Assembly (NCBI GenBank): GCA_030141605.1
Contig: JAQGDQ010000149.1
Span: 359,789-423,788, forward strand
Length of the DNA: 64,000 nt
DNA from: Tubiluchus corallicola
Taxonomy: Eukaryota; Animalia; Priapulida
Direction of reading: 5' to 3'
This document shows, piece by piece, positions 1-64,000 of this stretch; position 1 is the first letter of the stretch; each line of letters starts with the position of its first letter. The notes beneath the pieces are model-generated. The model made no database searches, was not told the DNA's origin, and worked only from the letters and a program-made list of their open reading frames with translations. The translations under genes and the position numbers were made by a program.

Positions 1-2565
<2,565 letters not shown>

Positions 2566-2740
2566 ATTGCCCACTACAATTTTTTGCGTGTTCTTATTGG
2601 TCAATTGAGTAGTTTTTAGCGAATGAGTCTTTGCGTTACAAAGATTGCGATCACATGACTAGGGTGGTAAAGGAAGCAAGCCTTACTATAGGAGTGTAAT
2701 TAAAGTTAGTGTTTTTTACTTAAATCCGTTGTAATCCACA
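2566..2740. promoter_or_regulatory. Compact bidirectional promoter between NENF and ACTR2
   Basis: Only 175 bp separate the divergent ATGs (2565 and 2741). The interval contains ATTGG (reverse CCAAT) near 2597 and an E-box-like TCACATGA near 2651. Confidence 0.65.
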
Positions 2741-5700
2741 ATGGATAGTCAAGGGAAAAAAGTAATTGTTTGTGATAATGGCACCGGAGTAAGTATTTAA
2801 TTAAGAGCTTAACGTTTTTATCACGAAACGCGTATAAACTTAATAATTAAAATTATTAAAGTGCTTACTACTATACCAATTTGTACATACCATAACTGCG
2901 GTTATACTCTTAAACTGTCTTGATTAGGGGTTAAGCGAGTACACTCATAGAAATTCCATATTTTTCCACAAAATAATTGTTGATTAAGGATTTAAACTTT
3001 ACTATGGTTGGTGCGGCAATCACCATAGCAGGCAGATTATTCCATTCATTCACCGCTCTCACATTTACGAATGTCAAGACACTTGACCCACTCTTTAAAC
3101 AGTTTTGAACTGTGTCCTCTATTTTTAGAATTAACAACTAGGTTAGAGAGTTTTTCAGGCATAATACTTTCTTTTCTAGTTAGTATTTTATAAACCTCTA
3201 TAAGATCTCGATGGTGTCTTCTTAATTTAAGCGTGGTCATACTGCAATACTTCAATCTTTTTAAATAAAACTGATTTTTACAAGCAACCGAATATTTTTG
3301 GTGCCCATTTGTACACCTTCCATAAGCAATGTGTGTTTCTGAGAATGGGGTTCAGTTTCAAGTCTGTTCAAAACCACTATAATGAACTTCACCGTCTAAA
3401 TTAAACGTAATCTTGGTAAATATAACACCCACCACATTATAGTAGAGGGAGTTTGAATTTTATAACGAAAGCGGCACCTGTTTGATAGCAACACAATATA
3501 TAATAAATTTTAAATATTCAGAAAGTCCACATTACTGCTGCTCAGTAGCATTTATCTTCAGGTAAAGTATCACATTACCCGATGATGACTGCTACTGTAC
3601 AGTGGAAACTTTGATTTGCTTAATATCCTTACTTCAAAAGTTGCAAGAGTGCTAGCATATAAAAAAGCTTTCAATGCTCCCCACTCAGTGCTTGTTTAAA
3701 AGACTTTACTTTAAGTGACTTTACAATATCACTGCCTAGATTGTTCTATTTTTGCACAATACGGTTGGAGAAAAAGTGCTTCCTTGTATTTTTGCCTGAG
3801 TATCTGACATGTAGTTTTTGCTTATGACCATGTAACTTTCTATAAGGATTTTCAAAGAAATCATTCAGATCCAATACTGTGTTCTCGTTCATTATCTTAA
3901 ATACGTTATATTATTAAATACGTTATTATCTTGTTACTAAGATCAACTGTGTCACGTATCTCCTGTAAAGTAGACATACTGTTAAAATCGAGATCGTTAG
4001 CAAGACGTAGACATTTTCGTTGAACCTTTCCAAATTTTCTTTAAAAGATACTTATTGTGGTGCTCAAACAACGACTGCATGCTCCAGTAGGGGCCTGATT
4101 AGAGTTTTGTAGTTAGGTACTGATGACTCACGACATACAATTGGTCTTCTAATGATGCCAGTTCTTTGGTTAGCAGTCTTTATAGTATGAGCAATATGAT
4201 CCAGTGAGTCAAATATATGTAAAACCCCAGGTCTCGGACCTTATTAACTTGTGGTATCATGCCATTATGTAAAGTGTAAGATGTATCAACATTGGCCTGT
4301 CTAACTCTGAGCAAAGCACACTTAACAGGTTTCAGCTGAAGTAGCCATTGATCAGACCAAGATTCAATGCTGTCAAGATTTATCTGTGACATCAGAATCA
4401 AATTGTGACTTGATCTGCATATATAATTTAACATCATCAACAAATATGCTAATAGATAAAGTAACATACGCTGTCAGATCATTTACATGTAATATAAAAC
4501 AGTAAGGTCCGCTAAGCACTCCCTGTAGAATATCACTACGAACATAAATCCACTCAGTAGACTATCCATTTAAAATTACTTGTTGTCTTTTACAAATAAG
4601 GAAAGATCTAAACCAACAAATGAGTTTACCCCTGTGATACCAGCAAATGACATTTTCCACAACAAACACTCGGAAGGCACTGAATCAAATACTTTGCGAA
4701 AGTCTAGATATATAATATCTACATCAGAACTGTAACCAGCATCAAAAATTTTGGTCCAGTTATTAAGACATTATAACAAATTAGTGACAGTTGACCTACC
4801 AGGAATTGTAAAATATTAATACAAATGTGTTAAATTTTGGCATAAGGTTAGCTATTTATCAAACTCATTCCAAATAGAGACATCTAAGGTGTGATATCAA
4901 AGTGAGATAATGAAAATACATAATTGTAGTTTTATATCTAATGGATCATTCCATTATCAATAATTTTGTATTTTCTTTGTCTTATTTTGATATTGCACCG
5001 TAGATTTCAATGGTGATAATCTGCTACTTTAATGTAATATAATTTAACTTGGGTTAACAGTCAAGTTTTAATGAACATTATTAAATATTTTTGTGATATC
5101 AGTGGTAATTTATTTTGTTTTCAGTTTGTAAAATGTGGTTTTGCTGGATCAAATTTTCCTGCTCATATATTTCCTTCTATGGTTGGCAGGCCTATCATTA
5201 GGTCAACTGCAAAAGTTGGAGACATTGAAATAAAAGTATGTTATTTGTTGCCATAAAAGCATTGCTGCCTGAAAAGGCCTATTTGTTTCATTATATATGT
5301 ATATATGCCATTAGAAATTCAAAATTATAGGAATTATTACTAATAAGATTAAATGCACAGACACAGTACATGTCACTTAGCGAAATCTTACTAAAGTACA
5401 ACAAATGTGCAACATTACTCTGTGCCTACTTTTAATATACTAAATGACACATCAGGTGATACTGTTGATAAATTGTATAATTCATTCGAAATTGCCATAG
5501 ATAATTTTTTGCGCAATAGCAATATTATTTTTCATCACATGACATGGTTTTGATGAATTGCAAAATTTGTTAGAAAACTGGTAAACGATTTTGAATGCTT
5601 GTAAAAAAGTTCAAACCTGAATGAATGCAACAAATAAATTAATTTACCCTAACATAAACCATGCTTCAATTGCGGTTGCACTTATTTTGCATGACTAGTA

Positions 5701-8700
5701 TGTGAGTTCGAGTGGCCAATTTAAATTTAATATCTATTAAAATGTTTTCGGCCACCTTACAATACATGATAGTGTCCTGTGATAATTTTGAAAGTGCTGT
5801 TATTTTCAAAGTTCGACTGTAAAAATTAAAGCTCCTGGTTTCGTTTGCAGAGCCAGGCAAAATTTTTTTCCCCGTACACGGATCAGAAAATGACTCTGTT
5901 GAGGGGTTTCTTTCCATGCCCGTTTTCGTGTTTATTGCCTATCTTTTGCTTTAAAAATGCTAAACGTGTACCATTGCAGTTTCTGGATTATTTGGGATTG
6001 TGACACATTTGTTCCTAAAATTTCTTAAATGAAATTTTCTCATTTGGAAATGTTTCCCAGAAATAAACACACTTAAGTGATGCCTTTAAGTGACAATAAT
6101 ATTTTTGATTATTGTCTAAATTCAAAATTCCTGCTGTTTTGACTCTAGTGAAACAAGTAAACTAAATTAGCCAAAGTCACAGCAGATTGTCAAAGAAGTA
6201 ATTTATATAGAGATACATACAATTTTCAGCAACTTGTATGTATCCAAACTAAGTGATTGCACTGACCTTATTACACTTTTGAATTTTGTGCCAAGTTGGC
6301 ATGTATTGTTCACTTAATGGCTGTTTTCACTTTTGTTTATGACGTACAAGTTTTAATTTCTAAAATTTAATTTAGTAGCCTATTGATGTCACGTCTGTTC
6401 ACTTATGAAAGGTAGATTTATTCAGGTGGATTTTGCAAACTCGCATTCTGAAAACTACTTCTTACTGAGTTGAGTCCTAATTTTAATCAGTATTGTTAGT
6501 AGGGCTGTGTGTTTTAATTCAAAAAGAAAAAAAACGAGATAAACCGGACAGTAGGAAAATTCGATTTTATTCAAAATAAATAGATAAACTCGATTCGATA
6601 TAATAGTAACATTAGCCTACTCAATTTTCTTGAATTCGTGAAGTGAAATTTGATTTGATATTGATTTTTTTAAATTTTGTACAACATTTATTGTTTTAAT
6701 ACTTGTGGAGTCTTTCTATTAATGTTTTATAACTATCTAATGTAGTTAAAAGCTGCTGTTTGACTGTATTGCAGGAATTAATGGTTGGTGAGGAAGCCAG
6801 TAAACTACGTCAAATGTTAGAAGTAAATTATCCTATGGAAAATGGAATAGTTCGTAACTGGGAAGATATGCTGTCCTTGTGGAACTATACATTTGGCCCA
6901 GACAAGCTAAACATTAATCCGAACGAGTCAAAAATCTTACTTACAGAGCCTCCCATGAATCCACACAAGAATAGAGAAAAGATGGTTGAGGTATCATTTT
7001 GACATTTCTGTAAACCGTAATTTGTTAACTGAAAGAACTTAATTAGCTTTTGTCAAATTTGCAAAATCATCCAACTGCTACTGAAATAACTTCAACTAAA
7101 CTTTCAAACATAGGGAACAGCACAACTTCAAAAAGTGCTGAGTTGGTAAATCTTATTAAATTGATTATCATGTGCAATGCAATAAAACAAATGTTTTATC
7201 ATTGTAAATTAAAATTATAAATTACATGCCTTGTGAAACTGAAATGACAGCCAACATCCTCAGTTTAATATCGAAATAAACTTTTAAAATTCGAAATTGT
7301 CTAGTTAAGGCAAATGAAGAATTTTTGCAAATTTATTGTATACGTCAATGCAATGGTCAGCCGGCCAGTAGTGGCATGTTGATACATACCTTATGAGGTA
7401 TATCTATACTTTACCTAACACATATAATATACATATAATAATATTGATATTGATGTTAAAAATATTATAGGTTGCCAGATTTCGGTCAGTTCACTGTACA
7501 CTGTGCCTCACTTAATAACGTAATAAATTTCAGCAAAATCCAAACTTGTTGTTAACAAGAAATCGTTGATAAATTAAGCCATAGTGTCCATAAGAAATAT
7601 TGCATATATGAAGATGTTTTCCAGGAACATTTGGCTAAAAAAGTTTTGCGTGCATCAATGAAGGTTCTTAGTCTTGAGTTTTCATAATGTATGTTTCATT
7701 GATATCCTACTCTTTGTATTGCAGGTTATGTTTGAAGAATACCAGTTTGATAGTGTTTATGTAGCAGTACAGGCAGTCCTTACACTATATGCGCAAGGTG
7801 AAATTTCAATGATAAATAATACTTAGCTGATTAATTATATCTGTGATGTGGTAATATGTAAAATTATTAGAACTGAAATCTTTATAGTTTGTAGAGACAT
7901 TTGCTTTCAGGGTTTCATGTATCATTCTTATTTTCAAAGAGGGCAAAAGTAAAATTTTTAAAATAATTAAAAATATCATATTTCGAGTGCTGGTACTTTA
8001 TCATAGAACAATTTTTGAAAAACGATTTTAGCATACATGCTTGTTTTTGAAAATGTGGCATAAGCATTTGAATGGACTTTGACATTGAGGATGCGTTTAT
8101 TCATTAGGTCTCTTAACTGGAGTGGTAATAGATTCAGGAGATGGTGTAACACATATATGTCCAGTCTACGAAGGTTTCTCACTGCCTCACTTGACTCGAA
8201 GGATTGACATTGCTGGTAGGGATATTACGAGGTACCTTATAAAGGTGAGTGGGACTGATATTTGTTAATATTACGATTGTAACTAGCACTTGCAATTTTG
8301 ATGTTTATTGAAATTTGGTAAACAAGAACAATGTGTTGTGCCTTACATGCATATATTTAACAAATTTGTTGGACTGAAAAACCTTTGAACTGCTAAATTT
8401 ACTAAATTTATAGTTTCATTCACAGGCTATTAAAATGTATGTCATTGTAAGAGCTTATAGGTGTTATAAACTTGAATTAAGAACATTACGTTGAATGTTA
8501 TGTTTCACTAGCATTAATGTCAATACACTCGATTTGTACACTGAGCATATTTTGCAAAACAGTATGTTTTTTGGTGTAAGTGCCAGTATTTAAAGTGTAA
8601 AATTAACGCATGCTGGAAATGTTTGCAAAGTATGCGTTGATGCATAAACTTCCAGGGACATAAATTACACTAGTAATAAAGACACTAGTAAATGCAGGTT

Positions 8701-11484
8701 CATGTATACGTTGCTAATTACAAACAATATTATTAACCTTTAGCACATTACTTGGCAATATGCCTTGCTGTGTTGAAGCACCACTAAGCGGAGACTCATA
8801 CCAATGATTATGCCATAAATTTCTATCAATTTTTCAATTAGGTAATATGCTTGGAATGGTGCATTGCAAAAATATCACTTTGCAAACAAGCTGCTCAATT
8901 TGCAAAAAAAAAATTATTTGTGCCATTTTTCTGGCTTTCAGTAGCATTTATTTACCGTAACATGTACAAATGGTACTAGATCAAATTTATTAAGTTATGT
9001 TTTTCAGTTGTTGCTACTGCGAGGTTATGCATTTAATCATTCAGCAGACTTCGAAACTGTAAGAATGATGAAAGAGAAACTGTGTTATATTGGATATAAT
9101 ATTGAACAAGAGCAGAAATTAGCACAAGAAACAACAGTTCTTGTTGAGTCTTATACGGTATGTGGCCTTACATTGATCTTCTTAACCATGTTTAGTCAAT
9201 GACCCTCTATCCGGATGTATATTTTTCAGTATATGATGCAGAATTTCGGTGTTATGTGGAATCTTAATTTATTTACTAAGACAAAATCTAGTTAAAGTAA
9301 TGCTAAATTTTTAATTGCATTTTTAGCTTCCTGATGGCCGTGTTATCAAAGTGGGAGGAGAGAGATTCGAGGCTCCTGAAGTTTTGTTTCAGCCACATTT
9401 AATAAATGTCGAGAGTGTTGGTATTGCAGAACTGTTGTTCAATACGATACAGGCAGCTGATATGGACACACGGCCTGAATTTTACAAGCACATAGGTAGT
9501 GTATCAATCTAATAAGTGCAACAAAAGCAATACTAAATTAGAGTCTGAAAATGTTTTGCAAATCCGCTGTGATATAAACCCAGACCTTCTGCTTTATTAA
9601 TCCAGGCATCTCTGTCTTTATGAAACAACACTTTATGTAGTTTCCTAAATTTTGATCTGTGCTTGCCATCTTAAGTTGTTTTGGTGCTTACAACTTCATT
9701 ACCTAGGCAACTGGTTAGCTGGTCAATAAATTTAAAAAATAATCAAATAGAATTGATTAAATGGTTTTGTAAAGTGTAGAAAAGGATAAAATGTTTGGTT
9801 TTCGACTGAGCAAGGTGACTAGAATTACCTCCATTCGTATAAATATTTGAGAGATCAGTGTGTGTCTGTACCTCTGAAAAATAATGCAAAACATGATTCT
9901 CAGTTTTGAGTAACTTTTCTTAGATATCATTTTCTGTCTGTTTTTGTCTATTTGTTTCTGTTGTCTTTGTAATCATTTAACAATGTCTGCCAGATTTCAA
10001 CATGAGAAGCTGCTACACATTGATGAACATTATGCACTGTTTTCCGTGTATTTAATTTTTAATTAAATCTGCTTTTATCAGTAAACAGCTGCTTATTAGC
10101 TAAATTATCGAATGATTTTCATTACCATGTTCAAACAAAAACCTGTTCCAGCATTTAGAAAAACATTATCTACAATGTGTGAAACACAGTGAAGTAGATT
10201 TGCAGAAACTATTTATTAATTTAGGCAGAATGAAGCTTTGTATCTTGTAAAGGGAAACAAATGTAGGGTCTCCGATTTTCCACGATCATGGAAAATTGGC
10301 GGAACTTACGGAGATGAGGAGCTGAAATGGAAGTAGCTACAAAAAACGGAATTGGTGCAATTTCATACTTTAAAATTTTTAAATTTAATGCGTACTAGAG
10401 AAAATTGACTTCACTTGTTACCTTTCCCCAAAATTAAGCCGTTTTTTTCAGAAACTAGAAGCTGTCTTTGGAGATTTATTTATTTTATGCAACTTGCAGA
10501 CTCACTACGCCTTTTCACTCCGTTTGTTTTTGTGTTTGCCACAAGAAATACAGGCAATAGTTTAGTGTCGTTGTAATGAATAGCAACGTGTGAAAAGGTA
10601 TCTAATGTTTATGCAAACATCATGTGGCTACGTCTTTGAAATTGTTTGTATCTATTTTTGAAATTTATTTAAACTCTATCCCTTCTTTGATCAGAATTCA
10701 AGTCTATTTATTTCAACTTTTAAAATGGTCGATGAGGATGGAGTTCGGCAAAAGAAAGGAAAACGGTCTACACCAATTGTGTGTACGACAGCTGGGGGAA
10801 AAGCCAGGCAATTTCCCAATGATTTGTATAAAGATGACGGGATACTGCTTTGTAAATTTTGTGTGCATAGCATAGATGTCGTGCATGTCTACACAATCAA
10901 ATAATCATTTAAAGGAGTAAAAAAACACTTGGCTGGTAAGGAGGTAATAACTAATATAAGTGACTGACCTCTCTCTTATAGTATAGCTATTTCAATTCAA
11001 GTTAACCCTGATAAGTCAATTTCATACTGTGAGTTCACACAGAAGCCTTTTAAATAAATCAGATTTAACATTAAGCATGAGGTTAATCTAAACGCATTTT
11101 TATACCAGCCAAATTAAATTTGGAGTAGGTTCACTATCGGAGTAGACTAAACATACCTTTTGTTTATAGATTATTTCTATAGAATTAACCTTTGGTTATG
11201 CTATAGTAGGTAAAACTACGTTTCATTATCTGATATATTTAAATTATAGTTTTAGATGATTTTTAAAAGAAAAGGTCTTTATAAAAAGAAACACAAGCTA
11301 AACAGGCTTCCAATATTCGTGGTTTCATCAGAACGTTTTTGCGAAGATTTTGTATTACACTTTGGGAAATGTGTAGTTTAGCGAATATATATATTCTAGT
11401 TGTATATATGCCACTAGAATATATATGTTCGCTAAACTACACATTTCCCAAAGTGTAATACAAAATCTTCGCATGGTATCTAGT

Positions 11485-11520
<36 letters not shown>

Positions 11521-11537
11521 ACTAGATACCATTATAT

Positions 11538-11571
<34 letters not shown>

Positions 11572-14372
11572 CCACTAGATACCATGCGAAGATTTTGTAT
11601 ATATATATATATATATACCACTAGAAAATTTGAACAAAATCAGACCCTTGTACAAAAACATTACAAGCAAGGAGTTGCACCACCATCTGGCAAAACTATA
11701 TGCAAGGTATATGTGACCAGACTTTCTGACGAACTTTTTTCTGCCATCAAAGCAAAAGGTGGCAGCAGATGCCAACATAAGTATTGTGGCCGAGGAAATG
11801 ACAGATTTTGTAGATCACAGTGTGATGAATATTATTTTTGCCATAATAGGGACTTATTACTTGGTCGATGTAGTCGATGCACCTGTAATCACGTACAATG
11901 AACCTTTGAGCCAAGCTATTATCTTAGCTTGTAATAGCTATAGTAACGGATTCTGCAGCCTACTGTAATGGCATGTTCAGACTAGCAAGTTTTCTCGCTA
12001 AGTTAACTTGCCAAGTAACTCGCAAGCTTGTTCAGTTAATGCCAGAGAGCTTGCAATTTCTTGCTGACAGTAACTCACAATGCAGCTCACGCTTAAGAGC
12101 TTGCTGTCAAAGAGAAAACTCGTTAGTCTGAACACGCCACAAGAAAACGTTCAGAAATATTTTATCTGCTTTACTTGTGAATGCTGTGCATGTTTCACAT
12201 CTTAAACCTTGTAAGTGAGATTTTTCAAAACTGGAAAGCATTTAGTCTTTTCTCTAGCTTTGTAGCCATGATCAAATCTGCCTTTTTTAAAAAGCCTGGA
12301 CGAAAAGCAAGATACTTCGAATACTTGGGTGAATACAAAGTGGAATTCCTGTTTTCAAGCAGTCAGGTTCATGCGAACTATATCCATATATATTATATAC
12401 CAAGGCTTCTTTACTGCTGAAGTAGTAAAGGGCAAGTGGTGGAATGAATCTTGGATCTTGCAGACATCCATGATGCCACTGATGAAGATATAAATCTACC
12501 ATTTATACCATTTAAGAGCTGTCAGAAATTGGAATACAGCCTTGCACAACTGGAAGGGACTTTGTAGTTTACAATACAGCAGAAGATGTGAGGGGCTATC
12601 TTTCCAGTGGTAAGACAAAGACTGTATTTTGTGAGAAACAACTGATGCTTTGTTGTCCATATTGCAGAAAGATGAGAAAACTAAAGCTATAAACCGAAAC
12701 TGCACAATGACAAACATTGGCATATCCATGTTAGAAGGCTCTATCAGTTTTTGGTTCAAGGCAGTTCATAGAGTTCTCACTCAATTTCAATGACTGTCAG
12801 GCTATTCCAGAACTCACCCATCCTTCAAATAATTTAATTAGTGAATGGCAAATCTTTATTCAGTACAACATAACAGACATTCCTAAAGGTATTGCAGCTT
12901 TTGGGAATATTTGAACCTCGCTATCCCAGTTTAATAAAAATTGCTAAAAAGTACGTCTAGTTGTCTGCTCAAGGTATAGATGTTGAACGTTCCTTCTTGA
13001 ATTGCAAACATTTGCTGCAGCTTGAAGTCTTTAACAGATGAAAACACCAAATAATAAATAATATGTACTGTAGTGGTGATGCGGAAAAATAGATTTTGCG
13101 AATTAAATGTTGGTGTTCTTATGCTATGTAAAGCCAAAAAATATGTGATAGACTACATGCTTAATTCATATATATATTTTTTTATTTACAAGCTGTCACA
13201 TATTACATAATTTGATTATAAATATTAGTTTTAGGGCTTCATACTTCTAATTTCTGTAAAATGCAATTGAAACGGAATTGACGATTCGTCCAAATGGAAA
13301 ATCGGGGACCCTACAATTGATTTATTATGCAATTATATAGAGCTAAAATTGTTTAGTACCTATGATAGTGGTATAGTTACTGTAGTAGCTGCAGTATCTA
13401 TAGGGGTAGTAGTGTTAGTGTTAGTGATTTCATGTTAATCTACGTTCATTGCATTCATAGTTGTTGTAACAATCCCACAGAAACTGATATTAAGATATTA
13501 TGTACATTTATTACAGTGTTGTCTGGAGGATCTACCATGTATCCAGGGCTTCCAAGTCGCTTGGAGAGGGAAATTAAACAGCTCTACTTGGAGCGGGTCT
13601 TGAAAGGAAACACTGAATCATTCTCGGTAATAGCTCACCCTTGTTACATTAGCTATAAGTACAATTTCAAATGGAGGTAGGCGCGTCTACCCTCAAAAAT
13701 CGAATCGAATGTTTGGCCTTCGAATCAAATCAAATTGAATGTCAAGATTCCTATTCGAATCCAGTGCTAAATATTTCTGATAAATTCCAAACCATTATCA
13801 AACAAGCAATGTGCACAAAAACTTAATTTAGCTGCGAGTTAATAGTAAGAACTAAAATAATTTTGCTGATTGCCTCATGTTTCAAATGTTTTTATGATAG
13901 AGAACAAGTGTAATTAAAGTGTTAAACTACATGAAATTGCAATTTTAGGTTTGAATGAAATTCAAACTAAAAGCCTCGTTTGAATCAAACATTCGGTTTT
14001 CTGCCCTAGTTTCAACATTAGCTGTTTTTTAAGCTAGCCTGTTCACAGTTTTTTTGTGGCATGAGTTTCATGCAGGAAAACATGGTAATATGGAATTACT
14101 GCACATTAGTAGTATTTTTCTTTATGACTCATAGCTTTTATCTCTATAGAACTGTTCAGTTACAACCATCACAACTTCCATGCTTCATATTGTTACAGAA
14201 ATTTAAAATTCGAATTGAAGATCCTCCACGACGTAAGCATATGGTATTCCTTGGTGGTGCTGTCTTAGCAGACATTATGAAGGATAAGGACACATTTTGG
14301 ATGACTCGGGCAGAATATCAGGAAAAGGGTTTGCGAGTACTGGAAAAACTGGGTGTTGTTAGCTCAAATTAG
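2741..14372 (+). CDS. ACTR2: Actin-related protein 2 (Arp2/3 complex), 9 coding exons, 395 aa
   Basis: Exons 2741-2788, 5125-5235, 6775-6990, 7725-7797, 8108-8244, 9008-9157, 9327-9495, 13517-13626 and 14199-14372 join in frame (1188 nt). The translation [28 protein letters not shown]...[27 protein letters not shown] is unmistakably Arp2. Confidence 0.97.
2930..3350 (-). mobile_element. CR1-like LINE 3' fragment (decayed)
   Basis: Minus-strand peptides [27 protein letters not shown] and [19 protein letters not shown] match CR1/L2 ORF2 C-terminal motifs. Frameshifted. Confidence 0.75.
3690..4805 (-). mobile_element. CR1-like LINE reverse transcriptase fragment (decayed)
   Basis: Minus-strand motifs [45 protein letters not shown] and RDLG, with stops and frameshifts. 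Confidence 0.85.
10264..13313 (+). mobile_element. Decayed full-length hAT transposon with CGGBP1-like transposase, in ACTR2 intron 7
   Basis: TIRs TAGGGTC(T/C)CCGATTTTCC at both ends, flanked by CAAATG and CAATTG (possible 6-bp TSD, 1 mismatch). Remnant peptides: BED-finger-like [18 protein letters not shown] (~10810-10865), [20 protein letters not shown] (~11780-11840), and a hAT C-terminal AFW..YPSL.KIA..DVERS segment (~12895-12995). Confidence 0.8.
11969..12139. mobile_element. PIF/Harbinger-like MITE nested in the hAT element
   Basis: 28-bp TIRs TGGC(A/G)TGTTCAGACTA(G/A)C(A/G)AGTTTTCTC, flanked by TAA and CAA (mutated 3-bp TWA TSD). Confidence 0.7.
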
Positions 14373-16710
14373 TGATAAATGCGCTGGCGCACGTCCATGT
14401 TGTTTTTTGTTATTAATCAAACTCATTTAGGCTTATTGACACGCATTGAAACATAAATAGATTCATCTTCAGAACCACGAATGTGAACAATTACAGTTTC
14501 CACGTAAAATTTCTCTCGCTGTTTTTTTTGCATCTATTTTTCTTATTACACCTAAATAGATTGAAATCAAATTTCATTTTTGTGGCTGTTTATTGTGAAG
14601 TGATAGCAAGCAAGTTTAATGGATAAACGTGCATGCAAGGTACTCAGCTGCACCTACATAAATTAATTTTTATGTATAATGATTTAAAATTATTTAAAAA
14701 GCAATTCATTATTAAGGCTGAGTAATGCTTATTTGTACAGTATTGATTTAAATATTGTCATAGCTTTGGAGCAAAAAACTAATCGTGAATTACCTTATAT
14801 AATTAAAATAATTTTCTTGATACGTTCTTTTACTGCCATGTGCCAAATACTTCACTATGATATTATGAAGTAGCACTATTGCTGATTATTATTGTCAGCA
14901 TGTTCATGAAAGAATGATGATATATCTATGCCCGGTTATTATTTTTGCTTTTGTTATACTAGGGATTTACATGTTATGCTGCTAATGTGTAGTAAGGATC
15001 GCCAGGGACCAGTAGAGCTCCATCTGTTCAATTTAATTATTGTTAAGTTAACTTACAAATACAACTCGTTCTCACAGACAGTACTCCCATTGTTGTTAAC
15101 TGCTGTTCCTTAGCTTACATTAATTTTTGACATATACTGACTAACTGGCTCTGCACTATTTAACGTAAATTTTATTGGGATTTTTTATGATGTACATGCT
15201 AGTTACTGTGTGAGAATAGCTTAACTGGTGATTTCTTTAATTTTTGTGTTACAACTTCTAGTATTTTATATAATTACACAATATTAATTACACCTGAGTA
15301 CTGTCAGTACATTTTTGGTCATTTAAAAAGATTGCCGTGCTTTGCTCACTATGCCAACTTTTATCAAGTCAGTCTGTACTCTCAACAAGGCTAATTTTAC
15401 TTACACAAATTGTCTAAGATTTTTTTGTGGAATTGTTTGTGATGGAACTAATCAACTGCTTGTAGAAAAAGCTAATATATAAAGTAATGTAAAGCAGCGT
15501 TATGGTTATCGTAGCAATTCTGTAAAATCTGGTTTCCACATTTTGTACGAAAAAGGTGCTGAGAGGGAGTTAAATTAATAACAGTTTATTTTAGTTTTCA
15601 GTATTATATATTAGCTTATACTGATTCTTGTTATCAGAATGTGTGGGCAGCAAACAAATATTGAAGAATTGTGATAATGACAAGATTTACAACGGTGTCA
15701 ACAATTTCACTGATGGTGAACAATTTCATTCCACTGTACATGTGTAGAAAATGTGTTATATCATTATAAGGAAAATCATTGTTTGCGAGTTGTAAACAGT
15801 GTTTATATTAAACTATTGCCAAAATGATCGTAAATGTTTGTTCATTTCTTTTTGTTTTTTTACAATTACATTCACCAATCATTGCACACGTAATTAAATA
15901 CAAATATTTTTGTTCCTTATAGAATTTCTTTGTAGTTAGATGTTTGTGAGGTTTAAAGCAGCTGTCTCTAAGTTATAGCATTTTAAACAGGTGAGTCAGA
16001 CTCTGACAATCGTAAATTGTATGCTATTGTGTATGAAGCACAAAAAATGTGCACGTATGCTACCGTATTGAAATGCTATTCAAAATCGGCTGCACCATGA
16101 CCATAGTCATATTATTGCTGAGTTCAGTTGATTTCTGGCACCAAAATTTAAATATTCCGCGTACATGTATCGGGTGACACATTTATTTTAATTAACTTGT
16201 TTCAAAAATACATTTTTCAATGAAAAAAAGTTGTGGTTAATAAAGGCACCAATTAGGCAGTGCAAAAAAACAAAAGTGCTAAAGAGTAAGTTGTATGATA
16301 GATTTCTCAGTAGTACCAGTGATGCATATATGTCTAAGCTTTTTAAAGCCTTAAATTGTAGTTGCTTCAATCGTTTGAGTGGCAGTTTTAATAATACAGT
16401 ATACTATTTTTTATAAGCACACTAGAGCATCAGAGATAAAATTCAAAATGAATTAAATGTTAAGTGAATTTAAACTAGCCCTTACTAAATAGCTACTGCA
16501 ATAAAAAAAAATTCTGTGAATGTACAAATAATCTGTCAGCATTTCCCAGAATTGCTTATTACCTGCAGCCTGTGCTTTTCGTTTAGTGGAGTCTGTGCAA
16601 GTACCTGTCGACTCTCAATCAATGAAATACCTACAGCAGTATTCCATGCTTACCTGCCTGACTGTGTTTATTAGAGGAAGCAGAGAAGAAGCTCTTCACA
16701 GGAGATAAAC

Positions 16711-19700
16711 ATGACTGAGTGGATAATTGATTCTGTTGTTGGTTTTTTACGTAGTCCTATGTGGGTAGTGCCCATTCTGACTTTCATTGAAGAACAATCT
16801 ATTAGTAAGTTTTTAATGAAATTTTATGTATTGATGTGATTATGTGCTTCGTATTTTATTAAAGTACGCTTGAATTTATCTAACTTGTTTCCATTTGTTA
16901 ATCTGGTTTAAGCATTGTATACACTATACAGGTAATATAAATGTAACTCATTAATTTAATTTTCCTTTTTGACGATTTGGATTTTGGTATAGATATAGAT
17001 GTTAACATACCCTCATTTTTCTTTCAGTATTTGATCCAGGTGTACCAGAAAATGAGGAATACAAAGTGAAACATGCAGATTATCGGAATTTGGTAAGATT
17101 AAAGATAAAAGTGCACACTTGTAAATGCCATGTGTTTTACAACTGGTAAAATTGGTGAAAAAGCAGCATTTTAGACCTAACCATAACTGAAGAGCAATCT
17201 TATTACTGGCTAGTTAAATAACTAAGCTCCATTTCATCTAATTTGAATTTGAGTAAAGTAAACCAAGACCATGACACTGCCTCGTTGAATACATAGATAG
17301 TAATTGCTAATGAGTAGTTTTTAGTAAAATCCAAACTCATAACGTAAGATGTGAGGAAGAATTACAATCACATTTCTATTTAAAGAGGCTCTATATTATT
17401 TCTCTCAGTATACGTACATGTATATAGGTTATACTTGGCTAACACCACATATAGCATGCAACATATCATACAGTTTGTCTCAATTTTGAATTGTGTCAAT
17501 AGGGTAGTTTTTTATTTTAAAATATGGGTCCTCACATGCTTTATTGAGTTTAGTGAAAACTCAAATATTAATATTTTAAAATTTGTGATAGGGAAAGTAA
17601 CATCAGTGACGTTAATCACTCATCTGTGGTCATCTAATATCCCTTGACTGTGTCTGTATCCAAACCAGCCAAAAATTTAATTGTTTACACTTAATTTTCT
17701 TTTATGACTAATATATCATGGTACCCATGTTATGTTATGTTACATTAATTATCTGACATGTGATGTTACAGTCACAAGCAATGAAGCATTAGTGTGTTTT
17801 TCAAACAAAATCTATGCGTGTATGCAATGAGATAATAATTCAATGATCATTATAGCTATATGAGTTATTGGCAAAATTAGTATGCGTTAGGGAACAATAG
17901 GTGCAAGCTTGCAACCTTTGTACAAGTACAGCTAACCTGAAAACCCACAGTTAAGTGGGTTTTGATCAATATTGTCACTGAATACCAGGCATGCATTTCA
18001 TGTCTGACTGGTACACCTTAGCAACTGTCAATGGTATTCATTCAAGCAGGCGCAATCAATGGTTGCAACTAATCCTATACCTGCTATTTTTACTTTTAAT
18101 TGCTCCAACTCTTACCAGATGTATTGATAGTTTTTATATTTGTGTAATAATTAAAAACTATGCCTCTTATTTTGAACTTTTGCCTAATTATTATACATGT
18201 AATATATACGTGGCACTAACAAAGTGTTTTCTTTTAATGTGCCTGTATACCTGTAACATTCTGATGTGAAACTTTCTTTTAATCTCCATCCACTTAACTT
18301 AAAACTAATGATAGTGCTTATAACTTACAATCATGGCATAACCAAGAATATAAATAAGTGTGGTAACTGCTGAATAATGCTTTATCTCCATGTTCCAATT
18401 TTGGAAAACCTTTTATGAATATAGTGTATTACAATTCGATTCTTGTAGCGAAGGTTCACCTGTTTTTTATTTTTTAGGTAGGTTTATTAATGAACAGTTA
18501 CCTCGAGGACATGAACCTGAAACAAGAGGAGTTTATTAAAGCATGTGAGGATCAAACTTCTAAATCATCTGTACAATATCACCAGGTAGTTTTTCATGTC
18601 CTTTTCTTTCTGTTGAGAAAATCTTATACAGGTAAATAAGCTGAATCAAAGTTTTGAACTAGGTGTTTACTACTTCTGTGGACCATTCTATGGGTTTACC
18701 ACTGTCCTGGTTACCAGGCATTCTGTGTTGTTCTTCTGGTCGCTAATACAATGTTGCAAAGATCCAAAATTATCAAATCTATTTTTTCAGGGTCTTTTTG
18801 AACAGATATGGGCTGCAGATGACTATGAAGTCTTCAAACGAATGATGACTCAGAAAAATGTAGAACTCGAGCTTCAGGTAATATTGCCAGTTTAGGTTTC
18901 AGTAGCGGAAAGATGCTGTTACGTATAATAGAAGTACTGTGAAATGAAAAGTTACTGCTGCTGCTGCATTGGCAGTTCTTTCTTTTACAGTTTCAGTCTT
19001 GCTTAGTGCTTAAGCTAAATGCAGCATAACAGGTTTTGTCTCTAATTTTTAATGTATTCATTGGCAACTGACTGCCTACTGTTGTAGTATATTTGGGTTC
19101 TGATTGGTCTCTATAATGGAAAAGCTCACTGACTACATATAGTTGCCCCAGTTCCCTTTTTGGCACATTTAAGCTTACATTTGTTTAGACACTGAACCTT
19201 TTGTTCTTTTGAATAATAGAGCAAAGCCACTATATTTGTTACATTCTGAAATATTTTTCTCGGTTTTGATTTTTAAAAACACAGTGAGTAGCACTTAAAA
19301 TATTAAAGTCATACAAGAAAAGCTTTATAGGACTTTGAAATGTCAACCTTTTAAGTATTCTACTTCTTGGAGAACCTGTTTTGCACAAAATGTGATTAAG
19401 TTATCTAGCTGAACAAATTTCCATAGCACACCATTTAAGTTTGATATAAATAATATTGCCCATCTTGCTTTAAATATTCTTCACAGAAGCAACAATTCAT
19501 GCTTCACTCTTACATAATTTTATATAACAGTGTGTATATTTAAAAATTTTCAAAAATTGTTGTGCAGTATTTGTTGCTGCCTTTGTATGTTCATAATAAC
19601 GATTTTAATAATAATTTTTTGCAATTTTATTTGCATTTGTTTCGTCAAGGTGTTGCAGCAAATTCAAGAGAGAAATGGCGTTGTGCCAGAATCACTGAAG

Positions 19701-22700
19701 CCTGGTCCCGAGTCTTCTACCTTGTTTTCTCTGCCGTATGATAAAAATGAGGAAGAAATATTAAATGAAGTATTAAGGTAATCTTAAATCACAAATCTCT
19801 GTTGCTTTTTCTGACTTTTAGTGTATGCTTCTGGTATATTGATTGCTCATGAATTTATAGATTTCTCTTCCCCCTCTTCCCATTAAAGCAATATAGTGAA
19901 TTTGCATATGTAAGCATAAGTATATTTATAAATAATTATATTATTAACAATAGGTGACTTACTTTGAGATTGAAGTGTTTTGACCCAATTAACCAACTGA
20001 TTCAATTAGCCAACGGGTGTACCCTATTTCTACTATACAAGTATGAGTCATGACTCATCACCTTAGTATGTATTACAATGGCTTTAAGTGATTTTTAGAA
20101 AGGAATTAATGTCAAAATTCCTATGTGCAATGTTGTAAAAATACTAATTTATATAAGTGAATTAATAGAAAAAGAAAAGAAAAAATTACACAAATCTGAT
20201 TGTTACCACTAAAAATTACAAAAATTCATGCCAGGTTGGTTGCTTCATTTCTTCACGAAGAAGTTGGTTTATTTTTCTAATGATAAAAACTTTGAAAATC
20301 TGTTTCTGTATACTGCACATATTGACACAAAACACCAAGTTCACTTTGAGCTGCAGCTGGTGACGACCTTCAAAAATAAATCACTGGGCAAGTGATTAAC
20401 TGTTTAGCTTCCAGAAACAACGAGGTTAACTGCAGTGGACAAGCGGGTGACATATTCAAAGCAAAACCACTACGCTAAAATATTTGTGCCTGTGACAAAT
20501 GTACTGTACCTGCTTACAAGCAAAGCTGTACCTAACGTGACTGTTTCTACCTATATTATAGTGCACAGATTCGAGGTAAAGATGACATAACGGTAATAAA
20601 AGTTCTTTGGGTCCACACAAGTGTCTTATTTTAAGTATGTGAAGGAAAAATATTGAGTCAATTGTGCAGAATAATTTAAATCAATTACAGACACTTGTTA
20701 TTTACATTTGAATAGGAGCAGCCCCTACCACACGTTTTTGAGTCAATTAGGCGACTGATTATATTAACCGTGAGTCTAATAAACGGCACCTGCTGTGTAT
20801 ATACATATATGTCGTATATATATATATATATATATATATATACTTATAAATGAAGAATTCATTTGTGATGTTATTCTGAACTTGTTCCTTGTGTTTATGT
20901 AAAAATATGTAAAAAAATGTTTATGTAATTCTTCATTGATAATCTCTACTAGACTTTTCCGTTATTACCTTGAAAACCTGGTAATTAATAGTGTTTTATG
21001 TAGCTTTGCATATCAGGAATAATGTTTTCCTTTTTTATAGTTTTTATTAGTCCTAAACTAATAGTTTCAGTTTTTGTGTTACTAAATAAAGTATTTAGTT
21101 TAGTAAGTTGTAAGTTGTAGGTAGACTATAAACTAGCTTAATTAGGAATCTTTTGTTTTTTAAGTATTTTCCAAAGTAATAGTAGCTTTTTGTTTATCAA
21201 AATGATGTATATGTGTAACCAATAGCAATTTTGCTCTAGGTTGTCAAAAGAAGAATATGAGAGAGAAAAGGGTAAAAAACAAGGCAAGAAAATGGTCGAA
21301 GAGGAGGCATTGGAAAGAGCAATAGCTAATTCTAACGATGAAAAGCTCAAATTGGAAGAGAAGGCCCGTAATGAACAAGAATTGTTTGATAAGGCAAGTG
21401 GTACTGTTTTTGAAAAAATACACACGCTACATTTTCTAGTCAACATTAATTAGTTAATAGCAAAACAGTGATAAAAAATTTGTTGCTCATCAAAAGTTAA
21501 CCTTGGGTTGTCATGCTTACAAGGCTGGTACACTGCCAACTAGACCACCAATTGTCAGTTGGAAAGCAATGTTATTCTAATCCCTTTATAATGACTGAGC
21601 CTTTTCACAACAGCATGCCATCTTGTGCAGGTGTGCTATCCTATGTGTGTACACGGATGAAGAAGCAACACAGCAAAACCACAAAATTTCTCCTACTTAG
21701 TACTCATTGGTGAAAAAAAGAAATACTCTTCATAATTATTCTTTTTTAATATTAGTCAAGATTTTGTTTTTTGTTTTTACAGTTCAGAATTAATGTTATG
21801 TACAACTCTTACTAAGGATAATTTTTATGGTATAACTGCAACCATAGATCACGGATACCTAATTACATATCTTTCAGTATTTTATGCATAATCTGGCCCT
21901 TCAGCAATAATGCTTTTGTATTATCTTACGGGCAAATGAAGTGTATAAGTGTAAAATACATTGGGCCTAACGAAGTAATCTTTTCAATAGTGGATTTGAT
22001 TCATTAAACTCACTTGAATATCGTATATATTAATTTCGGTGGTATGGGCTTAAAGTATATAATATATACATGTATATATATGATATAATATATGTAATAT
22101 ATTACTAGCAAAGGCCCCGCAAAAAATTTTAAATACACTTATAATCAATATAATACGTGAACATCCTACATAGTCCTCATTTATAACACAAAACCAGTAG
22201 CAGCTTTTACTGAATTAAAGTTGTAAGGTTATAAGCAGAGTATGAGTATAATGAATGACGTCAGAACAATGGCTTTGCATCAGCAGTTTTCCAAGAGAAA
22301 ATTGCCAAAAATGGAACATCTAGTTAACTCATTGTCATTCCTCTTGGTGGGCGTGTCCTAAAATATAGCCTACATCATCATGTAGCCCTGTTCTTCCTCT
22401 TTCTAAAGAGCCATATATCTCCTTCCAAGAGTCACACTAAGCACCGCTAGAACGTTTTTTCAACAGGCCGTTTGGCCAAAATTTCCGGGAAAACGCCCTT
22501 TGCCGGGATCTGTGTTCCCGTCGTGAATTCTAAATATGCCTACTACACCCACCGCTGAACGGGCTATCTATCCATGGCTGGCACCGCCGTCGGCCCATTC
22601 CCAATTCTCCAGAAATAAGAAACTCATTTTTTGGCCATTTTTTGCAAAACTTGTGCCTCTTATTTCTGGAGAACTGGAATGGGCTGGGGGCTGTGCTGGC

Positions 22701-25700
22701 AGTGGTTGAATAAACCGTACAATGGTGGGTGTAGTAGTCGTATTTAGAATTCGCCGGAGGGTCACTGTGCCCCACAACGGGTGTTTTCCCGGACCCAACT
22801 CCTGATTTTTTCAAAAGTTTTTATGAAGCAGCCTGTAGAAAAACATTCTAGCGGCGCCTAGAGAACAAAATAAACTTTAATGCTGATTGTAGTAAATATA
22901 ATTCGTTTATAGAGTGATGTGGGTTTCTTATCAAAATGTTTCGTAAGCTCACTCACAAACTAATATATCATGAATTTCTGCAAAAGTCAATTATATATTC
23001 ACCATAAAATATAGAAGATAATTGCTTTCTAGCTAAGCTGCAGTTCTCCTATGAAAACATAACTTTACATTGACAATTCTATGATAATTATATGGTAATA
23101 ATGACTAACTTAATTATGGATACCTATATAACTGGGGCCATGGTAATAATATATTTTATAGGCTATGGAGTTGTCCATTACAGGGAAGATTTCAATTATA
23201 GTAGTACATTAAATATAAATTAATTATGACTACCTGTTACCATATAATAATCATAATTGCTTTCATAGGCTATAAAGTTATCCATAACAGAGAAGATTCC
23301 AGTTACTCTAGCACCAACCATCAGTACTTCTGTAATTGAAACAGGCTCATCCCATGGAAAAACTAAAAAGGCAGCAAAATCCACTGCAAATCAGCATTCT
23401 GCAAAAGATCTACCACCTATCTCAAAGTCGGTGAAATCTACTGCAGGTCATCCTGAGAAAGTAGCCGTAGAGCAAACATTTGTCTCAATGTCTTCGTAAG
23501 TTTAATTTCTTTGGCAGTTTGCCATTATTCTAGCAAATTATAAATTTTTGTAGTAACTCCCTGAATTATAGCTCAGAGCTGTATAGCGTTTTACAACTGC
23601 AGTTTATTTTATATAAAAAATGGCTGTTTACATTAAAATATACATAAGGCTAGACTCTTAGGTATTACATGATCTTATACCATATCACTCGGTGTCTATG
23701 TTTAGCATTGAAGAAAAGAATTTGCAGCAATAAAATCCAAGTTCTAAACTATGTGTATTCACTTAATTATAATAGACCATGAATTTTTAAAACAGGCTCT
23801 GGATGCTAGAAAAACTGGGGTATTTGTCAAGCATCTGTGGTGCACTATTCTTGGCTTAACAAGACATGATCTGTACTCAAAATCAATGGTGGTTTCATGT
23901 TTCAAGAAATGATTCTGTCTAGCTGTGCTTTGTATTTCACTATATAACAGTTTTTCTGATGTATATTGATTTGAACTGATAAAAAAATTATTGCTAATGT
24001 TGATTTTTTGGCAGGGAAGCAAATAAGTCATCTATTTTTTCAAAGAAATCTGGGCAGAAAAAGAAAGATCAAGATACTCAGCAAAATGATACATCAAAGC
24101 AAAAGAAGCAGCTTGTGAACTTACCAAAAGAAGAAGCAGTAACAGTAAAAACACCAAAGGTTTGTGCTGAGTATTATTTTTTATTTCCAGATGTACATAA
24201 TACATAATACCTAAACATTTTTCCTCTATAGACATGGCATGTCATGGCAGTATCATCTTGCAAAATTTAAGGACTATTTTCTTTTCCTTTTTATAGATTA
24301 TATTTTAATTTCACTAAATTTTATATTGTTTTTTATAATAATATACCATTTTAAGTGTTAACGTAATTTGTTTGCCTGCAGATTTGAATTTTTAATAATG
24401 TAATGATTATACTTGTCATAGTATTTTCATGAAACCTAAGCCTTGTACTATAGGCAATACTTTCACTTTCAATGTGGTGTTTAATGATCAATTTCTTCTC
24501 TGCCGTTGAAGCTATTTTTAACTGTGGAAGTCAGTTCATTACTGTGGACTTTTTGATATGAAGATTTTAAATACTTATAAATAAAAAAATACTACCCACA
24601 ATTAATGATCAATTTCTTCCCTGTTGTTGAAGCTATTTTTAACTGTGGAAGTCAGTTCATTACTGCAGACTTTGTAATATGCAGATTTTCTATTGTTCCT
24701 TGACTGTATAAGGTGTGTAAGTGATTGATCCAGGTAACTTGATTTGATGTTTTCTCTTTCAAAATGCACTGCACACTTGGTGACTATTCAAAGTTTTATG
24801 AGTTAAAGATGAATAGTGTGTGCAATCACAGTGAACAGTTCAAGCTCTTAATTATTTATGATTTCTGTATGATTTCTGTAATTAACTACATCGAGTTATA
24901 TTTGTACGGTATTAGTATATGTAGTTCTAACTGAAATGTCAGCAATATGGAAGATGTGTGATACAATTAGTAACATTATGCCAGTCAATAACTGTGTGTA
25001 GGTTCTACTGCTTCTTATAGCTCAAGATTATATATAATACATGTATGAACTGCAGATTGTCACAATATTATAAAACGTGCATTTTACTTGTTTTAATGTG
25101 ACATCAGTATGTCACTTCATAGTTTTTGTTAGTTTTAGGAGTTTTTTAAGGATGTCGTAATAGCAAGAGGAAGAGACTAGCTATAATCCAGCTGTAGGTT
25201 AAATTGTCTGTGATTAAATCTGTTATTCAAAATCTTTTGACTTTTTAGGAAAAACAAACAAGCTTAAATTCAGCAAGTGGCTCAGCTAGCTTGGGAAAAT
25301 CTTCACATTCACAACAACTAGAGAGAGTAAGCAAACCGAATACTAAAGTTTACAATTAATGTTCCTGTTTCCTGTCAAATATGCTATGGAAAAATGCTCA
25401 TTGTCCAATAGTACAGTCAAACTTCGTTATACAGCTTCTCGCTATAACGCCAACTTTTGGCATGTCGAGATTTCCACAATATATTAATTATAGGGCATCA
25501 CCAATCTCGCCTGCCGCCATCTGTCAACGTATCCGCTATGCCAGAGGTATTTTACATGATAAATCTACCATATTATAATGCCCACTCATTCATCGAAACA
25601 GCCCTCAGTCCACTCTGCCATACAGATGTAACTATATTGCCTTTTATGCTGCTGTTAGAAACTTTATCACTCATTAATATTGCAGACATCAGCAGCATCC

Positions 25701-25973
25701 ATGCTGAATCAAGACGAGATCAAGCGTCGGGCAGAGTATCTTCGACAACAGCGAGATAAACTTGTCGCCATGAAGAAAGAGGAGAGAGCAAAACGTCTTA
25801 TTAACTTTGAAGGCTCACAGTCTAAAGAGCGTCCAAAGTCATCGAAAGCCGCTCAGTCTGTGATAGCGAATAAAGGCAGCCAGCCAGCAGTTGATGAAAA
25901 GACGTTAGCAATGCGTGTTGCATTGGCTCAAAAACTCAAACAGGAAGTTGTTGGTAAAGGTGGCGAAACCTAA
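16711..25973 (+). CDS. CFAP36: Cilia- and flagella-associated protein 36 (CCDC104/BARTL1, ARL3 effector), ~457 aa
   Basis: Exons 16711-16804, 17028-17092, 18478-18585, 18791-18877, 19650-19777, 21240-21393 (GC donor), 23269-23495, 24015-24159, 25249-25326 and 25686-25973 join in frame. Motifs: EWIIDSVVGFLRSPMW, AADDYEVFKRMMTQKNVELELQ, QERNGVVP, RAEYLRQQRDKL, LAQKLKQEV. The low-complexity middle exons are less certain. Confidence 0.9.
20815..20842. repeat. (TA)14 microsatellite
   Basis: Directly visible in the sequence. Confidence 0.95.
22435..22863. mobile_element. GC-rich MITE with ~30-bp TIRs, possibly CACTA/EnSpm-like
   Basis: Left end CACTAAGCACCGCTAGAACGTTTTTTCAACAGGC matches the reverse complement of the right end, CTCTAGGCGCCGCTAGAATGTTTTTCTACAGGC. 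Superfamily is tentative. Confidence 0.65.
24481..24690. repeat. Local direct duplication of ~87 bp in a CFAP36 intron
   Basis: TTAATGATCAATTTCTTC...GTGGAAGTCAGTTCATTACTG...AGATTTT occurs at ~24481 and ~24602. Confidence 0.9.
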
Positions 25974-26899
25974 GTTGTGTTTATGAACCATATACTATAT
26001 TTTGAATTTTATGTTGAGGCAGATTCCTGCTGACTCAAAAAGCTAACACCTACAGGGTTAAGGATATTTAGCAGCACTGCCTTAGTTAAGTAATCATGAA
26101 GTTAGCGGTTGTTTCACATCTTTCTGATCAACTGTCCATTTGAATCTGATAATTTAGGATCCGATTTGTTGGACTTGACTGAAATGTGTCATATGCACAC
26201 TTCGCTTTCATACAAGACACATTTTTCTGGGTTATCCTTAAGTCATTTAGCCTGGTTCAGTATTATTATACTGTGGTACCGTTTTCTTTTTATGTATATA
26301 AATATATATGTATGTATATGCTTCCTCAAGAAATCTCTTTTTCTGTCTTTCTACATATACTAATGAAGTCAGATAGTTATCCAGTTTTTTACTAAGATAT
26401 TCATTGTTTTCAGCTTAACTGTGCGGAATTGTCTCTCTAATGTATGTTATCATAGGCTGCAGCTCGAGTAGTAATTATTGATGGAAAGCCAGCCGCAATG
26501 AGTCAAATGTGTTTGCTAAAATTATATTATATTAGCTTTTTGTGGTAAGACCCATTGGTTTATTCACATATACTGACAAATATCTAGCTAATGAGAACCA
26601 AACAATGAGGCAAATAAATATTTCAATGTAATTATTTTACCCCCCCCCCCTGCACAACAAGTCCTAAAGCAGTTCTTGGCTTGCAGGACTAAAGCAGATT
26701 AGATGTAGTAGATTAATGTACCAATTCTTTTTCCGATCGCAATACTAGAGTTGGCAGCAAAACGCCTGTGTTGCAAAGGACCCATTTTGTTAGGTATTCT
26801 TTGCGTGTCTTGTTACTTCTAGGCAATGCAAGTTACATAACACCTTATTGCCAGCCTGATACTTCTCATAGTTTCCTGCAGTGGCGACTCATAGATAAG

Positions 26900-27270
26900 A
26901 TTAGTGGGGGGTGCTCAGAAAACTTTTACTATTGTTTTAATATTGTTTAAAACGAAAGAAACAGTCACAGAACTTATTTCTTGGGAATGACTAAATTAGT
27001 TAAATTTTCTGTAAAACAAAGTAACCGAAAAAATTATGAATTAAATAGAATGGCTGGAAGCATGATAATCATCTATTAAGTGTAGAATAGATGATTATCA
27101 TGCTTCCAGCCATTCTATTTAATTCATAATTTTTTCGGTTACTTTATTTTACAGAAAATTAGATTTATTTACTCATGGCCTCTGCATTTCCAAGAAATAA
27201 GCTCTGTGGCTGTTTCTTTTGTTTTAAACAATATTAAAACAATGGTAAAAGTTTTCTGAGTACCCCCACT
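26900..27270. repeat. Long inverted repeat (fold-back) with 8-nt loop at 27078-27085
   Basis: Inner arms ~27004-27077 and 27086-27160 are reverse complements with one mismatch. Outer arms ~26900-26990 and 27185-27270 are clearly related but more diverged. Confidence 0.92.
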
Positions 27271-27888
27271 ACTTACACAACAGGGCTGGCACTGCGTGAG
27301 CGACACTCTACCTAGCATGCAGCTTCTTATCTGCATATGTGGGCATGGTCGCACGCGCACAAAAGCCAACTGTGACGCTCACAGTGCTCTAGTTCCATAC
27401 AAGGATTTACAAGTACATGCAAGTATAACGAAAGAATTAAAGAAGAGTCATTATATTGAATCTCTGTTTCTGTTTCCTGTTCTCCTGATCTGCCACTGGT
27501 CTCCTGTTTTACTAAGAAAAGTTATTTTCGATACGAACTGATTTTATACAACTGTTGAGTTTTTGTCGTAGAAGCTAGAATACTCAAAATACTTTTTTGC
27601 ATAATCCAAATATTTAAAAGCAAAGCAAAGCTGGGTGAAACCATAGTATGCAGTGGTCACTAAAAAATTTAAAGATCCTAGACGTGACGTGATGTTAAAC
27701 TAAAAATTGTCAAAACACAAGATTGCCAGACTCACTTTTTGCAGACATTTTGTACTCTTTGTTCTGCTGACAAGCTACTAGTGGTTTGTGTTTAAATTCT
27801 TTGTCTATAATAGACACAGGAGCATTTGATTATAAACAGATGCTGTTACATAACTTTCCAGATTTTGTTGTATTCAAGTCAGCATGAT

Positions 27889-28124
27889 GTACGAAAATTA
27901 TAGGTAAACCGTGTTACCAGGATGCAATTGTTTAAGTTAGTGAAATTTGTGTATTAATTTGTATTTTTTAGACGTTTTAAACCAGAACATATCTAACTTC
28001 ATGAATACATACGAAAACGTTAGATAAACTATGTTACCAGGCTGCAATTATTTAAGTTAGCAAAATTTGTGTATTAATTTGTATTTTTAGACATTTTAAA
28101 TGAGAACATATCTAACTTCAGGAA
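27889..28124. repeat. Tandem duplication of ~120 bp
   Basis: TGTTACCAGG(A/C)TGCAATT...AAATTTGTGTATTAATTTGTATTTTT...AGAACATATCTAACTTCA occurs twice. Confidence 0.9.
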
Positions 28125-29987
28125 CATGCTCTTAATACCTGATTATTATGTTCCTGTAAAATGTGAACAATGCACCCGACTGCAAATGTATACGAAAAAA
28201 TGCAATTATTTCATTTCCTGAAATAAGCAAGTATTATTTCCTGCATCATGCTTATGATGCCAGATGAACTATCATTGCCTATCTGTTTTTTTTTTCTGTT
28301 CAACCTTAATAAGTAAATGCATGTTTAACAATATACCTTACGTTTTCGTACATTTACTTCATAAACAATGCAGTATGACATCTTATGGCACTAAGTTTTA
28401 TAGAAATGCGACGATGGTTCAAGGCGCGCACACAGGCAATCGTAAGGAAGCAACACCACATAACAAAACTGATTTTTTTCTGTTGCTCAACCACTTATTT
28501 ATTGGTAAGATTTTTTCAAATTTTTCAATTTTCTTACACTTATTTAAAAATATTACTTTCAGATAACTGATAACTACAAGCAACGCCCAGCAGAACTTGT
28601 GCTACGATCTGAACACTTTATATAAAAATGCTTCTGCTATGTAATCAAAGCTTACAGTCATCACAAGGTGAAACAAGAGTTCAGTTATTCGTATGAAAAT
28701 GTAACTACAAAAACTAGAGGATACAAGAAAATAAGATTTATGCATAAAGTGCACATAATAGGTGAAACAATTAAGCCAACTGCTTAGGTAGATTAACAAA
28801 TGGCCATTACTTTGATGTTTTTGTGGAATTTCTGTGTGATTACAGAAATTGTAATAAAATGTGTAAAATTCACTTTATCTAGCTACAACAAGGAATGAAT
28901 TATTTCTATAGATCTGGGATCCATATTACTGACTAACCATTCTCCTACATACAAAATTTATTAGTAATAAGTTCAAATTATTTTACACACCAAAAAGGTA
29001 ATGCATCTTAAATAAATTTTTCTCATCGTTTTCCCAAAATGCCCATTAAACCAAAACTTGTTTTCTGTTTACCTTTGCTTGTTTGAATACAGAAAATCAG
29101 TAACTGCAAAAATGGATAAACTAACAAAGATCTCAATCAGAAACTACGTACTGCTGAAAATATGATTACACTGTCCAGGAGACACCATAAAATATTAGTG
29201 TGACCATCAAATGAATCGCATAAAACTGCAGAAGAAATAAACACTATTGCATCAGGATTTCAGTAGTTATTATATTTTGTCTATACATTGTAGGAGCCAT
29301 TATAAAATCATCAAATACAGCATAAAAAGAAACCAGCTTGCAGCGTAATAATATGCTGAATGCTGAACTGCAGTTCTCTTAAATCATAGTTCAATGTAAA
29401 TTACATTTTGTAGTAAAAACTACAATATAAATGCAGTTATTTTAAAATTGGCCACCTGGACATTACACAGACAGAAATATATATATATATAAAATCTATG
29501 GCTGCAACACATGCTAAATGACTACGTAAGCACAATCTATACAGGTGGTATTTAGTGTTCTAAGAAAAATCATGAAGTAATCAATATATACAACTGACAA
29601 TATTACTACATGGTACTGTACAACATAGTTTGATCATGATGAACTGTACAAAAAATAACTTTGCACATAATGATGTGATTCACTTCTACATGAATTATCA
29701 CTAACAATACATAATAAGAAATGCCCCTGACGTAATCTACTTCATGCATGACTTGTTCCCACTTTTGAGATAAGAATCAGCTAAAACTGAAGTTTTTACA
29801 ACTGTAAAGCTACGTGTCATCTGTAAAGGAACTCATCTAACTGGACCAGCAGATTTTACCAAGTCTTAAAATCACATGGCATGGCAGTAAACTGAGATTT
29901 AATAAATAAACTTCAGGAAGTCAGACACCAGGGGTTTCTAAAAATTAACCAAAAAATGTATAGTATACACAGCGGTGATCATTGTTG

Positions 29988-49833
<19,846 letters not shown>

Positions 49834-52800
49834 GACGAATGTTGCTAAGGCACCGTGGCAACAGGGAGACAGAGTGTGATGAAAAATTTGCTTCCTAGGT
49901 GGCCATTACCTAAATACAACACTTTAGTTAGTATAGTCTAGGAAAATATGTATATAAATATTTGAATAAGATGCATAAAAAACTTGTATAAGAACACACT
50001 ATACTGTAAACTAGAAAAATCTGCAGTTGAAATATAGTGAGCACAGATGGTTAAATGGTAGGAACTGGTTATTTTGAGCATCTGTCTGCAAAATCCAGGA
50101 CTATATTTTCATTATATTTTGCAAAAATCCAGAAGGATGTTCGCAACACCAACTTACTAGAATCCACAGAATATAGCACCAATCATAATAACAAAAAATG
50201 GAAAAGTACATATGGATTTTACCATGAATGTTTTAAATTAAGTAGGTTGTATTTATGTGTTTTAAATAGAACTTTTTTCCTGATTAAGTACATATTAATC
50301 TTTTAGTGGAAAAATACAATCACTATTAACATAAAAAAGTTCAATACTTTACATTCTCTTTATCAAGTTAAACGTTGTATTAAAACAAAGTCACTGTATG
50401 CGGTATGCAGTGATTTGTTAAAAGGAAAATCGTAATTCACATCTAAATCATCTTCCCAGTTTTCGCAAACTGCTTTTAAAGAGTGTTTTTACTTAGACTT
50501 AGCAATGATGTATCAGTTTCTTGTGTTCATTTGAATAGCTGATTACAAACTGCAATTACTGTCAGTCACTGTTAAAAAACACTTTGCTGTTAGTAGAGAT
50601 GAGGGGAAAATCAGTTTAATGTGAATGTTCAATTCTGATTTAGAATTCAAATAAGATATCCTATTCCACACCTCAGAAAATCAATAAAGAAATGCTACAC
50701 TTCATCCAACTACAATTCATATATAATTCCTATCAGACTACTTGTACTTCTGTATTGTTCTTCATGGAAAATTGGTATTCTTCCAAGTTTTTAACTGATT
50801 GTCTTTCATATATTTTATGTCAACAACTGACAATTTAGTGCACCATAAACACTATCTTACTACAAACTGCAAATACAAAAACACTGCTTGGAAAAAATGA
50901 AGAGATCTACAACGTGCAGGCAAAATTTGGTAAACGAAGTATTTTAAATATCAAAGGGCAAGATTGGATATACATGTCAAAAAACTATGTTAAAGAATAT
51001 TGCTCATTTGATAATATCCTGCAACCCAATTATGGATAGTTTCCTTAATGTGTCATTTGATTTGCTAAATGGCTAGAATGATCAAAACTTTCCATTTCTA
51101 AAAATGCAAGACCCTGATAATAAAAACTTACAAAGTAGTAAAGCATCTCACAAGTTTTATAGAGTAATTCCCATTTTTTACTGACAAAACATTGTTTTTT
51201 GATAGATGAATATGCACATACTACTAGCGTACACTTACAAGTCACTACATGCCAAACTTTGCGTGTCTACAACTTTACAAGAACCAAAAACACTTGCGCT
51301 GACCATTATTTGCTGCATACCAAATAACATAGTGCTTCATTTTATTACCAATGCGATAATAAAAGCAGCAATTAAGCCAGAAAGGAAAAGCTAATTTGTT
51401 TTTCACTTCAACCCATAACTGCCTATGGTCATATCAACTCATCATAATAAACAATTAACATATCATGAAACAACTGTTTCTACTTCTTTTTCAAACAAAT
51501 GATTTCAGTTAAAAATGATATTTTTGTTCACAGATTCTACAAGGTTTGGTTCAAGAAAAAAGCAAATAGCAGTTATTTGGTTTCAGTTTGCACAACTAGC
51601 TGTTTTGGCTTATTTCTGAATGACAGATTAGGTTACTTAGGTGCATATGCTGTGAGTAGCAAAAACCATGGCACTAATACACTATGCACAACATTAATGC
51701 ATCATAGCTTCCACTATTTTTAGGCTACAGTTTAGATGTGTATACAATCAGCAGTGCATAAACGATACTGCACAAAAATGCTCTTTCCACTGTCAGTTAG
51801 TAGTCACAAAAATCCAAAAACACCTTCCACAAATGATTACAAATCACAGTTACGATAGACATACTGCATCTCTGGTACATTACTGTAAACTTTTGTTACA
51901 TTCAATGAAACTGGAAATTTACATAACTTAACATGTTAGTCTACCAAAAGTATAAATATGCGTACTATGCACAAGCCACAGTACCCGAGCTACTGTAGTC
52001 ACAGAACAATATCATACCTCAAATATTAACATTAACGATTAAGAAGCATAACTACCAGCAGCAGGAAAATTTAAAACTCATGCGTACTGACACACCGATA
52101 GCGAAAAACAGTCTTAATACCCTTACAATTCTATACAATTGAGTACGACTAAGCATTACCCTGAAATTGCTCGTTCATGAGGAAATTTCAGAATAATAAC
52201 TGCCCAACATGGTCAACTTACAATAAATGAAATCACAAAGTGTAATATGGTTTAATTTATTATCAGAGATTGTAAATAATAAGGTGATAACTATAACTTG
52301 GCACCACTTGCACCAAGAAAACCTAAATTAATCTAAGTAATACATACAGAATAATCTAGTTAACAAAATTGAAAAATTCCCGCAAACAACTAAAATTTAA
52401 CAACATGGCTGGTAAATGTGATGTTCTTTTGTCAGTTTCTTCTTCTTTTTTCCTTGGTTTACTACGTACAGTCAAGTGAACCACTGGACCGACAGGCTTG
52501 AATTAAAGGCCCACTGACACACTTCGGACGTTTTTTTAGTACCAGTTGCGTTTACCAGACATCCGGATGCGTTATGCGGATGAGGAACAGATAAAATTGG
52601 TTTACATGATTTTCAATGCGCCCTTTCGTCAGGCCTGCGTTATGTGTTATTTTTCAGCTATTACTTCCTATTGTTTTTTTTATACACAGCTATTTTATAG
52701 GTGGATAATGCGTAACGCATTGAGGATGCCAGGTCAAAAATGCCACTTTATGTGTTATTGCGTTTTGAGACCTGAGCTTGACGAAAAATCACTGTAACGA

Positions 52801-52859
52801 TTTTTCCCAAGGCCTTGTAGAAAAAAAGATTATGTGGCACTTGTTAGACTTGAGCAAAA

Positions 52860-53150
52860 TGCATGAGTGTTCACTTGACTGGCAGAATGCTGTTTAATGC
52901 GGAGAAGTGTGGATGTATCCATTTTGGTCTTAATAATGTGTATAATGATTACTTTATGAGAAACATGAGATTGGAGGGTACTACTGAAGTTAAAGATTTG
53001 GGAGTGTTAACAAAATTAGTCGATAAAGTCGAACAGTTAATATGTGGAAGTAGACAGGAAGGCTAACAGAGCGTTGGGCATGATAAAAAGACTTTTTATT
53101 AACAGAGACAAAGATGTAATTGTGAAACTGTACAAAAGTTTTGTTAGACG
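52860..53150 (+). mobile_element. CR1-like LINE RT C-terminal fragment
   Basis: Peptides MLFNAEKC..IHFG.NN, KDLGV and KANRALGMIKR.F.NRDK.VIVKLYKSFVR. Confidence 0.8.
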
Positions 53151-54496
53151 GTACTGTGTCACTCTGAAATATTGCTACAATATTTAGATTTGCATCAGTA
53201 GTGTGATAGTTGTATTATTGAAAACTCCAAAAAAATAGATGTACCCTCATCTATGGAGTTAGTGTGCGGCCGATGTGGTCTGATCTATTGCACACCCATA
53301 CATATAACAATAACAAAAATGAACCTGCTAACGAACACTTAATTGCTTGCATAGCTTTTTATCCTTGAAGACATGAAAACATTTAATCATTGTTCAAATT
53401 GCAACCTTAGAATTAAATGCTTTGAAATCCCGTGAAAGCACATTCCTAGTAAAATCTCCCGTAAACAAGCGTTTCATTTTTTGCTTCTTTTTTCGTTGAA
53501 GCACTTGACAAAAAAGTCGTCTGGTTAGATAGAGGAGTTCATAAGCCTCCCAACTAAGTAAAATACGACAAAATGAATTTCATTGCCATGGTCACTTGTA
53601 AAAATAAAAGGGAGCTGATTACATTGTACACTGGCGGTTAGTAGATTGTAGGTGAGAGTTATTGGTTGTTTTAACTTCAGCTTATTTAATATTAACTATC
53701 ATTGTCCACCAGTGGTTGGTGTTTACACGTTGTATAACAAGAACGCTACCTTCAAAACCATAATAAATGTTCTCGCCCAAGAGTGTAAATTGGGCGCCAA
53801 CTCTTAGGTGTGCTCTATCACCGGACATCATGGTGTGAGCTTAGTGGCTTGATGTGGATCCTACATGGCCTACTTGCAACAGTGTTGATGTACTGCTGAT
53901 TTTGTGCCCCCAGTGAAATAATAGGGCTAATCTAAATTCTAAACCAATGCAGAAGGAGTAGGCATAGAAGAATCTTAATACCAGAACAGACAAAAAGGAC
54001 ATTAGAGATAAAGCTTATTATGCTACCACTGAAATGTAATAATTATTGTAAAAGCAAGTTCAAAGAAAATCTAGGGTGCCGCTATGTGGTAAAGAAGAAG
54101 ATACATCAGAGCATCTTTTCAAATGAAAAATGTGTTACTAACCATAGAAATAAATCTTCAAAATCTGATTGAGCCAAAAGATTTGTTCTCTTTAGCAAGT
54201 TGGTAAGATGCGGCAAAGATGTAAGTTTGATTTCTTCATACTTCATAATATTATTATACATTTTCATTATAGCAGTTAATTATCCTTTTGACATTGAGTT
54301 AGCAGAAAATGTTTTTATTTGCTTCAGATAAAATGAAGTCGATTCGCACATAATATGTCAGTCAGTCAGTCAAATATGTCATCATGTGATAGTGATTTTG
54401 TGATGAGATGATGATTGCCCATTTTGGACAATAAAAAATCATAAATTACATCTAAAAGACTGTTGGACTTGTATTTAGCACATGACACGCACATTA

Positions 54497-54829
54497 ATTA
54501 ATTTTCTGTTGTTGACTGCTGAATTCTAAATTCACATTTACAGTCTCCAGATATCACTGACAAAAGAATTAAACTATGCTACTCTCTCAGCAGCATTTGG
54601 ATTAAATATAAAATGTTAATATCAATTATCCAGTTTACCCTAGTTCCCTTGTTTATAAATGCATATTTACGCTCTTCTTATTGGCCATATTGTATTTGCA
54701 ATCTTGCCAGTATAAAAAACAGTATTGGTATCAGAACTATTATTTTTTCCAGAATAGTAAATTTCTGGTATAGACATTTCCAGAATGTCTAAAATTTTGA
54801 CTCATCACAGTGTGCAAATTTACAAATGA
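54497..54829. repeat. Copy 2 of the ~335-bp direct duplication
   Basis: Matches 48182-48522 but lacks the short tandem insertion (TTTACTCAT) seen in copy 1. Confidence 0.93.
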
Positions 54830-54889
54830 CCAATATAACCAATATAATAATAGTTATAAGTGGACTATGAGCATTAAAGTTTATCTCGT

Positions 54890-55065
54890 TACTTATTATG
54901 TCTCGCACCGTGACATTGATCATCATCATACGACCGTCACGTCTATTGTAGACATTGGACATTCGTTGTTGCCCATCTAACCAGACAGAGTGGACAACAT
55001 TGCCGTTTGTAGTGCGCTAATTCGCGTGTATTTCAAACTGGAAGATGGCGACCGATAATTATGTA
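54890..55065. promoter_or_regulatory. Probable shared promoter and non-coding first exons of PPP4R3 (-) and the UBXN1-like gene (+)
   Basis: Local CpG enrichment, a YY1-type AAGATGGCG at ~55042 on +, and a minus-strand donor-like AA|GTAACG at ~54892. Both genes have splice acceptors upstream of their ATGs (~49910 on -, 56746 on +), so both need upstream non-coding exons. Confidence 0.45.
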
Positions 55066-55909
55066 TTACTACTAGTGCTATAGTAGTAGATTCGTAGTTC
55101 GTACCATTGTAGAATCACTAGCGTGGTGTATATTTATAATAATAGTTTTTTATATACTCATTATATATTTTTAAGCGGATAATCAAACTTGCTAATTTAT
55201 TTCTGTGGCAGTTTGGATTCGTGTCCCTGGCATCATTAAATTTAAATAAAACTTTTAGTTTTAGTTTTAAAGTTCAATTTCCCTTGTGTACTCCCCGTAA
55301 TTAATATAACATACCGTAAAACGATGTGAACAGCGACAATTTTACATTCGGACTGCCATGATTTTTTTGTTAGTTTTATTCAAAATTGTGTTCGGTACGG
55401 TAGTTCTATGGATGGCCACATATCTTATTCTTAATTCATATTAACTACGGATTTGAGGGTGTGTAGGGACAGCCTTATTTTTAGTTCTTGTATCCATCTT
55501 GCGTTGCATGAGGTGAAAAAGGGCACAACTGAGAATGTGTTAAAAAGAACGTGTTTTAAAATCAGTTACTTTGATATCTAGGATAAATTTACAAAGCTCG
55601 GTTAGATAGTACTGTTTTTAGATAGCGCACACTTTTACATACAATCAAACATCAAAATTTGTCAATATCTCCAATTGACCTCATAGCTTAGAACTAAACC
55701 CAACATTTATGGGTGAGCTGTAGCTCTCATAATTTGATCATTATACTATGTTGTTCTTGTATTGTGCTCCAGCAGGAAGTCGTTTAGACATGCATGCATC
55801 ATCTGCTATGCTGATTCACCCCATTGTTTATATCAAACTGAGTCTAAAATTGCTCAAAAGTGGACAGAAAATAGAGACAGTCAAAACTGAAAAAAGTCAT
55901 CAGATATTA

Positions 55910-56152
55910 CAGTATACTGTTAAGCAGGGTATTACTGAAGATAAATCACTCTACACTGCAGCTTTACAATGATATAGAGTCCTTGGTATATAGCACATGC
56001 ATCGGGTTGGTTTATATAAAATTATAATGAACTGTACATTGCTTATTATTGTAATGCAATAGGAGCTGTAACAACTTTCTTAGGGTTTGTCCCTATTCTC
56101 TCCCCTGTCACGATTCACCCAGTTTCATGGTACCCTGCTTAACAGTATACTG
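55910..56152. mobile_element. Tc1/mariner-type MITE
   Basis: Perfect 22-bp TIRs CAGTATACTGTTAAGCAGGGTA with TA on both flanks. Confidence 0.85.
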
Positions 56153-56848
56153 TATTCTACCATACTGCCTTTATAATAAAGTACAAATGTAGGTGAAATA
56201 TTTTATTATTAAATATTAGTTAAATAGCTAATCTACTAATCTTTGTACTACACTCAGGCCATAGATAATTGTCATTGTTGAGTGTATTTACAAAGAAGTC
56301 CTTTAAAGTGAGGTCAACATGGACTATGAGCTATCTCCACTATACAGTATAGGTTCTTCAATCAAGCATACAGATTTAATATCAAACTAACATATTTTGT
56401 GTATAATAAATAATAAAAAAAACGAGACCACCTTTGGTGCTTTAGGTTTGGACTACATCCTAAGCAAACTTATTAAGTTTATTATTAACACTTAGATGTG
56501 GTTTGACGTTAATGCACATACATAATTGACATAATAGGTTTACGTCCCTGCTTTATTTTTTGACAATGACAAGTGATATGCTGTGACTTATGATTTAACA
56601 AATTTAAAACTATGAAGTGCAATAACTAAACATAGTCAAGCTACAAATGTAAATTACAAATCTCCAATTTTTCATTGTGTAATAGTACGGTGGTATGTTA
56701 TTGCACTGTAAGTTTTAATTTATTTACTTATTTTTGTTTACTTTAGAATATTTCTGCCTGAATCATAAGTGACATTAAATGGATCTATGCTACATGGATT
56801 GAATGTGCACTCTGATTCGACATTACTTGTGAGGATCTCAGACTCAAA

Positions 56849-56901
56849 ATGCCTTCAAATCTGGATGTACTTCTAGAAATGGGTTTTCCGCAGAACAGAG
56901 C
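56849..56901 (+). CDS. UBXN1: First coding exon of a UBA-domain protein, most likely UBX domain-containing protein 1 (remainder beyond window)
   Basis: MPSNLDVLLEMGFPQNRA followed by a phase-2 donor GC|GTATGT. An N-terminal UBA L.EMGFP..RA motif is typical of UBXN1/SAKS1. Only 18 codons are visible. Confidence 0.7.
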
Positions 56902-57676
56902 GTATGTTTTAATTCTGTTTCCTTACACACATGCATGCATATCCTATGTGCTATTCTACTTACTCATCATTCTGATCATGTATATTTTTCTAAATACACC
57001 AATATACAAAAATTTGTACAATTACTTATAAAGTTTGAAACACATGAAGATGTGTGACTATAAAATACCACAGTCTGTTAATTCGGGTGCTAAAATGTTA
57101 CGTTATTTCAAAGTTGCTAGGGTGCTTTAGTAGCAAACTTTTAGTGCAGAAAATCTGTGTATTTTTTCTACATTACTTTTTTTTGGATTAGCCTTTTTGT
57201 CATTCATAGCATAGTAAGAGAAAAAACTAATTTTGCCTGTTAATTTAGTTGGGGGGAAACACAGAAATTCTTGAGCATTAAAGCAAGCTCATGACAGCAA
57301 GAAGGGCAAGTGTGTAAGAAGGCCAGTTCTAAATTGACAGAAAAAGATCAAACGAATATGTGTATACATTATATATATATATATTTTAACGAATCCAGGT
57401 CCGTCTCAGGATGTAGAGAATGGTATACAAGCTGTGAAATGCTGTAGCAGACGAGAAAAGTTAAAAGATCCGAAGTACGAGTGTAAAATAAACTTAGTGC
57501 ATAACTAGTAGCTCCGAAAGAATGACAGATGAACAGACTTTTGTATAAAAATTAGCAAGCCAACAGCATTCACCTTTACAGACAGAAAGGCCAGGTTGGA
57601 ATAGTCAAATTACGGCATACATTCTGTTTTATACAGGTACATTTAGATTACTGGGCTTCTCAACCGTAACCATTAC

Positions 57677-58197
57677 TGATGTGGATGCGCCCAGTCCAGG
57701 CAATAAAACGGCAAAAATCAATGTTGAACTGTGCGATAGACCTGCAATTTATTAAAATACAGGATTACAAAAGGTGCTTTGGAATGTGCAAAAGCTTATT
57801 ACCATTTAGACAAAAAGTTTTAAGAAGTTTTAAGAAGATTGAAACAAATTATTACTTTATGACTCTATGAAGCAATTTTAACCGATTTAAACGTTTAACT
57901 AATTATAAAGGTAGATGTGACTTACATTTACTGGTGACTTGGCTTGAAAATGCAACTAGTTAATAGACAAAAACAATGAAAGTATCACAAAACGGAATGA
58001 ACAGTATAGCGGCAACAGAAAGTGTGACTACGTATAGAAACAAGTTTAATTGATAGGTGGCGTGTACTACTAAAAGCGTAAGTCACATGACTAAGGCTAG
58101 CTTCCTTTTTAAACAGTTTTGCATTTGCATATTTGTAAATTTGTAAAAAGAAAACAAATAATGATAAAATTTTTGATTGAATTGCTTGACACCAACA
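57677..58197 (-). repeat. 3' LTR (521 bp, TG...CA)
   Basis: On the minus strand it starts TGTTGG directly after the PPT and ends ACATCA exactly where identity with the copy at 63736 stops. Confidence 0.9.
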
Positions 58198-58212
58198 TCT
58201 GGCTCCCCCAAA
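58198..58212 (-). other. Polypurine tract
   Basis: Minus strand TTTGGGGGAGCCAGA lies between the pol stop codon and the TG of the 3' LTR. Confidence 0.75.
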
Positions 58213-58220
58213 ATGTCTTC

Positions 58221-61200
58221 TTAAGAATTTTGACAAGTGGCTCCCTCAACGGGAATTGAACCTTCATCATTCTCCACAAGTAGAACTAGTTTGGAGATCG
58301 GTCTGTCAAGTTCTGTATCCTGTGTTTTGACTCTCACGCTCCGGACTTGATCCTGACAGTCTGGATAGGTCCTAATAACGCGACATAATTTCCAAACGTT
58401 TCTAGGTTGATTGTCATCCATGATGAGGCAAATGTCACCGATCTTCAGTGAGCGCTTGTGATGAAGCCATTTGGATCTCGACTGCAGGCTTTGCAAATAT
58501 TCTCTCTTCCATCGAGTCCAGAATTGCTCCATCAGATACTGGGCTCTTCTCCATTGCTTGCGACAGTACAGGTCCGGTCGCTGGAAGTTTCCTGGTGGAG
58601 GAAGAACCACTCTTGTTTTCCCAGTCAAAATAGAATTGGGGGATAAAGCAAAAGTTCCTGGTCGCTCAGTGCTTCAACTGTAATTGGTCGACTATTCACG
58701 ACTGCCTCTACTTCTATCAACAGTGTCCTAAGAGATTCATCTGTGAGAAGTGCAGAATTCTCTTGTAGCAAGGCTTCAAGAATGCGTCTCGAGGCCCCAA
58801 TCAAACGTTCCCATGCGTCTCCATGGTGACTGGCTGATGGCACATTGAATTTCCAATCTGCTCCATACTGCAACAGATAATTGCGAATTTTTTCGTTGTC
58901 CATCTCTTTGAAGCATTCCTTTGTCTCAGTTATGGTTCCCACAAAGTTGGTACCGCAATCACTTCGCATTTGCCTAATTGGACCCCTTCTGGCAAGGAAA
59001 CGACGTAGTGCCATAATGAAGGAATTTGTGTCTAGTGATGCAGCTAACTCTAAATGGACAGCTCTGCTTACCAAGCAGGTAAAAATGATGCCGTAGCGTT
59101 TTAGAGTCTTACGGCCTTCTCGAACAAAAAACGGTCCAAACGCATCCATGGCACAATATGTAAATGGCGGTGATGGCGTGAGACGATCGACTGGCAGGAC
59201 CGACATCTTTTGCTCTTCATGTGGGCGGCGTAACTTACGGCAAGTAATGCAGTTTCTGATGACGTTGCGTACATTTGAATTGAGATTGATTATCCATAAT
59301 CCTGCAGTTCGAATCTTGTACCACGAAGAACAGCGTGATTCTAAAGTGTCAATAAGCCTGGTAGAGTCATGTGATGCAGCGTCAATTGTCCTGACTGATT
59401 TCAATTCGGGATCTGTCTCCGCAATGCTAAATGACTGCATGCTAGTGTTCTTCCAAAATTCATCTTCGGCATAAAGCATTTTTGGTCCACGAAACCAAAT
59501 ATTGTTGTTGATAAACTGTTCTACTTGCTGACCTCGCGAAGCCACGTCACTCGGGTTTGATTTAGTATCAATATAGTGCCAATGCGACGGGTTCGATTTG
59601 TCTAGAATCTGCTGCACTCTGTTGGCGACGAAAATCTTAAACCTCCTTGTTTGGTTTGCTATATAGCTCAACACTACTTTGGAATCGCTCCAATAATAAT
59701 GCTGCACATTTTCATAGTCCAGCTCGTGGTCCAACATACTGGCAGTGTTCACTGATAATACTGCAGCGGTGAGTTCGAGTCTAGGCATGGTCACATGCTT
59801 GACAGGTGTGACACGAGCTTTACCTTGAATTAAGGTACAGTGTATCTGGTTGGTGCTATCAACAAGCCTTAGGTATGAACATGTACCATATCCGACCTCA
59901 CTTGCATCAGAAAAGTGATGTATCTGGATGTCCTGTATTTCACCAAAATCATCTGGGTGAAAACAGCGAGGAATTCGTAACTGCTCTATTAAAGGCAAGC
60001 TTCGTCTCCAGATTTCCCAGCGTTGTCTAACATTTTCTGGCACTGACTCATCCCAACCAAGACGATCACGCGTGAGTTCTTGCAGTATAATCTTTCCTAT
60101 CAACAAGGCAGGTGAAATAAGACCCATTACGTCATAAATGCTGTGGATCGTTGAAAGTATGCCTCGTCGAGTCAAGGGTGTGTCATTCAGCCGTATGCGG
60201 AAACCAAAGGCGTCGTTTTCTATATACCATGACACGCCTAGGGCATACTCTATCTGTTCCTTGTAAGCGTTGATCGTTTTGCTTTCCCGGTTCGCACGAT
60301 CTTCAATCGGAATGGCGGCTATGATCTCTGATTTGTTAGCAACAAACTGTGTTAATCTAAAATTTCCTTTCTGACAGAGATCCTTTAACTGTGTCGCTAT
60401 AGCAATATGGCTATAGCTATAGCTATGGCATCATGAGTTGTAGAAGCAAATTTACAACAGTCGTCCACATAGAAATTAAACAAAATTGTTTGAGTCACAT
60501 CGAGTGGGAAGGCAGTGACATTGTCTTTAGCTGTCTGCTGTAATGCGAAATTGGCACATCCTCCTGATGATACTGCCCCAAACAAGTGGACTAGCATTCG
60601 GTAGTCACGCGGCGGATTTTTTGGGTCACCCTGGTCCCACCATAAAAATCTTACGTAGTCTGCTTGGTGGCGTGGAATTGCAACCCTGTAGTACATCGAT
60701 TGTATGTCGGCCATGAAAGCTGCTGGTCCTTGTCTAAAACGGCACAAGACTCCCAATAATGAGTTGGTTAAATTTGGCGCTTGCAAAAGTTCGTTGTTCA
60801 AGGAAGTTCCCATGAACACGGTGCTGCAGTTAAACACAACTCTGATTTTCTTCTTGCGCTTATGGTAAACTGGGTGGTGGGGTATGTACCACACTTTTCC
60901 TGCATCTGGGTACGGCTCTGAGGGTGGCACCTTTTCGGCATATCCGTTTTCTAGCATCTTATTCATGAACGCAGTATATTCGTTTCTCAGCTCTTCAGCC
61001 TGAAACCTTTTGGCTAAACTACGCATGCGCTGTTCGGCTTGTACCCTGTTATTTGGCATAACTGGATTATCCTTCTTGAATGGCAACGGCACAACATATT
61101 TTCCATTCTTGTAACAAGTCTGCGCAGTAACCTTGCTCATGAAAAGCTTTTCCTCTTGAGAATCACCATAACCATTAGCGTCAGTTGCATTCTGAACGGC

Positions 61201-63708
61201 AGTAGGGATGCTAAACTGACAAGACGAAATTTCTTCGGTGGCGGCATCTGTGCATATCACCCGGCTATAGCTGGATCTAAGACCTTCCCGTGACGCTTTG
61301 CCAATTACGCCCTGTACCGTCCAGCCTAAACGCGTAAGAACAGCATAACAATTAAAATCTGGGTGGCTAATGACTTGCAGAGGCTCCATTGCCTTTGGTG
61401 TGTTCATGCCTAATAGTAAACCAACTTCAACATTGTGCATTATTGGATGGAGTGATTTCGCTATGTCCCGCAAATGCCTCAATTCTTCCACTTTGTTAGG
61501 ATCTGGTATCTCGTTTCTATCTGCAGGATAGAACTCTTTCGTAAACAAACGTGGCAACTCAACGACGTTGCTACCATTCAAGCGCGAAACGCATAAACCA
61601 TCAATTCCTTGTGATTTAATTAAATGAGTCCCACTAAGTGTGCGTAGGCGGATGTCAGTATCCTGCCCGGTAGCCCCTAATTCTTCAGCTAGCTCTTCCG
61701 AAATGAAGCCGTCATTACTACCTGGGTCTAAGAAGCAGTAGGCTACGCGGCTATTATGAACGTTATCTTTGTGAAAGATTTTAACTGGGACTATTGCCAT
61801 TGAAACTACGCTGTCGGCTGAAGTTACGTTACTAGTGTTTACGCGAGAAATTGACGCAGTCGAAGTTGATTGATGTTGATTTGTAGGCTTAGCTTCACGT
61901 ATTGCATCCGTTTGTAACTGTGAACTATCGCTGCTTACACCTGACTGTGATTGCGTGTCGATATGAAGCACCGTGGGATGCGTGCGCTTGCATATATCAC
62001 AATGTTTCTTAGATCTACAATCCTTATACGCATGAAAAGTCCCATTCAAGCATCCAAAACAAATTTTATTGTCTTTGACAAACTTTCTTTTGGCATCGTA
62101 GGAAAGCTGACTGAACTCTTTGCATTTATCTAAACGATGATTAGTAGCTGAACAATAGAAACAAGGCCTTTGTTTTAGAGTTTGACCCTTTGACATATTA
62201 TTAGAGTCAATAGCGAATGATGACGATTTGCGACTACCACCTTTGGAAGTCTTAAATGTATGCTCTTCCCCTTTATCTGTAGATTTTGCCATAGCTTGTC
62301 GGCTAAGAATAGGATGAGATAGACCTTTCGTCCTGTCACTGATATGCTTAACTACCTCAGTGAATTTCGGCGGTCTACCATAACGCTTTTCTATTTTCTG
62401 CGCATGCTCAAGAACTTGATCTTGCATACGATAGGGTAGCTTAGAACAAACTAATTGTATAGTACACGGGTCATCTAGCGATAACAAATATGCATTATGA
62501 TGCATAGATGCTCCACAATTGTTCAGAAAAGCAGAAAACTCTTCAACTGAATCGACGTCATCCATTTTTGTGATAGGCTTCCAAGATCTCAATTTAGTTT
62601 TAAATGCTGCGGCAGCAACTGACGAATTCCCGAATTTAGCGTGCAATGCGGCAACGGCATGATCGTACGGCTTCCTATTATTCTCTGATGCTTCAACTAA
62701 TGTCTGTGCCTTTCCTTCAGTGTACTGAACCAAATATCTGTACAACTGTAATTGATCGGTTATGCAAGTTTCAAATGTCTGTTTAAAAACTGTGATAAAG
62801 GCGTTATATTTTGTTACGTCATGTCCATTAAATTTCACCAATTCAGGCATCGGTAATTTTTGCAAACTGACTATCTGATTAAGACATTTCGCTTGATCTA
62901 GAAAAGCTTTAGCAATTAACTCGTTGCTCTGCTGTGGTCTTGGATCCTGGACAACAGCAGATTGACGTTGCGGTGAATATGGACGATTGCCAAGTGACCT
63001 ATTCGACTGGAACGACCGGTTTGAACCGACTGACTGACCGCCTGACTTATCATCATCAATGTCGTCTTCCATTTCTGCAGACAACAGGCTTTTTCGTAAC
63101 TTGACCTCATTTAATGCTCGCTTATTTTCAATTTCGTTTAATTCTTGCTGAATTTTAGCTTCAGCCATGCGCCTTTTGATTTTGGCTTCCTCGTCATTTA
63201 ATTCTAGGGCTTTCTCAATGTATGCTTGTGAGCGACGGCTAACGTTACTAACTCCAGATTTAACTGAATGGGCTTGTGACCTTGGCTGAGTTTTAGTTAG
63301 AGGTGCAAGGCTAATATCTTCTTCACTAATCGGCCTACTATCCCGGGCAAACGAATATGCATTGAACGGCTCAATAACTCGTGGTCGATGGCTACTGTAG
63401 TCCGGCATTCTTTGTGATTGCTCTCGTGAGATGTCTACTAACGTGCGCTGCTGTAAGTCCGCAACAGGTAGTTGTTGACCTTGACCATCAGGTGTCTGGG
63501 ATTCGCTTATCGGCTCAGGTAAATCGTCTATTATGGCGTCGCTTGTTCTCTCGGCTTCATGGCGGGCGTCTCTCGCGTCCTCCAACATCCTGGCGATGAG
63601 TTGGTCCTTAGTGCCCTCCTCTGGTAGTCCATAGTCCATACATAAGTTTTTCAAATCGGCTTTGTGCATCTTACGCAAGTTGCTCTCCGTGAGTGCTAAT
63701 TGAGCCAT
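58221..63708 (-). pseudogene. Disrupted BEL/Pao gag-pol polyprotein
   Basis: N-terminal SAP-like motif; knuckles CFYC..H..C, CFGC..H..C and CDIC..H..LH; protease FLDPGS; RT ADIQSMY, LFGAVSS, YVDD; RNase H FSDASE, PRLEL, WSDS; integrase MDAFGP, SDCGTNF, WERLI; C-terminal FWTRWKREYL. Broken by a 20-nt insertion near 60400-60420, a 1-nt deletion near 58661 and an apparent in-frame deletion near 59315. Confidence 0.93.
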
Positions 63709-63722
63709 CTCTACACCCCTAG

Positions 63723-63735
63723 CAGTAAATGTCTA
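63723..63735 (-). promoter_or_regulatory. Non-tRNA primer-binding site (TAGACATTTACTG)
   Basis: It directly follows the CA end of the 5' LTR, lacks the TGG needed to pair with tRNA CCA, and is complementary to the predicted spliced LTR transcript. Confidence 0.7.
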
Positions 63736-64000
63736 TGATGTGGATGCGCCCAGTCCAGGCAATAAAACGGCAAAAATCAATGTTGAATTGTGCGATAGAC
63801 CTGCAATTTATTAAAATACAGGATTACAAAAGGTGCTTTGGAATGTGCAAAAGCTTATTACCATTTAGACAAAAAGTTTTAAGAAGTTTTAAGAAGACTG
63901 AAACAAATTATTACTTTATGACTCTATGAAGCAATTTTAACCAATTTAAACGTTTAACTAATTATAAAGGTAGATGTGACTTACATTTACTGGTGACTTG
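63736..64000 (-). repeat. 5' LTR (partial, continues past window)
   Basis: 265 bp align without gaps to 57677-57941, with three transition differences. Confidence 0.95.

Follow-up and report, generated by a model that had tools for sequence, protein, structure and literature searches.

A BEL/Pao-type retrotransposon of Tubiluchus corallicola with a primer-binding site complementary to a predicted splice joint in its own LTR

Results

A broken BEL/Pao-type element at the end of the window

The 64-kb stretch of Tubiluchus corallicola DNA analysed here (the window) carries an LTR retrotransposon on its minus strand, and the end of the window falls inside the 5′ LTR of this element. The in-window part of the 5′ LTR spans 63739..64000 (3′ end favoured at 63739, possible at 63736), and the 3′ LTR is complete (57680..58197, 518 nt, or 521 nt if its end is 57677). 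Together they form a 265-nt direct repeat of 98.9% identity, with differences at 3 of the 265 shared positions. The gag-pol of this copy is broken into three reading-frame pieces, all on the minus strand. Piece 1 (60397..63708) contains SAP-like, DUF1759, zinc-knuckle, protease-like and reverse transcriptase (RT) regions and ends at the break. Piece 2 (58625..60430) contains the Pao Peptidase_A17 region and the integrase core, with a shorter stretch between the two than in the relative L098, and piece 3 (58221..58673) contains DUF5641. DUF1759, Peptidase_A17 and DUF5641 scored above the Pfam cut-offs, the rve and aspartyl protease matches fell below them, and Pfam detected no RT in the window piece. 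At the Gag N-terminus (~63590-63680, minus strand), a SAP domain matched weakly, just below the cut-off; PF02037 is also present in several homologs. All close homologs are Pao-type polyproteins, and the nearest, named from fish, cnidarians, echinoderms, molluscs and crustaceans, are mostly ~30–40% identical over the region searched.

The element agrees with the ICTV description of Belpaoviridae/Semotivirus (PMC8742986) in its LTR length (518–521 nt, for a described range of 0.2–1.2 kb flanking gag-pol), in a polypurine tract that precedes the 3′ LTR (58209-58198, minus strand, with similar tracts in relatives) and in the order Gag-PR-RT-RH-IN with Pao-type Pfam domains. However, the primer site in that description is 18 nt long and complements the 3′ end of tRNA-Arg or tRNA-Gly; neither the window element nor the sampled relatives have such a site. 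The element is thus BEL/Pao-type by its proteins and departs from the ICTV description in its priming.

Other features of the window were recorded alongside the element. The insertion-target DNA (57400-57676) is covered by many contigs of sequencing run X1, as repeated sequence would be. Perfect 24-nt inverted repeats, 199 nt apart, at 55908-56154 resemble a small non-autonomous DNA transposon, and self-BLAST revealed a dispersed 348-nt repeat of 95% identity (48175-48522 and 54491-54829) as well as several long palindromic repeats (repeat entries 26902-27271, 11340-11600 and 22484-22793). A large coding exon of a PP4R3/SMEK-type host gene (38834-39502, minus strand; Pfam PP4R3, E 1e-71) has canonical splice sites at both ends, indicating a spliceosomal host.

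The primer-binding site complements the joint of a predicted LTR intron

An earlier note on this DNA had ended the 5′ LTR at ...CACATCA, followed by a site that does not start with TGG. The second part stood, as no TGG-starting site follows either candidate LTR end of the window element. The first part probably did not: the LTR more probably ends at ...CCACA (63739; 57680 in the 3′ LTR) than at ...CATCA (63736). An end at 63739 gives TGT...ACA termini, and X1 contigs that run into other DNA leave the LTR at 63738 (one contig), 63739 (two) and 63740 (one piece), with no exit at 63736 among those listed. Counter-evidence comes from the TCA that follows, which is common to both window LTR copies. 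Among relatives, the spacer after ACA/ATA measures 0–5 nt and begins with TCA or TTCA in three.

Beyond this end lies a 14-nt non-tRNA primer-binding site (63723..63736, minus strand), and within the LTR a 184-nt GT-AG intron is predicted (63801..63984, minus strand; GTAAGT ... TTGCAG; 3′ LTR copy at 57742..57925). The donor GT at 63984-63983 (57925-57924) and the acceptor AG at 63802-63801 (57743-57742) were found on the minus strand as the earlier note had given them, with the same spacing. Splicing would join CAGTAAAT, which ends at the donor (63985..63992, minus strand), to GTCTAT, the first bases after the acceptor (63795..63800, minus strand); in the 3′ LTR these halves of the predicted self-primer lie at 57933-57926 and 57741-57736. 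Read as its reverse complement, 63723-63736 is identical to the joint CAGTAAAT+GTCTAT, whereas the longest contiguous match to the site in the whole window LTR is 10 nt, so that both lengths claimed at the outset were reproduced by our LTR match search. The pairing had also been described as flush with the LTR edge. This is probably wrong, because with the LTR end at 63739 it would stop ~2 nt before that edge.

The splice sites fit a GTRAGT donor and a YAG acceptor (GTAAGT and GCAG). The acceptor has a weak pyrimidine tract (6/12) because an AATAAA sits in it, and one YTRAY match at −14. This AATAAA is a predicted poly(A) signal inside the 3′ end of the intron (63807..63812, minus strand, −12 from the acceptor; 57753-57748 in the 3′ LTR copy); from the donor to the end of the LTR there is no other AATAAA/ATTAAA. 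Upstream, the TATA-like TATTAA (57960..57965, minus strand), a putative promoter element, is located where the earlier note saw it, 26 nt before the 5′ primer half. A 7-nt match to the primer site, TGTCTAT (57969-57963, minus strand), overlaps this box upstream of the donor and is probably due to chance. When the target was shuffled, none of 20,000 trials restricted to consensus-filtered splice sites attained 12 nt, and 3 of 5,000 trials that allowed any GT..AG pair attained 14 nt. In one X1 contig, the donor block and the acceptor-to-end block are kept and the interior between them is different. Alignments of X1 and of a second run, X2, which is presumably RNA, listed no 184-nt skip; X2 did not reach the LTR, and contigs such as those of X1 speak neither for nor against splicing.

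Relatives carry split matches to their own primer sites

We collected 96 loci (77 clusters) of related elements from genome and metagenome contigs, to which two more were added later; two scans of viral contigs yielded no relatives. The BEL/Pao elements L001–L016 and L098, some of which have both LTRs, come from contigs that were binned with bacterial genomes but are most likely animal host DNA. One LTR (L003:1561-3189) is at least 1.6 kb long with internal tandem repeats.

In a boundary-anchored set, comprising the window element and 14 loci, the LTR end was fixed from repeat pairs, with the BLAST-defined end shifted by eye in L024 (10 nt) and L042 (7 nt). The splice filter at first demanded at least 7/12 pyrimidines, which excluded the window acceptor, and was relaxed to 6, at which this acceptor passed, with all pairs rerun. 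A split match of 11–15 nt to the element's own LTR at filtered splice sites was present in 10 of 15 elements. Across families, 3 of 208 pairs reached at least 10 nt, all between families with near-identical primer ends. Three of the five misses (L013, L031 and L042) have a contiguous complement of 11, 10 and 12 nt, respectively; L005 has, by eye, a consensus joint with one mismatch; and in L045 the boundary was misplaced and a split match lies 20 nt past the BLAST end.

A boundary-blind test gave an own split match of at least 11 nt in 32 of 74 loci (25 of 58 families), that is 43%, compared with 101 of 1500 random cross pairs (6.7%). Match length peaked at 11 nt. The other 42 loci stayed below 11 nt, and several of those inspected lack part of the LTR. 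When the flanking dinucleotides were left free, split matches of similar length were common, and GT..AG was top or tied among the 256 dinucleotide pairs in only 4 of 15 elements. Length alone is therefore weak proof, and the case is made by splice consensus together with family specificity.

These numbers bear on whether the matches could be accidental, since AT-rich LTRs offer many GT..AG pairs between which short split matches could arise at random. The cross pairs that reach 11 nt in the blind test and the decoy dinucleotide pairs, which often tie or exceed GT..AG, are what such an account would expect. Against it are the excess of own over cross matches in both the blind and the anchored test and the compensatory changes between related loci described below. 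Chance is already largely refuted by the two tests, and we consider it extremely improbable as an explanation.

For a closer look at the splice sites, we took the 40 blind matches of at least 10 nt, set 6 aside because their family was already represented and removed a further 10 that by eye looked like chance matches or misassignments (L002, L005, L021, L022, L037, L049, L068, L069, L071 and L085), leaving one match for each of 24 families. As this set was selected by eye and had passed the splice filter, its consensus counts pertain to the selected families: donors were GTAAGT in 12, GTATGT in 4, GTGAGT in 3, GTAAGC in 3 and other in 2, and the acceptor was YAG in all. Predicted introns range from 76 to 612 nt, and the primer halves in relatives measure 3–9 and 4–11 nt. 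An AATAAA/ATTAAA follows the acceptor in 20 of the 24, at 8–143 nt downstream.

Upstream of the primer, past a small bulge, a second helix of at least 4 pairs is found in 12 of 25 elements compared with 64 of 600 cross pairs, which suggests that the RNA often begins upstream of the primer, unlike in Tf1. A transcription start exactly at the CAGT of the window LTR, which the earlier note had considered compatible with the TATTAA, is unsupported. By eye, no fixed-distance TATA or initiator motif was evident upstream of the relatives' primers. A GGGAC/GGGAT-like word just upstream of the primer is common to L006, L047, L056, L058, L062, L075 and L083. In L001, L006, L056 and L062, three bases are bulged out and a second helix pairs beyond the primer site.

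Primer sites covary with predicted splice joints between families

Covariation between families had been set beforehand, in the earlier note, as the decisive test of self-priming through a spliceosome-assembled primer, and its outcome supports that proposal. Primer sites differ between families, with 20 distinct split primers among the 24 selected ones, and every site fits the splice joint in its own LTR, not the joints of the other families. Within one cluster, L001 and L002 differ on the donor side (TAA versus CAC), and their primer sites read TTA and GTG accordingly. Between L018 and L020, one T after the acceptor differs, with the matching A in the site. In the sequences compared, both changes are compensatory.

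Several primer sites of relatives contain GTTCRA, which resembles the T-loop motif of tRNAs. This would suit a primer that comes from the host, either a tRNA half or some other small RNA, in which case the LTR match would be a coincidence or of secondary importance; the same holds for the tRNA-Arg or tRNA-Gly that ICTV gives for BEL/Pao (PMC8742986) and the tRNA halves that prime some Copia lineages (PMC6317226, available excerpt). Nevertheless, TGG is missing from the 5 nt that follow the LTR in 14 of the 15 anchored elements; the remaining one, L045, is the element whose split match lies further on. The sites also vary by family, tracking their own LTR joint. We found no tRNA gene in the 64-kb window and no Rfam match in 57400-64000 at E up to 1. 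Priming by a host RNA appears very improbable.

Intron-bearing and intron-less forms coexist among relatives

The intron-bearing L027 and the intron-less L049 both read GGTCAACGTG...TTACCTATAT around the primer, so that one has the intron and the other lacks it at the predicted point, and in both the site matches the element's own primer. L042, the RT sister of L027 with 79% DNA identity over 3.8 kb, is also intron-less. Contiguous primers of 10–12 nt were found in L013, L019, L023, L026, L031, L035, L042, L046, L049 and L069. From their DNA, these loci look as if their primer were ready-made without an intron, and the intron-less L013, L023, L026 and L042 in particular look like plain Tf1-type self-primers. 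Contiguous self-priming within the BEL/Pao superfamily was not found in the literature searched.

In a quick-search RT tree of 95 rows, built without bootstrap or outgroup, split forms occur to either side of the midpoint, and 5 changes are required to account for the contiguous label, of which at least 3 are forced by well-supported branches. L027 is placed among intron-less relatives, which fits one gain or several losses of the intron, and as the tree has no outgroup it does not give the direction. Comparison of 5′ and 3′ LTR copies within families for a precise intron-sized gap yielded three gapped pairs, none recognisable as the primer intron.

The contiguous forms raise the question of whether splicing is needed at all. 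Elements such as that of the window might self-prime from unspliced RNA, through the contiguous match or with both halves paired in a three-way junction, and the intron might serve only expression or poly(A) control. The 10-nt match of the unspliced window LTR equals the contiguous primers of some intron-less relatives, such primers exist in about ten loci, and the intronic AATAAA gives the intron another job. On the other hand, the halves in relatives are mostly too short to act alone, and in 24 families GT and AG consensus sites mark the exact position of the split. The computed duplex energy of the window element is −18.2 kcal/mol for the spliced 14-bp duplex versus −11.8 kcal/mol for the unspliced 10-bp duplex. 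Predicted pairing probability is 0.67–1.0 in the spliced leader and at most 0.01 in unspliced RNA, although folding models disfavour long-range pairs. We regard self-priming without splicing as quite unlikely.

A model for a splice-built primer

Because the primer site of the window element matches no tRNA end and exactly complements the joint left by intron removal, the element likely primes in cis; the recurrence of this pattern, with different letters, in about two dozen distant relatives makes it likely that the primer is built by host splicing. That the window element primes in cis with a primer assembled by host splicing is, in our judgement, probable. The split-primer feature itself, as a pattern in DNA, is real and common to a wide branch. 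Splicing, start site, cleavage and all other RNA-level steps are what we infer from it.

In the proposed model, transcription would begin upstream of the donor within the 5′ LTR, and splicing would remove the intron, which lies near the cap. Folding then predicts a duplex between splice joint and primer site that stops ~2 nt before the LTR edge. On the Tf1 analogy, a cut after GTCTAT, probably by the RNase H of the element, would leave a 3′-OH, and extension from this cut would give a strong-stop DNA of ~58 nt. The intron, whose survival through reverse transcription the earlier note left unexplained, is kept in both LTRs, so its template must be unspliced, and under cis priming this template would be the 3′ copy. 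The 3′ LTR copy would be polyadenylated with the intron retained, and strand transfer in the short post-acceptor stretch could restore an intron-bearing LTR. If instead a spliced 3′ end were copied, an intron-less lineage with a ready-made primer would result, a form that is seen among the relatives.

What could make the two copies behave differently? In the window family, the 5′ copy would lose its premature AATAAA through splicing, and termination just past the acceptor would be limited to unspliced 3′ ends. As the sole hexamer after the donor, the intronic AATAAA would explain the 5′/3′ asymmetry of this family. However, the hexamer after the acceptor in 20 of 24 relatives means that this poly(A) explanation of intron retention does not generalise. 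Relatives of this kind would need another bias, such as preferential splicing of the cap-proximal intron, or else a primer that a short spliced RNA provides in trans.

In the latter case, the 5′ LTR or solo LTRs would give rise to a short transcript that, once spliced, would pair with unspliced genomic RNA. As that RNA would be the template, the intron would be copied without any difference between 5′ and 3′ copies, and differential splicing would no longer be needed. Priming in trans requires the same split complement, and the hexamers downstream of the relatives' acceptors could end such a short spliced RNA. In the window element, by contrast, the only post-donor hexamer is intronic, so that a spliced RNA would read on into the primer site. 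Pairing in cis is predicted at high probability, and known self-primers work in cis (PMC7175516, available part). A primer in trans is unlikely, and we favour the splice-built primer acting in cis.

Discussion

Self-priming is known from other LTR retrotransposons. In Tf1, the initial 11 RNA bases anneal to the primer site and RNase H cleaves between positions 11 and 12, according to the available text of PMC7175516. In the excerpts at hand, Tf1 and Tf2 of Schizosaccharomyces pombe and the Tf1/sushi group likewise take the primer from their own LTR RNA and have a non-tRNA site just past the 5′ LTR. The Tf1 primer of 11 nt (PMC7175516, same excerpt) has the length at which split matches in the BEL/Pao relatives peak. 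Tf1/sushi elements are Ty3/gypsy elements with chromovirus proteins, whereas the window element carries Pao-type proteins and is not a member; by analogy, we propose that it works like the Tf1 group without belonging to it. It differs from Tf1 in two further respects. In the DNA, a spliceosomal-type intron interrupts its primer, with 10 nt that match contiguously and 14 nt only across the intron, and, to judge from the upstream helix in 12 of 25 elements, the primer may not be formed by the first nucleotides of the RNA.

Plant Tcn1 (Ty3/gypsy) and TAR/Houba/Osr-1 (Ty1/copia) elements are predicted self-primers with an LTR complement of at least 10 nt and a site 0–5 nt after the LTR, as stated in the available part of PMC6317226. 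This spacer range equals, on that excerpt, the one in the BEL/Pao relatives. However, the Tcn1/TAR lineages were found as contiguous matches and the window primer is split; a search for contiguous matches would miss a primer split by an intron.

Parts of the arrangement have been noted elsewhere. The formation of the RNA 5′ end, by start-site choice, decides reverse-transcription competence in Tf2 (PMC5341516, available excerpt), and maize LTRs give spliced transcripts whose significance the authors call unclear (PMC13192763, available excerpt); in these excerpts, neither is tied to the building of a primer through splicing. Fungal GalEa elements and bivalve TRIMs are described, in the accessible text of PMC5445492 and PMC6934838, as having no canonical site. 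The accessible parts of PMC3601003, PMC8220671 and PMC4558846 contain nothing further on splice-built primers or BEL/Pao self-priming, and no mention of priming or splicing turned up in PMC3118150 or of tRNA priming or splicing in PMC554778. In the freely accessible literature searched, outside Repbase, GyDB and subscription journals, we found no paper on either subject.

The primer types described for LTR retroelements are a whole tRNA, a half tRNA and a contiguous self-primer (PMC6317226, available part). A splice-assembled primer, if true, would add a fourth to these. The ICTV statement on tRNA priming would then need correction for a BEL/Pao branch with proteins in fish, cnidarians, echinoderms, molluscs and crustaceans, failed searches for primer sites in such elements would be explained, and a simple rule would be available for locating their primers. 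Such a primer also poses a puzzle, as an RNA that contains two copies of one intron has to splice the first while retaining the second.

Overall, we think it likely that a large and old animal BEL/Pao branch requires the spliceosome for the initiation of reverse transcription: the primer would be absent from the DNA and made at the exon–exon joint of the 5′ LTR, the 3′ copy would keep the intron, and intron-less, Tf1-like lineages would arise repeatedly. If this is true, splicing would license replication, build the primer and, in the window family, delete a premature poly(A) signal in the same step, and transposition would be tied to host splicing as a control point that is possibly tissue-dependent.
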